Sequence record: PX418213.1 | Origin: a phage | DNA: 64,000 bases | Strand: one strand, 5' to 3' | Part shown: positions 1 to 64,000 of the stretch, piece by piece | How the letters are laid out: the number at the start of each line of letters is the position of its first letter | Position numbering within the stretch: the first letter of the stretch is position 1 | Made by a program: the position numbers and the translations under genes | The notes under the pieces: generated by a model | What the model was told of the DNA's origin: nothing | Seen by the model: the letters and a program-made list of their open reading frames with translations, nothing else | Databases searched by the model: none

Positions 1-2
1 AT

Positions 3-176
3 GAAGTAAAATGTAATCTTGAATTTGTGTATAATAGAGTGTTAAAAGTATACCAACGTAGCCCCAATGGGTACGAAGATATTACTTGGAGCATTAAACA
101 GTATCTTAAAGATATATACTCTAGTTTTTCTGACGAAGACCTAGAAACAGTTGCAGTGGAGTTTAATAATGACTAA
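3..176 (+). CDS. hypothetical protein, 3' fragment (gene starts upstream of the window)
   Basis: Frame is open from the window edge to TAA at 174-176; its stop overlaps the next start (ATGACTAA). Confidence 0.3.
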   Translation, partial: EVKCNLEFVYNRVLKVYQRSPNGYEDITWSIKQYLKDIYSSFSDEDLETVAVEFNND

Positions 177-375
177 GAATGTGAAACACCTTAAATATCG
201 CTTAATTTACAATGGACGTATGGAAACAGAAGACCTAGCCCAATTAGCTATTAATTCTAATGAGGTTACAGTGCGTGCGCTGGCAATTGAAAAGTTGCGT
301 GCCTCTTATGAAAATCGTGTTATGGAACTAGAGGAGAAACTTTATGGCATTCTCGAAGCCGATGCTACCAGATAA
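169..375 (+). CDS. hypothetical small protein (about 68 aa)
   Basis: ORF track 151..375; ATG at 169 preceded by GGAG about 8 nt upstream, so the start is refined from TTG 151. Confidence 0.4.
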   Translation: MTKNVKHLKYRLIYNGRMETEDLAQLAINSNEVTVRALAIEKLRASYENRVMELEEKLYGILEADATR

Positions 376-565
376 TGGTTTAAATGCCGCTTTGGAAAAT
401 GCATTAATGCAGCAGTGGGAAACTGGCTATAAGGATGGTGTTGAATCCTGTGCTACTATGCTAGAAGTTATTGCTAATACCTTAATGGAGAAAGGCAATA
501 AAGAATTAGCTGAGCTATTAGACAGTATTGGGCAAAACTTCAGAGAACAGGTGAAAAATGCGTAG
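344..565 (+). CDS. hypothetical protein (73 aa)
   Basis: ORF track; short overlaps with both neighbours, typical of phage gene packing. Confidence 0.35.
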   Translation: MAFSKPMLPDNGLNAALENALMQQWETGYKDGVESCATMLEVIANTLMEKGNKELAELLDSIGQNFREQVKNA

Positions 566-1376
566 ATTAATTATTATTAGCGGTGCAGGTTTGAGTGTTG
601 AAAGTGGTGTACGAGCTTTTCGTACTGATACTACTAGTGGTAAAGCACTGTGGGATGACTATGATCTAGAAGAAGTATGTAATATTCATGCCTTTCGTGG
701 TAATTTTTATCATAAAACCCATATGTTTTACAACAAGCGTCGTGAAGAGCTAAAAACTGTTGAACCCAATCTTGCGCATTTGCGTATTGGTGAATGGTAT
801 AAACAATATCCAGGTCAAGTAGTAAACTTGACTACCAACGTTGATGACCTTATTGAGCGTGCTGGAGTTCCACATAGTGACATTCTGCACATTCACGGAT
901 ATTTAAAAGAGGTTGTTGTAGCTGATAGCTACAATAGTAGCAATAAACGGATTATTGATGTAGGATACAATTCTGTTGATCCAGATGATTATAAATGGGT
1001 TAAACCTAATGTAATCTTCTTTGGAGAGCATGCTCCTGCATACGCAGAAATGTATAATGTTTTTGATGGTATTACCAGTCAAGATATGATCATTGTGGTT
1101 GGTTGCTCTAACCAAGTAATTAACTTCTACTGGGAATTATTTCCTGTTCTTAATTTGACTGCTGCGAAACTTATGGTTGTTAACTATTATGATAGTGCCC
1201 TAGCGGCGGAACCGGGCTATCAAGGTATGACTCGTAGTGAGATGTACCAGCTGGAAGAACGTGGTATCCCTTACTGGAGTAAAGGTGCAGTAGATGCTTT
1301 CAGTGATCCTGATTTTATTGCTCGTGTAGAAGCTCATTTAGAGGGTAGACCTTATGTGTCGAGAAGCAAGAAATAA
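558..1376 (+). CDS. SIR2-family (sirtuin-like) NAD-binding protein
   Basis: N-terminal IISGAGLSVESGVRAFR resembles the sirtuin GAGIS.ESGIP.FR Rossmann motif; NVIFFGEH (FGE motif), HIHG (catalytic His-Gly) and VVGCSN are present; no Zn-ribbon cysteine pairs, as in many prokaryotic SIR2 domains. Confidence 0.6.
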   Translation: MRRLIIISGAGLSVESGVRAFRTDTTSGKALWDDYDLEEVCNIHAFRGNFYHKTHMFYNKRREELKTVEPNLAHLRIGEWYKQYPGQVVNLTTNVDDLIERAGVPHSDILHIHGYLKEVVVADSYNSSNKRIIDVGYNSVDPDDYKWVKPNVIFFGEHAPAYAEMYNVFDGITSQDMIIVVGCSNQVINFYWELFPVLNLTAAKLMVVNYYDSALAAEPGYQGMTRSEMYQLEERGIPYWSKGAVDAFSDPDFIARVEAHLEGRPYVSRSKK

Positions 1377-1551
1377 TGAATGGGATATTTTTATAACTGA
1401 GTCTGGCACTTGGTGTTATAGGTTTGCCTACAGGTTTGCCTACAGGTTTCCTAGTGTAAGAAAACGGTTGGGATACGCATATAAAATTATCTATACTATG
1501 GATAATATATGGTTATCCTCTGGAGATGAGGAGAAACAGGTATGTCCATAG
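1354..1551 (+). CDS. doubtful small ORF overlapping a 12-bp tandem repeat
   Basis: ORF track only; the YRFAYRFAYRF stretch is encoded by the direct repeat aggtttgcctac at 1421-1452; start lies inside the SIR2-like gene. Confidence 0.2.
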   Translation: MCREARNNEWDIFITESGTWCYRFAYRFAYRFPSVRKRLGYAYKIIYTMDNIWLSSGDEEKQVCP

Positions 1552-1724
1552 TTAAATCTGTGTATACACATCCAGATGATATATTTGTATGGGCGGATGG
1601 TAGTTGGTGCTATCGCTGTGAGCTGTGGGAAATGGATTATAAATCCGATGACTATGGTGTTATATATGTTGATACGGTTGAGTATGATACGTTCTTAGAA
1701 AGGAACAGAAATGGAAATAAGTAA
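1542..1724 (+). CDS. hypothetical small protein (60 aa)
   Basis: ATG preceded by GAGGAG; compact spacing with neighbours. Confidence 0.35.
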   Translation: MSIVKSVYTHPDDIFVWADGSWCYRCELWEMDYKSDDYGVIYVDTVEYDTFLERNRNGNK

Positions 1725-2217
1725 TACTCCAATTATTTTTCTAGACATTGATGGGGTGCTCAATTCGAGCATCTCCCACCATCATGCACCTGACGATGAG
1801 AAGATTTTCTTTGGAAGTGATTGGGTTTTCAAACCGCTTCTCAAGGCTTTTCAGGACTTTATTCGTCCTTCTCCAATAATGATTGTTGGAGTATCATCTT
1901 GGTTCTCTGTCAGAAATGAGATGGAGAACGTTCGGATTATGACCGGATTAGGTCTTATCGATCGTTTTCTTGGTACAACGGATTTTACTGGTGGTGGATT
2001 ATCTAGGGGTAATTCTGTTCTTCGTTTCGTCGAAAAGCATAAGCTCAAACATTGGTGTGTACTTGATGATGCGGGTGCTATGATGTATCAGTATCCAACG
2101 GTTATAGTCAACGGTAGAACTGGGATAAATCTTCAAGATTTAAAAGCTGTTAGCTATATGCTAGAATTTAGCCCAGATCTTGAAATGTGTAAATCCTTAC
2201 AACAATTTAAGGTGTAA
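1711..2217 (+). CDS. HAD-superfamily phosphatase or hydrolase
   Basis: N-terminal IIFLDIDGVLNSS matches HAD motif I (DxDG[TV]). Confidence 0.55.
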   Translation: MEISNTPIIFLDIDGVLNSSISHHHAPDDEKIFFGSDWVFKPLLKAFQDFIRPSPIMIVGVSSWFSVRNEMENVRIMTGLGLIDRFLGTTDFTGGGLSRGNSVLRFVEKHKLKHWCVLDDAGAMMYQYPTVIVNGRTGINLQDLKAVSYMLEFSPDLEMCKSLQQFKV

Positions 2218-2219
2218 AT

Positions 2220-2648
2220 ATGTTCAATAATGTATTCTCTAAAGAAGCTAACCCAATTTTGGTTAACTTTTGGCGTACTCTCCCGGCTAGCCTGTATAAT
2301 GAGGCTATTAACTCCTTGAAAATATGGTGTGAGAATAATGAAATCTCCTTTGCTTTTAAAGATGATATTGATGAGGGCCCCTGTATTGGTTTAACTGTGC
2401 AGGTAGAGGATGGTCTTGAAGAGATTGTCGGCTGGAAAGAGTTGGATGAAATGGGCTTAGTTTTTGCGTTAAACTATAAGCTGTTTATGCCTAACAAACA
2501 CCGTATTGCTATTAATTATAAAACCGGTGAATCTCCTGGTTTTCAGGTTAATGAACGTTATGGTTGGTCTTACTCACCAGAAGAAGTAAATGAGGGGATT
2601 CAGAAACTTCGACGTTTCGGGTATATAATCCCAGGTTTAACTGCTTAA
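2220..2648 (+). CDS. hypothetical protein, tandem paralog 1
   Basis: Shares with the next ORF the pattern D(D)PCIG...ELD(E/A)MGL(V/I)(F/V)ALN...GW/PGL. Confidence 0.45.
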   Translation: MFNNVFSKEANPILVNFWRTLPASLYNEAINSLKIWCENNEISFAFKDDIDEGPCIGLTVQVEDGLEEIVGWKELDEMGLVFALNYKLFMPNKHRIAINYKTGESPGFQVNERYGWSYSPEEVNEGIQKLRRFGYIIPGLTA

Positions 2649-2657
2649 GGAGGCAGA

Positions 2658-3050
2658 ATGGAACAAGTATATTGGCGTCAGATTGACCCTAGTTTGGTGA
2701 AACGTGCGGAGAAGCTGCTACAACGTTGGTTGGGGGTAAGACAAGCCTCCTTCACTTTTCCGGAACAGCAAATAGATGACCCCTGCATTGGTGTTTTCCT
2801 GTCTGGATATGCCGGGGAATGGGAATTGGATTGGAATGAATTGTCTGCTATGGGCTTGATTGTTGCCCTAAACTTCTCTATATTCCATCCACGTGGTTTG
2901 GCCATATGTCGTGTGCCTGATGACGGTTGTTCGCCCCATCTTTTACAGGTGGAAGATGATATTTGGGAGTACACTCCAGATATTCTCAAAGAGGCTAAAG
3001 AACAATTAAACCGTGTTGGGATATATGTTCCGGGATTAAATGATGAATAA
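2658..3050 (+). CDS. hypothetical protein, tandem paralog 2
   Basis: Paralogous to 2220..2648; preceded by AAGGAGG. Confidence 0.45.
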   Translation: MEQVYWRQIDPSLVKRAEKLLQRWLGVRQASFTFPEQQIDDPCIGVFLSGYAGEWELDWNELSAMGLIVALNFSIFHPRGLAICRVPDDGCSPHLLQVEDDIWEYTPDILKEAKEQLNRVGIYVPGLNDE

Positions 3051-3237
3051 GGAATTTTGGAAAATAAAAGGTAAGATTTCTAAGTGGAATACTACAGGGA
3101 AAATTAGTAAGTCTCTAGAGATAGAGATAGCTAGAATGTTTACTGATCCTGATTTTGATATAGGAAAGCTAAGTAAAGTAGATGCTAAAAAAGTAGATAA
3201 GTATATGGAAGAGATTAGAAGTATTTTAAGTGTCTAA
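3040..3237 (+). CDS. hypothetical small protein (65 aa)
   Basis: ORF track; followed by an intrinsic terminator. Confidence 0.35.
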   Translation: MMNKEFWKIKGKISKWNTTGKISKSLEIEIARMFTDPDFDIGKLSKVDAKKVDKYMEEIRSILSV

Positions 3238-3244
3238 TCCACAT

Positions 3245-3270
3245 AACCGAGTCATTTTGGCTCGGTTTTA
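3245..3270 (+). terminator. rho-independent terminator
   Basis: Stem aaccgag / ctcggtt with 9-nt loop, followed by a T-run. Confidence 0.55.
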
Positions 3271-3313
3271 CCCGTACTCAAGACCAATGATAGCACCATC
3301 CGGAAAATTTTAC

Positions 3314-3342
3314 TTGCAGGATGCCCAAAATCTTGATATAAT
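3314..3342 (+). promoter_or_regulatory. sigma70-type promoter
   Basis: TTGCAG, 17 nt, TATAAT, in an AT-rich context. Confidence 0.4.
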
Positions 3343-3841
3343 ATTTATATTGAATTGAGAGACATTAGTAAAAATTGATTTTGCTAATTTTTCTTGTTTA
3401 CAATCCGCGATACGGAACAGTTAGGCTGCCCCATTAAGGGTTGTTTTAACTGTTACGTGTTAGTTTTTAAACAAATAATTAATAGAATACTTAGCGATCT
3501 ACATCCCGTAGGAACCCTGGTAAGGCCTCGAAGCAACCTAGTGTGAGGTGGTTGTGAAGTGAGACGGGAAGAGTGAAAAACTCTGAGAAGTGATGACGTA
3601 AGGTATACTACATCTAGTATGAGCTAGTACATGAAGCATTAGGTGAGCAAATCTGGCTTAGCGGCCATCCTCAAGGATTTGTGCGGTATAGTGAAGCGGC
3701 AGTGTAGCGTGAAAGGGGAAGTTGCCACCCCCCTTCAGTATTTGCGATTAATTTGTTGAGAAATTGACAGTAACAGTTGTTCTATTCTTTCTGAATAGTC
3801 CTAAAGAAAACTTATTTCATTTCCAACACAGGAGTATTGTT

Positions 3842-6628
3842 GTGTTCTCAATCCTACAAGGTCATGCAGGATTTCATCGCGATTTAGCCACAGGCAATTG
3901 GCGAGAAGTTAAAGCAGAAGACTATCTTTTTGCTAAAAGATTTTCCTCAAAGCATCCTGAAGGTAAACCAGCTTCAATGCCCTTCAAGTTTGATGTAATT
4001 GATGAAGTTGATCCTCAAACCCTAGTAGAAATGCTTCCTCTTATGAGACGTTTAACGTCTGACCCTCATATCGTTGCGGTACGAGGTCGATGTCTTGCAC
4101 CTAAAAATAATGTGCGACGTAAGAAGGGCAACTTTAATATATCTAACCCAAGTCATATAATTGCAATGGACGTGGATGGTATTGTAGATACAGGTGGTTG
4201 TAACAAGTTTGATCTTGTTGGCATGGCTCGACATATTATTAGAATGTTAAATAGTATTAGTGAGGATATGTTTCCTCTTGATGCAGGGTTTATTGCTCAT
4301 GCATCGTCTTCGGCTGGACTAAAACCAGGTATCCGAATGCACTTAATACTAGAATCTAATGTTAAAGTAACTCAGGGTCAAATCAAATTCTTATTTACAT
4401 CTATCAACGAAAGTAGTAGACAAAAGTATGGCTTTGATATTGCCGACTTAGCCTATTACTCTTCCGTACAGCTCCATTACTTTGCAGATCCGTTATTTAT
4501 CGATGGTATAGTAGATCCGTTTAAAGCGGAGGGTGCTTCACGTCTGGTATTTGTTAAGGGTTCTAAAGTAAATTTACCCAATAATCTGGTTGACTATGAA
4601 ACAACTAGGGGTGAGTTTAAAGAGGAGTTTTACTCTTTACTCGATCAAATTAAAGGTAAAAAAGCTGCCTCTGATAAAGTAGAGGAAACTATCAGCGAAC
4701 TAGAAGAAGCTGAGGATGGAGTGTATCTACGTATCATACCTAAACTCTATCACAGAGCTTTAGAGGATGGTGTTGACTTTGCATGGCTAGAAAAAGAAAT
4801 CCGTCCAGCCTTATCAGAGTATATTGCAACTAAAGATAATAGTCGTAATATTCAAGATTACTTTAATAACGGTCGTAAACAGGCTCTGAAAGCATTTGTT
4901 AATAATTCTAAACGTGATATACCGGATGTTTTAAAAGGTATTCCACTTAAAAAACTAGAAACTAATTCTCTAGAAACTGATAACTTCTTGAAATTAAATA
5001 CTGTACCACCAGAAGGTTATATGACTTTTGTAAAAGCAAGTCTAGGTACAGGTAAAACTACAGCGGTTGTGCGTTGGTTAGACTCAGGAGTTATTAAAGG
5101 TAATTTCTTAGCAATTACCAATACTAGAGCGCTAGTATCTTCAAATGCTAAGAAATTTAGTGCAGGACAATATGATAAGTCTGTAGATATGCTTAATTTT
5201 AAGCGTGGTGCTATTGACCGTATGTCCACAACTATTCACTCTTTGCATAAGTTCAAGAGTTTTATTGGTCAAATTGATGCAATCTTTATCGATGAATGTG
5301 ATGCTGTAATGAATGACCTATTATTCGCCCCGGTTGTTAAACAACGTCGTGAATGTATTCAGGTTCTTCGAGACATTCTTGCAACTGCAAAAATCATTAT
5401 ATTATCTGATGGGGATATTAGTGCAGAAACAATTGAAGCATATGGTTCTTTGATTGAGTTTGATAAACCGGTTGCATTTTATAATCATCACCGTAAAATG
5501 CTATCAAAAGCTCATGCTTATGAGTTCCCGGATGAATCCAGTATTTGGGTTGCACTTCAGACTTCTCTAGAGATGGGTGAGAAATCTATCCTAGTATCTG
5601 ACTGTGGGCCGGATGAACTGAATGAGAAGGGCATGGCATTACGTCGTAATACGGGTGCGTTAGTTAAGGAAATCCACTCAAACTCTACGTCTGATGTAGA
5701 TATTCGACGTATTCTGGATTACACAACTAATGAGCTAATTGATCAACAAATTGATTGCTTATTATGTAGTCCATCGGTAACAAGTGGTGTTGACTTTAAC
5801 TACTTTGATAACGTATTCGTTATTACTAGAACCTCAAACCAAGCGCCAAACATGCGTTTCCAAGCAATCAGGCGCGACCGTGGTGCTCAGAACATTTATT
5901 ATTTTATTGATAAATCTACGAGTGGGTTCTCCGCAGGTTCTGAGCAATATAACATTGATGAAGGTTGGCTGGAGTTAGCACAGCAATTATACGCACGTCG
6001 CAGGGAGCTGGAATCTAGAAACTATACTAGTACTCTACGTTATTACTTGCTTGATCAGGGTGCAACTATTGATATTTTCAGTGAAAGCTGGGGAAATATC
6101 GAAGGTGCAGGAAAAGAGTATACGGAAGAGCGAATCAAAGCTATTTTGTATTCAACTCCTGATTATTGTGCTCCACGCCATGCAGATGCGTATGAAGCTA
6201 AACTACTTCTTGTTCGCTATTACCATCTTGAGTCTATTAAAGATGTAACAGTTGAGCATGTTGAACAATATATCAAAGATAAACCGAATGATCGAGCTGC
6301 ATTCTTCCATAAGATGCACGAGATGTTCTGGGAAGATATTAAGAAGTGTTCAAATGTCACTATCAAACCCTTTATAGAAGCTCTGAAAGGTAAGAAGAAA
6401 GATTTCTTCCTTAAAACAGGTCAGAGTGCTAACCCAAAATATGCGAGAATGTATCTTGGTATGATGGGTATTGGCAAGGATATGAACACGGAGAATATTG
6501 TAGACTGGTACAGAACCTATTGTAAAATCGAGTGTATGCCAATCCCCCTAAAATTCATGACAGAGGAAGAGAAGGCCATGGCAGAAGAAGTAATGTCCGA
6601 ACTTGGAGCAACCAATGAAGATACATAA
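3842..6628 (+). CDS. large helicase-domain protein (possible replication initiator or origin-binding helicase)
   Basis: Walker A ASLGTGKTT and DExD-like box IFIDECDAV; start refined to in-frame GTG 3842 preceded by AGGAG at 7-nt spacing (ORF track starts at 3764). Confidence 0.5.
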   Translation: MFSILQGHAGFHRDLATGNWREVKAEDYLFAKRFSSKHPEGKPASMPFKFDVIDEVDPQTLVEMLPLMRRLTSDPHIVAVRGRCLAPKNNVRRKKGNFNISNPSHIIAMDVDGIVDTGGCNKFDLVGMARHIIRMLNSISEDMFPLDAGFIAHASSSAGLKPGIRMHLILESNVKVTQGQIKFLFTSINESSRQKYGFDIADLAYYSSVQLHYFADPLFIDGIVDPFKAEGASRLVFVKGSKVNLPNNLVDYETTRGEFKEEFYSLLDQIKGKKAASDKVEETISELEEAEDGVYLRIIPKLYHRALEDGVDFAWLEKEIRPALSEYIATKDNSRNIQDYFNNGRKQALKAFVNNSKRDIPDVLKGIPLKKLETNSLETDNFLKLNTVPPEGYMTFVKASLGTGKTTAVVRWLDSGVIKGNFLAITNTRALVSSNAKKFSAGQYDKSVDMLNFKRGAIDRMSTTIHSLHKFKSFIGQIDAIFIDECDAVMNDLLFAPVVKQRRECIQVLRDILATAKIIILSDGDISAETIEAYGSLIEFDKPVAFYNHHRKMLSKAHAYEFPDESSIWVALQTSLEMGEKSILVSDCGPDELNEKGMALRRNTGALVKEIHSNSTSDVDIRRILDYTTNELIDQQIDCLLCSPSVTSGVDFNYFDNVFVITRTSNQAPNMRFQAIRRDRGAQNIYYFIDKSTSGFSAGSEQYNIDEGWLELAQQLYARRRELESRNYTSTLRYYLLDQGATIDIFSESWGNIEGAGKEYTEERIKAILYSTPDYCAPRHADAYEAKLLLVRYYHLESIKDVTVEHVEQYIKDKPNDRAAFFHKMHEMFWEDIKKCSNVTIKPFIEALKGKKKDFFLKTGQSANPKYARMYLGMMGIGKDMNTENIVDWYRTYCKIECMPIPLKFMTEEEKAMAEEVMSELGATNEDT

Positions 6629-7133
6629 ACCAATGCCTCCTATGGCATTTATCCTGAAAAAGCTTAAGTATGATGAAAGTACTGGGGACTTAATTTGGTT
6701 ATCTGGCCCAAGGAAGGGAAGGGTAGCGGGCTCCAAAATGAAAACTGGGAGACAGTTAGAGTTTACTATAAAGGGAGAGCGGACAGCTTACTTAGCCCAT
6801 AGAATAATCTGGTTTATAAAAACAGGCGAAGATCCTGGGGATAAAACTATCGACCACAAAGACGGGGATAACTTAAACAACTTGTGGGATAATTTACGTA
6901 AGGCTACCTACTCCGAAAATGGAAAGAATAAGAAGTGTTCTACTAATTCTACCGGATTCACTGGAGTTGTAAAACGAGGTAATAGGTATATGGCCTACGC
7001 TTACTGTGATGGAAAGCAGCATATTTTTGGTAGACGAGATACCCCGGAAGAAGCCCATCAGCTATACCTTATGGGAGTTAAAGAACTGTTTGGTGAATTT
7101 AATCCCTCGGAGAGATATGACAGTGAAGAATAA
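6615..7133 (+). CDS. HNH homing endonuclease with AP2-type DNA-binding domain
   Basis: IDHKDGDNLNNLWDNLR (HNH His-Asn-Asn core) followed by GFTGVVKRGNRYMAYAY (AP2-like); ATG 6615 preceded by GGAG. Confidence 0.6.
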   Translation: MKIHKPMPPMAFILKKLKYDESTGDLIWLSGPRKGRVAGSKMKTGRQLEFTIKGERTAYLAHRIIWFIKTGEDPGDKTIDHKDGDNLNNLWDNLRKATYSENGKNKKCSTNSTGFTGVVKRGNRYMAYAYCDGKQHIFGRRDTPEEAHQLYLMGVKELFGEFNPSERYDSEE

Positions 7134-7350
7134 AAAATGGGAAACAAGGAAGTTCCCAGTAAAAGAACGTAAAGTTCCTGCTTACAACACTTCGGAAAAG
7201 CTATGTAGGGTGGTTCCTGCTAGACTAGCTGGCATCCCTAACATATCCGAGTGGTTACTTAAACAACGGAAAACAAACGTGTCTCTTCGCATCGGCTTTG
7301 AGTTAGATAAAGTCTATGCTGAACTTGCTTCTTTGCTCAAGGAATCGTAA
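7117..7350 (+). CDS. hypothetical small protein (about 77 aa)
   Basis: In-frame ATG 7117 preceded by GGAGAG; the ORF track version starts at 7006 inside the HNH gene. Confidence 0.35.
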   Translation: MTVKNKKWETRKFPVKERKVPAYNTSEKLCRVVPARLAGIPNISEWLLKQRKTNVSLRIGFELDKVYAELASLLKES

Positions 7351-7358
7351 AAATTTAT

Positions 7359-7387
7359 TTGCTTTCAGGAAAATTTTTCTGTATAAT
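7359..7387 (+). promoter_or_regulatory. strong sigma70 promoter, N25 type
   Basis: TTGCTT, 17 nt, TATAAT, AT-rich upstream, leader cataaatttgagagaggag then ATG 7419; the block 7350-7418 matches the canonical T5 N25 promoter as I recall it. Confidence 0.75.
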
Positions 7388-7418
7388 AGATTCATAAATT
7401 TGAGAGAGGAGTTTAAAT

Positions 7419-8123
7419 ATGGCTGGTTCTCGCAGAAAGAAACATATCCATGAAATCCCTGATGAAGTCTTTAAAAAGGTTATAGAGCATCTGGAGAACG
7501 GTGGTACTAAGAAAGCAGCATGTGAAATGCTCGGCGTATCATCCAATCCAACTATGGAAAGGATGATTGAGGAGTGGCAAGACCGCCAGATCCAAGTTGC
7601 CGAAATGAAGAAAAAGAAACGCGGCACACTTATTGAAGGCATTGAGTTAGCTAACGTTATTGAGCAGTATTTATCTGGTGATTCTTTCGAAGAAATTGCC
7701 GATCGTAATTACCGCTCTGTAGCAATGGTTAAATCTGTTCTGGAACGATATGGTGCTCTACTTCGTTTGAACGATATTGTAGATCCATTGAATCCTCCAA
7801 TTATTCCTGATGATGCTGTAGCAGAAGAATTTGCAGTTGGTGAGCTTGTTTGGGTTCCTGGATACCAGTGTATTGGTGAAATCAAAAAAGCAATGGATAA
7901 TCCTGTTGGTTGCTATCGTGTATGGCTTCTATCAGAAGGCAAACAACAGAACGTCCATTATATGAATTACGAGCTGGCTTCTGTTAAACATCTGGAAAAA
8001 TTAGGGGTTGACGTAAAATCTCTAGGGTACAAGTGGACTCGTGAAGAAGTAATTTCATTAATTAATGAAGCTGTTAAGGCTGCCTTGAAACTTGATAAAG
8101 AAAAAGGAAAACGCCGTGAGTAA
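7419..8123 (+). CDS. putative helix-turn-helix DNA-binding protein (234 aa)
   Basis: First gene downstream of the N25-type promoter; HTH-like segment TKKAACEMLGVSSNPTMERMI. Confidence 0.4.
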   Translation: MAGSRRKKHIHEIPDEVFKKVIEHLENGGTKKAACEMLGVSSNPTMERMIEEWQDRQIQVAEMKKKKRGTLIEGIELANVIEQYLSGDSFEEIADRNYRSVAMVKSVLERYGALLRLNDIVDPLNPPIIPDDAVAEEFAVGELVWVPGYQCIGEIKKAMDNPVGCYRVWLLSEGKQQNVHYMNYELASVKHLEKLGVDVKSLGYKWTREEVISLINEAVKAALKLDKEKGKRRE

Positions 8124-8367
8124 GCTAACAGATTTGCTTAAAGATGGGGAAGTAAAAACTCTGTATCGTAGAAGCTGGGATAATGATAATAATGGCTTAG
8201 TATTACTAACTCTAGATGCTGACTCAGATGTAGTTACCCAACATACCTGGGTAGCTGGTAATTATCCCTATAGTGAGGTTGTTACGTTAACAGTATGCGA
8301 AGCTATTGCCGACGATTGGGAGGTTGCCAGCATCGATGATATGCTCGCTGTTGGCCTGGTGGAGTAA
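8116..8367 (+). CDS. hypothetical protein (about 83 aa)
   Basis: In-frame GTG 8116 preceded by AAGGAA; ORF track starts at 8092. Confidence 0.35.
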   Translation: MSKLTDLLKDGEVKTLYRRSWDNDNNGLVLLTLDADSDVVTQHTWVAGNYPYSEVVTLTVCEAIADDWEVASIDDMLAVGLVE

Positions 8368-8384
8368 CTACAGAAAAATTTCAG

Positions 8385-8412
8385 TTGCTTAATCCTATAA
8401 TTCTTGATATAA
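8385..8412 (+). promoter_or_regulatory. sigma70 promoter
   Basis: TTGCTT, 16 nt, TATAAT, upstream of 8471. Confidence 0.5.
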
Positions 8413-8470
8413 TATTCTCATAGTTTGAAAGAACTATTCTGTTTAATTCTTAATTAAGGAAATATAAAAT

Positions 8471-8881
8471 ATGACTACTCCAACTCAGTGGACTGATGAA
8501 CTGTTCGAAAAAATGTCTTCCGAATACGTTGCTCGTATGGAGCAATTCCCAGAGGATGAACGTCCGGGTGTTAGCATGGAAATTGTTAGCGAAATTGCCC
8601 AGGAAAATGGTGTAACTCCGAACGGTTTTCGTATGAAGCTGACTAAAGCAGGTTTGTATATCAAGAAAGCTGCTGGCTCCGCTTCTAAATCTAGCGCATC
8701 TACTGGAGAAAAAGCTTCTGGTGGTTCTCGTACTTCCAAAGCCCAAGCTCATGCCGATCTTCGTTCAGCATTCTCTGATGCTGGCTTAGCACCAGATTTT
8801 CTGGATGATGCAATTATCGACAAACTGACCGGTAAAGCGGCTGCTCATCTGGCAGAAGCAATCCGAGCTATCACTAAGTAA
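8471..8881 (+). CDS. hypothetical early protein (136 aa)
   Basis: Own promoter and AAGGAA site; codon usage resembles highly expressed host genes (ctg, cgt, gct rich). Confidence 0.45.
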   Translation: MTTPTQWTDELFEKMSSEYVARMEQFPEDERPGVSMEIVSEIAQENGVTPNGFRMKLTKAGLYIKKAAGSASKSSASTGEKASGGSRTSKAQAHADLRSAFSDAGLAPDFLDDAIIDKLTGKAAAHLAEAIRAITK

Positions 8882-8917
8882 TTTTTAGATAAATCCACCA
8901 ACAAAAGGAACACAGTT

Positions 8918-9214
8918 ATGACCAAAGCTGAAATTATCGCACAATGTGAAAAATTTGGTGAGTTTTATCTTCATTACGAGAAACTTCGTCAGAAAGGAAC
9001 CACGTACCTTCAGGGTACGATGGAATTTGATCCAGCCCAAGATAAATATCTGGCTGAGCGTATTAAACGTGAACGTATTCGTAAAGCGAAAGATGATGAG
9101 ATCCTTGTCTTCTCTCGTACTAATGATAGCTTCCGTTTTATTCCTGTCGAGAAAGTCCGTCGTGTGACTAGCCTCCAATCAGAGTTAGATCGTGCTTCTC
9201 CAGTAGGCCGATAA
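8918..9214 (+). CDS. hypothetical protein (98 aa)
   Basis: ORF track; AAGGAA upstream; terminator downstream. Confidence 0.45.
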   Translation: MTKAEIIAQCEKFGEFYLHYEKLRQKGTTYLQGTMEFDPAQDKYLAERIKRERIRKAKDDEILVFSRTNDSFRFIPVEKVRRVTSLQSELDRASPVGR

Positions 9215-9224
9215 GAAACCAATT

Positions 9225-9246
9225 AGCCCCTATATGGGGCTTTTTG
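9225..9246 (+). terminator. rho-independent terminator
   Basis: Stem agcccc / ggggct, loop tatat, then TTTTT. Confidence 0.6.
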
Positions 9247-9264
9247 TGTATTTGGGATAAGTAA

Positions 9265-9573
9265 ATGAGCGAACAGGTAAATCAAAACTATGAAGGACAC
9301 GTTGATGACCAGTCCATCATACTCTGGGAGAAGGAGGGAGAACAAATAAGATTAACAGTATCTGAATTTCGTGGGAATCTATACATGGGTATTCGTTACT
9401 GGCTTCTTGATATTAATGATGAATGGTTTCCAACGAAATCTGGCTTCTCTTTTCCTTACACCCTAGAAACAACATCACAGCTTTTCTATGCGTTTACACA
9501 GATTCTTAGCGAATCTGAGGTTTTACATGAAGTACAGAAACGAGCTGAAGAACTCAAAGCCAAGAATGCCTAG
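9265..9573 (+). CDS. hypothetical protein (102 aa)
   Basis: ORF track; flanked by terminators. Confidence 0.45.
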   Translation: MSEQVNQNYEGHVDDQSIILWEKEGEQIRLTVSEFRGNLYMGIRYWLLDINDEWFPTKSGFSFPYTLETTSQLFYAFTQILSESEVLHEVQKRAEELKAKNA

Positions 9574-9590
9574 TTCTTGGCTTTTTCTTT
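9559..9590 (+). terminator. rho-independent terminator
   Basis: Stem gccaaga / tcttggc followed by tttttcttt. Confidence 0.6.
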
Positions 9591-9600
9591 ATAAATGTAT

Positions 9601-9629
9601 TTGCTTTCAACTCAGTTTTGTTATATAAT
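9601..9629 (+). promoter_or_regulatory. sigma70 promoter, N25 type
   Basis: TTGCTT, 17 nt, TATAAT; downstream leader gagagggttgcaaaGTG. Confidence 0.55.
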
Positions 9630-9659
9630 ATTTATATAAATTAATGAGAGGGTTGCAAA

Positions 9660-9932
9660 GTGAAAAAGATAAATATAAGTACACTTAAACCTTTCCCATA
9701 TATCGGACAGCCTCTTATACTTATGTGGGAGGAGAAGATTAATGGAGAAAAGTATTCTAAAATTAGAAGTGGGTATAAGCTGATTTCACTTCATTACGAA
9801 AAAGAAATATTAACAGCTGAAATATACTCTCCATTGTCAGATAGGCTAGTAAAAACCACGTATTTGCATCTCTGCAAAAATTTTACATGGCACGGATCCA
9901 CTAGACAGCCCACGTACTATGAGGCAGAATAA
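9660..9932 (+). CDS. hypothetical protein (90 aa, GTG start)
   Basis: ORF track; stop overlaps the ligase start (TAAATG). Confidence 0.4.
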   Translation: MKKINISTLKPFPYIGQPLILMWEEKINGEKYSKIRSGYKLISLHYEKEILTAEIYSPLSDRLVKTTYLHLCKNFTWHGSTRQPTYYEAE

Positions 9933-10904
9933 ATGACTAATATAAAAGACTTTATTAAACGTTGTCAAGAAGCGTATTACCAGGGAATGTCTTTAATCTC
10001 TGACGAAGAATATGATCGTCTGATTAAAAGATTTCCGTTAGAAGAAGAGATTGGCCCTAAGGGCGATATTCCACATCTGTATCGTATGTATTCTTTACAG
10101 AAAGTTTATTATAATCGTGGAGATAAACCCCCATTTAACCCATTAGGTCAGGTAGAAACTGACAAGTTAGATGGTTGTGCGATTTCTCTATTATATATTA
10201 ATGGCGAATTTGTTCAAGCGCTAACTCGTGGTAATGGCATTTTAGGGAATGATGTCACAAGCAACGTAAGATTGCTGAATATCCCTGAAAAGATTTCCCA
10301 AAAAGTACCTACTCAAATCACTGGTGAAGTTCTAATTACAAAAGAAGTAGAAAATAAACGTAACTTTGCCTCTGGTGCTATTAACCTCAAAGATAGCGAT
10401 GATTTCGTACAACGTATCGGGGAAGGTGGTTTAATCTTCGTTGCATACGGTATCCAGTGTTCTGCTGAATCTGTAGGTATTACAGAATCGTATTTAAAAG
10501 ATATGCTCTGGCTAGAGAATGAAGATTTCTTAACAGTTGTTAATGTGCGTTCCTTCTTTAAATGGATTCCGACGGACGGTAAAGTTGTTCGTATTAATGA
10601 CAACAACAAATTCTTCCGAGAAGGCTGGACTAATAAATTCCCTCGTGGGGCATTCGCTATTAAAGAGGATGAAGAAGGCGAGATTACAACTCTTACTAAA
10701 GTTGAATGGCAGGTAGGGGCTTCTGGTAAAGTAACTCCAGTTGGTTATTTCGAACCGGTAATTATTGATGATGCTACAATTGTTAAAGCGACTCTTAATA
10801 ACGTTGATTATATTAACTCTCTTGATCTAGAGATCGGTTGCCAGATTCGAGTGATTCGTGCTGGTGGTGTAATCCCGTGCATAGTAGAGCGAGTATACGA
10901 TTAA
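9933..10904 (+). CDS. NAD-dependent DNA ligase, N-terminal adenylation-domain ORF
   Basis: Adenylation lysine motif DKLDGCAISL (KxDG); ends with a stop well before the Zn-finger/HhH/BRCT part. Confidence 0.7.
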   Translation: MTNIKDFIKRCQEAYYQGMSLISDEEYDRLIKRFPLEEEIGPKGDIPHLYRMYSLQKVYYNRGDKPPFNPLGQVETDKLDGCAISLLYINGEFVQALTRGNGILGNDVTSNVRLLNIPEKISQKVPTQITGEVLITKEVENKRNFASGAINLKDSDDFVQRIGEGGLIFVAYGIQCSAESVGITESYLKDMLWLENEDFLTVVNVRSFFKWIPTDGKVVRINDNNKFFREGWTNKFPRGAFAIKEDEEGEITTLTKVEWQVGASGKVTPVGYFEPVIIDDATIVKATLNNVDYINSLDLEIGCQIRVIRAGGVIPCIVERVYD

Positions 10905-11047
10905 TACATAACCCTTTGCTACCCATCTACCATATCGGAATTATAAAGTGGTTATTGACATTTTCGCCGCTTAGGTATATACTATTATCATTCAGTTGAG
11001 GGATAGAAAGTTATGGCGAGGGTAAGCAAAGTTAGTTAAAATTGTAG

Positions 11048-11076
11048 TTGCTAAATGCTTAAATACTTGCTATAAT
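11048..11076 (+). promoter_or_regulatory. sigma70 promoter inside the ligase intergenic gap
   Basis: TTGCTA, 17 nt, TATAAT; a second candidate with TTGACA lies at 10955-10983. Confidence 0.5.
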
Positions 11077-11106
11077 ATTTATATAAATTGATAAGGAAGA
11101 AATTTG

Positions 11107-11886
11107 ATGAAAATCGAAATTCCAACACAATGTCCCTCTTGTGGTTCTAAGCTAGATCTTGTCAACGGACAATTATTCTGTCGGAATAAGTCCAACTGTC
11201 CAGCGCAATCAAGTAAGTTAATTGAGAACTTCTGTTCAAAAATGAAGTTAAAGGGCTTTGGCCCAAAAACTATTGAGAAGCTGGAGCTGACGAAGATTTC
11301 AGAACTATTTTACCTAACCGAAGAAGATTTGGTTAGAGCCGTGGGTAGCAAGGTTGCCGCTAAGTTAATTAGCGAATTAAATACTAAAGTTCGCGGAGAC
11401 ATTGACTTTGGTTCAGTTCTCGGTTCTTTAGGAATCCCTCTAATTGGAGAGGTTGCAGCAAAGAAATTATCCCAAAATTGCACTAGCTTCCACGATGTGA
11501 AGGCTGACGGCAAGGCTGGAGAAAACTATAAAGCCTGGCTAAATTCCCCACAAGGCAAGGATGTTATCGAACTACCGTGGAAATTCTCAACTGGTATTAA
11601 GGGCACTAAAGCTAATATTATCATTACGGATGAATTAGTTGCCCGGCCAAATGGAATCACGGTATGTATTACCGGATCTTTGCAAGATTTTGCAAATAGA
11701 ACGGATGCAACAAACTATTTAGAAAGTCTAGGATATACGGTTAAGAAATCCGTTACCAAAGACGTTAAATACCTAATCTGTGAGGATGAATCAAAACGTT
11801 CTTCCTCATCTTATAAGAAAGCCGAAACGAATGGGATAGAAATCCTGTCGATTAAAGAACTATTGGAGAAAAATAATAATGTCTAA
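11107..11886 (+). CDS. NAD-dependent DNA ligase, C-terminal ORF (Zn finger, HhH, BRCT-like)
   Basis: CPSCGSKLD...CRNKSNC zinc-finger pattern; BRCT-like ITGSLQDF segment; ATG 11107 preceded by AAGGAAGA. Confidence 0.6.
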   Translation: MKIEIPTQCPSCGSKLDLVNGQLFCRNKSNCPAQSSKLIENFCSKMKLKGFGPKTIEKLELTKISELFYLTEEDLVRAVGSKVAAKLISELNTKVRGDIDFGSVLGSLGIPLIGEVAAKKLSQNCTSFHDVKADGKAGENYKAWLNSPQGKDVIELPWKFSTGIKGTKANIIITDELVARPNGITVCITGSLQDFANRTDATNYLESLGYTVKKSVTKDVKYLICEDESKRSSSSYKKAETNGIEILSIKELLEKNNNV

Positions 11887-12646
11887 ACTGAACTGGAACG
11901 TAGAAGGTGTAACCGAGTCTCTGAAAGCAAAAGCCACTGCTCTGGGTGTTGCTGTAATCTCTCAAGAACAAGTAGCTGCTATCGCTGCTGAACTGGCCGC
12001 TGAAACTGGCAAAGATGTTACTGCTCGCTCTGTTGGCTCTAAACTGCGTAAAGAAGGTTTTGAAGTACAGAAAGCTAACGAAGTACAGAAATCCCCGTGG
12101 ACTCCTGAGCAGGAAGCTGAACTGGTTGATTTCCTGAACGCTCATGCTGGTCAGTATACCTATGCTGAGATCGCTGCTGCTGTAGCTGGTGGTCAGTTCG
12201 GTGCTAAACAGGTACAGGGTAAGATTCTGAGTCTGGAAATGACCGCTTCTGTTAAACCAACCGAAAAAGCTGCTGCTGTTCGTTCCTTCACTCCGGATGA
12301 AGAAACTGATTTTGTTAATCAGGTTGTTGCTGGTGCTACTATTGAAGCTATCGCTGCTCACTTCGGTCGCAATATTAAGCAGATCCGCGGTAAAGCTCTG
12401 AGTCTGCTTCGTGAAGGTCGTATCGCTGCTATGCCAGTACAGGAAACTTCAAGTGCTAAAACTCGTGAAGATCTGTTAGAAGGTCTGGATCTGGTTAACA
12501 TGACTGTTGCTGAGATCGCTGAGAAAACTGGTAAGTCTGAGCGCGGTGTTAAATCTATGCTGTCTCGTCGTGGTCTGGTTGCTAAGGACTATGATGGTGC
12601 CGCTAAGCGTGCTAAACTGGATGCAAAAGCTGCGGCTGCTGAATAA
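11879..12646 (+). CDS. putative DNA-binding protein with four tandem HTH-like repeats
   Basis: Four internal repeats of the form (T/Y)xAEIAxxxGxxxxxVxxKxLSL..G; host-optimal codon usage suggests high expression. Confidence 0.4.
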   Translation: MSKLNWNVEGVTESLKAKATALGVAVISQEQVAAIAAELAAETGKDVTARSVGSKLRKEGFEVQKANEVQKSPWTPEQEAELVDFLNAHAGQYTYAEIAAAVAGGQFGAKQVQGKILSLEMTASVKPTEKAAAVRSFTPDEETDFVNQVVAGATIEAIAAHFGRNIKQIRGKALSLLREGRIAAMPVQETSSAKTREDLLEGLDLVNMTVAEIAEKTGKSERGVKSMLSRRGLVAKDYDGAAKRAKLDAKAAAAE

Positions 12647-12663
12647 TCTGGTAAATTAAACCT

Positions 12664-12697
12664 AAGGGGAGGGGGCTATGCTCCTTCCCCTTTTTGC
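12664..12697 (+). terminator. rho-independent terminator
   Basis: 12-bp stem (two G-U pairs) aaggggaggggg / ctccttcccctt followed by TTT. Confidence 0.55.
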
Positions 12698-12728
12698 ATT
12701 TAGAAGGCACGAAAGCGTGCAAAGGAGA

Positions 12729-14201
12729 ATGACCTTGTTTAACGTGCAAGCTGTAGTGTTGAAGATGCTTCTAGCTTCCGAACAGAAGCAAATAGCATTG
12801 GAAACATTCTCAAAACTGCATAAAGATCATTTTAATGACGCTTTCTCCTCAATTTACCAAGCCGTCCAGAATTATTATAAAAAATATAACACAATGCCGT
12901 CCATTGACGCACTTATGCTTGAAGCTAATAGGAACGCCCGCCTTTCTCAAGCTCTAGTCGTCTTAGCTAACACTCAAATTCCAGAAGTGAGCATGGAACA
13001 GGCACTTGAAGTCCTAGAAGCCGAATATACACAGGATTTATTCCTGAAGCTTCTAGAAACAGACGTGCTTCAAGATTTAACAATGCTGGATCAGGGAGAA
13101 ATTCTCAACCGAGTTGCCTCCCTTCACTTAAAATTAGAAGAGAAAGTAACGAATACTGGAAAAGTATTCAACGCAGATAACATGCGTATTTTCCAGAGAG
13201 AAGAAGATACCAAACTGAACTTAATCGCTCTTGGTATTTGTAATGAGTTCGACGCTCAAATTGGTTTAGCTCGCACAGAAACGTTACTGCTTGGTGGTTG
13301 GCGTGGTACTGGTAAATCCATTATCTGTTCAAACATACAGGTTCAGCAATATTTGAATGGGGATATTGCTCCATACTTCTCAATTGAGATGAAAGAACAT
13401 GAGGTATTTAGACGTAATCTAGCCATGTTAGCTGGTGTATCAGCATTAGCAATGCGTAATAATACTCTAGAAGGTGCAGCTCTGTTGAGATTAGCCAGAA
13501 CTAGAGCTAGAATGTTTAATGGTGGTGAAGAGCTTTTCGATAACTTCGTTAAACAGTACACAATGGCTAAGATGAGTGATTTCTACGATATGGAGAGTAA
13601 GCTAATAGAAGGATATGAGCTACATACTCCTATGATTATTGTTTATGACCCTGAGCTGTCTATTACAACAGTTGACGTAGAATTAAATAAATTAGTTGCT
13701 AGATATGGTGATAAAGTTACAGTAGCTTTACTGGACTATATTAACCAAACCCGACTTCCAGACTCTAAAACCATTGATATGTATGACTGGAAAGAACAGA
13801 TGGTTGTCAGCTCGTCTTTCAAATCTATCTGCCAGAAACATAACGTGGCTGGTGTAGCTCCTTACCAGATCGATCAAGATGGTAGAACACGTATGTCAAA
13901 GGGGATTCTTGATTCCGCAGACATGGCTGCTAATCTTAATGCTGCAAAAGCTGATAATGGTCAAGGTGCTATTATGTTTGACTTCGTTAAGACTCGTTCT
14001 TCTGATAGCGTGAAGTTTATGCCTAAAATGAACTGGGAAACTCTGCGAATGGATAACACTACCAACCTAGCAATGGAAGATATATCTCAAATGGAAGCTG
14101 AGTTCGTTATCCCTATTGAGAAGGATAAGCCGGCTCAACCTAAACGTGCTAAGAAAGACAAAACTGAAAATTCAACAGGTGAACAGGCCAGCGATATATG
14201 A
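12729..14201 (+). CDS. DnaB-like replicative helicase
   Basis: Walker A GGWRGTGKS in the C-terminal RecA-like domain; ORF track start 12678 lies inside the upstream terminator, so ATG 12729 (or in-frame TTG 12735 with better AAGGAG spacing) is more likely. Confidence 0.6.
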   Translation: MTLFNVQAVVLKMLLASEQKQIALETFSKLHKDHFNDAFSSIYQAVQNYYKKYNTMPSIDALMLEANRNARLSQALVVLANTQIPEVSMEQALEVLEAEYTQDLFLKLLETDVLQDLTMLDQGEILNRVASLHLKLEEKVTNTGKVFNADNMRIFQREEDTKLNLIALGICNEFDAQIGLARTETLLLGGWRGTGKSIICSNIQVQQYLNGDIAPYFSIEMKEHEVFRRNLAMLAGVSALAMRNNTLEGAALLRLARTRARMFNGGEELFDNFVKQYTMAKMSDFYDMESKLIEGYELHTPMIIVYDPELSITTVDVELNKLVARYGDKVTVALLDYINQTRLPDSKTIDMYDWKEQMVVSSSFKSICQKHNVAGVAPYQIDQDGRTRMSKGILDSADMAANLNAAKADNGQGAIMFDFVKTRSSDSVKFMPKMNWETLRMDNTTNLAMEDISQMEAEFVIPIEKDKPAQPKRAKKDKTENSTGEQASDI

Positions 14202-15088
14202 GTAGAATAACAGAACTACTTGATCTGAAAGGCATTGAATATAAAGACACAGGTGGGGACATCCTCATCTGTTGTCTCAATCCAGATCATGACGATAAAC
14301 ACCCAAGTTTGCGTATTGATCCTGAAACAGGTATTATGCACTGCTTGAGTTGTGGCTTCGGTAAAGGTATACCGAGCATTTACCATTATTTTAATGAGAC
14401 TCAGTACCGACAGTCCCCAAGACTATCGCAGGTACGCAAAAAGATTTCAGAGATTAGGAATGGATCAACGAATCTTGCAATTCCTGAATCTGCTTACCTT
14501 TTCGAAGGTGATTTCCGAGGTATAAGTTCTAAGACCTTGAAGAAATATTTTGCTTTCCAACACCAAGCAGACTGGGAAGGCAGAATTGTATTCCCAATCA
14601 CAGATGCTGTTGGACGCAATATCCTATTTTTGGGTCGTTCTATAAACAGTTCTGCCCCTCCTAAATACTTAGTAAAACCAAAACAAGTTTCACCACCTAT
14701 TTTCCCTGTACGATATAATACTCCAGTTCTTATTCTAGTTGAAGGTATCTTTGATATGCTGAACCTAGAGGATAATGGTATAGACTATGCTTCTTGCTGC
14801 TTTGGTACACATCAGTTTACTTCGGATAACATTGCAGATAAGTTCAGCCCTTATATTATTGCTGGTGTAAAAGTTGTTGTTATCTTACTAGATAATGATG
14901 CTTCTGGTAATAAGGCTGCACAAGCATTGGCCAAATTAATTCGCACAAAAACGCGTTTAACACCTGTAGTTGCTAACTTTCTCCTGCCTGAAGGCAAAGA
15001 TCCGGGTGATTTAAACAAAGATGAAATTGATATGTTAGCAAAACGTATTGAAATTTTAGTTGCTGAATCGCTTAAAGATTTGGTATAA
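14198..15088 (+). CDS. DnaG-like DNA primase (zinc-binding plus TOPRIM)
   Basis: CCLNPDHDDKHPSL...HCLSCGFG zinc-binding motif; TOPRIM residues LVEG and LDNDASG; ATG overlaps the helicase stop (ATGA). Confidence 0.65.
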   Translation: MSRITELLDLKGIEYKDTGGDILICCLNPDHDDKHPSLRIDPETGIMHCLSCGFGKGIPSIYHYFNETQYRQSPRLSQVRKKISEIRNGSTNLAIPESAYLFEGDFRGISSKTLKKYFAFQHQADWEGRIVFPITDAVGRNILFLGRSINSSAPPKYLVKPKQVSPPIFPVRYNTPVLILVEGIFDMLNLEDNGIDYASCCFGTHQFTSDNIADKFSPYIIAGVKVVVILLDNDASGNKAAQALAKLIRTKTRLTPVVANFLLPEGKDPGDLNKDEIDMLAKRIEILVAESLKDLV

Positions 15089-15150
15089 TATATTGGTAAG
15101 TTAGAGAAGAAACACTGAAGTTATACTTACTTACCAAGAGGAGATTAAAT

Positions 15151-17718
15151 TTGAAAATCGCAGTAGTTGATAAAGCTCTAAATAACACTCGTTACGATAA
15201 ACATTTCCAGCTATACGGCGAGGAAGTTGATGTATTCCATATGTGTAACGAGAAGTTATCTGGTCGTTTGCTTAAAAAGCACATTACTATTGGAACACCA
15301 GAAAACCCATTTGATCCGAATGATTATGATTTTGTTATACTAGTAGGTGCTGAACCTTTCCTGTATTTCGCAGGTAAGAAAGGTATTGGTGACTATACTG
15401 GTAAACGTGTAGAGTATAATGGATATGCTAACTGGATTGCGAGTATCAGCCCAGCCCAGTTACACTTTAAGCCTGAAATGAAACCAGTTTTCGATGCAAC
15501 AGTAGAGAATATCCACGATATTATCAATGGTCGTGAGAAGATTGCAAAAGCTGGTGATTACCGTCCTATTACTGACCCTGACGAGGCAGAAGAATATATC
15601 AAGATGGTGTATAATATGGTTATCGGACCTGTCGCATTCGACTCCGAAACCTCAGCACTATACTGTCGAGATGGTTATCTGCTTGGTGTTTCTATGTCTC
15701 ACCAAGAATATCAGGGTGTATATATCGATTCTGATTGTCTCACAGAGGTTGCAGTATATTATCTCCAGAAAATTCTGGATAGTGAAAACCACACTATTGT
15801 TTTTCACAACTTGAAGTTTGATATGCACTTTTATAAGTACCATCTGGGACTTACTTTTGATAAAGCACATAAAGAACGTAGGCTCCATGATACCATGTTG
15901 CAGCATTATGTTCTGGATGAACGTCGTGGTACTCATGGCTTGAAATCTCTAGCAATGAAGTATACCGATATGGGTGACTATGACTTTGAACTAGATAAGT
16001 TCAAGGAGGATTACTGCAAAGCACATAAAATCAAGAAAGAAGATTTCACCTATGATTTAATTCCGTTTGATATTATGTGGCCTTACGCTGCAAAAGATAC
16101 CGATGCCACCATACGTTTGCATAACTTCTTCTTACCAAAAATTGAGAAGAATGAAAAACTTTGCAGTCTGTATTATGACGTTCTAATGCCTGGTTGCGTA
16201 TTTCTCCAGCGTGTTGAGGATCGTGGTGTACCTATTTCTATTGATCGTTTAAAAGAAGCTCAGTACCAGTTAACACATAATCTGAATAAAGCTCGTGAAA
16301 AGCTGTATACTTATCCAGAAGTCGTTCAGCTAGAGAAAGATCAGAACGAAGCGTTTAACCCAAACTCTGTTAAACAACTCCGTGTTCTTCTGTTTGATTA
16401 TGTTGGCTTAACTCCAACAGGTAAATTGACGGATACTGGAGCAGACTCTACAGATGCAGAAGCTCTGAACGAACTGTCTACGCAGCATCCAATTGCTAAA
16501 ACTCTGCTAGAGATTCGTAAGCTAACTAAGCTGATCTCTACTTACGTTGAGAAGATTCTTCTGAGCATTGATGCTGATGGTTGCATTCGTACTGGCTTCC
16601 ACGAACACATGACTACTTCTGGTCGTCTGAGTTCTTCTGGTAAACTGAACCTGCAACAGCTACCTCGTGATGAATCTATTATCAAGGGTTGTGTAGTAGC
16701 TCCTCCCGGGTATCGTGTAATCGCGTGGGACTTAACAACTGCGGAAGTTTATTATGCTGCTGTTCTATCTGGTGATAGAAATATGCAACAAGTATTTATC
16801 AACATGAGAAATGAACCAGATAAATACCCTGACTTCCACTCTAACATCGCACACATGGTATTTAAGCTCCAATGCGAACCTCGTGATGTTAAAAAGTTAT
16901 TCCCAGCTCTGCGTCAGGCTGCTAAGGCAATTACCTTCGGTATTTTGTATGGTTCTGGCCCGGCTAAAGTAGCTCATTCTGTTAATGAAGCTCTTCTGGA
17001 ACAAGCTGCTAAGACAGGTGAACCGTTTGTAGAGTGTACTGTTGCAGATGCTAAAGAGTACATTGAAACTTACTTCGGTCAGTTCCCGCAGCTTAAGCGT
17101 TGGATTGATAAATGTCATGACCAGATCAAGAATCATGGATTTATCTATAGTCACTTTGGTCGTAAACGTCGTCTGCATAATATCCATTCCGAAGACCGTG
17201 GTGTTCAGGGTGAAGAAATCCGTTCTGGATTTAACGCAATCATTCAGTCTGCTTCTTCTGATAGTCTCCTTTTAGGTGCTGTAGATGCAGATAATGAGAT
17301 CATTTCTCTTGGCCTAGAACAAGAGATGAAGATTGTTATGCTGGTTCATGACTCCGTAGTTGCTATTGTTCGTGAGGATTTGATCGACCAATACAATGAA
17401 ATCCTGATTCGTAATATTCAGAAAGACCGTGGTATCAGTATTCCTGGCTGTCCGATTGGTATTGATTCAGATTCTGAAACTGGAGGTTCTCGTGACTATT
17501 CTTGTGGTAAGATGAAGAAACAGCACCCATCAATCGCTTGTATTGATGATGATGAATATACTCGTTATGTCAAGGGTGTATTACTTGATGCAGAGTTCGA
17601 GTATAAGAAACTAGCTGCAATGGATAAAGAGCATCCAGATCATAGCAAATACAAGGATGATAAGTTTATTGCTGTATGTAAAGATTTGGATAACGTGAGA
17701 AGGATTCTCGGTGCTTGA
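15151..17718 (+). CDS. family-A DNA polymerase with 3'-5' exonuclease domain
   Basis: Exo motif FDSETSALY; Pol I motif A AWDLTTAEVYY, motif B RQAAKAITFGILYGSG, motif C LVHDS; 855 aa; TTG start after GAGGAG. Confidence 0.85.
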   Translation: MKIAVVDKALNNTRYDKHFQLYGEEVDVFHMCNEKLSGRLLKKHITIGTPENPFDPNDYDFVILVGAEPFLYFAGKKGIGDYTGKRVEYNGYANWIASISPAQLHFKPEMKPVFDATVENIHDIINGREKIAKAGDYRPITDPDEAEEYIKMVYNMVIGPVAFDSETSALYCRDGYLLGVSMSHQEYQGVYIDSDCLTEVAVYYLQKILDSENHTIVFHNLKFDMHFYKYHLGLTFDKAHKERRLHDTMLQHYVLDERRGTHGLKSLAMKYTDMGDYDFELDKFKEDYCKAHKIKKEDFTYDLIPFDIMWPYAAKDTDATIRLHNFFLPKIEKNEKLCSLYYDVLMPGCVFLQRVEDRGVPISIDRLKEAQYQLTHNLNKAREKLYTYPEVVQLEKDQNEAFNPNSVKQLRVLLFDYVGLTPTGKLTDTGADSTDAEALNELSTQHPIAKTLLEIRKLTKLISTYVEKILLSIDADGCIRTGFHEHMTTSGRLSSSGKLNLQQLPRDESIIKGCVVAPPGYRVIAWDLTTAEVYYAAVLSGDRNMQQVFINMRNEPDKYPDFHSNIAHMVFKLQCEPRDVKKLFPALRQAAKAITFGILYGSGPAKVAHSVNEALLEQAAKTGEPFVECTVADAKEYIETYFGQFPQLKRWIDKCHDQIKNHGFIYSHFGRKRRLHNIHSEDRGVQGEEIRSGFNAIIQSASSDSLLLGAVDADNEIISLGLEQEMKIVMLVHDSVVAIVREDLIDQYNEILIRNIQKDRGISIPGCPIGIDSDSETGGSRDYSCGKMKKQHPSIACIDDDEYTRYVKGVLLDAEFEYKKLAAMDKEHPDHSKYKDDKFIAVCKDLDNVRRILGA

Positions 17719-17726
17719 TTTCAAAT

Positions 17727-17747
17727 TGCCCGTATATGCTTTACGGG
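17727..17747 (+). other. hairpin immediately after the polymerase stop
   Basis: gcccgta / tacgggc stem with 7-nt loop; no strong T-run. Confidence 0.3.
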
Positions 17748-17758
17748 CGTTTGTATCA

Positions 17759-18208
17759 ATGGAGCAAGAAGGTGATTATTCCGTAATTACAACAAGATAT
17801 AATAAATATGTGCTAGATAACAGGAAGTTGCCTGGCACTTTTTCTCAACGTAGGCTTATTCTATTTGAGAAACGGAAAGAATTACCATACAAGCTCTACC
17901 CTATTAGAGGTAGAATATCAATGTTGTCTCAATTAGTTGGGTCAAAGCGTAACCAATTCATAGATTCTGATGGAAATCTTATTAATTGGAAGAAAACTAC
18001 GTTCTATGATGTTGTCACCTCTAAAGTTTTGCATTCAGCTAGAATTTATAACGGAAAATACCAATGCTATGTAGCTAAAGTTCCATATCCATTTGTATTA
18101 TCCTATGTTCCAGCTTATATAAGCTATATTCTGGTAAATAATAGCCCTGTTATTTATCAAGTCCATCAAGAGGAGCCTGAAATTCCTAGACTTAGAATAA
18201 AATTATGA
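17759..18208 (+). CDS. hypothetical protein
   Basis: ORF track 17711..18208; first ATG downstream of the hairpin is 17759; start uncertain. Confidence 0.3.
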   Translation: MEQEGDYSVITTRYNKYVLDNRKLPGTFSQRRLILFEKRKELPYKLYPIRGRISMLSQLVGSKRNQFIDSDGNLINWKKTTFYDVVTSKVLHSARIYNGKYQCYVAKVPYPFVLSYVPAYISYILVNNSPVIYQVHQEEPEIPRLRIKL

Positions 18209-19557
18209 AGGTTGTTATATCTAATAAAGCCTATTTCAAGCCCGATGATGAACTTTGGGATTATTGTAGTAAGCAAACCACTTATCACATAGAGACAATG
18301 ACTAGTAAATACCCTATTATGTATAAGAATAGTGGTGTTGTTGCTAAAGAGATTAAGTGGATTCCTATCACGCGTCTGGATTTACTAGATGCTAAAGGAG
18401 TAAAATACGAATTAGTAGATAAACGTACATTAGCTCCGGTAGATATACCAAAACCTAAGTTCAAGCTGCGTGAAGAAGACCAGCTCCCAATATATGAAGA
18501 GTGCGATGATACTTGTATTATTAATGGTAAGCCTGGATTTGGTAAAACTATCCTAGCCCTTGCACTTGCGTATAAATTTGGCCAGAAAACTCTGGTAATA
18601 TGTACGAATACATCCATTCGTGAGATGTGGGCAGCAGAAGTTCGTAAATGGTTTGGGTTTGAGCCTGGTATCATAGGTTCTGGGAAATATAACATTGATC
18701 CACCAATTGTGGTCAGTAATATTCAAACAGTGAATAAACATGCGAATAATCTTTCTAAAGTATTCGGTACTGTTATAGTTGATGAAGTTCATCATTGTGT
18801 GGCTACAACTTTCACTAACTTCCTAGAAATATCATGTGCTCGCTATAAGATTGGACTATCCGGTACATTAAAACGAAAAGATGGTCTACAAGTTATGTTC
18901 AAAGATTTCTTTGGATATAAGATCTTTAGCCCACCGGTTAATAATACTGTTGCACCTACAATCCATAGGTACTCCGTGCCTGTTGAGTTATCAGGAAACC
19001 AAAACGTACCATGGGCATTACGTGCTAATGATGTGTACAATCATCCTGAGTATCGAGAGACTATTATAAACCTGGCACACTTATACGTGAATATGGGGCA
19101 TAAAGTACTCATTGTAAGTGACAGAACAGAGTTAATCCAAACAGTACTAGAAGCTCTTGCACAGCGTGGTGTTACAACATATGAAATTATAGGGGCAACC
19201 CACTTAGATGACCGATTAAAAATCCAGGAAGATATAGCAAAAGGTGGACCTTGTGTACTTGCAGCAGCTCAAAGTATCTTCTCTGAAGGTATTTCTCTTA
19301 ATGAGTTGTCTTGTTTAATAATGGGAAGTCTTATTAATAATGAGTCTCTCATTGAACAGCTTGCAGGACGTGTTCAACGTATTGTCGATGGTAAACTCGA
19401 CCCTATTGTTGTAGATCTAATCATGAAAGGTGGCACTGGACTAAGACAGGCTTCTGGACGTATGGCAGTATATCGTAACAATGGGTGGAAAACTATTACC
19501 ATGACTCCGGAGAAAGCAGTTCAATTAGCTAAAATTGCATTTGGCAACAGCTCATAA
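18205..19557 (+). CDS. SF2 DNA helicase
   Basis: Walker A GKPGFGKT, DEVH box VDEVHHC, C-terminal helicase motifs QLAGRVQR. Confidence 0.7.
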   Translation: MKVVISNKAYFKPDDELWDYCSKQTTYHIETMTSKYPIMYKNSGVVAKEIKWIPITRLDLLDAKGVKYELVDKRTLAPVDIPKPKFKLREEDQLPIYEECDDTCIINGKPGFGKTILALALAYKFGQKTLVICTNTSIREMWAAEVRKWFGFEPGIIGSGKYNIDPPIVVSNIQTVNKHANNLSKVFGTVIVDEVHHCVATTFTNFLEISCARYKIGLSGTLKRKDGLQVMFKDFFGYKIFSPPVNNTVAPTIHRYSVPVELSGNQNVPWALRANDVYNHPEYRETIINLAHLYVNMGHKVLIVSDRTELIQTVLEALAQRGVTTYEIIGATHLDDRLKIQEDIAKGGPCVLAAAQSIFSEGISLNELSCLIMGSLINNESLIEQLAGRVQRIVDGKLDPIVVDLIMKGGTGLRQASGRMAVYRNNGWKTITMTPEKAVQLAKIAFGNSS

Positions 19558-19569
19558 ATGATGTATAAT
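19541..19569 (+). promoter_or_regulatory. sigma70 promoter
   Basis: TTGGCA, 17 nt, TATAAT. Confidence 0.45.
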
Positions 19570-19640
19570 ATATACATAAATTTGAGAGAGAAAGTTTCGG
19601 ATTGATAAGAAAGTCCGAAGCAGAAAAATAAAAATTTTAG

Positions 19641-19670
19641 TTGCTAAATTCTCTCGAAATCTAGTATAAT
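19641..19670 (+). promoter_or_regulatory. sigma70 promoter
   Basis: TTGCTA, 18 nt, TATAAT; leader cataaattcgaggag. Confidence 0.5.
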
Positions 19671-19777
19671 ATATACATAAATTCGAGGAGAAAACAAAAA
19701 TTAAATTCTTCGATTATGAAAAGCTATACTTACTAGCTAGAGGAAATTCCGACCTAATTATTAAGTTATTCAAAAGA

Positions 19778-20062
19778 ATGCTTACAGAGCCTGATGCTCA
19801 CCAATTATTGGTCGGTTCCTCATTCATTTTGAATGAATCAACAATAGTTGATAATCCAAATAAATTGTCTAATAGACAACTGGCAGAATATCTAGGAATT
19901 TTAAGTCTACGAAATTATGCCGAATACAAGTTTACAAACGATCCTAGTTTGGACATACAATATGTTCCAGTATGGATACCACGTTTAGTAATCGACATTA
20001 ACCCACTAATCGCAATTAACAAATCGAAATTAATCTTTAAAGAGGAAATAAAATATGGCTAA
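19778..20062 (+). CDS. hypothetical protein (94 aa)
   Basis: ORF track; weak ribosome-binding site. Confidence 0.3.
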   Translation: MLTEPDAHQLLVGSSFILNESTIVDNPNKLSNRQLAEYLGILSLRNYAEYKFTNDPSLDIQYVPVWIPRLVIDINPLIAINKSKLIFKEEIKYG

Positions 20063-20828
20063 GTCTTGGGGCGAAACTACTGGCGGTTCTAACGATAAAA
20101 TCGAATTCCTGAAGTTCAACAACGGTATCACTCGTGTTCGTATCGTTTCTGGTGTTCTTCCACGTTATGTTTATTGGCTGACTAATAAAGACGGTAACGC
20201 AGCTCCTTTCGAGTGTCTCCGTTTTAACCGTGACAAAGAGAGCTTTGTTCGTGGTAAAGCTGATCCGGTTCATGAGATGGGCTTCTTCGAGAAAGAGCTG
20301 GATAAAGATGGTAATCGTGTTCCGCTGAAACCGAAGAAAAACTATATCGCTTTTGTTATCGACCGTTCTGATAACAAACTGAAAGTAATGGAAGTCAAGG
20401 CTACTATTCTGAAAGGCATCCAGTCTATCATGAAGCAGTTGAGCCTGGCAACTCCATTTGATATTGATATTTCTATCGAGAAAAAAGGTAAAGGTTTCGA
20501 TACTGAGTATGATGTACAGCAGATTGCTGCTATGCAGTTCCAGATTAAGCTGCAAGATCCTAACAGTGCGGAATCCAAGCAATATGCTGCGGATGTAGAT
20601 CTGATCGGTGAAGCTATGTGTGATGAAGATGGCGACATCATTAAGTTCGAAAAAGTTCCTTCTCTGGAACAAACCTATCCGGTTCCTACCTATGAAGAGC
20701 AGAAAGAAGCAATTCTAGCCTTCATGGAGGGTCGTGAGAATAAAGATGATGATGCCAAATCTGGTAATAGCAATGCAGGCTCCCAGAAAGGTATTGACTC
20801 AGAAGCTGCAAGCGATCTGGACGACTAA
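20055..20828 (+). CDS. putative ssDNA-binding protein
   Basis: Strong AAAGAGGAAA site; highly-expressed-type codon usage; acidic C-terminal tail EAASDLDD as in SSB-type proteins; no diagnostic motif, so tentative. Confidence 0.35.
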   Translation: MAKSWGETTGGSNDKIEFLKFNNGITRVRIVSGVLPRYVYWLTNKDGNAAPFECLRFNRDKESFVRGKADPVHEMGFFEKELDKDGNRVPLKPKKNYIAFVIDRSDNKLKVMEVKATILKGIQSIMKQLSLATPFDIDISIEKKGKGFDTEYDVQQIAAMQFQIKLQDPNSAESKQYAADVDLIGEAMCDEDGDIIKFEKVPSLEQTYPVPTYEEQKEAILAFMEGRENKDDDAKSGNSNAGSQKGIDSEAASDLDD

Positions 20829-20834
20829 TAAATA

Positions 20835-20859
20835 GAGGGGCTTCGGCCCCTTTCTTTTT
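20835..20859 (+). terminator. rho-independent terminator
   Basis: gaggggc-ttcg-gcccct followed by TTTCTTTTT. Confidence 0.65.
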
Positions 20860-20864
20860 AACCA

Positions 20865-21842
20865 ATGAGAATATTATTTAGTGCTGATCATCATATCAAA
20901 CTAGGACAAGATAAAGTTCCAAAGGAATGGCAGAAGCGTCGCTTCCTGATGCTAGGAGAACGGTTAAATGATATATTCCATAATCATAACTGTGATCTTC
21001 ATATTGCTGGTGGTGATATACTTGATGTTGCCGACCCGTCGTCAGAAGAAATAGAACTGCTTGAACAGTTCATGTCAAGACTCGACCATCCAGGTAAAAT
21101 CTTTACTGGAAATCATGAAATGTTAACTAAAACCATTTCATGTCTATATCATTATGCAGGAGTTATTAATAAAGTAACGAGTGGGAAGTGGGAAGTAGTT
21201 ACCAAACCATATCGTTCCCCTGAATTTGATATTGTTCCGTATGATGAAATCCATAAGTCTAAGTGGAAACCATCTGAATCAAAACTATGTTTCACGCATG
21301 TTCGTGGTGAAATCCCTCCACATGTAAAACCAGAAATTGATCTAACTAAGTATAACTGTTATGATACTGTAATTGCTGGCGATTTACATTCTTATACTAA
21401 TAGCCAGACTATCGGGTCTACTAGACTCCTCTACCCAGGATCCCCATTAACTACATCGTTTCATAGAGAACGCACAAAAGGTACAAATGGTTGTTTTATC
21501 ATTGATACCGACACATTAAAAGTAGAATGGATTGAACTCGGTGATTTACCACAACTGATTCGTAAAACAATCGGAGCTGGTGAAGAGATGGAACCTAGTG
21601 ATTATGATCGTGTAGTCTATGAAGTTACTGGTGACGTTGTTCAATTAAAGTCTATTAAAGACTCTGATTTATTAGATAAGAAGATTAACCATCGAGTTAC
21701 TAAAGATGCTAAGTTAAATCTTGTTGATCTTGATATGTTAGGTGAACTTGAACTTTACTTCCGTGAAGTCGAGAAGCTATCTCAAGGCGACATTGATAGA
21801 ATCTTGGCTAGAGCTGCGAAATATGTCAAAGATTACAATTAA
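20865..21842 (+). CDS. SbcD/Mre11-like metallophosphoesterase nuclease
   Basis: Calcineurin-like motifs ADHH, GGDILD, GNHE. Confidence 0.65.
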   Translation: MRILFSADHHIKLGQDKVPKEWQKRRFLMLGERLNDIFHNHNCDLHIAGGDILDVADPSSEEIELLEQFMSRLDHPGKIFTGNHEMLTKTISCLYHYAGVINKVTSGKWEVVTKPYRSPEFDIVPYDEIHKSKWKPSESKLCFTHVRGEIPPHVKPEIDLTKYNCYDTVIAGDLHSYTNSQTIGSTRLLYPGSPLTTSFHRERTKGTNGCFIIDTDTLKVEWIELGDLPQLIRKTIGAGEEMEPSDYDRVVYEVTGDVVQLKSIKDSDLLDKKINHRVTKDAKLNLVDLDMLGELELYFREVEKLSQGDIDRILARAAKYVKDYN

Positions 21843-23661
21843 GACACTAAAATTTAGTAACGTTATGTCTTACGGTAAAGACATCGTAATTCATTTCGAT
21901 AAGAATCCAGTTACTCAACTAATTGGTGGCAATGGGCTAGGGAAATCCACTATTGCTACTGTTATTGAAGAACTATTTTATAATAAGAACTCACGTGGTA
22001 TTAAGAAGGATGCTCTGTTCTCTTGGTCTTCTCCGAAAAAAGAGTATGATATGCACGCTTACTTCTCGAAAGATGAAGATGAGTATGAATTGCATAAAGT
22101 AGTTAAATCAACTGCTAAAGTAACTCTTATTAAGAATGGGGAAGATATTAGTGGGCACACGGCAACTCAAACATACAAGATGATTGAAGAGATTATGGGT
22201 GGTGACTTCCAAACATTCACCAAACTAATTTATCAATCAGTGGGTTCCAATCTAGACTTTCTAAAAGCAACAGACGCAACACGTAAGGCTTTTCTTGTTA
22301 ACTTGTTCAATCAAGAACAGTACAAAGAAATGTCAGAAACTATTAAGGCTGACCGTAAAGAAATAGCAAATACTCTAAATAATTTGCAAGGCCAAATGGC
22401 TGTAATTACGAAAATCCTTAATGGAAAGAATAATCTGGGAACTTTGCAGGAACCTGTAGAAGTACCAGAGTTTGATGAAGAGCCATTAGCACAAGAACTT
22501 ACTGAATCGAAAATTAAGGCGGCATTAGCCAAGTCTCAAGAGGCTAATATTACTAAATTGCGTAATTTGGACAAAGCTGTACAAGTTGCCGAACAATCTT
22601 TCGAGCCTTTCAAAAATTTACCTGCGCCCACTGACCAAAATGAAGAGATCTCGAGTGTTACGCGTGACCTAACGATTGTGACCTCACGTGCGTGCGAAGT
22701 CAAGAAACGTTATCAGAGGTTCAAGCAGGAAGCTTCAAATACTGAATGTCCTACTTGTGGTACTCATCTGGATACAACTGCTGCTCAAAAAGCAATGGAT
22801 ATGGCTAGAACAGAATACGATCCTCTGTTCAAAGAAAAGCAATCTCTTGAAGCTAAGCTAGAACAGCTGAAGAAAGAACAACTTGAGTACGTTGCGTATA
22901 CTAGAGCAAAAGATGCTTTGGATAAGGCAGTAGCAGCTAGAGACGAGTTCAAAAACTCAATGAGTGATGCTTCTTTTGAAGAACTCAATGTGCAAATCCT
23001 ACAGGTGCAAATCCGACAATTAGAACAGGAAATCGCTGATGGCCGTTCTAAGGTTGCAATTGCCAAAGAGCATAACGCAAATGTAGAATTAGCCAATGCA
23101 AAATATAAAGCGAAACTAGAACAGATTGAGAAAGCTGAGGCAGAAATGTCTGAGATTACTTCCAAACTGGATGAAGTATCAGAAGCTGTTGCTGATCTCG
23201 ATATTCTGATCGCCGCATTGAAAAATCTGGTAGGGTATAAGCTAGAGCATAGTGTGAAAGTATTTGAAGAACTAATTAATAAATACCTTTCCATTATGAC
23301 TGGCGGTAAGTTCGCACTTGGATTTGAACTTGATGAAACAAAATTACAAGTAGTAATTTTCAATGATGGAAACCGTACCAGTATGGAGAACTGCTCTACT
23401 GGTCAGCAAAGTCGAATCAACCTAGCAACTCTGTTAGCTATTCGAATGCTGCTAACATCTATTAGTAAAGTTAATATTAATCTTCTATTCCTTGATGAAG
23501 TAATTAGCTTTATTGATACTAAAGGACTTGATACCCTTGTTGAATTGTTAAATGAGGAAGAAAGCCTAAATTCTATCATTGTTTCTCATGGGCATACGCA
23601 TCCATTAGCCCATAAGATTACTGTCAAAAAAGATGCAGAAGGATTTTCCTACTTAGAATAA
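21823..23661 (+). CDS. SbcC/Rad50-like ATPase
   Basis: Walker A GGNGLGKST, long coiled-coil middle, C-terminal LLFLDE Walker B region; ATG 21823 chosen over ORF track 21742, which overlaps the nuclease gene by 100 nt. Confidence 0.65.
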   Translation: MSKITIKTLKFSNVMSYGKDIVIHFDKNPVTQLIGGNGLGKSTIATVIEELFYNKNSRGIKKDALFSWSSPKKEYDMHAYFSKDEDEYELHKVVKSTAKVTLIKNGEDISGHTATQTYKMIEEIMGGDFQTFTKLIYQSVGSNLDFLKATDATRKAFLVNLFNQEQYKEMSETIKADRKEIANTLNNLQGQMAVITKILNGKNNLGTLQEPVEVPEFDEEPLAQELTESKIKAALAKSQEANITKLRNLDKAVQVAEQSFEPFKNLPAPTDQNEEISSVTRDLTIVTSRACEVKKRYQRFKQEASNTECPTCGTHLDTTAAQKAMDMARTEYDPLFKEKQSLEAKLEQLKKEQLEYVAYTRAKDALDKAVAARDEFKNSMSDASFEELNVQILQVQIRQLEQEIADGRSKVAIAKEHNANVELANAKYKAKLEQIEKAEAEMSEITSKLDEVSEAVADLDILIAALKNLVGYKLEHSVKVFEELINKYLSIMTGGKFALGFELDETKLQVVIFNDGNRTSMENCSTGQQSRINLATLLAIRMLLTSISKVNINLLFLDEVISFIDTKGLDTLVELLNEEESLNSIIVSHGHTHPLAHKITVKKDAEGFSYLE

Positions 23662-23664
23662 AAC

Positions 23665-24147
23665 ATGGCTGTAGATAGTAGAGAGAAAGGTAAACGTGGT
23701 GAATATCAGGTAAGAGATATTTTACGTGAACGTACAGGTCTTGAGTGGGAACGTGTTCCTGGCTCTGGTGCTTTTGGCCAGAGCCACGGATTGAAGGGTG
23801 ACATCTACCTTCCACCACAAAGCGGACACATTAGTAAATACTGCTTCGAAGTTAAGTGGTATAAAGATGATAATATATCAAGTAATTTATTTAATGTTGG
23901 TGAATCCACTCTAGAGAAGTGGTGGCAGCAGTGCTCACGTGAAGGTGAGCAGATGAACTCCAAACCTGCATTAATATTCAAAAAAGACAGAGGACAGTGG
24001 TTAATAGCTTTGGATAGCTCAGACCCGATGGTTGACAACTTAATGAGTCGTACCCATATGGTATTAAATAAGAAAGACATGGAAATCGTAATTGGTTTAT
24101 TTGAGCCGTGGCTACATCATGCATCTGTTGAGGACTTAATTAAATAA
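23665..24147 (+). CDS. putative PD-(D/E)XK nuclease
   Basis: GDIY ... FEVK arrangement resembles the PD-(D/E)XK core; tentative. Confidence 0.35.
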   Translation: MAVDSREKGKRGEYQVRDILRERTGLEWERVPGSGAFGQSHGLKGDIYLPPQSGHISKYCFEVKWYKDDNISSNLFNVGESTLEKWWQQCSREGEQMNSKPALIFKKDRGQWLIALDSSDPMVDNLMSRTHMVLNKKDMEIVIGLFEPWLHHASVEDLIK

Positions 24148-25022
24148 TGAGTAAATCCTGGGGAAAATTTATTGAAGAAGAGGAAGCTGAAATGGCTTCC
24201 CGTCGTAACCTAATGATTGTCGATGGAACTAACTTAGGCTTTCGCTTCAAGCATAACAATAGTAAAAAACCATTTGCCTCAAGTTATGTTTCCACTATTC
24301 AATCTCTTGCAAAATCTTATTCTGCTAGAACTACAATAGTTTTAGGAGATAAAGGGAAGTCTGCATTCCGCTTAGAGCATCTCCCAGAGTATAAAGGGAA
24401 TCGAGATGAGAAATACTCGCAGCGTACGGAAGAGGAGAAAGCGTTAGATGAGCAGTTCTTCGAGTATTTGAAAGATGCTTTCGAATTATGTGAAACTACA
24501 TTCCCAACTTTCACTATTCGTGGTGTAGAAGCAGATGATATGGCAGCTTATATTGTTAAGCTGATAGGGCATCTATATGCTCATGTTTGGCTAATTTCTA
24601 CCGATGGTGACTGGGATACTTTATTAACTGATAAAGTTTCTCGCTTCTCTTTCACAACACGTCGTGAATATCATCTTCGTGATATGTATGAACATCATAA
24701 TGTTGACGATGTAGAGCAGTTTATCTCCCTGAAAGCAATTATGGGTGATTTAGGGGATAATATCCGAGGTGTTGAGGGTATTGGGGCAAAGCGTGGGTAT
24801 AATATTATTCGTGAATTTGGTAACGTTCTGGATATTATTGATCAGCTTCCACTGCCTGGAAAACAGAAATATATACAGAATTTAAATGCTTCGGAAGAAT
24901 TGCTTTATCGAAACCTAATTCTGGTTGATTTACCTACCTACTGTGTGGATGCTATTGCTGCTGTAGGTCAAGATGTATTAGATAAATTTACAAAAGATAT
25001 TTTGGAGATTGCAGAACAATGA
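24147..25022 (+). CDS. flap endonuclease / 5'-3' exonuclease
   Basis: N-terminal MIVDGTNLGFRF and FEN-family acidic clusters; 291 aa. Confidence 0.75.
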   Translation: MSKSWGKFIEEEEAEMASRRNLMIVDGTNLGFRFKHNNSKKPFASSYVSTIQSLAKSYSARTTIVLGDKGKSAFRLEHLPEYKGNRDEKYSQRTEEEKALDEQFFEYLKDAFELCETTFPTFTIRGVEADDMAAYIVKLIGHLYAHVWLISTDGDWDTLLTDKVSRFSFTTRREYHLRDMYEHHNVDDVEQFISLKAIMGDLGDNIRGVEGIGAKRGYNIIREFGNVLDIIDQLPLPGKQKYIQNLNASEELLYRNLILVDLPTYCVDAIAAVGQDVLDKFTKDILEIAEQ

Positions 25023-25465
25023 TTAAAATTAAATTAACTCATCCAGATTGTATGCCTAAGATTGGCTCTGAAGATGCCGCAGGTATGGATCTGCGAGCGT
25101 TCTTTGGTACTAACCCTGCTGCAGATTTACGTGCTATTGCACCAGGCAAATCTCTTATGATTGACACCGGTGTCGCGGTAGAAATTCCGCGAGGTTGGTT
25201 CGGTTTGGTAGTTCCTCGTAGCTCCTTAGGTAAGCGTCATCTGATGATTGCAAACACCGCAGGAGTGATTGACTCAGACTATCGTGGAACTATTAAGATG
25301 AACCTTTATAACTATGGTTCTGAAATTCAAACTCTGGAAAATTTTGAAAGACTTTGTCAGCTAGTAGTAGTACCACACTACTCAACTCATAATTTTGAAA
25401 TCGTTGACGAACTAGGGGAGACTAATCGTGGAGAAGGCGGATTTGGAAGTTCAGGAAGCAAATAA
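25019..25465 (+). CDS. dut: dUTP diphosphatase (dUTPase)
   Basis: dUTPase motifs AAGMDLRA, RSSLGKR, GVIDSDYRG. Confidence 0.8.
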   Translation: MIKIKLTHPDCMPKIGSEDAAGMDLRAFFGTNPAADLRAIAPGKSLMIDTGVAVEIPRGWFGLVVPRSSLGKRHLMIANTAGVIDSDYRGTIKMNLYNYGSEIQTLENFERLCQLVVVPHYSTHNFEIVDELGETNRGEGGFGSSGSK

Positions 25466-25691
25466 TTTTACTGATCCTAATATGGTAGGTGTTGATACTA
25501 ATACATCAACTTATCAGATTAAAACTACTGAACCAGAAACGTTTGTGCTAAAAACAGATAAAGAGGGTAATGTTACCTTCTGGGATCCTGAAGGTTTTGT
25601 AGAGCTTTGTACTAATACAGATAATGAGCAGTTAAAATTACTACTAACTATTTATAATCTTGGTATTATAGAAGGTTGTAGAAGCGAATAA
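25428..25691 (+). CDS. hypothetical protein (87 aa)
   Basis: ORF track; overlaps the dUTPase 3' end in another frame. Confidence 0.3.
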   Translation: MEKADLEVQEANNFTDPNMVGVDTNTSTYQIKTTEPETFVLKTDKEGNVTFWDPEGFVELCTNTDNEQLKLLLTIYNLGIIEGCRSE

Positions 25692-25697
25692 TAGAAA

Positions 25698-25734
25698 AAC
25701 CCCAGTGGATTTTGTCCACTGGGGTTTCTTTTTT
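25698..25734. terminator. bidirectional intrinsic terminator between convergent early and late transcription units
   Basis: Perfect 12-bp stem aaccccagtgga / tccactggggtt, A-run upstream and T-run downstream. Confidence 0.7.
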
Positions 25735-28700
25735 ACTGTGCCCTATTTGCTAACAAAGAGTTAACTACTAGAGTTAGGTCTGCAATTTGCTTTTTAAGAT
25801 CAGATACTTCTGATTCTAGAGCTGTGATCCTGCTATCAGATTCTCTGCCTGCTTGTACTAGTAGACCTGTTACAGCAGCATAGTCAACAGAATAGAAACG
25901 TTCCTCGCCAACTAGTTGCTCACCAGTAAGTGTAGGCCCTTCAAGATCTGTATATTTTGTAAATCCACTTACAGCCTCCGGTAGCGCTTCCATCACTTCC
26001 TGAGCTATAACACCAGCGTAAGGCAGCCCATTTTCCTTAAGGGTATAAGTATAACCTTTCATTTTGCGCAATGATTCAGTGGCGTTTTGGATTTCCTCAA
26101 TATTATCCTTCAGATCTCTATCGGATGACTGAGTAATGTTTGTTGCTTCAACTTTTCCATTAACATTAAAAACACGGGATCCATCAGAACTTTGCTGAGC
26201 ATAAAACAAATAACCATCTGGTAGCTTACATTCAACAACAGATGGCCTTCCAGTAGTATTACCCCATAGTAGGATAGTAGCACTTTTTGCTGACGTCTGG
26301 TTATTTTCGTATTTGAATTCACGACCATTACTTCTTCTAACAGAAATACCACTACCATCAGCAAATATTCCGCCGCTATAGTTAGGAGTTCTTAATGTGA
26401 TATTATCACTTACAGTTAGAGTACTGCCGTTCATATCGTTATGTAGGATAACATCCTTAGCAGCCCCACCTTTTCCCACGTACCACAGTCTAGCAGAATC
26501 TGTTCTACATGCTAAATAACCAACTTGAGACGTATCGGTTCCGGTAAGTCTTATTGATAAGGCCTCACCAGCTTTAGCTATCGAAACAGGAACACCAAAA
26601 TCAGCAAATTTATCTGTGATTAATCTGTTCCATGTTCCAATAGTACCACCCTCAATACTTCTAGCCCAGAATTTAGATCCACGACCTACAAACTGGGTAG
26701 CATAATTACCGCTAAACCCTACATGGATACCACCATATACAACATTATTTTCCGGAGTATTAACTTGACCCGCAACACCATAAAATTTATTGATAGTATT
26801 ATGTTGGGTATTCCAGTCTATACCAGTAGAAGATAAAATACCAGAAGGAGCTGAAAAGGTTCCATCCTTATTGAAGTTAAAGAATTTATGGCTAGCAGAA
26901 CTACTCATATCTCTAACAATAATTTGTCCTGCTTCTTCGGTTGCCCTAAACTCACTCTGCCCTACTATGTTATCGTCACTATTTACCAGTTGAGATGTAT
27001 ACGTATTTTTTGTTACAGCATCACCTCTAGCAGAATAACTATTAGCACCGACAACACTACCATTAAAAGTAAAAGAAGGTGCAGTAGCAGAAAAAGCATC
27101 TCCAGTACTAAGGTTATTAGTTAGGGCAAAATTATTAGATAATCCCTGGCGGAAAGGATGGGTAGAGTAGTAACCAGAACCACCACCAGTAAAGTTCAGA
27201 ATATTCTTCACATTACCTTCTGTGTTCCCATCACCCGCATCTGTTACCCCAAACTTAAATTTAACACCGTTAGTACCTAATACATAATCCTCAGTTGGAA
27301 CAATTATCTCAACCTTAGGGTCTGTCATAATATTTACAGGGAATGCCTTATAGTGTACATACACTGCTATATGCTGGGCGTAGTCTTTGTTACTACCCTT
27401 TATACATAAGATCCCTAGTTCATTAGGGTCGTATGTTGTAAACATGCCGTGTGCCATAGTGGGACTATCACTCCAACCCCCACAAGTTACATATCCAGAG
27501 AAAACATTATTGTTCATCTCATGGGACGCAGATCTACCAGGAGTACGCACAAATATAGGTACAGGCGTAATACCATAACCATTGGTACCCCCAGTGTAGA
27601 TTATAACTGGGTAATATTTTCCATCTACAGCACCTGCGGGTGCATTGATAGTCTGGTAATCACCCATAAATCCAGTAGTAGGTATACCTAAATTTCGTTG
27701 GGTTACAGTAAGATCCCTAACAGCTATAGTCTCCGTATTTATCTCATTTGGTACGTATAATTGGCCATTGTGTTTAAAATGGAATGTTTTATAAGATGGA
27801 CCAGTATCTTCCCCCATAACCTGTAGAGTTGCAGCCGCAACCCCATCAGCAAGTTTCTCTGGGTATAGGCGCATACGTACCCTTTGAGTACCATCTGTAG
27901 CTCTTAGATAGCTATTAATAATACCGCCGGCAGCTACAGTACTATCACTATATCCAGTTAAAGCCAAACCAGCAAATAAAGGAGCATGTTGAGAACCTAG
28001 TTCTATAAGCTGTCTACAATAACTAGGATCGTAGCTATTAAGAATAGACCCCCAAGGAGACCACGTTGAAGTACCTGGGTTATAGCTACGTTCATATATT
28101 CTATTAGAACTAAAGGTAATGTATATCTGACAACATCCTGGGGTTCCATTAGCACTATTTTGTAGTACCATTAAGTTTCCAGCTTCTTGAATAGGGTAAT
28201 TACGGGCTGTAGTTGCATTAGCTGATAGGCTCTGGTAGTAGAAACCTGCGTAATCACCATTAAGGTCATTCAAGTTCTGCCCTGTTAAGGTAGAAAATCT
28301 ACGATACATTACTTCTAGATTTCTACGCGCATCAGAAGTATTATTACCGCCAGTACCGCCATGGGATACGTCTAGTGGAATCCACCTTTTTTCTGTGTCA
28401 CTATATGCTCCCCAAGAGTTGTCAGTAAGTCCTAGACGCATAGTCTTAGAAGCATTGTAGACCCAGGTTTCGCTTCCCCACTGATCTAACCTATCAATCT
28501 TCAAGTTTACTTTAGAAGTAGCTACATCTGACAAGCTTATGGCATTACCTATAAAATTTCCATTAATCTGAAAGTTTCCATCAATACTTAATCCTGCGTA
28601 CTTATTAGTATTAGTATCTGATTGTAGGTGTATAGTAACCCATTCTTTGTTATCGCCACGTACTTCGGAGTACAACCTATAGCGTGCCCTCTGTGCACCG

Positions 28701-29812
28701 GAATTATTGTTTAAATATCCACTTATAATACCAGAGGCTGCCCGGGCCTTATCGGACACATTTACTAAATTAACATTCGCAAATTGAGGGTTATTGAGCG
28801 CCCCTAGACCAATTCTAGTTCTGTATGCATCAGAGGATTCAGGTGCATAAAAGGCAGACCATGTAGACCATACAGATTTGGCAGAATCATACCACCTAGA
28901 AAAATAGAAGTCTTGTGTATTATATGGTCTATATATTTGGTGACAACCATCTACTGTATTAGCAGCATTTTTTATTACCTCCAGTGATCCTGCTGCTCTA
29001 ACTGGATAACCTTTTTCTGTGGTAGCAAGGGCATTAGCGGACTGATAATAAAAACCGGCCTGACCCCCTTTAAGAGTATCTAAGTTAGTATCATCTAGGT
29101 TTACTCTTGATTGATGGAATACTTCTAGATTAAGGCGAGCGGCAGATTTATTAGGTATATCATCTAAATTTTGAGATTTAGAAAGAAAATTACTAGGAGC
29201 AACTATATCCGCATATTCCTTAGCCTTTAACTCGCTAGCTTTTGCATTAGTCTCAGAAGTTTTAGCAGCTGTCTCACTAGCCTTTGCCTTAGTTTCTGAA
29301 GTTTTAGCAGCAGATGCAGACGCAGCAGCATTAGTTTCTGAGGTTTTTGCTGCTGAAGCAGAAGCAGCCGCAGCAGTTTTACTACTATTAGCATTAGTCT
29401 CAGAAGTTTTAGCTGCGGTTTCACTAGCTTTTGCGTTAGTCTCTGAAGTTTTTGCAGCTGTCTCGCTAGCTTTTGCATTGGTCTCAGAAGTCTTAGCAGC
29501 TTTAGCACTATTAGCAGAAGCAGTAGCAGAAGAAGCAGACTGAGTTGCAGACTGCTGGGAAGATGCAGCAGAAATTTCTGCTTCATTCTCAGAATCTTTG
29601 GCATTTAGCTCCGACTGTTTAGCATTAATCTCTGATTGTTTAGCTGCTGCAGCAGAAGCTTTGGAGGATTCTATTGCAGTAGTTAGCTCACCAGCAGTGA
29701 TAGAACTAATAGAATTAGAAAGCACAACTGTATACTTAGGATATTTACTTGCAGTTATACTATTCTGGTCCATAGTGACCATTTGCTGTAGAATTATTTT
29801 AGTTATAGCCAT
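25733..29812 (-). CDS. L-shaped tail fibre protein with C-terminal intramolecular chaperone domain
   Basis: 1359 aa; C-terminal SDRDLKDNIEEIQ...GYTYTLKENG segment resembles the self-cleaving chaperone domain of fibre and tailspike proteins; position is last in the tail operon. Confidence 0.7.
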   Translation of the reverse strand: MAITKIILQQMVTMDQNSITASKYPKYTVVLSNSISSITAGELTTAIESSKASAAAAKQSEINAKQSELNAKDSENEAEISAASSQQSATQSASSATASANSAKAAKTSETNAKASETAAKTSETNAKASETAAKTSETNANSSKTAAAASASAAKTSETNAAASASAAKTSETKAKASETAAKTSETNAKASELKAKEYADIVAPSNFLSKSQNLDDIPNKSAARLNLEVFHQSRVNLDDTNLDTLKGGQAGFYYQSANALATTEKGYPVRAAGSLEVIKNAANTVDGCHQIYRPYNTQDFYFSRWYDSAKSVWSTWSAFYAPESSDAYRTRIGLGALNNPQFANVNLVNVSDKARAASGIISGYLNNNSGAQRARYRLYSEVRGDNKEWVTIHLQSDTNTNKYAGLSIDGNFQINGNFIGNAISLSDVATSKVNLKIDRLDQWGSETWVYNASKTMRLGLTDNSWGAYSDTEKRWIPLDVSHGGTGGNNTSDARRNLEVMYRRFSTLTGQNLNDLNGDYAGFYYQSLSANATTARNYPIQEAGNLMVLQNSANGTPGCCQIYITFSSNRIYERSYNPGTSTWSPWGSILNSYDPSYCRQLIELGSQHAPLFAGLALTGYSDSTVAAGGIINSYLRATDGTQRVRMRLYPEKLADGVAAATLQVMGEDTGPSYKTFHFKHNGQLYVPNEINTETIAVRDLTVTQRNLGIPTTGFMGDYQTINAPAGAVDGKYYPVIIYTGGTNGYGITPVPIFVRTPGRSASHEMNNNVFSGYVTCGGWSDSPTMAHGMFTTYDPNELGILCIKGSNKDYAQHIAVYVHYKAFPVNIMTDPKVEIIVPTEDYVLGTNGVKFKFGVTDAGDGNTEGNVKNILNFTGGGSGYYSTHPFRQGLSNNFALTNNLSTGDAFSATAPSFTFNGSVVGANSYSARGDAVTKNTYTSQLVNSDDNIVGQSEFRATEEAGQIIVRDMSSSASHKFFNFNKDGTFSAPSGILSSTGIDWNTQHNTINKFYGVAGQVNTPENNVVYGGIHVGFSGNYATQFVGRGSKFWARSIEGGTIGTWNRLITDKFADFGVPVSIAKAGEALSIRLTGTDTSQVGYLACRTDSARLWYVGKGGAAKDVILHNDMNGSTLTVSDNITLRTPNYSGGIFADGSGISVRRSNGREFKYENNQTSAKSATILLWGNTTGRPSVVECKLPDGYLFYAQQSSDGSRVFNVNGKVEATNITQSSDRDLKDNIEEIQNATESLRKMKGYTYTLKENGLPYAGVIAQEVMEALPEAVSGFTKYTDLEGPTLTGEQLVGEERFYSVDYAAVTGLLVQAGRESDSRITALESEVSDLKKQIADLTLVVNSLLANRAQ
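29226..29520 (-). repeat. in-frame tandem DNA repeats inside the fibre gene
   Basis: Imperfect repeat units (for example gcattagtctcagaagttttagcagc) encoding AAKTSETNAKASET-type repeats. Confidence 0.6.
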
Positions 29813-30234
29813 TATTGAGTTACTCCATCACTAATATAAACCTTGCCTTCCATAATACGGAAAGAACTAGCAGCACTACCAACAGCTGTTCTAGTAATAA
29901 TTACATCATAGTATCCAGCCAATCTCTGTCTAGGGTTATATCTATCTCTTTCTTTGGATGCTTTGGAAGCAATAGTAGTTACAGCACTAACAGGTAGACT
30001 TATAGAGGCTACTCCTTGCGCAGCATCAACAATAGATGTAGTAAAAGATGCTAAAGTTTCAGCCCCATCTTCTAAGCTACTTTTAATACTTCCTCTAAGA
30101 GAAAAGCCAGTAAGATCTACTGGCTTAGATGTAGCAGGATAAACACTATCATCTACATCCATAAATTGCATAAGTAAACCATAAGGTACGTTCTCATCTA
30201 CTACTAAATCAATAACTCTATTTTCTGTACTCAT
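29812..30234 (-). CDS. tail collar protein (p132-like, 140 aa)
   Basis: Position and length within the T5-type tail gene order. Confidence 0.45.
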
Positions 30235-30238
30235 TATT

Positions 30239-32341
30239 TTACCTTATATGGATATACCCGTTTTGCAGGTCTATCTTCATTTTGTAAGATCCCTCTGGGT
30301 TAGAGGATAGTGCTGCTGCACGATCATATATAATATTTACACCAATTTGTGATAAGAAAGCATTGTTAGCAACAATTTTACTAGCAGTTACCGTACCATT
30401 AACTATCATATCACCGTGTAAAACCATTGCAGGGCTAGTCCATGCTGAACCATTCCACTGCCTAGTAAACGCTGTTCCCGGTGCCCCACTTTTATACTCA
30501 GTTAATACATCATATTTAACAGGGCCAGTACCAAAGTTAGATGTAAAGAATGAATTAGCCTGAGAATCATTCCATGCTGTTAAATTAGCGATAGCAAGAG
30601 AATACATTCCAGGACCACGTTGTCCTGTATCTCCTGGTCTACCATCAGCTCCTGGTTTACCATCCGCTCCGGGCCTACCATCAACACCTTCAGTACCACT
30701 CCATTGAACTACATCTGACCAACTGGTTCCTGATACTAATTGGTTAGTAACAGGGTCTAGAGTACCAGTAGAGCAGTAAATATTCTGAGTATTAGATGTT
30801 CTATTCGGTGGAGTTTTAGACCAACCAGAAGGTGGATATGCAGGGCTTGTTGGTTTAGCAGGTAATGAAGTATCTAGAATATAAATAAATACTGTTTGTT
30901 TACCCTGTATACCCGTTGCTATATCAATGTCACCATTAGGTGTACCAATCACAACTCCACTAGAAATTCTTAAGGTATCACCATCATAACGAATGTATTG
31001 TGTAGCATTACCAATATCTAGTTTTGGCTTCGCAGTGGCATTATCCATCCCCATCCAAATACCAGATTTTGTATCTCCCCAAGCTTTACCTTGAGTATAA
31101 ATTGCTGGGTTGTCTTGACCAGTTAGGTTAGTCATGACAAAATTCGCAGCATTAATAGTTTTAGTGATTACGCTACCATCAACGTTAACAATCTTTTTAA
31201 TCGGGTCAAAAGAGATAGGTGCTTTTCCTTCAGCATCTAGAAGCCCTATGTTAATAGCACCGGTGGCAGCATCTATTAGGAAGGTTTGTTTCCAGGTAGA
31301 TCCATCTTTGATCTTACCTTTGATATATGCGTAGTTTACTTCGATACCAGTTTCATTAACAAAACTATTGTCTAACGGTGTGCTCTCATTTAATATAAAT
31401 GTCTGTACCGCGGAATCAGTAACATCTTGGGCATCTGGTCCCCAGGCAATAGATGACACTTTAAATTTATGTTCTACTTTCCATGGGAAGGATATAATCG
31501 TTGCAGCTTGTGCAGCACCTACGTTAATTTTTTGTGCTTTAGTCCATCCAGTTCTTGCAAATTCTGCTGAATCTATATAAGAGACAACGAATTCACGAAC
31601 GTTGGCACCTGCACCCCTATTCCAGTCCCATTGCACACGTAAATCATAGCGTTCTTTACCGTCTGCTATACGCGCAGCTTTAAACGCAATATTAACAGGA
31701 GCTGTAGGAGGTACAAAGTTATATCTAACTTCAAAGACAGTAGGATACTCATAGTATCCAGATGAATCAATAGTTACCCCATCTGGTAGGGATATTTGTC
31801 CAGAAATTCTTACCTTATAGGATCCGATTGGCACACCACCAAACATAATAGTTGGCATCAACGCACCAACGTAATATTTAACCCACGGATTATTAGCATT
31901 AGAATTATTTTTTAATTCTATAGTACAATAATCAGCTTCTCCTGTAGTATCTATATAAACTATTGGCGCTCCAACACCTACGTCTACAGGCTCTGATTCA
32001 CATCTAGCACCTGTAATTCTAGGTGCTGACTTCATTTTAAAAGTTTGTTTGTCAGATAGATTAATACCTATCTGAGCATTAAGTAGTTCAGAGTCTATTA
32101 TAGAATCATAAAATGCACCCTGAACTTCATAAGTTGTTGTAGGTTTTAGATTATTAATAGTTACAGAGAAGGTATCAACCCCAGTAAAATCTCTACGAGT
32201 AACGTTGCTACCTTCTTTAAGCCAAAAAGACCTGCCTATAACGTCATAATCAGAGTAGATAGAATGCTGGATATACGCCAACGTATATCCAGTTAAGACG
32301 CTATTTAGGACCATTTTAGCTGGTGCATTATTTGAAATCAT
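30239..32341 (-). CDS. baseplate / central fibre protein (pb4-like) with collagen-like G-X-Y stretch
   Basis: 700 aa; [24 protein letters not shown]; position downstream of the hub protein. Confidence 0.5.
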
Positions 32342-35191
32342 TTAAATAGTAGCCCAACCAACAGATTGCTCACCATTTTCCCCCTCTGCTCTAATCCTAA
32401 ATCGTAGTTTACGATTAATTCCTAAAGCACCTGAGTTTAATAGTGCAAAATCCGCCTTATTATATGTTAATAGATAGTCATAGGTATAGGCATCCTCTAT
32501 CCTAATACTACGAAGCATTCTATCCTGAGAATCATGTATTTCTAGAGTGTAATAGATTTCTGGGATTATTTCTTCCTCAGGTATCTTATCCCAAGCAAGT
32601 TTCACGTCTGGACCAACAAATTCAGTCACATCTCCAGAAGCTGTATTAGTTACTCTGAAGTTACTAACTACACTCAAGTTTCTAGCAGAGTTAAGATCCA
32701 CGGAAAGAGTAACAGGAGAACTACGTCTACCGTTAATATCAACAGCACGTAACTCAAAAATAGCTAAACCAGCAGGCTCACCTATAATCTCCTGAATCAT
32801 CCTTTCATTAGGATTATTCTCTAATTGCTGAATTATGTAAGGATCTACATGTCCTGAATGAGCTATAGAATAATATACTACGTTATTAGTAAGACTAGGT
32901 AGCCAAGATAGTTCCCCATTTTTACCTATAGCACCTATCATACCACCAGGAGTTGGTGTATATTTAAAGTCTCTAGGAGGAAGAACATTATTACTAATAT
33001 CTGGAATATCATTGCCACTATTATCCACTTGATCAGAATTGATGAATACATCTTCACCATATTCTTGTAGTGTTAAGTTAATCTTACCATCACGAGTATT
33101 TTCTACCTCATCTACTAAGAAGAACTTGTCTTTCCATCCATAACGCTCATAAGTAAAAGCAATCGGATCATTTGGCTCTATACCAATGAACTTATAGGGT
33201 ACTGAGAAGCTAAGTGTACGTGAGTACCTGGACTTTTTAAGCTCTCTATCAGCGTAACTACGAGCGGTGTAGTAGTTAGTAATATTTGCAAAAGATAGCT
33301 GAAGTTTTTTATCCAAACCCTTATCTTGTTCTTTAAACTTAGAGTTATAGAATGTAATAGAGTTTGTTTTCCAGCTTAGTGCAGGATCCACTAAAGATGC
33401 TTGTACTGAGTTAAACTTATTCCTACCAGTAGTATCAGATAAGTCTAAGTCCCCATAAGTATCTAGAAAACCTATTTTCAAAGGAGTTGTAGAGTGCTTC
33501 TCTACAGTTATTCTATACTCACCAGATAAGTTATTTATAGCACCACCAAAAGAGTCCAGTACTCCCTGAACGTTTTTAAATACTGATTCGGAGGTGTCTA
33601 ATATAGTATTTAACTGGACTACTTGGCGGTGTTCAGAAATAGAATCACTCCAACCAATATATCTCCAATAGGGTTGCCAGCTAACCTGATAAGATTCATC
33701 AATTATATCTAGAATTTTTGCTTCTGATATAATTTTTTGTAGTGGAAACTGGTCTAGAGTTATATTAGCTCCATAACGTTCAGAGGTTAGATAGTCCATG
33801 AGCTGCCAGATACCGTTAAGGCTAGTTTTATCAGCTTTAACAGACCCATCAGAGCTATATACTTTGACTTTCTTACCTTGTACTTCAGCACTAATTTCTG
33901 GAATTTCAGTTCTATTCTCATTAATAGTAAATCTAACTACAGCGTAGGCTGTGTCTAATAGCTTATAACGAGAATCCCAGTATTCTGGGCCATTGCCATT
34001 TTGATTCTGTAAATAGAAACCTTTTCTTTTAGCAATATCCACTAATACTTGAGCTGCTGTCTGGTCTGGTTTGCCATGAAAGGTCCATATTCTTATGTCA
34101 CCATTACCATCATTATACTTATACTCCTGACCATGAACAGAAGGTTGAGAAGTACTTGTACCAGCAGCTAGTCTATGCATTGTATCACCTACTAGTTTTT
34201 TACGACCGAAGCAGGTTCTAGTATTGGAATCTGTTTCATCGAAACAGATCATTGGGCTGTCACCAATATAGAAATCTAGGAATCCATCAATTTCTCCTTC
34301 CGAGAAAGCGTAGACTACGTACACTATATTAGGATTATTTAGCTCAGTATCTGCAAAAATAGGTATACCAGGAATTTTCTGGACACCGTATACTACAGGT
34401 ATAAATTTAGCTGCTAAGTTAAAGTCTAGGTCAACTTCTTTAGTTACAGTCTCATAGTATTTTTTAAGGCTATAGCTTCTAGACAAACCAAATAACTTTT
34501 TCTTAGACTGAAGTTTATAACGTTCTTCTTTTACTTGATATTTAGCTAATATAGTGGTACTTTTATTAGAGTGGAAGAATCCATAGTCTTCTTGATACTC
34601 GGGACGTTTAGCACCATTTGATGGCTGAAGAGTTCCATTAACAACTTCAAGTCCTCGGTGAGAAGCATCATCGGTATAGCGACCGTTTACCCTATCAAAA
34701 TCATAGAACTGGTTAGAACAGTTCCATGTTATAACAGAAGTTCCTATACCGGAAGTACTAACATTATCCTTTATTCCGCCGCCAGTAATTTTACCACGAA
34801 AGAATAGTAAAGGTCCATTAGTATCAGGATCTACAGGAAGAATATTACCTTCTTCATCAATTATAGCTTGATGTATAGTGATAGTTCTATCTAAGAAAGA
34901 TACTCCATTTTGAACTAGTTTTAATACTTCATCTTCTGCTGTACCAGTTATGGTAAAAGATAGACTACCAATAGATAGTTCACGGTTTTGTTTGTGGGAG
35001 CCGATACTTTTTACTTTACCGGATCTATATAATATTCCGTTATAAGTAACATCTCTAAAGTAGTCAGTTAAATAAATATAAGTAGCAGCAGAGCCTGATG
35101 AACTAGGAAGCTCTAAAGCTATAAGACAAGCTGTTTTTAGCTTGTCATGAGTATTAAGATATGTTTTAGCACTATCGAGTATCTGCTTCAT
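32342..35191 (-). CDS. baseplate hub protein (pb3-like)
   Basis: 949 aa large tail protein immediately downstream of the distal tail protein. Confidence 0.55.
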   Translation of the reverse strand: MKQILDSAKTYLNTHDKLKTACLIALELPSSSGSAATYIYLTDYFRDVTYNGILYRSGKVKSIGSHKQNRELSIGSLSFTITGTAEDEVLKLVQNGVSFLDRTITIHQAIIDEEGNILPVDPDTNGPLLFFRGKITGGGIKDNVSTSGIGTSVITWNCSNQFYDFDRVNGRYTDDASHRGLEVVNGTLQPSNGAKRPEYQEDYGFFHSNKSTTILAKYQVKEERYKLQSKKKLFGLSRSYSLKKYYETVTKEVDLDFNLAAKFIPVVYGVQKIPGIPIFADTELNNPNIVYVVYAFSEGEIDGFLDFYIGDSPMICFDETDSNTRTCFGRKKLVGDTMHRLAAGTSTSQPSVHGQEYKYNDGNGDIRIWTFHGKPDQTAAQVLVDIAKRKGFYLQNQNGNGPEYWDSRYKLLDTAYAVVRFTINENRTEIPEISAEVQGKKVKVYSSDGSVKADKTSLNGIWQLMDYLTSERYGANITLDQFPLQKIISEAKILDIIDESYQVSWQPYWRYIGWSDSISEHRQVVQLNTILDTSESVFKNVQGVLDSFGGAINNLSGEYRITVEKHSTTPLKIGFLDTYGDLDLSDTTGRNKFNSVQASLVDPALSWKTNSITFYNSKFKEQDKGLDKKLQLSFANITNYYTARSYADRELKKSRYSRTLSFSVPYKFIGIEPNDPIAFTYERYGWKDKFFLVDEVENTRDGKINLTLQEYGEDVFINSDQVDNSGNDIPDISNNVLPPRDFKYTPTPGGMIGAIGKNGELSWLPSLTNNVVYYSIAHSGHVDPYIIQQLENNPNERMIQEIIGEPAGLAIFELRAVDINGRRSSPVTLSVDLNSARNLSVVSNFRVTNTASGDVTEFVGPDVKLAWDKIPEEEIIPEIYYTLEIHDSQDRMLRSIRIEDAYTYDYLLTYNKADFALLNSGALGINRKLRFRIRAEGENGEQSVGWATI

Positions 35192-35802
35192 AGACTTTCC
35201 CTCAAGGAAAGTGAAATACCAGAGTAAGTACCATTGTTATTTAATGTAGAACCAAAAGAATCAGCATTCATTAGCTTAGTTCTAAATAAGATACCATTAA
35301 AAACTGGTTTTTCACTACCCGTAGTAGTAATAAATAGGTCAGGGTATAAGGATAAGTTCCATACATTTCCTGAGCTAGTAAAATTTGTTATTTTATAGAC
35401 TTTTGGGTGATTTGATAATTTAAATAGATCTCCAGCTTTTGGTAGTCCTGTCAAGGTTCCATTAGTATTTAGTATAATCTGAGAACCTTTCTGTCCTGCT
35501 GGTATAGTAACATTTTTAGTATCACCACGTACTCTAAATGCTTCATACTGAGGTAGAAGTACTTCTAGATAATCTCCAGTTCTTTTATATTCTAAAATTT
35601 TAGAATCTAGGAACGCATATTCATCTGGGAAAAGTTCCGGGTATGAGATATTAATTCCCCAGTATTGAGCAGATATTTTAACCTCTTTGACTTTACCATT
35701 AGGTAATTCATCACGAATCATAGGGTCATTATCTACTACGTTGACGCTTTCAAAACCTAACCCTGGGTATTCTGGGTTCGTGTATGGATCTGGTAGTCTC
35801 AT
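35188..35802 (-). CDS. distal tail protein (pb9-like)
   Basis: 204 aa; directly downstream of the tape measure gene; stop overlaps the hub start. Confidence 0.5.
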   Translation of the reverse strand: MRLPDPYTNPEYPGLGFESVNVVDNDPMIRDELPNGKVKEVKISAQYWGINISYPELFPDEYAFLDSKILEYKRTGDYLEVLLPQYEAFRVRGDTKNVTIPAGQKGSQIILNTNGTLTGLPKAGDLFKLSNHPKVYKITNFTSSGNVWNLSLYPDLFITTTGSEKPVFNGILFRTKLMNADSFGSTLNNNGTYSGISLSLRESL

Positions 35803-35870
35803 AGTTAATTTCTCCTCTTTAATAACAATATTATAATAGTATTGGAAAATTTTATCAAGAAATTTTTATT

Positions 35871-35904
35871 TTTCCATAAAGAAAAGGAGGACATAAAGTC
35901 CTCC
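35871..35904 (-). terminator. intrinsic terminator after the tape measure gene
   Basis: Stem ggaggac / gtcctcc followed on the minus strand by a T-run. Confidence 0.5.
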
Positions 35905-35911
35905 TCCAATA

Positions 35912-38900
35912 TTACATATTACCAAGAGATTTAAGGGTGGATCCATTCTCATTAAGAGCCAGTTCCACGGCATCTCTTAAAGCAGTGCTGTTATTCGATG
36001 CAAAATCTCTAAAGCTAGCAGCATCCATTGTGCTAATATTCAGAATGATTGGTCTTCCAGAGGTAGTCTTTGATCCATCGGAAAGCTGATCATTAGGTGT
36101 GGCTTTCATAGGAACCATAGGAGTTACTACTTCGGTACCGTGCTCACCCATTTGATAGCTAACTCCAGGGTACATCATACCACCCTCAGCACGCGGAACA
36201 AATGAGTTGGCATTACCAATACCCTTATCACCACGTAAGTAGGATAATTCTCCTGAACTAGCTTGCATAGATACATCAATGTTCTTCTGTCGCTCACCTA
36301 AAGTTAGGTACTGAGTAGTATCTGCTCCAGAATCTGCAATAGAAGACATACCAGATGCAGAAGATGCTTGAGCAAGAGCTAAGGCACCTGCCAAACCTGC
36401 CGCCACCATCAAAGGAATAGAGAACGGGTATGGTACAGCTGTTGCCGCTTGCATTACTGCTACTGCTGTCTGGATAATAATTTGTTTCTTAGCTGCATCT
36501 TGCTGAATTTTTAACTTTTCAGCTTCTAACTTTTTCAGTTTAGCTTTAGATGCTTCAGATTTACCATCTCGTTTCTGTTCTGCTGCAATAGCCTGGTCAA
36601 TCGCACTAACCTGCTGACTAGCACTATACTGAATCACAGAAGATACAGCTTGCATACCTGCTGCGATCGTAGAAGTAGTATCTAAAGACCCCATGGAGAA
36701 CTGAATCATAGCATTGGTTAAATTACCCATGCTTTGAGCCACAGCAGTTGCTTCGGAGTTTAGCTCAGATAACTTAGAGATTGCCTGATCATAAGAAGCC
36801 ATTCTATTTCCCATATCAGCAAAATCTTTGTCTTTTCCAGATAGTCCAGTTGTAGGGGTATACACAGCACCTAAAGAAGACCCAACAGAAGCTTGCATTT
36901 GAGCATTGCGTTGTGCTGTTAAAGCTGACATCTGAGCCCTTGTCTTAGCTATTTCAGCATTCCAGCGCATTTGCTCGTTAGCATTACCTTTGGTAAGTTC
37001 TTTCATCTGAGTATAAAAATCTAACTGCATTTCCATTTTTTGCATTTCCCCTGCCAGAGGGAACATGGAAGTTAGAGTATTTTCAAAGGCTTCTTGCCTT
37101 TTACTGGTCATTTCAGCTTGCTGGTCCTGACGGAATTTCCATATTTCACGCTCAATTTGGGCTTGAGAACGTCTAGACTGTTCGGCCTCTTTCTGTTTAT
37201 CAGCTTGTTTTGTATACCATTCGTACTTCTCTTTTTCAATGGTCAATTCAAGATTTAACTGTGCTAGACGATACTGAGTATCTGTCATAGTACGGTTATT
37301 TAAGAGAGCTATCTCACGATCTACACCCAGAATTTTATCAGTATAATCCTTAACCTTCTTCTGAGCTTCCATACCCTGATTAGTAAGTTTAAGTTTCTCC
37401 AGCTGAATTTTTTCAATTTCTTTCTCAACAGCTTTATTTCCCTGGTTTGTTTGAAGTACACGGCGTAGGGCAGCTTCTTGCTCTTCTAACTGTTGTAACT
37501 CTAAACGTCTACCTGCTTCTTGTGCTTTTTCTTTATCCTTAGTTTGGTTGTATACATCAGCTATCTTCTGTTGAACTGCTAACTGATTTTTAGTTTCATT
37601 ACCAGTTAGTTTAACATACTCAGATAAGGCCTGAGACGCAGTTTTCATTTCAGACAGAGTGTTATAGCCTAGGTTAAGATTTTTAACATACTCATCTGCA
37701 CTTTTACCAGTACCTAGAGATAGAGATTCTATGTTTTTTATAGCATCTGCTAAAGTAGCACTAGTCTTAGCAGCAGTATCTGTATTCTGAGCAACGTTCT
37801 GTATATCATTAGCTAAGTCACTAGCAGTTTTCTTAGTCTGATTATATGCTTTTTGTTGTTCAGTTAGTCCTTTTAATACAGTAGAGTTAAAATCGTATAC
37901 AGCATCAGGATCAGTAGTATCTCTCTGTAGATTAATCTGTTTCTGAAACTCTGGATTAGCCTTTGCAGCAGCAGCCCCAGCAGCTTGATACGCTGATTTC
38001 CAAGCAGTAAGATTCTCTGTAGAATCATTAACTTCTTTATCCAAGCGTGCTACTTGTAGTCCCATAGCGGCAGTTTCTGCTACAAATTGTTTATTAGCTT
38101 CCGAAGCACCTGCTGCTGCAAGACCAACAGGAATACCTTCACCAACTTGACGTATAGCTAGTTTTGTGTAGAAATCTGCTTGTTCCATTCGTTTATCGAA
38201 CTCAGATTTTAGCTTATTACGCTTATCAAGAGATTCCTTATACATATCTAGAGCTTTATTATAGCCTTCTTCAGAAGCGGCCAAACTTAAAGCAACAGCA
38301 CCAACGTTGGTAGGATCTATCTGTCTATTAGTTTTTTCTTGAGCCCTAGCTGCTTCAGCAGATACAGAAGCCTGAGAAGTATAAAATACTGTGTTGATAG
38401 CATCAATTACTGGTCCTAAGTACTTAGCAGCAGCTTGTTGTACTGTTCTTAGTGCAGCATCTGCGTTAGCAGCAAACTGCTCCCACGGAGTAGCACGTAA
38501 AACTTCATCTAAGTAACCAAAACGTTTAGTAGATTCTGCTATAACAGCATTAGCATATGCTTGCTGTTTCTGGAAAGTGGTAAGACTATTAATGTTATAA
38601 GTTATGCCTGTGTTTGCAGCATTTAACTGTTTAACGTAATCAGCATAAGCATCGTTAAGACGAATAGTAACACCAAGTTCATCCAGAAGTTCGATTTCTT
38701 GTTTAGATACACCCTTAATTACACGGTTAAGTGCATCAGTCATATCAACACCAAGAACAGCGGCAGCACGACGAGCTACTAAACCAAATTTATTAAGTTG
38801 TTCAGCATCAAATCCATAAGCGGATGCTGAGGATGCTTGCCTCATAGCTTCTTCAAAAGAGATTGCATAGCCAGCTGCCTCTTGTAGTGATCTAGCAAGA

Positions 38901-39595
38901 GACTGAACAGGAGTACCTGTCTGAGTACCAACTATAACACCAAATTTTTCTAGACGATTTAACTGATCACCTAGTTTAAGCTGTTCGAATGCAGATTGCA
39001 AAACGAAGATGTTAGAAGCAATAGCAGCGTATAATAAAGGTAAACCACCACCAACTTTAGCCATTGCCGCAAAATCACGAGTTGCACCACGTGCTGAGCC
39101 AGAAGTATTACCAATAGCTCTAGAAGCTCTACCAGCGGCACCAGCAGTATCATTAAAACCTCTAGCTGTACCGCCTAAGACTCTATTGGTGTCATACAAT
39201 CTATCTTGAACTTTCTCTGTTGCAGCTGCAACATCATTACCCATTGCTTTAACAGATCTAGAAACTCCATCGAATCCAATCTCTAGTTTATCTGTTACTT
39301 CAATAAGTTGGATAGCAAGGTCATCTAACTTAGCCCCTATATCATTTATAGATTTAGTAACACTAAGCATACCTCGGCTTGCTTGCATTTTAGTAAGACT
39401 TTTCGCTGCTCTATCCGCTGCCCTCTCAATGGAGTAAAGGGTTTTGGGCATTTTACCTAACTGTTCATTTGTCAGTTCGGAAGCAGCAGCAGCGTTTTCC
39501 AACGCATCAGATACGTTTTCAATAGACTTTGCAGTACGAGTTGCCCCCTTCTGCTTAACGTCTATTAGTAATTCTCGTATTAGCTTATCAGTCAT
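35912..39595 (-). CDS. tail tape measure protein
   Basis: 1227 aa, largely alpha-helical and Ala/Gln-rich; follows the chaperone pair. Confidence 0.8.
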   Translation of the reverse strand: MTDKLIRELLIDVKQKGATRTAKSIENVSDALENAAAASELTNEQLGKMPKTLYSIERAADRAAKSLTKMQASRGMLSVTKSINDIGAKLDDLAIQLIEVTDKLEIGFDGVSRSVKAMGNDVAAATEKVQDRLYDTNRVLGGTARGFNDTAGAAGRASRAIGNTSGSARGATRDFAAMAKVGGGLPLLYAAIASNIFVLQSAFEQLKLGDQLNRLEKFGVIVGTQTGTPVQSLARSLQEAAGYAISFEEAMRQASSASAYGFDAEQLNKFGLVARRAAAVLGVDMTDALNRVIKGVSKQEIELLDELGVTIRLNDAYADYVKQLNAANTGITYNINSLTTFQKQQAYANAVIAESTKRFGYLDEVLRATPWEQFAANADAALRTVQQAAAKYLGPVIDAINTVFYTSQASVSAEAARAQEKTNRQIDPTNVGAVALSLAASEEGYNKALDMYKESLDKRNKLKSEFDKRMEQADFYTKLAIRQVGEGIPVGLAAAGASEANKQFVAETAAMGLQVARLDKEVNDSTENLTAWKSAYQAAGAAAAKANPEFQKQINLQRDTTDPDAVYDFNSTVLKGLTEQQKAYNQTKKTASDLANDIQNVAQNTDTAAKTSATLADAIKNIESLSLGTGKSADEYVKNLNLGYNTLSEMKTASQALSEYVKLTGNETKNQLAVQQKIADVYNQTKDKEKAQEAGRRLELQQLEEQEAALRRVLQTNQGNKAVEKEIEKIQLEKLKLTNQGMEAQKKVKDYTDKILGVDREIALLNNRTMTDTQYRLAQLNLELTIEKEKYEWYTKQADKQKEAEQSRRSQAQIEREIWKFRQDQQAEMTSKRQEAFENTLTSMFPLAGEMQKMEMQLDFYTQMKELTKGNANEQMRWNAEIAKTRAQMSALTAQRNAQMQASVGSSLGAVYTPTTGLSGKDKDFADMGNRMASYDQAISKLSELNSEATAVAQSMGNLTNAMIQFSMGSLDTTSTIAAGMQAVSSVIQYSASQQVSAIDQAIAAEQKRDGKSEASKAKLKKLEAEKLKIQQDAAKKQIIIQTAVAVMQAATAVPYPFSIPLMVAAGLAGALALAQASSASGMSSIADSGADTTQYLTLGERQKNIDVSMQASSGELSYLRGDKGIGNANSFVPRAEGGMMYPGVSYQMGEHGTEVVTPMVPMKATPNDQLSDGSKTTSGRPIILNISTMDAASFRDFASNNSTALRDAVELALNENGSTLKSLGNM

Positions 39596-39604
39596 GTTTT
39601 ATTT

Positions 39605-39643
39605 TTCCCAATAAAAAAGGCTCTGGGCAAATCACCCAGAGCC
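39605..39643 (-). terminator. intrinsic terminator / attenuator between chaperone and tape measure genes
   Basis: Stem ggctctggg / cccagagcc followed on the minus strand by TTTTTTATTGGGAAAA. Confidence 0.5.
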
Positions 39644-39678
39644 AAGCCTCATCGTGGAACGCCCATTGGAGGAAACTT

Positions 39679-40134
39679 TTACCGTGCTCGAGATTTAGCA
39701 TGTGGCTTAACGTTAGGAATCCTTCCGTTTTGCGGTTTATGCTTCTCAGCACGTTTACGTGCAGCATCTACAGCTTTAGCATCAAATATATTGATAATGT
39801 GTAGAACAAATTCTTTTTCTATAGGATCAGTAATCCCATAAATATCAAATAAAACACCTAATGCAGCCTTATCCTTACCTATAAAAATAGGAAAGTCACC
39901 CGGTATGAAACAGTCAATTAGACTGTTATAAATATTCATACTAATAGCTACAATAGGTGGAAAATCCTCAAGTTCAACGGGCATAGCCTTAGGATCAGGC
40001 TCTATACCCATTGACTCACAAAGTATTAAATATTGTTGTTTGGTCATTTTAGATGCTGAGCTTTTAATACATTTATCTGCAAAATCAGCAACAGCATCTA
40101 GAAGTTCTTTACGCTTTTGCGCTACGAAAAGTAT
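39679..40134 (-). CDS. tail assembly chaperone, downstream (T-like) frame
   Basis: ORF track 39679..40047; this frame is open upstream to 40134 and overlaps the end of the upstream ORF by about 25 nt in the +1 frame. Confidence 0.35.
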   Translation of the reverse strand: MLFVAQKRKELLDAVADFADKCIKSSASKMTKQQYLILCESMGIEPDPKAMPVELEDFPPIVAISMNIYNSLIDCFIPGDFPIFIGKDKAALGVLFDIYGITDPIEKEFVLHIINIFDAKAVDAARKRAEKHKPQNGRIPNVKPHAKSRAR

Positions 40135-40513
40135 CTAAGTGGAACACTGTCTGGTTGATCCAAGAATCAAACGCAGCAGAGTTCTGCATAAGCATTACAG
40201 CATTATCGCGACTAAAAGGAACTTCAGTCTCAGGATCAGCATCTGTTTCAATCAGCATCAGTTTTTCAACGTCACCTACAGTCAAACCAGTCCAACCTTT
40301 AATAGCAGCATCAACGAAGGCTTCAATGAACTTATCATCATCCTGTACCTGAATCAAAGTACCATTAACCCACTCATCACGTTTAGCAGAAGTGATAACT
40401 CGTTTAGAAGTAGCACGAGACATATAATTAAGCTCTAGCTTAAAATTCGGCATGCCTGGGTATGAGAGAGTGACAGTACGAGTTTCTAGAGTAATATCTT
40501 TTAAGTTAATCAT
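40109..40513 (-). CDS. tail assembly chaperone, upstream (G-like) ORF
   Basis: 134 aa acidic protein between tail tube/collar genes and the tape measure gene. Confidence 0.4.
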   Translation of the reverse strand: MINLKDITLETRTVTLSYPGMPNFKLELNYMSRATSKRVITSAKRDEWVNGTLIQVQDDDKFIEAFVDAAIKGWTGLTVGDVEKLMLIETDADPETEVPFSRDNAVMLMQNSAAFDSWINQTVFHLDTFRSAKA

Positions 40514-41409
40514 TATTTTCTTTCTCCAAAGAAGTTTATTTCTACAGGATCTGAATCAGCAGTAGGTATTACATCATACTCTACCTGATACAAATCTGAG
40601 AAGTTTAGGCGTTTTGAAATACGTGCTAAAGGGAATGTTATAGAAACATATTTATTCTTAATAATTAGTGGAGTTCTTGTTTCAGGGTCTAGATTCAAGA
40701 ACTTATCTCCTACCAATCTCTTAACGTAATAGAAAGCTAGCGTTGCGGAAGCATTCATTTCATTGACATAAGCTCGTTTATTAGTATAAACTTTATTTAT
40801 ATCAAATATACTTCTATCTTCTCTCCAAGAACATTGTTGCTGGAAGGACATAGATGCTGAAACTAATGCAGGCAATGGTGCGCTATTAGTATACACAGCT
40901 GGAGGACTATACGGAAGTACTTCACCTTGTGTAATTGTATACCCATCACGGAAAGTAGATACTTCAGAGAATTTTCCAGACTCAATACCAACATTTAGAA
41001 TTGGTATACTCTTATCTAGAGAAAAATCAACTGTTGATACATAACAGTTTTCGAAATAAATACAGCTATTATTATAATTAATAATATACATATTGAACAT
41101 AATAGGTTCAATATTGGGAGTATTTCTTGGCAAAAATAAAGAATTTCCCTCACGCGTGAATCCCATCCAATCAAAGAAATTAGATTCAATAAGCGTAGTA
41201 CTGAAATTTATTGCCAATGAAATAGATGAAGGATCTTGAGCATTAATAATAGAGTCTGCATAGTTAGTACGATTATGGATAGTACGTCTAAGAGTCTTAA
41301 ACTCTTGAAAAGACGTACTAGCATCATAGTTAGAGAGGGCATCGAAATGATACCCCCTACCATCGTACTCAATAACTATTTTAGACTCTCGCATGAGAGA
41401 ATAAAACAT
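40513..41409 (-). CDS. tail protein (p140-like, 298 aa)
   Basis: Position and length. Confidence 0.4.
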   Translation of the reverse strand: MFYSLMRESKIVIEYDGRGYHFDALSNYDASTSFQEFKTLRRTIHNRTNYADSIINAQDPSSISLAINFSTTLIESNFFDWMGFTREGNSLFLPRNTPNIEPIMFNMYIINYNNSCIYFENCYVSTVDFSLDKSIPILNVGIESGKFSEVSTFRDGYTITQGEVLPYSPPAVYTNSAPLPALVSASMSFQQQCSWREDRSIFDINKVYTNKRAYVNEMNASATLAFYYVKRLVGDKFLNLDPETRTPLIIKNKYVSITFPLARISKRLNFSDLYQVEYDVIPTADSDPVEINFFGERK

Positions 41410-41413
41410 TTAA

Positions 41414-42805
41414 TTAACCACCTGTTACAGTAATCTGTTTAGTGCCTTTAACTCCGGAACCATCTTTAGCAGTAGCTTCCACAGTTACTGCACCAGTTTT
41501 ACTAGCATTTGCTGTTAGTAACCCTGTTGCATTGATAGTAGCTGCATCACCGGCAGTGATAGCCCAGGTAACATCCTTATTCCTTGCGGAAGAGGGAGTA
41601 ACTTCAACACTCATCTGAAGAGTTTGTCCAGTCCGAACAGAAGTAGCCTCACCGGCAGATTTAACAGTAATTGCAGTTACAGCATCAGTAGCACCATCAC
41701 CATTAACAATCAAGTTATTAATAGTTGTTTTAGTATATTTACTAGAGAAACCTAAGTAACCTTCATCACCAGCATCCAGCTCTGACGGAATAGCCTTAAA
41801 CTCTACTGATGTACCAAGTACATCATCAGTCTCAATCGTAGGGATGTTAACGTGCGCTTGTTTAGCTACCAGAATAGCTGCAGGACGTTCATCCTCATAC
41901 TCGCCACCAAGTACTAGAGCTATTTCGAAGCGGTTAACTACCTTCAGAGTTTTAATAAGATCTTTATACAGTTCCATAGAACCAAGAGATTTATCATTCA
42001 GGTAAGCAGTTAATGAACCAGTTAATTCAAAAGCACCGGTAAAGGAACCAATTGGAATAGTAACACGGGACATTACATTAGGTGTTAAATAAGTAATGTT
42101 GTTGTTAATAGTAAAAGTACCACCGGTAATCGGTATGTCATAAGACTTATTGGTATCCATGTCCTTGATCTTCAAGATCGTTAGTTTGTTCTTAATATAA
42201 GAACCCTGGATAGTCATATAAGTTTCATCATCAATACCTAGCTGATCTGGGTCAAATGGGGCGGAATCCAGAGGAATAAGCTGATTACCATTACCAGACC
42301 AAGTTACACGGCCGATATCTTCGATATCAACGTTAACTTCTGCCTGATTAATCTGACAGGAATCAATATAACTCCATGCTTTATCAGTCAGAATATAAAT
42401 ATGTAACATTGCTAACTCATGATAGGAGTTATCTTTGAAGTTAACCATGAAGTTAGTTGCATTATTGTGCGCCCCTGTATTACCTTCTAAGTTAATAGCT
42501 TTACCACTAGAAAGTGCATGCCATAACATATAGTCAGGAACAATTTGTTTGCTAGTAGTTTTATCTTTATACGGTAGGATGTAAGTAGAGAAACTCCACT
42601 CAGCTGCGTTTAAAGAGTCGTTAAAACGTTTAGAACCACGAGTTGGACGCGGACCAGCTTCATTAACAGTAATATCTGTTGAGTTACTGTCCTGACCCCA
42701 AGAAATATCATCCTGAACTAGAATCTCTTGCGTGTTGGTCTTATTATGACCAGTCTTAACCGTAGACACGAAGATTCGAGTATTACGTAATAGTTGTAAA
42801 GACAT
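41414..42805 (-). CDS. major tail tube protein with C-terminal Ig-like domain
   Basis: 463 aa; C-terminal region TVKSAGEATSVRTGQTLQMSVEVTPSSARNKDVTWAITAGDAATINATGLLTA is typical of Big_2-like Ig domains. Confidence 0.7.
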   Translation of the reverse strand: MSLQLLRNTRIFVSTVKTGHNKTNTQEILVQDDISWGQDSNSTDITVNEAGPRPTRGSKRFNDSLNAAEWSFSTYILPYKDKTTSKQIVPDYMLWHALSSGKAINLEGNTGAHNNATNFMVNFKDNSYHELAMLHIYILTDKAWSYIDSCQINQAEVNVDIEDIGRVTWSGNGNQLIPLDSAPFDPDQLGIDDETYMTIQGSYIKNKLTILKIKDMDTNKSYDIPITGGTFTINNNITYLTPNVMSRVTIPIGSFTGAFELTGSLTAYLNDKSLGSMELYKDLIKTLKVVNRFEIALVLGGEYEDERPAAILVAKQAHVNIPTIETDDVLGTSVEFKAIPSELDAGDEGYLGFSSKYTKTTINNLIVNGDGATDAVTAITVKSAGEATSVRTGQTLQMSVEVTPSSARNKDVTWAITAGDAATINATGLLTANASKTGAVTVEATAKDGSGVKGTKQITVTGG

Positions 42806-42831
42806 TTAATTATTTTCTCCTAATCTGTAAC

Positions 42832-43317
42832 TTATCTGCGAAGTGACCTACGTGGAGGCTGATACCTCACTGTTACATTTATTTCTGCTAAACCATATGG
42901 GGCCAGTAGACCCTCATCTGTACTAACTGATGTAATGATCATATCAGTTGCCTCACATGGGAAGGTCGATCCATTAGGTTTACTAACAGTATATTCTAAA
43001 TTTCCACCTGTGTCAATAACGGTTTTTATATCCGCTACGAGTTTTTCAAGTTGCTCTTGAATGTCTGTTTTCTCTTTATCGTACACTAGGATTGGAAGTT
43101 CTAAAAACATCCACTGTTGGCCTGAAGGAAGATACTGCCCAGTTTCAGTTCCGATATGAACTGCCACATAAGGAAACTCTCGTATTTCCTCAAATTTATA
43201 AGTTTGACGAGAAACGTTTCCATATAGGTTATTAAAATATTCGTCAGGTTGAGAGCCATCCAGCTGTTTAGATATACGGTCAACCAGAGCTTGTGCAATA
43301 CTTGTTCTATGATCCAT
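42832..43317 (-). CDS. tail terminator protein (161 aa)
   Basis: Position immediately upstream of the tail tube gene; length. Confidence 0.45.
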   Translation of the reverse strand: MDHRTSIAQALVDRISKQLDGSQPDEYFNNLYGNVSRQTYKFEEIREFPYVAVHIGTETGQYLPSGQQWMFLELPILVYDKEKTDIQEQLEKLVADIKTVIDTGGNLEYTVSKPNGSTFPCEATDMIITSVSTDEGLLAPYGLAEINVTVRYQPPRRSLRR

Positions 43318-43320
43318 TTA

Positions 43321-44088
43321 TTATGTTCCTTGATTAACCTTGATTTTATATCTAGAGTGAATCAGGTCTCTTGCAGCTTTTGCTATAGCCTCACCAATAA
43401 GTTTTTGGGGGTTTCTAGCACCAGGATAAGGTCGTAGAGATAGTCTCCTGTAGGTAGATACTGCAGGGTTGAACACAGAATATGGACGAGTCATATAATT
43501 ATATGTTACGTTCAATTCAGGAGAGCCTTTACTAGTCTCTGCATCTCTAAGCATAACATCCTTAATTTTCAGAGAATTTGCAAAGCGACCGGTTCTAAAT
43601 TTTAATGGCGCTCCTGTCTTTTTCATATCCTTTATTAAGTACTCTTTAGCAACTATCTCTAATATAACCTTCATATTGCTATTAGACACAAAACGTCCAG
43701 AAGCACCTGTTACTGCACCAGAGTATCCATCTTCAACATCACTAGGATCACCAAAGTTTACCTCTACTCTGCCTGTAGAACGTTTTTTACCTACTGAGGA
43801 TTTTTTACCAGCAGTTGCTTGTATTAGATTCTCCAGAGCACCTAAATCTCCAGAAAGATCTAAACTAGAGGATACAGCTTTTAGTATAGAGGCTGTTCTA
43901 ACATCAAGAAGATTTTGGGATACAGGTTTTGAAAACTTAAAAGATACTTGAGCAACAGTACCATCTCTGGTAGGATCTTTTAGCCCTGTTTCAACAGAGT
44001 ACACAACAGTATTCTTATTATTTTCAGATCGTCCTGCAGTATCTAGCTGCTCTTTAATAATTTGTTTAGCTAGATCGGAAAGAGACAT
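43321..44088 (-). CDS. head-tail connector / tail completion protein (255 aa)
   Basis: Position only. Confidence 0.35.
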   Translation of the reverse strand: MSLSDLAKQIIKEQLDTAGRSENNKNTVVYSVETGLKDPTRDGTVAQVSFKFSKPVSQNLLDVRTASILKAVSSSLDLSGDLGALENLIQATAGKKSSVGKKRSTGRVEVNFGDPSDVEDGYSGAVTGASGRFVSNSNMKVILEIVAKEYLIKDMKKTGAPLKFRTGRFANSLKIKDVMLRDAETSKGSPELNVTYNYMTRPYSVFNPAVSTYRRLSLRPYPGARNPQKLIGEAIAKAARDLIHSRYKIKVNQGT

Positions 44089-44600
44089 TATACTCTCCTA
44101 TATACTTCAATAATAGTACGAATATGCTCTGGGATACCAGACTTAGTGCTATTGAAGGTTACTGTTTCACCACCAATTGTTTTAGCTTGGCGGTAATCTT
44201 GTTTGTGCCAATGATCTACTAGCATACACGCTGCAAGTTTGAGATCTTCAGGTATTGGATTAAACCCACCTTGTGTATATGCTACATCCATATAACCTTC
44301 TGGAGGATTAAATTTGAGAAGGATAATACCGTCAGAGTATAGCTTATACTGCTCTGGGTCAATCTCATTATCGTTAATCGTCACTTTAGTTACGGAGGTA
44401 GCAGATGGTGAACTCAGAAAATATTTCCTACGTGTAGGTTTTGTATTGATTAACTGGTCTACCGCATCAGCATCATCCATGCCTAGAAGGCTCGTAATCA
44501 GCGCATTGGCAGCAGTAATCATCATTTCTACACCAGATTCTAATTCAGGTCGTTTTAACCCACCATATAATCTATAATCTTCGGCTGTGATGATTTGCAT
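44088..44600 (-). CDS. head completion (connector) protein (170 aa)
   Basis: Position directly after the capsid gene and its terminator. Confidence 0.4.
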   Translation of the reverse strand: MQIITAEDYRLYGGLKRPELESGVEMMITAANALITSLLGMDDADAVDQLINTKPTRRKYFLSSPSATSVTKVTINDNEIDPEQYKLYSDGIILLKFNPPEGYMDVAYTQGGFNPIPEDLKLAACMLVDHWHKQDYRQAKTIGGETVTFNSTKSGIPEHIRTIIEVYRRV

Positions 44601-44610
44601 TTATTTTCCC

Positions 44611-44638
44611 AATAAAAAAGGAGAGCCGAAGCTCTCCT
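44611..44638 (-). terminator. intrinsic terminator after the major capsid gene
   Basis: Stem aggagagc / gctctcct, loop cgaa, followed on the minus strand by TTTTTTATTGGGAAAA. Confidence 0.6.
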
Positions 44639-44658
44639 TATCGGCTGAAAAGCCTGTA

Positions 44659-45351
44659 TTAAACGGCAGCGTAAGCACCAGATACAACGCCATTATTAAA
44701 GTAACGTTGCAGGTTAACACGCTGAGTAACGTAGTATGCATCACGCTGTTTACCAGCTTGGCGCTCACGTTCAACAGTAACAGCACGCTGACGTGGCATT
44801 ACGAAGTTATCTTTATAAACAATAACTGCGAACTCTTTATCAGCCGCTTTAGCTGGGAAGTACTCAGAAACTACAACCGGCAGACCGTAAATACGACCAA
44901 CTTGACCTTGCAGTTTAACAGCATCATTACCAACCTGGGAAACATCCTGCCATTCTTCATCTTCCAGCAGATCGTAGTAAGCATCCATAGATACAATCAG
45001 TACCAGTTTGCTCAGCTTCAGGCCATGACGGCCCAGTTTACGACGCAGTTTAGAGATAGTTTTAGCAGTTACCATAACAGAACCATCAGCTTTAGCTTCG
45101 GTAGTAACTTTAGCACTATCTTCACTAGCAAGAGTCAGCAGACCTTTCGGTTTACCAGAACCATCACCAGTCATGAAAGCTTCTTCGATAGAAACAGCAT
45201 GTGCTTCAATCAGACGCTTACGCAGCAGCGGCAGCAGGGAGAAGATTGCATCTTCTTCAGTTTCATCAGTAATAAAGGACTTAGCAGCCAGTTTGTAGGT
45301 CTTAAACGTCACGAATGATACGCTGAGAGAAGATAGTTTCATAGCTTTCAC
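44659..45351 (-). CDS. major capsid protein (HK97 fold), downstream reading-frame segment
   Basis: MCP-like C-terminal sequence GLPVVVSEYF; begins in a different frame from the upstream delta-domain ORF. Confidence 0.55.
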   Translation of the reverse strand: MKAMKLSSLSVSFVTFKTYKLAAKSFITDETEEDAIFSLLPLLRKRLIEAHAVSIEEAFMTGDGSGKPKGLLTLASEDSAKVTTEAKADGSVMVTAKTISKLRRKLGRHGLKLSKLVLIVSMDAYYDLLEDEEWQDVSQVGNDAVKLQGQVGRIYGLPVVVSEYFPAKAADKEFAVIVYKDNFVMPRQRAVTVERERQAGKQRDAYYVTQRVNLQRYFNNGVVSGAYAAV

Positions 45352-45862
45352 TAGAAACTTCTACAGAAGAAGACTGATTCACTGCTTTAAGGTGATTCTG
45401 ACCATGTTCAGTTTCGAATACGCCTTTTTCCATTACATAGGACAACAGAACCAGTTTTTCTACTTCGTCTTCAAAGTTTTCCTGAGTACCGTACAGTGCT
45501 TTAGCAACACTATCACCAACGAAGGAACGACCTTCACGAGCTGTTAGCAGAGATTTGATTTCGTCCTGAAGACCAACAATAGTTTCCTGCTGTTTTTCTA
45601 CGGTTTGTGCAAACAGTTCTGCACTCTTCTTAGATTTCTCATCCAGCGACTTAACCAGTTCCAGAGCCTCTTCCAGACGCTTACGATCTTCGCCAACTGC
45701 TTTAGAAACCAGGTCATTCATACGAGCCAGTTCTTTTTCTTCCTGCTCTTTACGCATACGTTCAGCTTCCTGAGCTTTCTGAGCAGCGGTCAGACCTTCC
45801 AGAGATTTAGCCAGATCACCCAGACCAAGTTCTTCTTTCAGCTTATTAATATCAATAGTCAT
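45302..45862 (-). CDS. major capsid protein precursor, N-terminal scaffolding (delta) domain segment
   Basis: Coiled-coil-rich 186 aa ORF directly after the protease gene; ends at TAA 45302 in a frame offset by one from the downstream MCP segment. Confidence 0.5.
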   Translation of the reverse strand: MTIDINKLKEELGLGDLAKSLEGLTAAQKAQEAERMRKEQEEKELARMNDLVSKAVGEDRKRLEEALELVKSLDEKSKKSAELFAQTVEKQQETIVGLQDEIKSLLTAREGRSFVGDSVAKALYGTQENFEDEVEKLVLLSYVMEKGVFETEHGQNHLKAVNQSSSVEVSSESYETIFSQRIIRDV

Positions 45863-45879
45863 TTTTAAATAATTCTCCG

Positions 45880-46512
45880 TTATTCTTTAACGTAGCCTAA
45901 AGCTATCGCAAGTTTTTCTAGTTCAGAAAGATTACGTTCTTGAGCTGGGACAGCCTTAGAACTTATTGCAGTAAAAGATTTACGCCATTCAGTATAATCA
46001 TGACCATTCATGCTCTTAGCGAGATTGAACGTTGAGTCCTGATTACAAGGTACAGAAACTACCGAAACTTCGTATAGTTCTAAATCTTTAATAATAAATA
46101 TATCAGTAGCTTCATCCCACTCTGCATCTAGGCAGCGGAATCCGATACTAAAAGTTTTCAGTACACCGTTTTTAATTAGTGAAAAGATAGCAGGATCAGA
46201 ACTTTCATAGATCTCGCATTCGATTTCGAGACCCATTTCAGTAGGGTTAAGATCAATACACTTGCCGATTGGACGACGATGGTCGTGTCCGAAAAGAATA
46301 ATAGGGTTTTTCATGTAGTTAGCGAGTGCATTAGATGTTTTCCATGCGGAGGCAGGAATTACATCACCAGCGCGATCTTTACTAATTGTATTAGCGAATC
46401 CGCGGATTTTTACAACACCTTCTTTGGATTCGCTATCAATAGATTTAATATAAGCATCTAAATGAACCGGTGCTGATTTTAACTTGTTATAGTCAATAGC
46501 AGCTTGTGTCAT
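45880..46512 (-). CDS. prohead maturation protease
   Basis: 210 aa; between decoration and capsid genes; GFANTISKDRAGDVI region is protease-like. Confidence 0.65.
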   Translation of the reverse strand: MTQAAIDYNKLKSAPVHLDAYIKSIDSESKEGVVKIRGFANTISKDRAGDVIPASAWKTSNALANYMKNPIILFGHDHRRPIGKCIDLNPTEMGLEIECEIYESSDPAIFSLIKNGVLKTFSIGFRCLDAEWDEATDIFIIKDLELYEVSVVSVPCNQDSTFNLAKSMNGHDYTEWRKSFTAISSKAVPAQERNLSELEKLAIALGYVKE

Positions 46513-46515
46513 TTA

Positions 46516-47007
46516 TTAGCCTCCAACACCTGGATTAACCGTTACTGTACATGCAGTAGAAGGTTTACTAACTTTCTTGCTATCTGTAACCGTTACTTTA
46601 TAGACTCCAGAATCATCAGTAGCTGCTGCAGGCTTAGTATAGGTAGCTCCTGAAGCCTCTGGAATAGGAGAACCATCTTTAGTCCATGCATAAGTATATG
46701 GACCAGTACCACCGGTTGCAGTAACAGAAAGTGTTAATGCTGCTCCCTCTTCAACTGACATGCTAGCAGTTAAATCTTTAGAAAGAGTTAATGGTGGGGC
46801 CGGTGGAGCAGAAGGAACTGCTTTACCATATGCCTCTACAAATTTCTTCCATACTTTGCGGTTAGTATGCGCAGATGAAAGTCCTAGTTCTCTACGCAGA
46901 AAAGCATAGCTAGGAACATATTTATGCGCAGCAACCGTAGCAAAGAAGATATGAGATTCTGGTAGTTTTTCACCAAAAATGGTCTTTAGACCACTATAAT
47001 CAATCAT
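46516..47007 (-). CDS. capsid decoration protein with C-terminal Ig-like domain
   Basis: 163 aa; C-terminal LTLSVTATGGTGPYTYAWTKDGSPIPEASGATYTK is Ig-like. Confidence 0.6.
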   Translation of the reverse strand: MIDYSGLKTIFGEKLPESHIFFATVAAHKYVPSYAFLRRELGLSSAHTNRKVWKKFVEAYGKAVPSAPPAPPLTLSKDLTASMSVEEGAALTLSVTATGGTGPYTYAWTKDGSPIPEASGATYTKPAAATDDSGVYKVTVTDSKKVSKPSTACTVTVNPGVGG

Positions 47008-48104
47008 TCTTTATCTCCCTCGGTGGAACCTTGAGGTCTACCACCTTCTTGACCGGATACGCCTGTTGCAGAACCAGCGACGTTAGCAGGAATACGAATC
47101 TTATTCATCTGCTCATCATCTAAAGGCTCAAGGTTCAGCTCTAAACGAGCTTCGTTACCAGTTATAATACCATTATTAACCAATGAGGTTAAATGTTTAG
47201 CCTCAGATTCTTTATCTGGTGTTAATGCAGCTACTTCCTTAGTATTAGGAGTAATCTTATAACCAAAAAAGAAAGTAAGAGAACTAGTCAGCTTGTTCAG
47301 CATAGGAATGATAGTCATGTAATAGAACAGTTCGATATTTGGTCGAATGTTCGCATTATTACCACCATCAAGTAGCACTTGCGGAACACCAAAGGCTAGA
47401 CAGATGGATTTATTAAATCCTTCAATGTCTTCCTTAAAGTCTATCAGGACAGAAGACTGACCCGTACTAGGATTATAATCGAGTTGTAATTCTTCTTGTT
47501 TACGCTCACGCAATTTCTTGTTCAGGATTTCATCCGTCTCAAGAATAAGACCAATCACGGTTCCGTTATCGAGGAATTTCTCTTTAAAGTTGAGCATCTT
47601 GGAACGCTTCTCAAGAGAATCAATAACAGTAGCAACACGAGATTGTCCAGAAATTTGAGAATTTGTGCCACACACGTAACTGTTATCCTTTATAAAGATA
47701 ATCTCATCTACGCGATAGTCTATCTGATTATTAAATATAAATTTTTTGATAAACTTATTGGCATCTGCCTCTACTTGCATTAGTGCAGCAGGGACATGGT
47801 AAAGTGCTGTGCCATCCCAATAGATGTATGCACAACCTTCAAAAAGTAGGTCAGTGACTACAAGTCTACGGAATGTGCTTATATCCATGAATGGATTAGG
47901 TCGTACATTTAAGAGAGTAGTATAAGAACACTCCGCCGCACTATCTATAACCATATTAGCAGTTCTATTGAGAATCTCAATTTTACTGTAGGCTTGTCCA
48001 GTGGTAAAAGGCTTACGGTTAGTGCGATGACTAACTGGTTCCATGTCTCTTATAATACGTTGACCCGGATTTAGCTTTTCAGTAATCCAGCTTTTAAAAC
48101 CCAT
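47004..48104 (-). CDS. portal protein
   Basis: Position upstream of the protease; ICLAFGVPQVLLDGG resembles the conserved portal core. Confidence 0.55.
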   Translation of the reverse strand: MGFKSWITEKLNPGQRIIRDMEPVSHRTNRKPFTTGQAYSKIEILNRTANMVIDSAAECSYTTLLNVRPNPFMDISTFRRLVVTDLLFEGCAYIYWDGTALYHVPAALMQVEADANKFIKKFIFNNQIDYRVDEIIFIKDNSYVCGTNSQISGQSRVATVIDSLEKRSKMLNFKEKFLDNGTVIGLILETDEILNKKLRERKQEELQLDYNPSTGQSSVLIDFKEDIEGFNKSICLAFGVPQVLLDGGNNANIRPNIELFYYMTIIPMLNKLTSSLTFFFGYKITPNTKEVAALTPDKESEAKHLTSLVNNGIITGNEARLELNLEPLDDEQMNKIRIPANVAGSATGVSGQEGGRPQGSTEGDKE

Positions 48105-48556
48105 TATAAGAACCTTGCGAATCCTGATTTTGTTTCAGTCTTGACTTGTGTCTTTTCTTGAGGATTCTGTAATTTGTCTTTCTGCTTTTGAACCCACACT
48201 TTTTGCTTATTAGCAGAAAATAAAGGAGGTTCTTTTGTATAAACCTTATGTAATAATTGGTGGTGATGCTGGCAGAGTGTTACTACTTCTTCAATTAGCT
48301 CTCGCTCATATTGCTTATAGAATGCTTCCCTATTAGATAGGGTAATCTCCTCATCAGTGAAATCTAATTGATTTTCTTTAGCGAATTTTTTAACTAATTG
48401 AGAAATAGTAAAATAATGATGTAACTCTAGGTCATCATTACTACCACAGATTGCACAGCAATCACCCCTCCTATACCTAGATTTAATGCCGTCACGCATA
48501 ATCGATATGGCGTCACGTTTGAATTTTACATTGGTGGCCATGTTCCTCCAATCCAA
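48104..48556 (-). CDS. HNH endonuclease
   Basis: CCAICGS...LELHH...LCQHHHQLLH zinc-binding HNH signature. Confidence 0.65.
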   Translation of the reverse strand: MDWRNMATNVKFKRDAISIMRDGIKSRYRRGDCCAICGSNDDLELHHYFTISQLVKKFAKENQLDFTDEEITLSNREAFYKQYERELIEEVVTLCQHHHQLLHKVYTKEPPLFSANKQKVWVQKQKDKLQNPQEKTQVKTETKSGFARFL

Positions 48557-49205
48557 AGTTACTTAGAAAGACTACTATATCCTCTGGAGCAACATTAAAA
48601 AATTCTGTGCTTCCTGTAAATTTTGAAAACCCACAGTTTTTATTATAGTACTCTCTATGGACTTCTTTTTCTAAATCTAGAGCAGTTTCTCTATCAGGTA
48701 GATGATATGTGGTAAACAAGTATAAATCTGAAAATCCAGACTCTCTTTTAACCTCGTTCAACCGCTTCTCGGGGTATAAACTTATACCTACTTTAGTACC
48801 CATAGAGGAGGACATGATATAGAGAAACCCGCCATTATCCCATTTAAGGGAGCAATAAGGACATCTTCTACCCTGCGTCAACCCATCTAAGGCAATATAG
48901 CATTCATGACCATTGTTACAGCGTAGATGCAGTTTTGTTTTTGCATTAGTATAGTTATTTAATAGTGTATACCCTATACTGGATACCCTATTATTAACTT
49001 CATCTAGCGATATATTATTAGGAGCGCAATGTGGGCAACTCCTTCCCATATGAAGTATAGAATGCGGCGTTGCTTCCCAAACGTGTGCTCTTTGGCACAT
49101 AAATAATGTTTTTGTACGTTGGTTTACATATTCACCGACAATTCGGATTCCACGATCAGCTAATCTAGTATTTATATCTTTTATTGTTAGCTTTTGTCGA
49201 CCCAT
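48513..49205 (-). CDS. GIY-YIG-like nuclease (possibly T5orf172 family) with duplicated N-terminal zinc-ribbon motifs
   Basis: Two repeats of the (I/Y)xLxxxYxNxxTKxxxxC...H...CPxC(A/S) pattern, then GFLYIMSS...KVGIS resembling GIY...YIG. Confidence 0.4.
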   Translation of the reverse strand: MGRQKLTIKDINTRLADRGIRIVGEYVNQRTKTLFMCQRAHVWEATPHSILHMGRSCPHCAPNNISLDEVNNRVSSIGYTLLNNYTNAKTKLHLRCNNGHECYIALDGLTQGRRCPYCSLKWDNGGFLYIMSSSMGTKVGISLYPEKRLNEVKRESGFSDLYLFTTYHLPDRETALDLEKEVHREYYNKNCGFSKFTGSTEFFNVAPEDIVVFLSNFGLEEHGHQCKIQT

Positions 49206-49376
49206 AGAATCTCCTACACCCCATGTAGAGCACTAATTTTTCTTGTTTACGTTCTATTATGGGAGAAGTTCTCCCGATCAATGAATATAGTATACATAAT
49301 CGTATCGAATTTGTAAAGGGGATTTTAAAATGCAGGAATGGGATACCAACTGAGTAGTATCCCATCCTATACTTAT

Positions 49377-50693
49377 TTATTTACCACGGGAAATAGAGTA
49401 AATTCCATAGCGCAGCGCATCACAAAGGTGAGAGTTAGCATCATGACGTGGTTTTTCACGTGATAATTTTTCCTCACCTTCTTGGAAATCCCACTTATAG
49501 TTCTGCAATGCATGGATTAATGAGGAACATGAAGCATCTACAATAATCTTACCCTGCTGGAATAGTGCTTGTAAACATGCTAGACCATCTAGGACAGATT
49601 TCTTAGCAGGAGCTGATGCAATTTCATGTTCATACGCTAAATCCTGACGGAACTGGGCAGCCGCGGAGTCAACGAAGATACGATCTACGTTATAACGATC
49701 TATACAGTGCTGAATATACGCAGCATGCTGAGCTGTGGTTTTCTCCGCCTGCTGATACTCTTCTAATACATAGTAAGTATCCGTATCGTAATGATATTTA
49801 ATAGTAAGAACTGCTGTAGGATCACGATAACCAACGTCAATACCGAGCAACGTTTCGAAGGCTTCATCATCTTTAAAGAAGTGACGCATACCTTTAAGGT
49901 CTTTAACATGATCGATAGCATTAAAGGTGTCAAAGATCTGACCTTCGAATACAGAGAAGTCAGCCTCGTATTCTTGGCGGAAGTAGTTTTTACTAACAGT
50001 ACGACGTGCTTCCTCAATGTCATTCAGGTCAGCACGTGGATTATCACGATATGTACCATGAATAGACACCCAGTTAGGCAACGTATCATCAAACCCATAG
50101 GCATAAAACTCTTTAAACCAGTTACCACCACGAGGAGTAGAGATAAACAGAGCCTTAGAATTAGGTTTATCTAGAGTAGGACGCAACTGAACCCTGAAGG
50201 CATCACCACCTACATCAGAAATTGCAGCCTCATCAAAGATGATAAAATCATATGAACGTCCAACTGCGGAGTCAGCCTGAGCCGCAGAAGCTAGTTTAAA
50301 TAAAGAACCATTAGCTAACTCAATCTCCTTATCTTTAGCGTTCTCACGTTCGGTTTGTAGGCCGTACTTTTTAATAAGACCACGAATCTGAGACCATCCG
50401 ATATTGGCCAGTGAGTAGTTAGGGGCAACTACTAGCACTTTCACATTAGGTTCAAGCAACTTTAGGAACCCAAGTGTATATGCGATGAAGGACTTGCCCA
50501 CACGGCGTGATACACACGCCGTTACAAAACGATGTCTAGGATCTTCTAGCGCATTGATAATTGCTATTTGAGGACCATTAGGTGTAATACCTTCTTGCGC
50601 CAATATTCCAGAAACAGGTAGACGAAAGAAACGTTTATCTATCCCGAAATCAATAACATCTACCGTATTAACGTAGGGTCTTGATACTTCCAT
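49377..50693 (-). CDS. terminase large subunit
   Basis: Walker A CVSRRVGKS, Walker B-like FIIFDEAA, C-terminal nuclease region; 438 aa. Confidence 0.8.
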   Translation of the reverse strand: MEVSRPYVNTVDVIDFGIDKRFFRLPVSGILAQEGITPNGPQIAIINALEDPRHRFVTACVSRRVGKSFIAYTLGFLKLLEPNVKVLVVAPNYSLANIGWSQIRGLIKKYGLQTERENAKDKEIELANGSLFKLASAAQADSAVGRSYDFIIFDEAAISDVGGDAFRVQLRPTLDKPNSKALFISTPRGGNWFKEFYAYGFDDTLPNWVSIHGTYRDNPRADLNDIEEARRTVSKNYFRQEYEADFSVFEGQIFDTFNAIDHVKDLKGMRHFFKDDEAFETLLGIDVGYRDPTAVLTIKYHYDTDTYYVLEEYQQAEKTTAQHAAYIQHCIDRYNVDRIFVDSAAAQFRQDLAYEHEIASAPAKKSVLDGLACLQALFQQGKIIVDASCSSLIHALQNYKWDFQEGEEKLSREKPRHDANSHLCDALRYGIYSISRGK

Positions 50694-51175
50694 TACTTCT
50701 TACCTCCAGTAGCTAGGGAAGTAATTAAGTCCATGTAGTTTTGATCCCCAGCTCCAGCAATAATATTATTCTGGATGTTGGTCTGGTTAGCTGGAGTACG
50801 GGCTGCTGCCTTCACTTTCTCCAACTCTACCATCATTTTCATCTCTTCCATCTTCATCTTGTGTGCCTTCCAGAGGATATCCATAATATCTTGGTCAGAA
50901 CCCATTCCAGTTTCTTCCAGTTCCTCCAGCTTACGTTTAATAACTTCATCTAGAACACCGAACAAACGATCTCTGTTACGGAAACCACTCTCCATAAAAA
51001 TATCGTTTAAGTAGTTCTTAACTTCACTACGATTCATAATATCTCGGAAAGCAATCTCGGACATTCCAAGACTACGTGCGGCAGAAGGCACATCGCTGCC
51101 ACACTGTAAATAAGCTTCAATCACATCCATCCCTTCAGGGGACATAAGATCTGGTACTAATACATCATTTGCCAT
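50693..51175 (-). CDS. putative terminase small subunit / DNA-binding protein
   Basis: Immediately upstream of the large subunit with overlapping stop/start; HTH-like [17 protein letters not shown]. Confidence 0.35.
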
Positions 51176-51185
51176 ATTTCCTCCT

Positions 51186-52973
51186 TTAGGTAAGGCGTTG
51201 AACTGTTACTCGTAATCTCGGTAAGAAAACTGCGGCGGATTCATTTGCATGTATAACTACACCTAACTCAGCTTTACCGTTACCCAAATTTTTAATAGTA
51301 TAAATAAATCCACTTCTAGTAAATGTTAAATCATCAGGTCGACTAGCCCACTGCTGTGTATAGCTATAAGAAGCTGTAGTATGGAAGGGCACCAAATGAT
51401 TAGGTGGTAAAGTTAATATTTGATGGAATACCCCGTCACCACCGGTATAACTTTGTTGTCTTCTACCTTGCACCTGCCACGCAGTACCACCGTATGTTCG
51501 TATAGGACCTCCTGCTGTATTAAGATTTCCGGCAACTACTTCAGTAGTTAGGATTACTGTAGAGTTTGCATTAGGTAATCCAAGACCCACTGTAGATAGA
51601 GCTACGTACTTATTCCCAGTACCTGGGTAAGAAGGATTTATGTCATCACCTATGTACGTACTAGCTACGTTATTTGGTAGTAATCGTAAAGGTACTGAAG
51701 AAGGCCCCCAAACAACTCCGTGCTCATTACCTATAGTATTATTATTGGAATTAACATACCATTGTTTACCAGCAGAGAATTTGTAAATACTTATCTGAGA
51801 CTTAGAACCACCATAATTTACAGGTGACCACAAAGAACCTTTGTTAGAGCCTACAATTTCACATCTTGCTGTAGTATCCCCAAAGACTCCGGTATAAGCA
51901 ACGTTATTACCAATGTACTCCATATCAGGTCTAGATGATAAGTTACCAAAAGCATTCTGATTAATGAATTTGTAACTAGTGTTTGGAAGACTAACACCTT
52001 TTATAGTAAAGTTAGAAGGACTTATACGAATGTCGGATCCAGTAAAAGGATTACTAGCAACGCTCATACTACCATTAGAGTATCTAAGATTCAGCACATA
52101 CCAAATAACCCTAGTCGGAGTAATATTATAGCTATCTTGAACATACTTCTTCTTTGCTGCCTGTGATGCTAAATTAGATGTCGAGCCTCTGCATACATAA
52201 ACCTTATTCGGATAGGTAGAAGAATTATATAGTACACTCACATTACTTGGCGTAGTGCCTTTTTTACCCGCGTATCCACGTATATTAGAGTTACAAACAT
52301 AAAACCAATTATGACCTCTTTTTCCCGCCCCTATAGGAGCTTGCCAATTAGGGTGCCAGAAGTCAACATTACCACTATTTATCGATACTTTAGATGCTCC
52401 AGCTGGAAATCCTGCTAAAGTCCATGCCCTACCTATAGCTTCACCGGCGTATGCCCCACCAGGTCTATATAAATTAAACCCAGAAGCCTGTGATATAGTA
52501 CCACCAGTACCTTGTCTAGCTATTGACTCTTCATGTCCCAGACTAGAGTTATAAGTATAAGTACCATGTGCTAAACTATTACCAGATGCAAAAGCTGACG
52601 TAAGACCTAATTCAGCACCAGCCCTGCCAATAGGGGGATCTTCAAAAAATGCAAGAAATTGTCCAACCTGGGATTGAGTACCATTAAGAAAAGCTCTATG
52701 TGTACCATTTATCTCAACAGCGGTTAGTATAACTCTACCAGGATCATTACTCTTTAGGTTAGCTATCACAGAAGGCATCTGGCATACGTAGAAACCATTC
52801 CCAGCGCTACTTAATGCACTTTCATAAGTACTCTCAACTAGAACAAATGGCATATCAGAGTGAAATATAGTATTGGCATTAGGAGTTTTGTGAGCATTAA
52901 TATCCCCACCATTCACTTTGTTTAGTGATAATACAGTTTTACCATCACTATATTTTCCAGCGAAAAAACCCAT
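51186..52973 (-). CDS. receptor-binding tail protein (pb5-like)
   Basis: 595 aa, Gly/Asn/Ser/Thr-rich; divergent from an adjacent lipoprotein gene, as in the T5 oad/llp arrangement. Confidence 0.5.
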
Positions 52974-52998
52974 ATAATCTCCTATTATAAAAATGTAT

Positions 52999-53027
52999 TT
53001 GCTTTCATCCCTCTATTTTGCTATAAT
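52999..53027 (+). promoter_or_regulatory. sigma70 promoter, N25 type, for the lipoprotein gene
   Basis: TTGCTT, 17 nt, TATAAT, then tagattcataaatt leader nearly identical to the 7359-7400 promoter. Confidence 0.6.
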
Positions 53028-53058
53028 AGATTCATAAATTAGAAATGGAGAGATAAAT

Positions 53059-53325
53059 ATGAAAAAGTTTGTGATTGCACTAGTTGCCGCAGTTATGTTA
53101 TCTGGTTGTGCACCTGCTCCCAAACCATTTTGTACGGGATTTGTAAAATCTTTTGGTGGTGCGGGAGAAGAACATTACGGTCTCAAGGTTCAAAAAGTTC
53201 GTATTAAGGGAGACCGCTTTCCAGTAGTACAGCTCCGTACTAAGTTTGGATGGTGGGATCTCAGTCAGTTTGACCTTAAATATGGTGATTGTAAATTTAA
53301 ACTAGAACAATCTAATTACTTGTAA
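53059..53325 (+). CDS. llp: lipoprotein, lytic-conversion (receptor-blocking) type
   Basis: Signal peptide with lipobox MLSGC; small size; divergent from the receptor-binding protein gene. Confidence 0.55.
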   Translation: MKKFVIALVAAVMLSGCAPAPKPFCTGFVKSFGGAGEEHYGLKVQKVRIKGDRFPVVQLRTKFGWWDLSQFDLKYGDCKFKLEQSNYL

Positions 53326-53501
53326 TTAGTATAAAACAAAAAGACATCCAAGTAAACTAAATTTTTTATTTCTTGGATGGTGTACTGGCAGAAAACACTA
53401 TGCAAGAAAAGTAGAAGTCCTTCTAGGAAGTCACAAGCATGGTTGGTTATGCACAAATTTTAAAATATTTCAAAATACCACATTTACGGGGCACGAAAGA
53501 T

Positions 53502-53630
53502 ATGTCAAACAAAAGAAAGAACAGACGCGGAGAAGTGTATGAAGCGTGGATTAATATTTACGGATTTGGTTTTGTATTATTCCTAATCTTCGTGGGTTTT
53601 TGGTTAGCAGCTATGGCGGGGTGGATTTAA
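53502..53630 (+). CDS. small single-pass membrane protein (array member 1)
   Basis: MSNKRKNRRGEVYEAWINIYGFGFVLFLIFVGFWLAAMAGWI; ORF track version starts at 53439. Confidence 0.35.
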   Translation: MSNKRKNRRGEVYEAWINIYGFGFVLFLIFVGFWLAAMAGWI

Positions 53631-53785
53631 TGGAATGGGTAACTATTGGCATATTCGTCTTATTGATACTTCTCTTCGTAGGCTTACGTGTAATAGATAC
53701 CTCTGTAACCCAAACAGAAATTAAATTAATGCAGTTGAGTAATAGATTATCTAGAATTGAAACTTTATTAGAGGAGCGTAAATAA
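53630..53785 (+). CDS. small single-pass membrane protein (array member 2)
   Basis: MEWVTIGIFVLLILLFVGL...RIETLLEERK; ATG overlaps the previous stop (TAATG); GGGTGGA upstream. Confidence 0.4.
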   Translation: MEWVTIGIFVLLILLFVGLRVIDTSVTQTEIKLMQLSNRLSRIETLLEERK

Positions 53786-53892
53786 TGGAATGGGTAATTA
53801 TTGCACTACTGGGGATTGTGATTATTGGGCAATGTATTTTAGATAATCACCTAGCTAGAATTGAAACCTTATTATTGGAGAAACGTAAATGA
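53785..53892 (+). CDS. small single-pass membrane protein (array member 3, 35 aa, absent from the ORF track)
   Basis: MEWVIIALLGIVIIGQCILDNHLARIETLLLEKRK, a clear paralog of member 2; TAATG overlap; GAGGAG upstream. Confidence 0.4.
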   Translation: MEWVIIALLGIVIIGQCILDNHLARIETLLLEKRK

Positions 53893-54083
53893 TGGAAGTG
53901 ACAGTTACACTAATAGTAATATTAGTCTGGGTAATCCTCATTGTCTCTCGTATCGTGTACCTCCGCCTAAAAACTCTAGAAGCTCAGGTGAAACAACAAC
54001 AAGTTATTCTAGAAAAGCTAGTACTACTGCAACGTTGTGATAGCACCCGTATTCTGCAAATTGAGAGGGAATTAGATGTTTAG
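53889..54083 (+). CDS. small single-pass membrane protein (array member 4)
   Basis: MMEVTVTLIVILVWVILIVSRIVYLRLKTLEAQ...; ATGA overlap with member 3. Confidence 0.4.
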   Translation: MMEVTVTLIVILVWVILIVSRIVYLRLKTLEAQVKQQQVILEKLVLLQRCDSTRILQIERELDV

Positions 54084-54321
54084 TATTATAATTGCTTTTA
54101 TTATCGGGATACTCGCGGGGGTTTTCGGAACGACTGCGGCAATCAACAAGCATCGTAAATATATTGCGGGAGTGACGCGGGAAATTGCGGAAAGGGAGCG
54201 GAAGTTTGACGAGAAACGTGCGGAGTTTGAGCGGGAGTGGTCGGATGGATCTCGGGCGTCGCGGAAGAGATTCCGTGAGTTCAGACCAGAACACAGGTTT
54301 GATGACCCTTCTATGCGCTAA
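54076..54321 (+). CDS. small membrane-anchored protein with charged C-terminal tail (array member 5)
   Basis: MFSIIIAFIIGILAGVFGTTAAI then Arg/Glu-rich tail; overlaps member 4. Confidence 0.4.
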   Translation: MFSIIIAFIIGILAGVFGTTAAINKHRKYIAGVTREIAERERKFDEKRAEFEREWSDGSRASRKRFREFRPEHRFDDPSMR

Positions 54322-54432
54322 TTTGACTTTTGCCAAATTTCATAAGATTACACATGGAGGTGTGTCCAGTGGGTTGGGAGAGAATACTTAGTCTGCTAAC
54401 CGCCACCCCCGTTACTATTACCATGCTAAATG

Positions 54433-54471
54433 TTTCACCCTGCAACCATTTTAATTGCAAGGTGAAACAAT
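54433..54471. other. hairpin between convergent genes
   Basis: 14-bp stem with one mismatch, gtttcaccctgcaa / ttgcaaggtgaaac. Confidence 0.3.
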
Positions 54472-54485
54472 TTCAACTTTAATTA

Positions 54486-55262
54486 TTACGCGACTTTTAG
54501 TTTCTCAATATATTGTTGCGGGCTGCAACTATATTCTGCGCGTTCTTCTTCTGTCATACTTTCCCAACATAGTTTTAAGCGATCGGCTAGGAACTGATAA
54601 TCATTATCATCCTCGAGCGATTCATCAATAAAGGTTCCGCCTATCAATGCCACGCCGATTGATAGAATATCATTAACGGCTTGCGCGTCCAACGTTTTAA
54701 ATCCGTATGATGCCGCCGCTGATAATACACCTTTATGATCATCAATCATTGTAAAATCAGCGTTCGGGTATAGCTGTTTAAATAATCCAAAGTAGTAACT
54801 TTTATATACTGCGTCCTTGCTGTGGTATATTTCGCTAACCTTATCAGCTTCAAAATATTTGTGCAGTGTATCGCGGGAAAATACACGGATATTACTATCC
54901 CCACGCCCGCGCAAGCCTTGCTTGCGTAGGAAGTAATAATCTGATTTGCTCATCAGGCGAGCGGTACAAATAAGGTTTAAGGTATTTGCGTCATTCATGC
55001 ATTGGCGCATATATTCAACTAATGGTAATAAGGTGTCTTGCATTATTAAATGATGCTTGCAAGCCTCGTTTTTGTATTTATTTAAATCTAAATTCCCGTC
55101 GCTATCAAAGCAAGGCGCTACGCGATGGAATGAGTTAACGATAGTGCCATCAAGATCCCAAATCATGACGCGGGAAACATGAGGAAAGCTACGGGTAATA
55201 TTCGTTTTAACTTGATTCATTTTGTTACGTTCTCCATTAAAGGGATGTAGTTTATCCAGCAT
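54486..55262 (-). CDS. dmp: HAD-family phosphatase, likely deoxynucleoside 5'-monophosphatase (dmp-like)
   Basis: HAD motif I VMIWDLDGTIV; sits in a pre-early-like block next to an A1-like gene. Confidence 0.5.
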   Translation of the reverse strand: MLDKLHPFNGERNKMNQVKTNITRSFPHVSRVMIWDLDGTIVNSFHRVAPCFDSDGNLDLNKYKNEACKHHLIMQDTLLPLVEYMRQCMNDANTLNLICTARLMSKSDYYFLRKQGLRGRGDSNIRVFSRDTLHKYFEADKVSEIYHSKDAVYKSYYFGLFKQLYPNADFTMIDDHKGVLSAAASYGFKTLDAQAVNDILSIGVALIGGTFIDESLEDDNDYQFLADRLKLCWESMTEEERAEYSCSPQQYIEKLKVA

Positions 55263-55300
55263 TGCCCGCTATCTATCAGCGGGCAATAATAAATCAACTA

Positions 55301-55693
55301 TTAAAGACCAAAGGCCAGCGCATCAGCGATAAAACTAATATCTTCTCCTGATACGTGGGAACGAATGCCCGCGCATGTAAATACCTTCGCGCTCATTAGT
55401 TGATCATCAAGACAAGCCGGACAAGGCGCGACAACTGCAAACGCTAGGCCGGATTTCACGGCGTCGATGATAATCGTTTCCTGCTTCACCGTATCAACAT
55501 AAACGCCTGCGGCCTTGATGTGACTACTTGCGCGGCCTTGCGTATAGGCGAAAGTCGTGATCTGCAGCGCCTCGTTAAACTCGAGTAAATCATCAACAAC
55601 GTGACCGGCCTCAACGTGATACCGCTCCCCATTAGAATAAACCAGAACGATTGAGGATTGAGCGCGATCGAATGGAATATTTTGCTTTTTCAT
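55301..55693 (-). CDS. hypothetical protein (130 aa)
   Basis: ORF track; contains HVE and PCPAC motifs but with spacing atypical for cytidine deaminases. Confidence 0.35.
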   Translation of the reverse strand: MKKQNIPFDRAQSSIVLVYSNGERYHVEAGHVVDDLLEFNEALQITTFAYTQGRASSHIKAAGVYVDTVKQETIIIDAVKSGLAFAVVAPCPACLDDQLMSAKVFTCAGIRSHVSGEDISFIADALAFGL

Positions 55694-55760
55694 AGTTATA
55701 AAACTCCAATTAATTTAATAAGGGAAATAAGCGAGGTATATACCCCGCTTATAAATTTAA

Positions 55761-57446
55761 TTATGCGAAAAACTTACCGTTTTTAAAGTCAATCAAAGTG
55801 CGCTGGCCGTTCGCATAGGTAATTAAATGCGTTTGCGTCCAGCTTGACGCGCCAACGTTATAGCCCATATCTAGGGAACCAGCAACGCCCGCCGTATATA
55901 CGCCGCCGTAAATGCTGGCGGTGTGAGTGTGCCCCGTGTTTAACTTGCCCAATTTCTTAAACTGCTTAGGATTGCCACGGCTGCCGTTTATGCCGTTGTG
56001 ACCGTGTACGCCGCATTCAATGCCTGCAATCTTGAAAGATTGATCAGTCGTTAGGAAAATCGCGTTAAACTCGCAACCTGCGACGGTACGCAGCGCATAA
56101 TCTAGCACGTTGAAAGTATCATCCTGCCTTGCAATAGCTGCATAGATAGCGGCATTCAGGCGGTGATATAATTCCGCGTTTGCTGGATCGTCTTTAATGT
56201 TAGCATTGCGATCATCAAGCCAACGGGATAGCGCCAGATCGTGGTTTGATTCCACAATGATTGTTTGACTAAAATCACGTTCCATTGATTCCAGCACGCG
56301 CCCGGTATCGATGAGATCATCCAGAACCTTATCACGTCCGGCTGCATACTGTTTCGCTAGAAATACACCAGAAGCGCGGTTATGGTGGTTGCGCGATGTA
56401 AAATCATGCACGTCATGCACAAATTGATATTTTGGCTTGAGAATATCCACTAGCCCATAAGTATCACCGTGCCCCCATGACGCTGCGGCGCACTCCTCAT
56501 CAAGTTTTTCGGCGTGTATGTCGCCATATTGCAAGCCTAAAACATGCCCCGACGTTTCAAAGCATCCGGTGGGAGTAGCGCAAACGTTCAGATCGTAAAA
56601 CATGCCGCTTTCGTCCATCGTTTCAAGCTGGCGCACAAAAAACTCACCGTCTTCGTCGAACTCAACAATCAGCGCACCGAAATTATGCAATGCTTCCGCT
56701 TTCTGTCCTGCTTTCTGCTGAATGTAGTTTTTAAGCGTTGCCGTTCCGGTGGAATACATGCGGCGCACTACTTCACCTTTGAGAGCTGGCACGCTTTCGG
56801 CGGTGATTTTAGCGTGACCAATTGCCAGACCTTCCAGATTAAGCGCGGTTGCAGTTTCTGCGAATCCAGACAGCGGATAGTCTGCGGTGGGCAAAACATT
56901 AATTTCAGCCATGAAAGCGAAACGGCGGTTATTTAAAAACACGTTTTTACTGCAAATATATTTATCAAACGCGGAATCATATTTGATTCCGTCTGCGCCT
57001 TCCCCATTCTGGAATCCGTTTTTATTATAAATATACTTGCTAACCAGCAAATCAGCGCCGATAAATTGGGCGTATTGCTCCAACGCGGCTAAAAAGTTTT
57101 TATGCGGGAAAGTATTATTTTGAATCGACGTTAGAATAAAGCGTTTACCTTGTTTTACTTCCCACTGTTCCACCGTGCTAGAAATAATTCCAGCCGCTTC
57201 GGGGCGCTCGTCGTTTTTAATGGCTTTTGCTACTTTCGCCGCTTTTGGTTTCGCTGGTTTATTTGCTTCCAGCCAATCACAAATCGCGGTGGAGTGTTTT
57301 GCAGTATCGTAAACCGCTTTCGAAATATCGTCACAAACTTCCAGCTTGGTGGCGCGCAGACGTTTACCATAGAAATTAAAGTCAGCGGCCAGCTTCAGGA
57401 TAACGGTTTGCTTTTCTGCGGAAATAATCATAGTAATAAGCTCCAT
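55761..57446 (-). CDS. A1: A1-like pre-early protein with metallophosphoesterase domain
   Basis: 561 aa; calcineurin-like motifs YGDIH, ESNHD, GHxH-like GHTH; adjacent to an A2-like gene. Confidence 0.55.
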   Translation of the reverse strand: MELITMIISAEKQTVILKLAADFNFYGKRLRATKLEVCDDISKAVYDTAKHSTAICDWLEANKPAKPKAAKVAKAIKNDERPEAAGIISSTVEQWEVKQGKRFILTSIQNNTFPHKNFLAALEQYAQFIGADLLVSKYIYNKNGFQNGEGADGIKYDSAFDKYICSKNVFLNNRRFAFMAEINVLPTADYPLSGFAETATALNLEGLAIGHAKITAESVPALKGEVVRRMYSTGTATLKNYIQQKAGQKAEALHNFGALIVEFDEDGEFFVRQLETMDESGMFYDLNVCATPTGCFETSGHVLGLQYGDIHAEKLDEECAAASWGHGDTYGLVDILKPKYQFVHDVHDFTSRNHHNRASGVFLAKQYAAGRDKVLDDLIDTGRVLESMERDFSQTIIVESNHDLALSRWLDDRNANIKDDPANAELYHRLNAAIYAAIARQDDTFNVLDYALRTVAGCEFNAIFLTTDQSFKIAGIECGVHGHNGINGSRGNPKQFKKLGKLNTGHTHTASIYGGVYTAGVAGSLDMGYNVGASSWTQTHLITYANGQRTLIDFKNGKFFA

Positions 57447-57527
57447 TAAAGGGATAAAAAACGTTTGTTATTGGCAAATGTTGCCAAATATAACGCCTCC
57501 AATAATAGGCGTTATAATTTGCAATAT

Positions 57528-57725
57528 TTAACTAATAGGCATCAGGCTAGAACTAACACCGCAAACAACGGCGGCAATAAAACAAATCAGGCCCAAACGC
57601 TTCGCTAACTTAGATTTGCGTTTAAAATAATACGAATCTAAATCATTTTGAAAATATGCGAACAATAACGAGGCCGCCACAATAAATAGGCCTAAAATTA
57701 AGGATTCAGTAGGAAAGAAAATCAT
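57528..57725 (-). CDS. small membrane protein (two predicted TM segments)
   Basis: MIFFPTESLILGLFIVAASLLFAYF...LICFIAAVVCGV; ORF track version 57528..57773. Confidence 0.3.
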   Translation of the reverse strand: MIFFPTESLILGLFIVAASLLFAYFQNDLDSYYFKRKSKLAKRLGLICFIAAVVCGVSSSLMPIS

Positions 57726-57782
57726 TTTAATAACTCCAATTAAAGGGAAATTATAGTGGGGAATAATCCCCACTAATTAAAT

Positions 57783-58190
57783 TTATTCACCTGCGGCTTG
57801 TTTTACCTCATCGGCAACGCCTAACAACTGCGCCACGGCGTCCAGCGTTTCCAGCTTCGCGCTTTCAAGGCTTGCCAGATCATCGGCGTCCTTGATAATG
57901 CCGGAATCGATAGCGTGTTTTGCAATTACTCGCACATAGTGAGCTTTACGGATTGAGCTGCCGCCGCCAACCTTGCGCGGCTTGTCGCTTTTTTGGTAGG
58001 CTTTCGCGCTGGTCAATTTCGAACGAACTGACACGGGAGAAGCCGCACCAACTGCTTTCGCGATCTCTTTCAAGCCGTCGCTATTTGCGAATTCTAGCCC
58101 GTTTTCATTGATTAACTGCTGATACATGGAAACAGCCTGCTGGGTGTTTTCTTCGTTCCAGGAAAATTTTGCGGCTTTAACGTTAGTCAT
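57783..58190 (-). CDS. A2: A2-like pre-early DNA-binding protein (135 aa)
   Basis: Size and position immediately upstream of the A1-like gene; basic C-terminal half. Confidence 0.45.
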   Translation of the reverse strand: MTNVKAAKFSWNEENTQQAVSMYQQLINENGLEFANSDGLKEIAKAVGAASPVSVRSKLTSAKAYQKSDKPRKVGGGSSIRKAHYVRVIAKHAIDSGIIKDADDLASLESAKLETLDAVAQLLGVADEVKQAAGE

Positions 58191-58290
58191 GGTAAAAACT
58201 CCAATTAATTTAATTTAAGGGATTAAATGATTAACTAATGTTAATCGTTATATGCCCCGAACTACTGGGGCATATAAAGTTAACACTAAT

Positions 58291-58542
58291 TTATAAAACG
58301 GCTTCCCATTTTTCGTTGCGTTGAACAACCTTTACAACGTCGCCGGATTTAACGCGAACGTTATAAATCGGCTTGCCGTTGTTACTGCGCTCATTTTCAG
58401 CGTATACCGCGTCGATTGTATCGAACGGCATGAGCGCCGCGCCTTTAATACGTTCGGCTTTTCCGGTCAATTCATCCGTTTTAGTAACGAAAGGAATAAA
58501 AACGGATTGACCAACTTTCGGCGCATTAATAACGTTTTTCAT
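58291..58542 (-). CDS. hypothetical small protein (83 aa)
   Basis: ORF track; first gene of the minus-strand pre-early-like unit. Confidence 0.4.
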   Translation of the reverse strand: MKNVINAPKVGQSVFIPFVTKTDELTGKAERIKGAALMPFDTIDAVYAENERSNNGKPIYNVRVKSGDVVKVVQRNEKWEAVL

Positions 58543-58774
58543 GGTATAAACTCCAAGTTATTTGTGGATTGTTCCGCATTATCTGCTACTTTCTAGCAGA
58601 CAATAAGAAAAAATCCGCTAGCCATTATAAAATCAATTTAAGGAACTCCACGCGGGCCGCTATATCCCAGTTAGGGGGCGGGATGCATTATGGTAAGCAC
58701 CGACCGTCAGATTTTATCAAGTTATCGCTCTTATCGAACTGGGTACATCTTAAAGCCTATCGGCTAGGGTGTCA

Positions 58775-58948
58775 AATAGTTTTTTCGTTTTCTTTTAAGT
58801 TAGGATCTTCCCAACTGAATAGCATTTCGCAAAATATTTTCCCATCTTTATGATGGTAAGCTATTTCACTTCCGTGGTTAGCACAAAAATTAATCACCGC
58901 TTCAGCTTGTTCTACCGTGATATTGTTAGCCGTTTCTTTGATTTTCAT
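58775..58948 (-). CDS. hypothetical small protein (57 aa, absent from the ORF track)
   Basis: ATG at 58948 preceded by AAGGAA at 8-nt spacing; translation MKIKETANNITVEQAEAVINFCANHGSEIAYHHKDGKIFCEMLFSWEDPNLKENEKTI. Confidence 0.3.
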
Positions 58949-59373
58949 ATCGTCGATTCCTTATAATGTAATAAGTTTACCGCCGATAGGCTTTAAGATA
59001 TACCCAATTTTTAAAGAGCGCGGCGGTAAACTTCCCGCCGTGTAGTTCGTCATTGCCGCCCTACGAGATAAATAATAACAAACAACGAAAAAGGCGCAAC
59101 CTTATATTTGTAAAGAAATGTAAAGACAAACGCCACCGGACACCGTGCGGCGACCTGGGCGCAGCGCATTAAAATTAAAAGAAACGGGCGCGCGAATAAC
59201 ACAAAACATAGCAGATAGGCAAGTAATTTTTTCACTTATATTTGCTTTGGGGGTATTGACAAAATCTAAAAAGCTCGTGGCAGCGATAAACGACGTGGCC
59301 CCTTATGATTGGATGGCCAAAAACTTTATTGCGTTCTGGGGCGTTTTAGGCGCATTCTAGCCTTGTTGATAAC

Positions 59374-59834
59374 TTATCCACAGAAGCAAAAATGAAATTT
59401 TCCTAGTTATCCACTTGACTTTTATTTTCCAGTGGATAACTACTTATTTTATGAAATAAATTAATTGACTTTTATTTGCTAGTATGCATCGGAAAGATAG
59501 CAGACTAATAATTGCTAGGATGATGATCATGCTGGTGGATTGTAACGGCCTGAATTATTAGCAGACTGTTAATCAGGGAAAATCTCATTAGCCAACTAAC
59601 TATTTCATGATATATAATATACTTATAAATTAATGAGAAATAATAACTATAAGAAATCATCATCATTATAATAATAACTATAAGAAATCATCATCATTAT
59701 AATAATAACTATAAGAAACTATCGGCATAAGTGAGAACCACTATCATTTAAGTTATCCACAACGTTATCCACAGCACAAAATAATTTGACACGATAGGCG
59801 GCGATATGAGGGCTTTTACACAGACTTATCCACA
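59374..59834. promoter_or_regulatory. cluster of DnaA-box-like 9-mers in an AT-rich intergenic region
   Basis: TTATCCACA at 59374, 59744, 59755, 59826; TTATCCACT / AGTGGATAA inverted pair at 59407 and 59431. Confidence 0.55.
59640..59727. repeat. tandem direct repeat, 31-bp unit, about 2.6 copies
   Basis: ataataactataagaaatcatcatcattata repeated with period 31. Confidence 0.7.
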
Positions 59835-59860
59835 GGTTATCCTACTGTATAAATATACAG
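59821..59860. repeat. left arm of a 40-bp inverted repeat containing a DnaA box
   Basis: cagacttatccacaggttatcctactgtataaatatacag; reverse complement of 63118-63157 with one mismatch. Confidence 0.7.
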
Positions 59861-59956
59861 GGTAAAAAGGCAGTGTTAACGACTGCAATCAATTTTAGGC
59901 GGCCTAAAACGCTTTCTAACGAGCTAAACGCTGCGGGGTAATATTAAAGTAAAGAC

Positions 59957-60003
59957 CCAACACGTCGCCCTGATGGCTTCAGTGCGTCGCCCTGGTGGCT
60001 TCG
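59957..60003. repeat. tandem direct repeat, about 22-bp unit, two copies
   Basis: cgtcgccctgatggcttc / cgtcgccctggtggcttc. Confidence 0.5.
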
Positions 60004-60149
60004 CCGTGTTTTGCTCGTTACTACACCGCTGCGCGGTTAGCATAAAATTAGGCGTTAGGCAAGAAAAATAAAAAAGTAAAATAATCTTTGCCTATGCTAG
60101 AAAATTACCTTTATCATTCACTCACCGATTAACGAGAGGGGCCGAACAA

Positions 60150-61136
60150 ATGAGGCTATATAAACCAGATAACGCAACCGTCTTAAAAGGTGCGCTGCGT
60201 AACCTGCTGGACGGTAGCAGAACAACCAGCATTAAGCATTTTGTTTTCAATATTGAAACTATTCATCAAAACTTTTTTGATGATTATGATGCTTATAATA
60301 TGAATAGTTTTCTACCGTTATATAAGCAAGGGGCAACGCTTGTTTTATATAATCAGGATTATCAATTACTTACTAGTCGGGGGCCGGATACTGATTTCAT
60401 AATAGTAAAAGGCAACACAGTAAAAGCCTATGATACTGGGGCGGGCCTAGAAGTTTTTTCAATAGAAAACTATGAGGCCAATGATAATGATCTTTATGAC
60501 GTAGAAAATTTTCTCGATTCATTTTGGCGTTATTTATCAGTTGGCTGGAATCGGTCGGATTCTGATGGGTATCGTTTTGCGGCTATAATGGCCTTTGATG
60601 ATAACGGTAATTTTTTGCTACCGTCGGAGTTATATAATCGGGTATATGAAGGCGATATTGTTGACGCCGGATTTTCTTTCGAAAGGGAAGAAAGTATTGG
60701 CAATATAGAAAAACATGTTGTAAATTCTAACACTAAAAACGTTCACACTCAAACTACTGAAAACAAAGGAAAAAATACCATGACCAAGATTGCTAACATC
60801 GTTGCCGCTAATAAATCCGCCGTTGTAAACGCTGCAAAACTGGAAGCGGGTAAAATTGCACTAACTCAAATCACGAAAGTAGCGGCTAAAAAAGCACCGT
60901 TCATGATCAGAGGCTATATTGATACGCCGATTGGTCGCGTAGTGATCGCTAACCTGCTGAGTGTAGCGGTTGACCAGTACGCCCCGAGTAACCAGAAAGC
61001 GAAAGCGGTAGCAAGCGCGGCAATGGAAGCGGCTATGTTAGAAATGGTGCAATCTTTTAACATCGCTGAGATGATCGATGAAATGGTAAAAGGTATCGAT
61101 ATTTCTACTTTTACCAATAACACCGAAAACGAGTAA
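60150..61136 (+). CDS. hypothetical protein (328 aa; possibly two fused domains or genes)
   Basis: ORF track; internal ATG at about 60780 preceded by AAGGAAAA starts an Ala/Val-rich C-terminal part. Confidence 0.4.
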   Translation: MRLYKPDNATVLKGALRNLLDGSRTTSIKHFVFNIETIHQNFFDDYDAYNMNSFLPLYKQGATLVLYNQDYQLLTSRGPDTDFIIVKGNTVKAYDTGAGLEVFSIENYEANDNDLYDVENFLDSFWRYLSVGWNRSDSDGYRFAAIMAFDDNGNFLLPSELYNRVYEGDIVDAGFSFEREESIGNIEKHVVNSNTKNVHTQTTENKGKNTMTKIANIVAANKSAVVNAAKLEAGKIALTQITKVAAKKAPFMIRGYIDTPIGRVVIANLLSVAVDQYAPSNQKAKAVASAAMEAAMLEMVQSFNIAEMIDEMVKGIDISTFTNNTENE

Positions 61137-61253
61137 TAAATAATCTAATGTAAAGTTTTGTAAAGGTCGCCTTTTATGGTGGCCTTTTTTGTTATAATGC
61201 CTTTACACCGTTCGAGGACGGTTGAAATTTTCCCAAAATTTTGGAGGCTTAAA

Positions 61254-61484
61254 ATGGTTGCTTTTTCTTCTGCTAGTCATCTTTTCACTGGAAAAGGCTG
61301 GGTATCAAATCGCTGGATCATTCAAGAAATGGTGCAAGAGTACGGCATCGCTAAAACTTATACTACCATACAGGCGCTTTATGATAATGATCAGATTGAT
61401 CAGCAAACGGCGGGCTTTTTACTGGATACCCTGAAGGCGGAGCACTGTACCAAAAAACAAGCGGCCAAAATTATTTTAATGTAA
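61254..61484 (+). CDS. hypothetical small protein (76 aa)
   Basis: ATG 61254 preceded by GGAGG; ORF track start 61176 overlaps the upstream intergenic region. Confidence 0.35.
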   Translation: MVAFSSASHLFTGKGWVSNRWIIQEMVQEYGIAKTYTTIQALYDNDQIDQQTAGFLLDTLKAEHCTKKQAAKIILM

Positions 61485-61492
61485 TCAATAAC

Positions 61493-61511
61493 GGGGGATA
61501 TAATATCCCCC
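61493..61511. other. perfect palindromic hairpin
   Basis: gggggatataatatccccc. Confidence 0.4.
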
Positions 61512-61533
61512 ACTAACTAGGGGAGTATTACAA

Positions 61534-61713
61534 ATGGTTATTTTTCGAGCTTTTTTAGCGGGTATCTTGGGCGCTATTCTTACTCTTTTTGCTACCGCTT
61601 ACGGTATCCAAGATTATTGCGGCTTAGTAGTCACAAAACCTATGGTTACTATTGGCGCGGGTATCGCTGTATTTTCTTATCTGCTGGGCTGCATGACTAG
61701 TAAAGGAGAATAA
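61534..61713 (+). CDS. small membrane protein (59 aa, absent from the ORF track)
   Basis: ATG preceded by GGGGAG; two hydrophobic segments (FLAGILGAILTLFATAY and VTIGAGIAVFSYLLG). Confidence 0.3.
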   Translation: MVIFRAFLAGILGAILTLFATAYGIQDYCGLVVTKPMVTIGAGIAVFSYLLGCMTSKGE

Positions 61714-61715
61714 AA

Positions 61716-61928
61716 ATGATCCGCAACGTTTCTCTTGCACGTTCGAAAGGCTTTGCGCTGGTGGATGCTAACACGTTCGAGCGTCCTGATTGTAAAATTG
61801 AATATGTAGCACGTAATAAAAATGCCTTTCGTGTTACTGAAAAGAAATTCGACAAGCGCGGCAACGTGATCCTTGAAACGGTCAGGCACTTTGCCACCTT
61901 TTACGCTGCGTTTCGTGGGGTACTATGA
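61716..61928 (+). CDS. hypothetical small protein (70 aa)
   Basis: ATG preceded by AAAGGAG. Confidence 0.45.
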   Translation: MIRNVSLARSKGFALVDANTFERPDCKIEYVARNKNAFRVTEKKFDKRGNVILETVRHFATFYAAFRGVL

Positions 61929-62056
61929 AAAGCGTTATTGTTGTTCTCCTTGCAATGGCTGGCGGTTTTATCGCCACCTTATTTAGGAATGACCCCGTTT
62001 CGCTGGGGATCTTTATGCTTTTATCTGGATACCTGATCGGGAGGTTATGCAAATGA
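61925..62056 (+). CDS. small membrane protein (43 aa, absent from the ORF track)
   Basis: ATGA overlap with the previous stop; hydrophobic MKSVIVVLLAMAGGFIATLF. Confidence 0.3.
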   Translation: MKSVIVVLLAMAGGFIATLFRNDPVSLGIFMLLSGYLIGRLCK

Positions 62057-62397
62057 TCATTTACGAGGGCAATCGTTTTGTTGCTAACTGCCGCCCGGCA
62101 TTGTTAGCAAACTATTTAAACCAGCTTTCGCCAGCTTATAAGGGCGTTATTAATATTTATGAGGGCAAGGCGCATTATAAAATCAATGCGGTCGTTGCCC
62201 GTGAACTAGCGTTTCAATTTTTAACCTTCGCATCTTGCGACGTTCAGGTAATGGGTGAGGCATTAATCGCAGAAAATGAGGATGATTTTATTAATATTTT
62301 TCGCAAGATATGCACCGAGCGCCTGATAATGAAAGGCGCGTATATTCAATCCACGGCTGATAGTATTGAAACAGCGTTTCGAAAGGTGGCGCAATGA
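62047..62397 (+). CDS. hypothetical protein (116 aa)
   Basis: ORF track; overlapping start and stop with neighbours. Confidence 0.4.
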   Translation: MQMIIYEGNRFVANCRPALLANYLNQLSPAYKGVINIYEGKAHYKINAVVARELAFQFLTFASCDVQVMGEALIAENEDDFINIFRKICTERLIMKGAYIQSTADSIETAFRKVAQ

Positions 62398-62609
62398 GTG
62401 AAATTACTTGGAATATGTTGCTGAAGGTTAAACGGGTAAAATTAACGCAGGATTTATGGGGAGTAGGTAAAACTGGGGATGTATTCACTGTGTTTAAAGA
62501 CGCCCATCATAGGTTTATAAGAAGGAATAACAATACCGGTACAGCGTTTTATTTAATTGATTTAATCAAATTACATGGTGAGGATATTTTCAAACTAGAA
62601 TATGAGTAA
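62394..62609 (+). CDS. hypothetical protein (71 aa)
   Basis: ORF track; ATGA overlap with the previous gene. Confidence 0.4.
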   Translation: MSEITWNMLLKVKRVKLTQDLWGVGKTGDVFTVFKDAHHRFIRRNNNTGTAFYLIDLIKLHGEDIFKLEYE

Positions 62610-62664
62610 CTATATAATTTTGGCGTATTGCAATGAGATAGCCAACTAATAACGGAGCGTTATT

Positions 62665-62859
62665 ATGAGCAATAAAATTGTTGTAACCAAAACTACTACG
62701 ATGGTAGACGTTTTTTACGTGCCCAATACGCCGGAGAATCGACAAGCGGTTGAGCGTGGGGAATATGATAAAGTGATCTATGATCACGATGGTTATTATC
62801 AGTATTTGGTGGATTCATACGGGGAGGAGGAAAAGATCACGCATCAACTACCTGACTAA
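62665..62859 (+). CDS. hypothetical protein (64 aa)
   Basis: ORF track; last gene of the plus-strand cassette. Confidence 0.4.
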   Translation: MSNKIVVTKTTTMVDVFYVPNTPENRQAVERGEYDKVIYDHDGYYQYLVDSYGEEEKITHQLPD

Positions 62860-63117
62860 TAATCACGGGGCGCAACTATCCGGGAGTGCCCCCAATTTTC
62901 AAACGATAATCATTCTCATTTGACCGCGCTCGCGATGGTTAGCCTGCTAATGGTTCGGGTGTTACGTGTCGCCTTGTGTGATCGTTAGCGTGCTAACTAA
63001 TTTTCAAGCCTCCTCCAATTTTGCCCTTGTTTTAGTATCTCCACCAAAATAAAACGCGTTAGAATGCGTTTGAGAGCGTTTTAGCGGTATATTAGAATTA
63101 TTCACTACATAGGAATA

Positions 63118-63157
63118 CTGTATATTTATACAGTAGGATAAGCTGTGGATAAGTCTG
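63118..63157. repeat. right arm of the 40-bp inverted repeat, with DnaA-box-like sites
   Basis: ctgtatatttatacagtaggataagctgtggataagtctg; further TGTGGATAA at 63207-63215. Confidence 0.7.
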
Positions 63158-63250
63158 TTAATAACGCCTCAAAATGGCTAGGATTCTGTCAAGTCAAATC
63201 GTGCTGTTAATAAGTCTGTGGATAACTTAAATAACAGTGTTTCTCACTTC

Positions 63251-63500
63251 CGTTCTTAAATGAGAATCATTATCATTTGCATTTCACTATCTAACTAATA
63301 ATCATTCCACTTTTTAAATGAGAATCGTTCCACTTCCTGAATAATTTTCGTTCCACTTTCTAAATGATAATCGTTATCATTTGCATTCCTCTTTCTAAAT
63401 GCGAATCATTCCACTTCTTAAATGAGAATCGTTTCACTTTTTAAATGAGAATTATTATCATTCTCATTCCGCTTTTTAAATGAGAATGATTCTTATTATC
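63251..63500. repeat. array of about seven direct repeats with a Fur-box-like palindromic core
   Basis: TTAAATGAGAATC(A/G)TT(A/C/T) units, for example 63256-63274 and 63360-63378; each matches the Fur consensus GATAATGATAATCATTATC at about 15 of 19 positions; an isolated copy at 62905-62920. Confidence 0.6.
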
Positions 63501-63510
63501 ATTCGTATTT

Positions 63511-63534
63511 AGCGCAGGGCAATTGCCCTGCGCT
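63511..63534. other. perfect 24-bp palindrome
   Basis: agcgcagggcaattgccctgcgct followed by TTTT; possible terminator or dimeric protein site. Confidence 0.5.
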
Positions 63535-63537
63535 TTT

Positions 63538-63760
63538 GTGCAAATCCGACATTGCTCCACGGGTGTTACGTGCGGGCGTGTATGTGCGAATCCGACAATT
63601 TTTGGTAGTGTGCAAATCCGACTCGAAAAATTTTTATAGTGTGCAAATCCGACAATGAATTTTTCTAGAAACTCCAGCAATCTCGAACTGCGCATCAATC
63701 CTGTGGAGTATGTGCAAATCCGACATGGTTTTTCTAGGATTAAGATGTGCGAATCCGACA
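63538..63760. repeat. six dispersed direct repeats of a 14-bp motif GTGC(A/G)AATCCGAC(A/T)
   Basis: Copies at 63538, 63584, 63609, 63641, 63712, 63747, spaced 25-71 bp, all in the same orientation. Confidence 0.7.
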
Positions 63761-64000
63761 AGATTTTTGTGACTTCGATGAGAGGGTGTGTGATTGTGTG
63801 AGTTTGAGGAGAAGTTGAGAGAGCGAGTGAAACTTGGGGGAACTGCGAGAGGGGCGCATGTTTGGTGCAGGGCACCTGATTTGCGGGGATTTTGGGGAAG
63901 AGTTGAGAAGATTTGGGTTAATTTGAGATTAGGGGAGATAAAGTAAAATTTTATTAGCAAAATGGGGCAAAATAGCTTGACAAGTGAAAATTTCTGTGGC

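Follow-up and report, generated by a model that had tools for sequence, protein, structure and literature searches.

The gene cluster described here forms part of a 64,000-nucleotide stretch of DNA (the window) from a T5-like phage, which shares 95-97% identity with many Tequintavirus genomes, and it is the T5.100-T5.107 early operon of this phage group. The cluster encodes a sirtuin devoid of the zinc ribbon, a capless phosphatase of the HAD superfamily and two proteins of the DUF7415 family, and the genes that surround its relatives connect it most plausibly with the clean-up of broken RNA ends and not with an NAD-depleting defence. The operon of Sir2, HAD and DUF7415 genes is already known, with the equivalents T5.102-T5.107 annotated on the T5 map since 2005, and the prediction of a role in RNA repair has already been published. 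In their passages on the T5-like phage SP15, Iyer, Burroughs, Anantharaman & Aravind (2022, Viruses 14:1977; PMC9503650) describe a neighbourhood of a sirtuin and a SAK-HAD and predict that it serves to repair RNA, the sirtuin being an analogue of Tpt1/KptA. Our own neighbourhood scans agree with this prediction as formulated for SP15. The domain identities, the intact catalytic motifs, the operon structure and the gene linkage across lineages constitute the established part of our results.

Table 1. Features of the cluster and its flanking regions, in coordinates of the window.
Feature	Length (aa)	Coordinates	Strand	T5 equivalent	Family matches and remarks
Small ORF	74	151..375	+	T5.101 homolog	phrog_5236, E=1e-45; upstream member of overlapping string
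Small ORF	73	344..565	+		phrog_5827, E=6e-31; annotated in HK6
Zn-less sirtuin	272	558..1376	+	T5.102 ortholog	PF02146, E=5.4e-25; phrog_2162, E=2e-121
Small ORF	65	1354..1551	+	T5.103 homolog	first phrog_5116 paralog
Small ORF	60	1542..1724	+	T5.104 homolog	second phrog_5116 paralog, E=2e-29
Capless HAD-superfamily phosphatase	168	1711..2217	+	T5.105 ortholog	PF18143 HAD_SAK_2
DUF7415 protein a	142	2220..2648	+	T5.106 ortholog	PF24187, E=1e-34; phrog_2502
DUF7415 protein b	130	2658..3050	+	T5.107 ortholog	PF24187
Extra small ORF	65	3040..3237	+		phrog_29527; basic, pI 9.5
Rho-independent terminator hairpin		3246..3269	+		ACCGAGTCATTTTGGCTCGGTTTT; operon end
Next early promoter		~3314-3342			extended -10; 3' of terminator

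The genes of the cluster are tightly packed on the plus strand, where the SIR2 gene is followed by two small ORFs, the HAD gene, two DUF7415 genes, an extra small ORF and a terminator (Table 1). The ORFs at 151-375, 344-565 and 3040-3237 are members of the same overlapping string, and the 3' end of the second of these shares 8 nt with the start of the SIR2 gene. The first-pass annotation had treated the genes as one cluster of phage origin, and both statements hold for what is a co-oriented, overlapping unit of a Tequintavirus that ends at a terminator; of the composition that it had assigned, the four calls were right, whereas the two small phrog_5116 ORFs between the SIR2 and HAD genes had been missed. 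The ORF at 151-375 matched no Pfam family, and the one at 3040-3237, which is found in HK6 and NBSal005 and not in T5, is an insertion relative to T5 in the alignment. The stretch containing the terminator and the promoter is identical to the one annotated as such in T5, and the hairpin had escaped a simple terminator scan because its T run is short. A search for tRNA genes near the cluster revealed none in the 64-kb window; in HK6, a tRNA block is found about 15-25 kb upstream of it.

The protein encoded at 558-1376 had been recognized from its motifs as a SIR2 protein without zinc-ribbon cysteines, and this assignment is borne out by its match to the Pfam family SIR2 (PF02146), which reaches 88.8 bits at a cut-off of 24 and extends over profile positions 1-178 of 180. 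No other Pfam family was matched, and homology to the Tpt1 family was not found. The protein contains the motifs GAGxS (G9-A10-G11-L12-S13), F21-R22, TTNVD (92-96, including N94 and D96), the catalytic H113-G114, FFGE (154-157) and GCS (G182-C183-S184), and its NAD+-binding motifs and the histidine of the HG pair show little or no variation among 28 and among 125 members of the clade, H113 being the catalytic histidine that had been claimed for it. It also carries a Y-x-x-R motif (FYNKRR, with Y58 and R61), of which Y58 does not vary across the alignment of 28 sequences and R61 is kept by all except the jumbo-phage member G17, which has R62. The conservation of the NAD+-site residues, H113 and YxxR in 125 clade members counts in favour of a role in RNA repair. 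The small domain contains no cysteine between HG and FGE, and of the 112 clade members with both motifs identified, 62 contain none, 47 one and 3 two cysteines in this segment, the Cys4 zinc ribbon thus having been lost throughout the clade. The cysteines of the ribbon are also missing from KVP40-like homologs (Skliros 2016; PMC5107563). Members of the clade were found nearly exclusively on contigs of phages or of phage size, and the clade is acidic as a whole, with a median pI of 5.2, which is unusual for an RNA-binding enzyme and counts against a role in RNA repair.

The best match in the PDB is E. coli CobB (1s5p, 2e-17), the best relatives are CobB, Sir2Af and SIRT5, and its sequence marks the protein as a CobB-like derivative of class III whose NAD+ site is intact. 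This kinship favours an alternative to which we assign a limited probability, namely that the sirtuin acts on proteins, either as an ordinary lysine deacylase that resembles CobB and depends on NAD+ or as an ADP-ribosyltransferase, and would remodel host or phage proteins during early host takeover, with the HAD and DUF7415 proteins as unrelated neighbours. All residues required for ordinary lysine deacylation are present, which counts against a role in RNA repair, and the conserved elements include GAGxS, N94/D96, H113, FFGE and the class III pair Y58/R61, which in SIRT5 and CobB binds succinyl or malonyl groups. The protein also matches the CobB-type NCBIfam models, yet all scores are far below the equivalog cut-offs (NF001753, 100.8 versus 243; NF040867, 90.2 versus 320; NF001755, 77.7 versus 318). 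Moreover, the zinc ribbon, which builds the peptide-binding small domain, is without its cysteines across the clade, the Q that is the norm in TQNxD is replaced by T, and the V-x-P following GTS, elsewhere universal as far as is known, is changed to V-I-N in this subclade. Deacylation would be compatible with the many sirtuin loci that have no RNA-repair neighbours, but it would leave the repeated linkage to RNA end-processing in several lineages unexplained. For the zinc-less KVP40-like homolog, which is transcribed 20 min post infection, a deacetylase activity has been argued (Skliros et al., 2016; PMC5107563).

The first-pass annotation had further implied a kinship of the sirtuin with the NAD-depleting SIR2 proteins of defence systems. 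Since none of seven proteins from the cluster matched a PADLOC profile, we have rejected this identity; class III sirtuins of the CobB type are its closest relatives. Nothing in our analysis points to the processing of NAD-derived immune signals, which had been considered as another function.

The assignment of the gene at 1711-2217 to the HAD phosphatases is confirmed by a match to HAD_SAK_2 (PF18143, E=4e-20) with 73 bits at a cut-off of 27.5. The protein has the Rossmannoid HAD fold, it is capless and all four motifs (DxD, S/T, K/R and DD) are intact, with D12, D14, S62 and R99 showing no variation in 50 homologs and D119/D120 hardly any. Among its best neighbours by structure are phosphatases with macromolecular substrates (MDP-1, SCP1 and UBLCP1), and searches of the PDB by sequence, with either the single sequence or a profile of 50 sequences, identified no relatives. 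Among the 150 matches listed, nearly all relatives are stand-alone proteins of less than 300 residues; multidomain 'Swiss Army Knife' relatives were rejected, as fusions, which involve a metallophosphoesterase or a Pol-beta nucleotidyltransferase, are rare among these matches. The family of the protein, the lack of a cap, its structural neighbours and the rare fusions count in favour of a role in RNA repair, and its gene context makes it a candidate for an end-healing phosphatase acting on the 2'- or 3'-phosphate ends of RNA. In T5-like records it is mislabelled as 'Sir2' via phrog_18062, and our analysis exposes this error, which has spread through public records. The second annotated 'Sir2' of phage LL12 is a MazG-like protein.

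The DUF7415 pair and the products of the small phrog_5116 ORFs are phage-specific accessory proteins. The two tandem paralogs that had been noted at 2220-2648 and 2658-3050 share 34% identity (E=9e-22), and both belong to DUF7415 (PF24187), a phage-only family, which they match with 118.7 and 111.5 bits at a cut-off of 27 and in two stretches each. A confident alpha/beta model of protein b has no informative structural neighbour. The ORFs at 1354-1551 and 1542-1724 match each other in BLASTP (E=3e-5) and have the motif DIFxxxGxWCYR in common; the former contains a 12-bp repeat expansion (YRFAYRFAYRF) and its presence varies among close relatives, with 0 to 2 copies of phrog_5116 ORFs found across T5-like loci. 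Experimental work on T5.102-T5.107, DUF7415 or PF18143 was not found in the literature.

The connection to RNA is provided by the genomic context of both enzymes in other phages. Orthologs of the sirtuin, with 48-63% identity to the T5-like protein, are located within 10 kb of genes coding for an Rnl1 RNA ligase, an AAA_33 polynucleotide-type kinase and a calcineurin-like phosphoesterase, usually together with cREC (PF20274, cyclic-phosphate processing). This linkage is found in Vequintavirus LL12 and Mydovirus-like Iguana as well as in 13 of 80 IMG/VR loci, the latter displaying at least four different gene orders, and the sirtuin gene of jumbo phages precedes those for a Nudt16-like Nudix protein and cREC. 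Orthologs of the sirtuin thus reside amid RNA-repair genes in at least four phage lineages other than the T5-like phages. In L117 and L127/L128, which have no sirtuin nearby, 2-3 kb separate a homolog of the HAD from this set of ligase, kinase and phosphoesterase, with no further informative neighbours in L117 and L127, while other homologs are close to either the kinase or the phosphoesterase, and in Aeromonas phage AsFcp_2 the HAD gene, rnlA and a DUF7415 gene are contained within 2.6 kb. Each of the two enzymes is thus independently tied to one common RNA heal-and-seal gene set. In a distant T5-like contig (L073), SIR2, HAD and an LL12-type phosphoesterase are found within 7 kb. The linkage within Demerecviridae is one inherited block and not repeated evidence. 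The reading as RNA repair is opposed by about 31 of the 80 sirtuin loci, including those of phi92-like and KVP40-like phages, which contain none of the modelled RNA-repair genes, by Sugarlandvirus, where SIR2 and DUF7415 are present without the HAD, and by 52 non-T5 HAD loci without SIR2.

The genes could also lack a joint function and have been acquired independently as accessory genes of a variable early region, being kept together in Demerecviridae by common descent, which appears unlikely to us. The content of the locus does vary, as the small ORFs number from 0 to 2, the ORF at 3040-3237 is missing from T5, the HAD is missing from Sugarlandvirus and My1 and L066 contain a single DUF7415 gene; moreover, each of SIR2, HAD and DUF7415 is found by itself in phages of other families. 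However, start and stop codons overlap throughout the string, which has one terminator, SIR2 and HAD are each tied elsewhere to the same RNA-repair genes, and L073 has retained SIR2, HAD and phosphoesterase together despite its large divergence.

In the window itself, tblastn searches revealed no homologs of the Rnl1 ligase, the kinase of the LL12/Iguana type, cREC, the phosphoesterase or MazG, and the kinase of this type is absent from every T5-like locus examined. Among 50,697 phage records, 815 carry Rnl1, with no T5-like phage found among the best 40 of these 815 or in the organism tallies, and the small neighbours in T5, My1 and Sugarlandvirus contain neither cREC nor other RNA-repair domains. 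A calcineurin-like ORF at 20865-21842 was considered as an LL12-type phosphoesterase and rejected, since it adjoins a gene that is annotated in HK6 as a Rad50-like ATPase, and we therefore assign it as a DNA-repair nuclease. With ligase, kinase, cREC and phosphoesterase missing from T5-like phages, the pathway would thus be incomplete.

By analogy to these gene sets, we tentatively propose, with somewhat less than even confidence, that the two enzymes clean the phosphorylated RNA ends left after host toxins or defence nucleases have cut tRNA or mRNA, where it is the substrates and the chemistry that we infer. The ends left by this cutting would open to 2'- or 3'-phosphates, and the capless HAD would hydrolyse a terminal 3'- or 2'-phosphate or, alternatively, strip the phosphate from ADP-ribose-1''-phosphate. 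The zinc-less sirtuin would use NAD+ in the manner of Tpt1/KptA, with the oxygen of the 2'-phosphate becoming linked to C1'' of NAD+ upon loss of nicotinamide, a reaction that would equal normal sirtuin chemistry with the acyl group replaced by phosphate and in which the class III pair Tyr58/Arg61 might serve as anion binder. Sealing would require a host ligase such as RtcB, because none was found in the phage. The 'counter-defence' label of the first-pass annotation may hold by this different route, the repair or cleaning of the RNA ends that RNA-cleaving toxins produce, because of the comparative gene context and the prediction published for SP15 (PMC9503650), and the action of the HAD on a nucleotide product, which had been suggested as well, is one option, for example with ADP-ribose-1''-phosphate. 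It is conceivable, though doubtful, that the zinc-less phage sirtuins are the first sirtuins to act on nucleic acid, as NAD+-dependent RNA 2'-phosphotransferases and convergent analogues of Tpt1, which would have emerged from a CobB-like deacylase by the exchange of acyl-lysine for a phosphate monoester and which in T5-like phages would act with the capless HAD, and perhaps DUF7415, against damage by tRNA- and mRNA-cleaving defence. Such a role would complement the phage's own tRNA genes. As a variant, the sirtuin would act on NAD-capped RNA, which is hinted at by the Nudt16-like Nudix protein found next to it in jumbo phages.

A participation in the metabolism of NAD+, ADP-ribose or nucleotides, which we consider quite unlikely, would have the sirtuin cleave NAD+ or NMN or transfer groups from them, in the manner of the phosphoribosyl transfer that was originally attributed to CobB, and the HAD dephosphorylate a small nucleotide, resulting either in nucleotide supply or in the destruction of NAD-derived immune signals. 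It would fit the position of the operon directly after nrdD and near phoH, nrdA, nrdB and thyA, the split NAD-dependent DNA ligase in the window, the YbiA/NADAR gene upstream in HK6, the half-size DUF7415 protein between nrdD and nrdG of Jiaodavirus and the genes for NAMPT and PRPP synthetase 4-5 kb from the sirtuin in Iguana. T4-like homologs of the HAD are flanked by td and nrdA.1 or lie close to the dCTPase gene, but this proximity is weak evidence because gene order is conserved in T4-like phages. T5-like phages also contain the NARP3 pair, which rebuilds NAD+ (PMC13464706). However, in the annotation of T5 nrdD is followed by a terminator and T5.100 is preceded by a promoter of its own, which places the operon outside the nrd transcript, and no PADLOC or anti-defence family was matched. 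To our knowledge, no sirtuin hydrolyses signals of the cyclic ADPR type.

As it stands, our finding is the re-identification of a long-annotated operon, whose value is that of a well-defined experimental target, since both enzymes are small and soluble, their active sites are intact and there are clear candidates for their substrates. Should the published prediction be true, sirtuin chemistry would reach beyond the acyl groups of proteins to the phosphates of RNA, and T5-like phages, a common group in phage-therapy collections, would gain an RNA-repair counter to tRNA-cleaving immunity.

The relationship to known systems further defines these properties. SP15 belongs to this phage group and has the same pair of genes, sirtuin and SAK-HAD, for which an identical role is predicted in the passages on this phage (PMC9503650), where the DUF7415 pair and the small ORFs are not mentioned. 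SP15 carries the same DUF7415 genes, and the window differs by an extra copy of the phrog_5116 ORF and the ORF at 3040-3237 and otherwise in nothing substantive. With the SIR2 proteins of defence systems (ThsA, DSR1/2, SIR2-HerA, SIR2-pAgo), the sirtuin of the window shares a SIR2 fold without zinc ribbon and the use of NAD+, but it is a single-domain protein of 272 residues encoded by a virulent phage, with no sensor or partner domain such as SLOG, HerA, pAgo or a long C-terminal domain. With CobB and other class III sirtuins (1s5p, SIRT5), it has in common the Rossmann NAD+ site, the catalytic histidine, the FGE loop and Y-x-x-R, whereas it differs in the absent Cys4 zinc ribbon, in TTNVD for TQNxD, in V-I-N for V-x-P and in scores below the cut-offs. 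In case of T4 Pnkp/Rnl1 and 'Swiss Army Knife' RNA repair, the HAD of the window is a DxD phosphatase from the family named after these systems (PF18143), whose relatives adjoin the Rnl1 ligase and kinase; in contrast to this heal-and-seal pathway, neither a homolog of the Rnl1 RNA ligase nor one of the LL12 or Iguana kinase, as 5'-OH polynucleotide kinase, was found in the window. Finally, Tpt1/KptA removes RNA 2'-phosphates via an ADP-ribosylated intermediate (PMC11417386), and it is this NAD+-dependent chemistry that is proposed for the sirtuin, which in other phages holds a place in operons with ligase, kinase and phosphoesterase. Both proteins are unrelated in fold and sequence family and the sirtuin clade is acidic, and the proposed likeness is one of functional analogy only.

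Phage records matching the first 6 kb of the window number 530, and in 196 of them the match spans 80% or more of the query; the top matches (95-97% identity) are all T5-like (Tequintavirus, Demerecviridae), such as HK6, LmqsSP1, NBSal005 and T5. On the T5 reference map, the equivalents are T5.102 (Sir2), the small ORFs T5.103 and T5.104, and T5.105, T5.106 and T5.107, with nrdD on one side and the replication-origin binding protein on the other. The region contains a string of nine ORFs, whose successive starts and stops overlap or almost touch. The hairpin that serves as terminator in T5 is conserved at 3246-3269, and so is the next early promoter, at ~3314-3342. In the T5 annotation, nrdD is followed by a terminator and T5.100 is preceded by a promoter. 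Due to these flanking elements, the cluster is its own early operon, which starts just upstream of the window. On a larger scale, the sign of the GC skew flips at ~25000-26000, coincident with the switch from plus-strand early and replication genes to large minus-strand late or structural ORFs from 25733 onward. A 328-aa ORF at 60150-61136 aligns from end to end with DUF7566 (E=8e-111).

ORFs of the sirtuin-HAD-DUF7415 operon
Feature	Coordinates	Strand	Evidence
Small ORF	151-375	+	ORF list
Small ORF	344-565	+	ORF list
SIR2	558-1376	+	Pfam SIR2, E=5e-25
Small ORF, phrog_5116 paralog 1	1354-1551	+	ORF list
Small ORF, phrog_5116 paralog 2	1542-1724	+	ORF list
HAD	1711-2217	+	PF18143 'HAD_SAK_2', E=4e-20
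DUF7415 protein a	2220-2648	+	DUF7415 match
DUF7415 protein b	2658-3050	+	DUF7415 match
Basic 65-aa ORF, phrog_29527	3040-3237	+	ORF list

The SIR2 protein, the HAD phosphatase and the two tandem paralogs, which the first-pass annotation had recognized from motifs, are borne out by profile searches, with the paralogs being 34% identical (E=9e-22). Among solved structures, the sirtuin is closest to E. coli CobB (1s5p, E=2e-17), with Sir2Af and SIRT5 next, and it matches CobB-type NCBIfam models far under their cut-offs (100.8 vs 243 and 90.2 vs 320). Conserved in 125 clade members are the NAD+-site motifs, H113-G114 containing the catalytic histidine, FFGE and the class III FYNxRR motif. TTNVD replaces the usual sirtuin motif TQNxD, and V-I-N the V-x-P commonly found after GTS. 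Where normal sirtuins have their zinc ribbon, every one of the 112 clade members in which this stretch could be delimited has 0-2 cysteines, confirming the early impression that the ribbon cysteines are missing. None of the PADLOC defence-system profiles matches the sirtuin, whose identity as a defence-type SIR2 protein was thus rejected. The initial interpretation as a candidate host-takeover or counter-defence module is consequently supported only in part, since its domains and paralogs stand and the link to defence-type SIR2 proteins is absent. By tblastn, the clade is found in 1001 of 50,697 phage records, with carriers among Demerecviridae, Vequintavirinae, Mydovirus-like, phi92-like, KVP40-like and jumbo phages. 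The Zn-less state was described earlier for the sirtuins of KVP40-like phages by Skliros et al. (2016), who counted T5 as a carrier and suggested protein deacetylation as the activity (PMC5107563). Judged by its sequence, the protein retains everything a lysine deacylase needs, and we regard protein deacylation as a possible, if rather unlikely, activity.

Across 50 diverse homologs, the four motifs of the HAD protein show little or no variation. A library-wide HMMER search yielded 152 representative clusters of relatives, which, among the matches listed, are nearly all stand-alone proteins of about 145-230 aa, with rare fusions to a metallophosphoesterase or a Pol-beta nucleotidyltransferase; no solved structure was detectable by sequence. 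In many public records (e.g. NC_048857.1, PP724615.1) the protein is labelled as a second 'Sir2 (NAD-dependent deacetylase)', which is an artefact of phrog_18062, since this family bears the label and fits the C-terminal half of the HAD protein strongly (E=6e-58), matching the true sirtuin only weakly (E=2e-6). DUF7415 proteins are also mislabelled, in some records as 'tail tube protein' and in others as 'exonuclease'. The DUF7415 family looks phage-derived, and the few matches labelled bacterial are partial or located on phage-sized contigs. Its C-terminal half also forms a separate protein of about 77 aa. Such half-size versions are found between nrdD and nrdG in T4-like phages of the genus Jiaodavirus (Klebsiella phage vB_Kpn_AM_K3, L008 3980-4213) and directly 3' of rnlA in Aeromonas phage AsFcp_2 (L013 5760-6026), where a HAD homolog is 1.8 kb away; in T5-like phages, the DUF7415 genes reside about 3 kb downstream of nrdD. 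The pair of small ORFs that separates SIR2 from HAD, overlooked initially, shares the motif DIFxxxGxWCYR and varies in copy number from 0 to 2 among T5-like loci and close relatives. The first is present in T5, missing from HK6 and NBSal005, and carries one additional 12-bp repeat unit in the window (YRFAYRFAYRF vs YRFAYRF in T5). The basic ORF preceding the terminator (pI 9.5) is an insertion relative to T5 common to HK6 and NBSal005.

A role in NAD or nucleotide metabolism, although we consider it improbable, would be consistent with several features: the cluster lies next to nrdD and further nucleotide genes, the window encodes a split NAD-dependent DNA ligase, HK6 has a NADAR/YbiA gene upstream, and T5-like phages carry the NAD+-rebuilding NARP3 pair (PMC13464706). 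The ligase is encoded by ORFs 9933-10904 (adenylation and OB domains) and 11104-11886 (BRCT), separated by about 200 bp, and, 8.5 kb downstream, adds another NAD+-consuming enzyme to the sirtuin. The YbiA/NADAR gene (L094 15084-15533; HK6 35083-35532), about 10 kb upstream of the sirtuin, adjoins RNase H and thyA genes in T5-like phages. It may belong to the same NAD/ADP-ribose network, since NADAR domains process ADP-ribose adducts according to PMC9503650.

[quoted passage not shown] Iyer, Burroughs, Anantharaman and Aravind (2022) describe the association of sirtuin and HAD and predict that the former acts like KptA/Tpt1 in removing RNA 2'-phosphates (PMC9503650). Cluster and hypothesis are thus already known from literature and public annotation, and our literature searches turned up no experiments on T5.102-T5.107, DUF7415 or PF18143. 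Several observations weaken the RNA-end reading: a large minority of sirtuin loci (~31 of 80 from IMG/VR) contains none of the RNA-repair genes covered by our purpose-built HMMs of neighbour families, sirtuin and HAD each occur without the other, the synteny in Demerecviridae is a single observation, and the sirtuin, whose clade is acidic (median pI 5.2), would still be equipped as a lysine deacylase, besides the features that suit NAD or nucleotide metabolism. That the genes share no joint function at all appears unlikely. In T5-like phages, no RNA ligase, kinase, cyclic-phosphate processing (cREC) protein or LL12-type phosphoesterase was found by tblastn of the window, the HMM scan of loci and an Rnl1 search of phage records (among the matches listed and organism tallies), and sealing would therefore fall to the host.

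Such genes surround the sirtuin in several other phages. In Vequintavirus LL12, an Rnl1 RNA ligase and a cREC protein precede the sirtuin ortholog, which faces an AAA_33 kinase and a calcineurin-like phosphoesterase. Mydovirus-like Iguana carries this set in different order together with a MazG-like pyrophosphohydrolase, and the jumbo phage G17 shows the order sirtuin, Nudt16-like Nudix protein, cREC. The second 'putative Sir2-like protein' of LL12 (L004 6776-7489), directly 3' of the true sirtuin, has no Pfam match and is by HMMs homologous to the MazG-like protein of Iguana, whose gene is found downstream of the sirtuin in all loci with ligase and kinase. Nicotinamide phosphoribosyltransferase and PRPP synthetase genes, a NAD+ salvage pair, are located 4-5 kb upstream of the sirtuin/RNA ligase block in Klebsiella phage Iguana_ER37 (L005 1-1130). 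Among the 80 IMG/VR sirtuin loci scanned are 28 T5-like ones with SIR2, HAD and DUF7415, three T5-like ones without HAD, four from jumbo phages with Nudix protein and cREC, and 13 with ligase, kinase and phosphoesterase in at least four gene orders, including partial sets where the contig is cut (L038, L067). None of 52 non-T5 HAD loci contains a sirtuin. In HAD loci L117 and L127/L128, however, the same ligase, kinase and phosphoesterase are encoded at a distance of 2-3 kb, and five further non-T5 loci have the phosphoesterase, one of them also the kinase. On the distant T5-like contig L073, SIR2, HAD and the LL12-type phosphoesterase all fall inside 7 kb. Both T5 enzymes therefore associate independently with one RNA heal-and-seal gene set, and no other argument for a function in the processing of RNA ends is as strong.

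Follow-up and report, generated by a model that had tools for sequence, protein, structure and literature searches.

What function is carried by the long stretch without genes that precedes the D2 helicase gene of T5-like phages? The phage DNA analysed here (64,000 nucleotides of record PX418213.1; hereafter the window) is of the Tequintavirus (T5-like) type, as judged by comparison with related records, and its positions 3240-3841 lie between the terminator of an early operon and the GTG start of D2 at 3842. The initial annotation, made from the sequence alone, had proposed that this island is either a replication origin served by the adjacent helicase-domain protein or the template of a structured non-coding RNA. 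In relatives D2 is annotated from the GTG codon (3842-3844, + strand), which is preceded by an AGGAG Shine-Dalgarno sequence at 3830-3834, so that the real non-coding gap spans 3238-3841. It had been described as the longest ORF-free stretch of the early region, and indeed, when ORFs of 60 aa or more are counted, the first ~59 kb of the window contain no longer ORF-free segment than 3238-3763. The D2 locus is found at 48.5-50% of genome length in T5-type phages, and the G+C content of the core of the island is 0.44 vs ~0.38 in the surroundings. A search of the region for tRNA and tmRNA returned nothing, in agreement with the earlier failure to see a tRNA-like T-loop, and blastn detected no similarity of the region to any complete E. 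coli genome that might suggest host mimicry. Nor do we claim a resemblance of the motif GGCUUAG..GCCAUC to the L11-binding hairpin of 23S rRNA. The comparative analysis described below argues strongly, at the level of sequence, that the island specifies a conserved + strand RNA with extensive structure: a multi-helix fold on that strand, with abundant compensatory changes, is found across at least 10 sequence types behind a conserved early promoter, as expected under the second of the two initial proposals.

The signals that frame this RNA agree with those initially noted. The early operon upstream ends at a Rho-independent terminator (3245-3267, + strand), which consists of the inverted repeat I6, with the hairpin arms AACCGAGTCA/TGGCTCGGTT, followed by a T run (TTTT), and coincides with the terminator annotated in T5 and HASG4. 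It is followed by an early sigma-70 promoter, TTGCAG-17-TATAAT (3314-3342, + strand), with A/T-rich sequence upstream, which is annotated as T5P32 in T5 records; three independent T5 annotations place only the terminator and the promoter in the region. The promoter is 100% identical between the window-type and T5-type phages and is recognisable in phages of Klebsiella, Pectobacterium, Proteus and Providencia; from this annotated, consensus-like promoter, transcription is predicted to start at ~3349. A simple scan picked a second site, TTGATT-18-TACAAT (3375-3404), which is probably not a promoter because it lies inside a conserved RNA hairpin (SL1, see below) and its spacing is not conserved, the spacer being longer by 18 nt in phage oselot. 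On the - strand of 3240-3841 the promoter scan found no promoter-like site. As a scan of the leader in the window revealed no terminator before D2, and there is no conserved promoter ahead of GTG 3842, the RNA corresponds to a predicted ~490-nt 5' leader of the D2 mRNA; no terminator that would release it was found in Tequintavirus or Epseptimavirus. Elsewhere the RNA can be uncoupled from expression of D2, since Proteus phages possess a second promoter (12/12 consensus) between the RNA and D2, and an Aeromonas phage has at this place a terminator-like hairpin followed by a T run.

The same fold of ~11 helices was obtained from MAFFT combined with RNAalifold, from a covariance-model alignment and from a hand alignment of 10 sequence types. 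From 5' to 3' the leader comprises a stem-loop, a conserved AUACGGAACAGUUAGGCUGC element, a closed domain of ~330 nt and a last hairpin (all on the + strand). The stem-loop SL1 (3353-3399; RNAalifold, 34 sequences) pairs AUUAGUAAAA with UUUUGCUAAU, has an outer GAGAGA/UUUCUU helix, and varies in a compensatory manner in the Klebsiella and Pectobacterium types. The following 5' element (3400-3444), with the sequence AUACGGAACAGUUAGGCUGCCCCAU and small hairpins, is nearly invariant across Markadamsvirinae and contains the 5' arm (3412-3423) of an inverted repeat. The long-range helix P1 (3448-3456/3770-3778), predicted by RNAalifold, closes the ~330-nt domain (3448-3778), inside which are a three-way junction, a number of hairpins and the invariant hexaloop UUAGCG; 14 sequences have G-C and another 14 have A-U at the P1 pair 3452-3774, and an irregular extension of P1 pairs 3465-3480 with 3746-3763.

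Within the closed domain, Domain 1 (3499-3584) comprises the 5' strand of P2 (3499-3504/3702-3707), the three-way junction with helices Pa (3505-3509/3564-3568), Pb (3516-3518/3523-3525), Pc0 (3527-3530/3560-3563) and Pc (3533-3538/3550-3555), and the hairpin Pd (3570-3574/3580-3584). Across the 10 types P2, Pa and Pd are 100% canonical and Pc0 and Pc 97% canonical; most pairs of the Domain 1 helices exhibit compensatory changes, and the automatic runs predicted the same helices. The variants of P2 in different types (CUACA/UGUAG, CUGCG/CGCAG, CUGUA/UACAG, CUGUG/CACAG, CUAGAA/UUCUAG and CCAUA/UAUGG) illustrate how the pairing persists under a changing sequence. Domain 1 is connected to Domain 2 by a purine-rich single strand, GAGAAGUGAUGACGUAAG (3585-3602), found to be conserved by sequence comparison, which includes one GTGA-type motif and in which GAGAAGUG is kept in the window and in the Erwinia, Pectobacterium, Klebsiella and Yersinia types. 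Domain 2 (3603-3691) is composed of helices Pe (3603-3608/3686-3691), Pf (3611-3616/3640-3645) and Pg (3647-3654/3675-3682), the mini-hairpin Pm (3655-3657/3664-3666), with the invariant loop UUAGCG at 3658-3663, and a pyrimidine-rich internal loop, AUCCUCAA (3667-3674). The sequence GCUUAGCGGC does not vary among the Markadamsvirinae loci examined, and the UUAGCG loop is the signature of the RNA. The segment 3692-3735, supported by covariation across types, contains the junction UGAAGCGGCA, the 3' strand of P2 (GUGUAG, 3702-3707) and the hairpin Ph (3713-3718/3730-3735) with the loop AAGUUGCCACC, whose stem appears as GGGG/CCCC, GUGG/CCAC, AUAUGA/UCAUAU and other variants. The last hairpin, Pz (3782-3798, CUAUUC UUUCU GAAUAG), predicted by RNAalifold, follows the RNA domain and precedes the ribosome-binding site by ~45 nt; its place is taken in other types by CUAUC/GAUAG, CUUUCC/GGAAAG or AUACUAU/AUAGUAU; a weak hairpin is also predicted over the Shine-Dalgarno sequence and start of D2.

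Several further interactions were considered and dropped. A pseudoknot between the UUAGCG loop and the 5' UGCUAA was rejected because UGCUAA already pairs within SL1, which covaries. The internal loop AUCCUCAA as an anti-Shine-Dalgarno sequence or as a partner of GAGAAGUG was inconsistent across types on inspection, and a pairing of GGCUGCC with GGCAG before P2 is present in some types and absent from the T5 type.

The compensatory changes clearly exceed those in the controls. In the MAFFT alignment of 8 sequences RNAalifold predicted 59 pairs, 35 of them with a compensatory change; 92.4% of the alignment cells are paired vs 38-44% when the partners are slid, the pairs with double changes number 35 vs 7-11 in the slid controls, and none of 500 shuffles reached the observed value. 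In the covariance-model alignment (A8, 14 sequences, Domain 2), for which the model was built iteratively from window-type seeds, the alignment of all types by MAFFT being too poor to serve as a seed, 97.3% of the cells are paired (35-47% in slid controls) and 21 of the 23 pairs exhibit compensatory changes. The hand alignment of the 10 types, which is biased towards pairing and with which the automatic runs agree over fewer types, gives 97.4% canonical cells for 58 pairs, 53 of them compensatory. As its wobble cells comprise 52 G.U and only 2 A.C, the folded strand is the sense strand. Folded singly, the sequence 3494-3740 has an unremarkable energy compared with shuffled sequences (+ strand, z = +0.78; - strand, z = -1.0), so that the case for structure is made wholly by covariation.

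The covariance-model scan for known families suggested in the initial annotation returned no match in the window at the gathering thresholds of Rfam 15 (4227 families), and nothing relevant in 9 related loci. The best sub-threshold match, to the archaeal C/D snoRNA sR17 (17.6 bits vs a threshold of 36, E 0.18), was produced by CUGAGAAGUGAUGA and was discarded as a matter of chance CUGA/UGAUGA words. In the literature we found no description of the RNA, our search having covered publications other than the supplements of a catalogue of 10,000 candidate phage RNAs. The comparison with relatives, likewise suggested at the outset, revealed that the fold is conserved across Markadamsvirinae: the model matches the homologous position in every type of this subfamily, and in every lineage examined the RNA lies directly 5' of D2 in the same orientation. 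By these sequence criteria the RNA appears to be a new family of T5-like phages (Markadamsvirinae), and it probably extends to all Demerecviridae; record searches gave 536 matches for the region and 906 for D2. At the same place weak matches were obtained in Proteus (E 0.2) and Aeromonas (E 1.2) phages, with possibly two UUAGCG-type hairpins in Proteus (one of them UUAGCC) and three in Aeromonas. The Vibrio relatives gave no model match and share short motifs and the same genomic pattern; in the Aeromonas and Vibrio relatives a non-coding region of 0.7-1.6 kb with its own promoters is located upstream of D2. Lineage-specific expansions include an optional 97-nt module. A tandem expansion specific to oselot (ATTTTGCTA x3) comprises the only tandem repeats seen.

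How does this RNA relate to the repeats that originally drew attention to the island? The cluster of GTGA(A/G) motifs is real: positions 3543-3713 carry 7 exact copies (not about eight, as first counted), none of them on the - strand, and ~0.24 copies are expected in such a stretch, given the 182 occurrences on both strands of the whole 64 kb. The purine-rich character ascribed to 3540-3720 was likewise reproduced, with a purine fraction of 0.641 vs a window mean of 0.503 (sd 0.049), the third highest among 1277 sliding windows. Mapped on the predicted fold, the "repeats" are purine-rich loops and junctions of the RNA rather than DNA iterons; in the T5-type allele the GTGA(A/G) words are mostly replaced while base-pairing is retained, and a repeat finder returned only short two-copy families in the region. 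The inverted repeat also exists, at 3412-3423/3447-3458 rather than at about 3428-3465 as first placed, with arms of 12 nt that are 92% complementary. Its pairing (3412-3423 with 3447-3458) and that of P1 (3448-3456 with 3770-3778) compete with each other, and it was rejected as the key structure, as a G to A change in Epseptimavirus breaks it and is compensated in the long-range P1. Thus the proposal of an origin served by the adjacent helicase is contradicted in its iteron version, the motifs being RNA loops and junctions replaced in the T5-type allele. The GC skew shows no inflection at the locus either, but in this phage the skew follows transcription.

The part of that proposal which concerns the helicase fared better. 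D2 has been described as a UL9-like bipolar helicase and the proposed initiator of T5 replication, with an HTH predicted at residues 308-329 (PMC3632103). In our analysis its SF2 helicase core and C-terminus (5012-6628, + strand) show homology to the UL9-like "origin binding protein", with a match of Pfam Herpes_ori_bp to residues 394-533 (E 3e-7), and the similarity to UL9 stops short of the UL9 DNA-binding domain. The N-terminal domain (aa 1-390; 3842-5011, + strand) has no match in Pfam or PDB; its interpretation as an AEP primase, based on the motifs IIAMDVDG and HASSSAG..IRMH, was unsupported by sequence searches of Pfam, PHROGs and PDB. It is this domain that diverges together with the RNA core. 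Between the window and T5 the 5' leader is 100% identical, the RNA core 55-69%, D2 aa 1-390 88.5% and aa 391-928 96.5%; between Achelous and Pontus the flanks are 98-99% identical, the RNA core 50-70%, D2 aa 1-390 76.4% and aa 391-726 100%. The co-divergence is thus seen in two subfamilies, sharp only in Achelous/Pontus and moderate in window/T5; the pairs L029/L111, L033/L039, L039/L040 and L110/L054 are too diverged overall to be informative. This is the pattern of a specificity module, in which the RNA core co-diversifies with D2 aa 1-390 and the catalytic part is conserved. Because the two diverge as one sharply bounded block, our interpretation is that the N-terminal domain of D2 has the folded RNA as its specific nucleic-acid partner, and on this comparative evidence we somewhat favour the view that the conserved RNA is a functional partner of D2. 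The RNA core and D2 aa 1-390 could also be simply one recombination cassette devoid of functional pairing.

What might such a partnership serve? To our knowledge neither the origin of T5 nor the targeting of D2 has ever been defined at the sequence level. According to a passage in a preprint that cites classical mapping studies (10.1101/866236), T5 origins are "near the centre", and a study of recombitrons inferred a dominant unidirectional replication of T5 from one genome end (PMC10055335). An RNA-based origin role may still be entertained, since the link to the helicase is supported, the locus is mid-genome and T5 origins have been reported near the centre. In the mechanism that we propose, the early promoter at 3314-3342 would produce the structured leader transcript, which in its nascent or R-looped form would mark the site; the marked site would recruit and load D2, and the locus would act as a type-specific primary origin near the genome centre. 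That the leader transcript marks the site and loads D2 in this manner is a plausible reading, if short of a probable one; that the same binding of D2 to the RNA serves autogenous control of D2-operon expression is possible but rather doubtful, and an RNA acting in trans without relation to D2, or something else altogether, appears unlikely. In its most general form the proposal is that T5-like phages choose their origin through RNA, the D2 N-terminal domain recognising a structured early transcript and being loaded mid-genome, and the RNA core and the domain forming an exchangeable, rapidly diversifying replicon-specificity module; we offer it only tentatively.

The RNA could instead be an autoregulatory 5' leader with no role in initiation, an operator that is bound by D2 (or by a different early replication protein) and thereby restricts the translation, stability or read-through of the D2 operon mRNA; we regard this explanation as possible yet on balance improbable. 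In the window the D2 mRNA necessarily includes the RNA, as neither a terminator nor a promoter intervenes, and a conserved hairpin lies just 5' of the ribosome-binding site; the terminator-like hairpin of the Aeromonas phage could be an attenuator, co-divergence with the D2 N-terminal domain would suit a pair of protein and operator, and phage replication proteins are known to autoregulate via leader RNA, e.g. T4 gp32 (PMC10690425). However, an RNA of 330-1300 nt with 11 or more helices far exceeds the known autogenous operators, the perfect promoter located 3' of the RNA in Proteus phages would bypass the control, inspection of the sequences revealed no Shine-Dalgarno-sequestering helix consistent across types, and there is no obvious reason for an operator to diversify between near-identical phages. 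The fast diversification of the core would be expected from an arms race with a host sensor if the RNA were an independent, trans-acting non-coding RNA (involved in host take-over, serving as an anti-defence decoy or a scaffold) that merely shares the transcription unit of D2. Its own strong early promoter, its size, modularity and lineage-specific expansions, and the promoter (in Proteus) or terminator (in Aeromonas) that sets it apart from D2 agree with this explanation, which we nevertheless judge to be quite unlikely: the RNA keeps its place directly 5' of D2 in genomes with different upstream genes, in Tequintavirus and Epseptimavirus it is not released by a terminator, and the diversifying block takes in the N-terminal domain of D2 and stops at the domain junction, which a D2-independent RNA would not predict.

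A classical dsDNA origin, with the GTGA(A/G) motifs and inverted repeats as iterons or D2 sites beside an AT-rich unwinding element, would be consistent with the neighbouring initiator-like helicase gene, the mid-genome position, the statistically real motif cluster and the AT-rich flanks, but it is very unlikely, as the motifs are not kept as DNA words and the T5-type allele preserves pairing instead, the strand-specific compensation is not required of dsDNA binding sites, the repeat finder gave only short two-copy families, and the skew has no inflection. Covariation cannot tell RNA from sense-strand ssDNA, and the fold might thus form in the non-template strand displaced during transcription or unwinding: DNA hairpins tolerate G.T pairs, D2 is UL9-like, and hairpin forms of the herpesvirus oriS are recognised by UL9. 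Yet an architecture of 11 helices, with three-way junctions and ~10% wobble pairs, is characteristic of RNA and in DNA would be only marginally stable, and the conserved strong promoter reads exactly the folded strand, so that we consider this variant, too, highly improbable. Least credible of all are small protein-coding genes or the lack of any function. The gap does contain short ORFs (42, 50, 33 and 38 aa, those of 42, 50 and 38 aa being on the + strand), and three "hypothetical proteins" are annotated inside the region in one record (PQ488695); however, most records, including the three independent T5 annotations, call no genes there, the position, frame and length of the ORFs are not conserved among relatives (the gap of Epseptimavirus L029 has no ORF of at least 25 aa), and substitutions follow base pairs rather than codons.

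The leader RNA has partial parallels in known systems. Like the RNA II of ColE1, it is a (predicted) ~500-nt transcript whose folding matters, with purine-rich segments, a promoter several hundred nt upstream, a location at or beside the region of replication start (in our case a proposed one), and a fold retained by related replicons whose sequences have diverged. Unlike RNA II, with which it shares no homology, it has no counterpart of the antisense RNA I among promoters of the - strand in 3240-3841, its partner would be a domain of the phage SF2 helicase rather than RNase H or Pol I, its transcript runs on into a protein gene, and the origin is putative. T4 oriF and oriG and the primary origin of T7 resemble the locus in the use of a transcript from a phage promoter at an origin near replication genes; they depend on a promoter together with an AT-rich unwinding element and are not known to require a conserved tertiary architecture of RNA, whereas at the D2 locus selection acts on an elaborate RNA fold. 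In lambdoid phages (ori iterons and the N-terminal domain of O) and herpesviruses (oriS and UL9) an element near or in the initiator gene also diversifies with the recognition domain while the remainder of the initiator is conserved, and D2 shares the helicase motifs of UL9; those elements, however, are dsDNA with repeated sites, in contrast to the strand-specific fold described here. GOLLD and ROOL are similarly large, multi-helix, often phage-borne RNAs of unknown function with lineage-specific expansions, but no covariance-model match to them was obtained, and the leader RNA is always directly 5' of the D2 helicase. Finally, the pseudoknot of T4 gp32 (PMC10690425) and the hairpin of gp43 are likewise structures in the 5' leader of a replication gene, to which the gene product may bind; these operators are tens of nt long and lie beside the ribosome-binding site, while the element described here is modular, extends from 330 to >1000 nt and in some lineages has a promoter or terminator between itself and D2.

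In the classical model phage T5 an unannotated gap of 600 nt is thus replaced by an RNA architecture supported by covariation, with defined helices and an invariant hairpin, and the first ~390 residues of D2, changing in step with the RNA core, become a specific candidate partner. "Hypothetical proteins" annotated across the RNA in several deposited genomes appear to be spurious, and engineers of therapeutic T5-like phages should leave the RNA intact. Should it prove to act in trans or as an autoregulatory leader, it would still rank with the largest structured RNAs known to be conserved in a well-studied family of coliphages, and Rfam lacks it. If the RNA marks an origin, it would represent a new way for a bacterial virus to specify where replication starts, and the long-unknown origin of T5 would be identified.

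The window comes from a T5-like phage (Demerecviridae, Tequintavirus) and, at region 3240-3841, shares 99% identity with the Salmonella phages SaI_NFG_5581 and Spc35. Nowhere else in the first ~59 kb does a longer stretch lack ORFs of 60 aa or more, much as the initial annotation described this region; further long stretches of this kind lie near the window 3' end (59361-60149 and 62860-63440). The gap is bounded by a small early ORF (3040-3237) and by the gene annotated as 'replication origin binding protein', i.e. T5 D2, which starts at GTG 3842 and is preceded by AGGAG at 3830-3834. T5 D2 is, by biochemistry, a bipolar SF2 helicase with UL9-like motifs and an HTH predicted at residues 308-329, and has been put forward as a replication initiator (PMC3632103). 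Its Pfam match in the window is confined to residues 394-533 (Herpes_ori_bp). The terminator and promoter noted earlier are both in place, as a hairpin at 3245-3267 and TTGCAG-17-TATAAT at 3314-3342, and three independent T5 annotations place a terminator and the early promoter T5P32 alone in the gap, with no RNA gene or origin. The locus occupies 59.0-59.5 kb of 121.75 kb in T5 and 59.8-60.4 kb of 120.6 kb in HASG4. A covariance-model scan for known families, suggested at the outset, returned no Rfam match, and a search of the whole 64 kb found no tRNA genes, consistent with the earlier failure to see a tRNA-like T-loop.

Several observations concern the surroundings of the gap. The 65-aa ORF 3040-3237, just 5' of the terminator, belongs to PHROG 29527 (unknown function) and is absent from T5 and the other aligned relatives, which show an indel there. 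The adjacent paralogous genes 2220-2648 and 2658-3050 each contain DUF7415 (E 1e-34 and 2e-32), and are named hypothetical or 'exonuclease' in relatives. In the Epseptimavirus mar003J3 (L006) a putative homing endonuclease gene (1016-1468) lies just 5' of the leader promoter, and the alignment lacks the usual terminator and upstream part of the gap.

When the gap is aligned with its counterparts in T5, Epseptimavirus and remoter phages, the promoter and the initial ~110 nt of the transcript show no differences, nor do ~40 nt close to the 3' end. Conservation, proposed initially as a check, extends to the flanks and to the pairing described below, but not to the sequence of the ~300-nt core, which has the same length in the window-type and T5-type phages and is almost unalignable between them. 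Within the core, the decamer GCUUAGCGGC is invariant, at a constant distance from the promoter, in every Markadamsvirinae locus examined; the sequences flanking it vary by type, yet their complementarity is kept (CAAAUC/GAUUUG, AUAGAA/UUCUAU, CAUG/CAUG, CACC/GGUG), which, judged from the alignment, is the mark of a folded single strand and not of protein-binding DNA words. A Dam site (GATC, 3495-3498) directly 5' of helix P2 is kept in most sequence types, Pectobacterium phages having TATC or TAGC at this position.

The same architecture was obtained by three independent approaches, which bears out the initial suggestion of a structured RNA. The automatic one (MAFFT and RNAalifold, n=8 sequences) yielded 11 helices with 59 pairs, 35 of which show compensatory double changes, compared with 7-11 when partners were slid by 1-3 columns; 92.4% of cells were paired, as against 38-44% in the slid controls, and column shuffling (500 runs) never attained the observed values. 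A covariance model of the Pe-Pf-Pg-Pm domain (100 nt), seeded with only eight near-identical window-type sequences, matched the homologous position in Erwinia-type loci (E about 1e-15), in Pectobacterium and Klebsiella loci (E about 1e-3) and in T5-type and Providencia loci (E about 0.1-0.2); in its alignment 97.3% of cells are paired (35-47% in slid controls), with compensatory change in 21 of 23 pairs, and a second-generation model additionally matched the Epseptimavirus, Yersinia and My1 types. The hand alignment of ten sequence types, segmented at conserved anchors, is biased towards pairing, with its helices reproduced by the automatic runs; it gave 11 helices and 58 pairs, 97.4% canonical (slid controls 36-46%, shuffles 62.8 +/- 1.6%), with compensatory change in 53 of the 58. 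Since this alignment contains 52 G.U cells and 2 A.C cells, the fold is assigned to the + (sense) strand; a fold in single-stranded DNA is unlikely. By minimum free energy, 3494-3740 is no more stable than shuffled sequences (z = +0.78), and therefore the case for structure rests on covariation.

The transcript is predicted from annotation and consensus to start at about 3349 on the + strand. It would begin with the hairpin SL1 (3353-3399) and the conserved AUACGGAACAGUUAGGCUGCCCCAU region (3400-3444), followed by the core, closed by the long-range helix P1 (3448-3456/3770-3778) with an irregular extension (3465-3480/3746-3763), and by P2 (3499-3504/3702-3707). Within P2, a first predicted three-way junction consists of Pa (3505-3509/3564-3568), Pb (3516-3518/3523-3525) and Pc0/Pc (3527-3530/3560-3563 and 3533-3538/3550-3555); after Pd (3570-3574/3580-3584) and the single strand GAGAAGUGAUGACGUAAG (3585-3602) comes a second, formed by Pe (3603-3608/3686-3691), Pf (3611-3616/3640-3645) and Pg (3647-3654/3675-3682), the last continued by Pm (3655-3657/3664-3666) with its UUAGCG loop (3658-3663). 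The junction UGAAGCGGCA (3692-3701) leads back to P2, and Ph (3713-3718/3730-3735) and Pz (3782-3798) complete the fold. The model of domain 2 (Pe-Pf-Pg-Pm) also gives a weak second match at 3435-3513, near CUUAGCGAUC at 3489-3498 (E 0.02-0.9 across phages), which may represent a second, degenerate UUAGCG module and recalls the multiple UUAGCG-type hairpins of Proteus and Aeromonas relatives.

The purine-rich segment (purine content 0.641, third of 1277 windows) and its GTGA(A/G) cluster are real, all words lying on the + strand at 3543-3713, where ~0.24 would be expected; they number seven, however, rather than about eight. Such repeats might suggest a double-stranded iteron origin, but all seven fall in loops, junctions or at helix ends of the predicted fold, which explains the purine richness without iterons, so that their reading as origin repeats is not upheld and an origin of this kind is unlikely. 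The inverted repeat also exists, at 3412-3423/3447-3458, slightly away from where it was first placed, and competes with P1 for pairing. Epseptimavirus has a G-to-A substitution that disrupts the local hairpin and finds its compensating change in P1, whose pair 3452-3774 occurs as G-C and as A-U in 14 sequences each; this argues that P1 is the selected pairing; an alternative-structure switch between the two is possible. That the region is instead coding is unlikely: its short ORFs are not conserved among relatives. One record, PQ488695 (L002), annotates three 'hypothetical proteins' there (window 3231-3359, 3395-3547 and 3644-3760), which most likely arose as artefacts of annotation.

Sliding identity between the window and T5 is 88-97% (nt) in neighbouring genes and 100% in the promoter and 5' leader, and falls to 55-69% in the RNA core; at the protein level it is 88.5% for D2 residues 1-390 and 96.5% for residues 391-928 (97-100% beyond residue 520). 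The Vibrio Thalassavirus pair Achelous and Pontus independently exhibits the same pattern, far more sharply: 98-99% (nt) in the flanks and 50-70% in the core of a 0.7-0.8 kb non-coding region (L043 1160-1871; L112 335-1171), with 76.4% (aa) for D2 residues 1-390 and 100% for residues 391-726. An annotated 56-aa protein, Achelous gp68, lies inside this region and has no counterpart in Pontus. Among 36 Tequintavirus and Epseptimavirus loci, the identity class of the D2 N-terminus perfectly predicts the RNA type. From both identity patterns and this agreement we infer that the diversifying unit is the RNA core plus the D2 N-terminal domain, with one edge at the junction to the helicase core. A single recombination cassette linking the two would be the trivial alternative; against it, the pattern recurs and the boundary falls at domain level. 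These comparisons point to a specific interaction of the D2 N-terminal domain with the leader RNA, or with its DNA.

The element is found in Tequintavirus, Epseptimavirus, and Klebsiella, Pectobacterium, Erwinia, Yersinia and Providencia phages. Run without filters, the model gives weak matches exactly at the CUUAGCGG hairpins of two further phages, Stubb of Proteus (E 0.2) and TS3 of Aeromonas (E 1.2), in both cases within the non-coding region 5' of D2. The Proteus region (~770 nt) has a perfect (12/12) sigma-70 promoter on either side, the first preceding the RNA and the second preceding D2; that of TS3 (~1.6 kb) includes three hairpin loops of the CUUAGCGG type, and a hairpin plus T run resembling a terminator closes it. 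Vibrio phages gave no covariance-model match, and carry in the same place promoter-driven, G+C-enriched non-coding regions of 0.7-1.1 kb that share similar motifs (UGAAGC, ACGUAGAGA). Some window-type, T5-type and Yersinia phages possess an optional 97-nt module (AGUGAAGCUGACAAGGGAUUUACGG...CCGUAAAU...) directly after SL1 (about 2240-2340 of L016, L028 and L037; about 655-752 of L111), with repeated TTTTTCTT on its flanks; the equivalent window site is about 3397, and the window holds no copy elsewhere. Its appearance suggests an expansion segment of the RNA or else a small mobile insertion. Other variants include a tandem duplication of promoter and SL1 in one T5-type phage (L031, about 1880-2010), three tandem copies of ATTTTGCTA within SL1 of oselot (L003, 1636-1666; annotated as repeat_region), and a segment GGGGGTGCGAACGAAAAGAGC 5' of domain 2 in T5 (L026) and L111, not in the window. 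In this segment T5-type RNA carries GTGCGAACG, whose reverse complement CGTTCGCAC agrees at 9/11 bases with the UL9 box I site of herpes simplex virus, probably by coincidence, since the similarity of D2 to UL9 is limited to helicase motifs.

At the sequence level, the comparisons establish that the predicted leader of the D2 mRNA in the window phage contains a promoter-proximal, conserved, strand-specific fold that co-diversifies with the D2 N-terminus. From this we infer that the D2 N-terminal domain would recognise the folded transcript. The reading we favour, with somewhat less than even confidence, is that the leader, as nascent RNA or R-loop, would thereby target D2 to its own locus, which would thereby become a type-specific origin. 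It is favoured because D2 is an initiator candidate without a known origin, because the element diversifies like origin/initiator specificity modules, and because the locus lies mid-genome, where T5 origins are reported (10.1101/866236); the lack of a GC-skew switch at the locus counts against it. Autogenous regulation of the D2 operon ranks second, as a distinctly less probable reading. The element is far larger than autoregulatory operators and is separable from D2 expression in phages of Proteus and Aeromonas, both of which speak for targeting of D2 to an origin. A trans-acting RNA independent of D2 ranks third and is rather improbable. That the element represents an RNA-defined replication origin is less likely than not.

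In how it would work, the leader RNA comes closest to an origin element of the ColE1 RNA II type or one that depends on transcription, or else to an autogenous leader operator. Like GOLLD and ROOL, it is a large modular phage RNA. We assign it to none of the compared classes because it has no Rfam match, antisense RNA or iterons, and is unlike known autogenous operators in size and context. We found no published or annotated description of it, although it may be listed in a large catalogue of computationally predicted phage RNAs. We regard it as a new family of structured RNA in phages, of the leader or non-coding kind, whose co-diversifying protein partner is unusual.

Follow-up and report, generated by a model that had tools for sequence, protein, structure and literature searches.

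The ligase locus of this T5-like phage (Tequintavirus; sequence record PX418213.1) very probably encodes an NAD+-dependent DNA ligase that is naturally split into a heterodimer, its subunits specified by two neighbouring genes on the plus strand of the 64,000-nucleotide stretch that was analysed (hereafter the window). The upstream gene, ligA (9933..10904), encodes a protein of 323 aa (36.5 kDa, pI 4.9) with a short domain Ia, a nucleotidyltransferase domain carrying K78 in a KLDG motif, and an OB fold. The downstream gene, ligB (11107..11886), encodes 259 aa (28.4 kDa, pI 8.8) with a Cys4 zinc finger (C9, C12, C25, C31) followed by HhH and BRCT domains, of which the HhH is shortened. A first-pass annotation made from the sequence had read the region as an NAD-dependent ligase in two ORFs, the first ending at 10904 and the second starting at 11107; the ORF list recovers both on the plus strand at exactly these positions, and Pfam matches and alignments agree with the reading. 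Its label for the first ORF, an adenylation domain, is right as far as it goes but incomplete, as a short domain Ia and a complete OB fold are also there, while its zinc-finger/HhH/BRCT description of the second holds, with four cysteines aligned, the BRCT matched and the HhH region alignable. Of the two outcomes that it offered, a two-subunit ligase or a disrupted gene, the first is favoured by domain tiling, selection, the split in 70 of 70 loci and the heterodimer of Providencia phage PR1, and the second falls away. The arrangement itself is already known: ligA/ligB and the promoters P-K28b/a are annotated in T5, and the PR1 relative has been structurally characterised.

LigA matches PF01653 (E 2.6e-23) and the OB-fold family PF03120 (E 3.6e-22; residues 252-321, aligning to residues 284-390 of Escherichia coli LigA) and belongs with phrog_3359 (E 5e-176). 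LigB matches phrog_3498 (E 7e-137) and, through its BRCT domain, PF00533 (E 9.7e-9); Pfam hits to its HhH domain (HHH_2, HHH_5) are weak and under gathering cut-offs, and this region aligns to E. coli residues 433-545 with a 12-residue deletion, within an overall coverage by LigB of residues 402-666. On the TIGR00575 profile LigA spans positions 3-378 and LigB 388-651, and on phrog_3869 the corresponding spans are 9-381 and 388-654. As judged from these alignments, the two proteins tile a full-length LigA with no domain absent, and the concern of the first-pass annotation that essential ligase domains might be missing from both ORFs is not borne out. The alignment to a full-length LigA that it had proposed confirms the OB fold and sets LigA D323 at about E. 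coli residue 393 and LigB M1 at about residue 400, placing the break in the linker between OB fold and zinc finger, a position that is constant across 23 lineages. The halves score 175 and 110 bits against TIGR00575, each below the equivalog cut-off of 444 bits; the LigA family is defined on one polypeptide and two ORFs are found here, making the pair a split variant of that family.

The catalytic motifs can be followed residue by residue. K78 of the K-L-D-G motif corresponds to E. coli K115, E132 to E173, D215 to D285 and K244 to K314, and throughout the clade an arginine (R220) takes the place of the motif IV lysine of E. coli (K290). Nine LigA positions (K78, D80, G81, R99, E132, R143, D215, R220 and K244) are invariant in 23 representative pairs, as are the four zinc-finger cysteines of LigB, whose E. 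coli equivalents are C408, C411, C426 and C432. In the shortened domain Ia of LigA, Y15, Y16, D24, Y27 and D28 align with the NMN-binding residues Y22, H23, D32, Y35 and D36 of E. coli; four of the five are identical, with Y16 replacing H23. Within the 23 pairs D28 is invariant and Y16, D24 and Y27 are conservatively kept, and Y15 and Y27 are invariant in a 51-sequence alignment. The NMN-binding residues of domain Ia mark the use of NAD+ rather than ATP, and their retention points to NAD+ as the cofactor. Kinetics may differ from those of LigA, given the substitutions K290 to R220 and H23 to Tyr and the shortened HhH domain.

Matches to the locus were found in 447 phage records at 80-98% identity, with subunits A and B annotated, the closest match over the whole ligase locus being Escherichia phage HK6 (98%). 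Among the best 120 LigA clusters (99-47% identity), all members are 310-337 aa long save one partial record of 240 aa. Wherever both genes were found (70 of 70 loci, down to 39% identity), ligA precedes ligB in the same orientation and no fusion of the two occurs, with gaps ranging from 37 to 1556 bp. The 202-bp gap of the window occurs in 13 distinct variants, and the split is kept in all of them. Purifying selection on both genes is strong (dN/dS 0.055-0.125 for ligA and 0.063-0.113 for ligB), and the pairwise identities of LigA and LigB are closely correlated (r = 0.93). In relatives the junction is a hot spot for insertions and holds GIY-YIG, NADAR, DprA-like and T5orf172 genes; Salmonella phages RUS_R2 and SP3 have a GIY-YIG ORF after ligA. 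The additional ~190 bp in phA11/phC11, considered as an insertion in the gap, was rejected as such and is a small ORF upstream of ligA.

PDB entries 9HU3 and 9I5I are both titled 'PR1 phage heterodimeric DNA ligase in complex with 21-mer nicked DNA', and their chains are homologous to the window pair at 52-55% identity (9hu3_A against LigA, E 1e-103; 9hu3_B against LigB, E 2e-80). Chain B is 100% identical to LigB of Providencia phage PR1, and an AF2 model of the window's LigA (pLDDT 88.6) aligns to 9hu3_A/9i5i_A with TM scores of 0.83-0.86. From this level of identity and fold similarity we infer that the window pair likewise forms a physical heterodimer on nicked DNA; the titles of the PDB entries, together with homology, also suggest activity, NAD+ dependence and affinity between the subunits.

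Immediately upstream of ligA lies a 90-aa ORF of unknown function (9660..9932, plus strand; phrog_35018, E 8.7e-48), which is not part of the ligase and is probably co-transcribed with ligA, since no nucleotide separates its stop codon from the ligA ATG. A putative promoter of the T5 early type, predicted from sequence (TTGCTT-17-TATAAT, 9601..9629, plus strand), would drive both; its -10 element and downstream part resemble P-K28a, a 'putative promoter' is also marked upstream of ligA in the T5 record, and a terminator-like hairpin (9556..9584) stands just before it. At the other end, a gene whose product is a D5-like DNA-binding protein or transcription factor (11879..12646, plus strand) overlaps the end of ligB by 8 nt, and these two genes therefore form one transcription unit, which a terminator-like hairpin at 12664..12692 (plus strand; a 13-bp stem followed by a T run) would close. 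A TTG at 11104 is also open as a ligB start, but ATG 11107 is the likely one, because homologues including PDB chain 9hu3_B begin with MKI and a Shine-Dalgarno sequence, AAGGAAG (11093..11099, plus strand), lies 7 nt upstream.

The intergenic gap (10905..11106, plus strand) is 202 bp long and has stops in all three frames. The first-pass annotation had described a gap of some 200 bp with two sigma70-like promoters and with no intron-like or endonuclease ORF, and on each of these points it was accurate. The first promoter, P-K28b, has a core of TTGACA-17-TATACT at 10955..10983 (plus strand; 11 of 12 consensus positions), within a T5 feature that maps to 10935..11009; the second, P-K28a, has a core of TTGCTA-17-TGnTATAAT at 11048..11076 (plus strand; 10 of 12, with an extended -10), within a feature that maps to 11028..11102. 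Both names are taken from the GenBank annotation of T5 (AY692264; 58311-58385 for P-K 28b and 58404-58478 for P-K 28a), to which the window is 100% identical over positions 10850-11160, 311 bp that include the whole gap. P-K28a is a member of a repeated family of T5 early promoters and resembles other such promoters in the window. Promoter-like sites across the surrounding 4 kb (9000-13000) show no excess over shuffled sequence (10 against 9.2), and it is identity to annotated T5 promoters, together with conservation of the hexamers across genera, that puts both gap sites beyond chance: the -35 and -10 hexamers are kept in five genera, whereas their flanks have diverged. Relative to one related locus (L010), positions 10935-11106 show a single difference, against pS values of 0.18-0.39 in the flanking genes. 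All 31 representative loci have an equivalent promoter no more than 100 nt upstream of ligB, as against 12% of random windows, these loci being phylogenetically related and hence not independent samples; in most of the 31, the -10 element of the ligB-proximal promoter ends about 24-31 nt before the ATG. Searches of the region for other features returned no terminator-like site after ligA in the window, no Rfam match between 10700 and 11300 at E <= 1, no significant RNA fold in the gap (z = -0.78, unstructured), no endonuclease or other family-matched ORF within the gap, and no direct repeats or target-site duplication flanking it, the repeat search recovering one weak 14-nt inverted pair.

As we read them from the sequence, the activity and assembly of the pair, its promoter use and its stoichiometry would be as follows. 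LigA would perform the chemistry, adenylylating itself on K78 from NAD+, passing AMP to the 5'-phosphate of the nick and sealing it, while LigB would supply the zinc finger, HhH and BRCT domains that in one-piece LigA complete the clamp round the nicked duplex. The two chains would assemble non-covalently on DNA and rebuild the architecture of LigA, the break falling in the flexible linker between OB fold and zinc finger, with no interaction tail gained by either chain. The enzyme would probably act on Okazaki fragments and on the site-specific nicks that T5-type genomes typically carry. Transcription of ligA would begin at the promoter near 9601-9629 and, as no terminator follows ligA, would run on into ligB; P-K28b and P-K28a, as strong early promoters, would provide extra transcripts of ligB and the D5-like gene, with ligB translated from its own Shine-Dalgarno sequence and ATG.

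We considered whether the two products might instead be largely independent, with LigA acting as a minimal ligase and LigB as a DNA-binding or BRCT scaffold in replication, expressed with D5 and DnaB. Other virus families do have minimal ligases of the NTase-OB type; ligB, with a conserved promoter of its own, stands first in a unit with the D5-like gene, and the extra promoters may put LigB in excess over LigA. Against this, the genes are adjacent in the same order in all 70 loci and co-evolve (the correlation given above), the two PR1 proteins were solved as one complex with nicked DNA, and LigA truncated before its zinc finger and HhH domains is reported to adenylylate itself without sealing nicks. 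We consider independence improbable, and a moonlighting role of LigB possible.

A second alternative holds that an insertion broke a ligase gene and that the ORFs are its decaying remnants, with the host LigA doing the work and the fragments functionless. Coding sequence is indeed interrupted here by non-coding DNA, relatives carry inserted genes at the junction, a GIY-YIG endonuclease among them, and unsplit orthologues exist. Decay is nevertheless hard to reconcile with dN/dS values of 0.05-0.13 in both halves, with catalytic and zinc-binding residues that are invariant over 23 lineages down to ~40% identity, with both ORFs being intact in 70 of 70 loci, or with a PR1 homologue solved as a heterodimer on nicked DNA; selection and conservation effectively refute this explanation, which we regard as very unlikely.

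Equally unlikely is that recoding or splicing yields a single polypeptide after all, for instance by way of a split intein, an intron or translational bypassing. Phages are indeed able to express interrupted genes by such routes, translational bypassing in T4 gene 60 being one case. Fractured genes with split inteins are described in PMC2677866. At this locus, however, the gap yields neither an intron match in Rfam nor a significant RNA structure, a Pfam scan found no intein/Hint domain in LigA or LigB, and neither chain has extra residues at its junction end. ligB has a Shine-Dalgarno sequence and ATG of its own, the gaps of relatives (37-1556 bp) are able to hold whole genes, and in the PDB entries the subunits are distinct chains, of which chain B begins at MKI. 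That the true gene is a single ORF broken by a sequencing or assembly error is a general possibility, compatible with the +1 offset of the ligB frame from that of ligA, but we assign it a negligible probability: every frame of the 202-bp gap holds 5-7 more stops past the ligA stop, so that no single-base correction could produce the fusion of the ORFs that the first-pass annotation had envisaged, the same arrangement recurs in hundreds of independently sequenced phages, and all 13 variants of the 202-bp gap keep the split.

The heterodimeric reading leaves the history of the split to be considered. Compact one-piece ligases of 555-578 aa are encoded by uncultured T5-like phages (P0226, P0229, P0151, P0173 and others; loci L074-L078), share their compact domain arrangement with the split pair and align with full-length LigA at 35-42% identity. 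Their syntenic position is also that of the pair, with a PC4-like gene or T5 A2 upstream and the D5-like gene, DnaB, primase and PolA downstream, and carry a linker of 8-20 residues in place of the stop, gap and start of split forms; no promoter-like site was found at the L074 junction. In neighbour-joining trees of either half, some one-piece forms, P0226 most strongly, fall inside the split group, so that repeated splitting of the ligase, or its re-fusion, at the same linker between OB fold and zinc finger is possible. These trees gave no support to monophyly among split forms, and hence none to a single ancient split. Every split locus examined, even one with a 37-bp gap, has a sigma70 promoter directly upstream of ligB, and the break therefore coincides with an operon boundary, which would let LigB be expressed with the D5-like gene, perhaps in excess over LigA. 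We tentatively suggest, as a possibility more doubtful than the heterodimer itself, that the split state is evolutionarily labile and tied to transcription, its junction acting as a landing site where accessory and mobile genes insert. Our literature search, which did not reach the PR1 ligase paper, found no description of this pattern. The locus offers a clean natural case in which a multidomain enzyme has been divided at the linker between two domains and would still work as two chains, and bears on how T5-type phages seal genome nicks and Okazaki fragments with NAD+; its one-piece orthologues, promoter at the break and insertion hot spot may help studies of gene fission and fusion in phages.

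A comparable case is nrdA of Aeromonas phage Aeh1, which the homing endonuclease mobE divides into two ORFs; their products come together again without covalent linkage, and new tail sequences created by the insertion are essential for this assembly (PMC3045599). The likeness lies in an enzyme gene divided between two ORFs and in a mobile endonuclease at the split site, as in some relatives of the ligase locus. In contrast to Aeh1 nrdA, the ligase chains have no extra tails, and the gap in the window carries promoters instead of an endonuclease gene. With one-piece E. coli LigA (PDB 2OWO; TIGR00575), the phage pair shares the domain order Ia, NTase, OB, zinc finger, HhH and BRCT, as well as the KxDG lysine, motifs III to V, the four zinc cysteines and the NMN-binding residues of domain Ia, K290 (Arg in the phage) and H23 (Tyr) being the exceptions; it differs in consisting of two polypeptides that are ~90 residues shorter in total, with deletions in the Ia, NTase and HhH domains. 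Despite the shared name, the LigB paralogue of E. coli and the phage LigB subunit are unrelated.

Among the closest systems are T5 and PR1. T5 ligA/ligB (T5p114, AAU05253, and T5p115, AAU05254; AY692264) represent the same locus, with LigA 98% and LigB 97% identical to the window, a gap likewise of 202 bp and 100% identical, and the same gene order (PC4-like gene, ligA, ligB, D5-like gene, dnaB), whereas the 90-aa ORF found upstream of ligA in the window is absent from T5 st0. The A and B subunits have been treated as the T5-type ligase (PMC4319617, PMC3632103), and a literature search for T5 ligase biochemistry found only genome papers that name the subunits. Providencia phage vB_PreS_PR1 has the two-chain architecture, break point and neighbouring genes of the window, and a promoter-bearing gap of 192 bp. 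Unlike the window, PR1 has a terminator-like hairpin after ligA, and its record annotates one promoter where our alignment shows both to be conserved.

The two ligase ORFs lie on the same (+) strand where the first-pass annotation had placed them, ligA at 9933..10904 (323 aa) and ligB at 11107..11886 (259 aa), separated by an intergenic gap of 202 bp (10905..11106). A TTG at 11104 is also in the open frame of ligB; the ATG at 11107 is the likelier start, being preceded at 7 nt by AAGGAAG, and its MKI... start is common to homologues and to PDB chain 9hu3_B. The first ORF had been read as the adenylation domain, which is present (PF01653), but not alone, as LigA also carries a complete OB fold (PF03120). 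The Zn-finger/HhH/BRCT reading of the second ORF held, with a BRCT domain, weak HhH matches and four Zn cysteines (C9, C12, C25 and C31). Because the full-length profiles TIGR00575 (positions 3-378 by LigA, 388-651 by LigB) and phrog_3869 (9-381 by LigA, 388-654 by LigB) are covered by both proteins together, the pair tiles the whole enzyme, and no essential ligase domain is missing from both. LigA is acidic (pI 4.9) and LigB basic (pI 8.8).

Alignment with E. coli LigA placed D323 of LigA at approximately residue 393 and M1 of LigB at approximately residue 400, so that the break falls in the linker between OB fold and Zn finger. LigA residues K78 (KxDG), E132, D215 and K244 correspond to K115, E173, D285 and K314, and the domain Ia residues Y22, H23, D32, Y35 and D36 to Y15, Y16, D24, Y27 and D28, the counterpart of H23 being tyrosine in most A subunits. 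E. coli LigA is ~90 residues longer, the phage enzyme having lost parts of its Ia, NTase and HhH domains, and the E. coli motif IV lysine K290 is replaced by arginine in the phage (R220, codon 10590..10592), as in 23 of 23 representative pairs and all 51 aligned A subunits.

A two-subunit ligase is established for the homologue from Providencia phage vB_PreS_PR1, 52-55% identical to the window proteins, because the PDB titles name a heterodimeric ligase on nicked DNA. Entries 9HU3 and 9I5I match LigA with chain A (E 1e-103) and LigB with chain B (E 2e-80), the latter being 100% identical to PR1 LigB; one is titled 'PR1 phage heterodimeric DNA ligase in complex with 21-mer nicked DNA containing phage nick sequence' (released 2026-01-14), and the other bears the same title with '(random sequence)' (released 2026-02-18). 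Modelled with AlphaFold (pLDDT 88.6), the window LigA matched their chains with TM 0.83-0.86. Both genes are under purifying constraint, with dN/dS of 0.055-0.125 for ligA and 0.063-0.113 for ligB among relatives near enough to estimate dS. Across 23 representative pairs (100% to ~40% identity) the catalytic residues and four Zn cysteines are invariant and the chain ends at a constant position; pairwise identities of LigA and LigB are correlated (r = 0.93). The best 120 clusters matching LigA (99-47% identity) are 310-337 aa, except one partial 240-aa record, and are therefore A-only proteins. In 70 two-gene loci, drawn from an IMG/VR scan with LigB alignment and from annotated phage loci, ligA precedes ligB in the same orientation in all 70 and is fused to it in none, with gaps of 37 to 1556 bp (202 bp in 30 Tequintavirus loci). 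Tiling, selection, the universal split in these loci and the PR1 heterodimer thus support the two-subunit interpretation offered at first pass.

Besides its part in the ligase, LigB might have an independent extra role. That the locus is a disrupted pseudogene was rejected given the low dN/dS and the invariant catalytic residues and cysteines. Nor is the split an artefact: it recurs in 70/70 loci, ligB is in the +1 frame relative to ligA and, since 5-7 stop codons follow the ligA stop in each of three frames of the 202-bp gap, the ORFs are not fusable by any simple sequencing correction. Recoding or splicing was likewise rejected, as the gap returned zero Rfam matches and its RNA folding was not unusual (z = -0.78), consistent with the earlier view that it holds no intron-like element; no repeats were found flanking it. 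An 8-codon mini-ORF (MARVSKVS, 11013..11039) lies between the two gap promoters; it is probably due to chance, because a Klebsiella-phage relative (L032) lacks its ATG.

The two sigma70-like promoters proposed for the gap were recovered by consensus scan on the + strand at 10955..10983 (TTGACA-17-TATACT) and 11048..11076 (TTGCTA-17-TGnTATAAT), and match 'promoter P-K 28b' (10935..11009) and 'promoter P-K 28a' (11028..11102) of the phage T5 record AY692264. By itself the scan is weak evidence, since the surrounding 4 kb held 10 promoter-like matches vs 9.2 in shuffles. P-K28a is one of a repeated set of T5 early promoters, of which the window has similar 45-55-nt copies at 3304-3358, 8375-8416, 15048-15091, 19525-19582 and 19631-19683, with an A/T-rich stretch ahead of TTGCTn, 17 nt of spacer before TGnTATAAT, and ATAAATT downstream. 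A putative T5p111 counterpart follows the copy at 8375; at this place the T5 record has 'P-N 26'. The hexamers of both promoters are identical throughout 13 variants of the 202-bp gap, and are kept between divergent flanks in Tequintavirus, a Klebsiella phage group, L033, L034 and PR1. In 31/31 representative split loci the 100 nt before ligB contain a site matching at least 9 of 12 positions, vs 12% of random windows, and one matching at least 10 of 12 occurs in 77% vs 2.9%, although these loci are related and hence non-independent samples; in most, even with a gap as short as 37 bp, the -10 ends ~24-31 nt before the ligB ATG.

The ligA gene seems to be served by a separate promoter (9601-9629), downstream of a terminator-like hairpin. 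The consensus scan found no terminator-like site in the gap, and none follows ligA in the window, so that ligB could be reached by read-through from ligA and would be transcribed from both gap promoters as well. LigB and the D5-like gene would form one unit closed by a hairpin at 12664-12692; their 8-nt overlap (11879..11886; ATGTCTAA) suggests that ligB is translationally coupled to this downstream DNA-binding protein gene. Against close relatives L010 and L029, ligA is far more diverged than ligB (dS 0.54 vs 0.20 and 0.90 vs 0.33; protein identity 83% vs 94% for L029), and the promoter region between them is nearly invariant (one difference from L010 over 10935-11106, whereas synonymous sites of the flanking genes differ by 18-39%), suggesting a recombination boundary at the gap.

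The ligA-ligB junction holds inserted genes in relatives. In Salmonella phage vB_Sen_SG_WM_RUS_R2 (L002) a 213-aa GIY-YIG ORF (3465..4106; PF01541, E 1.9e-5) stands straight after the ligA stop, upstream of both promoters, and resembles a free-standing homing endonuclease gene located where the ligase is split; L031, putatively Salmonella phage SP3, has a GIY-YIG ORF there too, in the same 794-bp gap. A putative Proteus phage Stubb locus (L072) carries a NADAR-domain gene there (~5190..5809; PF08719, E 1.6e-31), a curious find of an NAD/ADP-ribose-related enzyme inside an NAD-dependent ligase locus. Vibrio phage Pontus (L003, 4469..5687), L037 (putatively Vibrio phage pVp-1) and L038 have three genes there, a DprA-like one (phrog_768, E 5.5e-49) besides small ORFs, and marine contigs L053, L058, L060, L062 and L069 have 3-7 small ORFs, the last, just before ligB, with a T5orf172 domain. 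The region upstream of ligA is variable too, because the 90-aa ORF there (9660..9932; phrog_35018, function not assigned), whose stop abuts the ligA start, is replaced in T5 st0 by an 88-bp 'putative promoter' region and other relatives have a distinct 66-aa ORF (L002 2308..2508; L004 834..1034).

A full-library LigB search gave ~98 stand-alone B-type clusters among its best 150, and also 10 compact ligases in one piece (555-578 aa), which align with full-length LigA through their N-terminal halves at 35-42% identity; P0258 (594 aa), in the same length band, matches LigA more weakly (26%). For four of the 10, the source contigs show T5-like synteny, with a PC4-like gene or T5 A2 upstream and D5-like, DnaB, primase and PolA genes downstream. 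The 557-568-aa ligases of uncultured T5-like contigs L074 (6001..7674), L075 (5001..6701), L076 (3734..5434), L077 (2151..3857) and L078 (4875..6563) occupy the syntenic slot of the split pair and are apparently its unsplit orthologues. One-piece forms have an 8-20-residue linker where split forms break, and no promoter-like site was found at the L074 junction. In bootstrapped neighbour-joining trees, a crude method, compact split and one-piece forms formed a clade against longer LigA proteins (197/200 bootstraps) with seven one-piece forms basal; P0226 fell among split forms for each half separately (94-100% of bootstraps), and P0229 and P0151 were also placed among them, a pattern hinting that fission happened more than once or that a split pair was fused again.

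The ligase region is shared with 447 phage records (80-98% identity), in some of which the ligase is written 'NDP-dependent'; the D5-like gene is mislabelled 'portal vertex protein' in the phiLLS record, and 'tail tape measure protein' stands under the locus match in vB_Kpn_3. Window 10850-11160 is 100% identical to T5 AY692264, which names ligA (T5p114) and ligB (T5p115), and genome papers regard the A and B subunits as a T5-type ligase (PMC3632103, PMC4319617). The split ligase is thus already known, from the T5 annotation with its named promoters and from a relative's heterodimer solved on nicked DNA; only the comparative pattern of junction insertions, one-piece orthologues and tree placement might be new.
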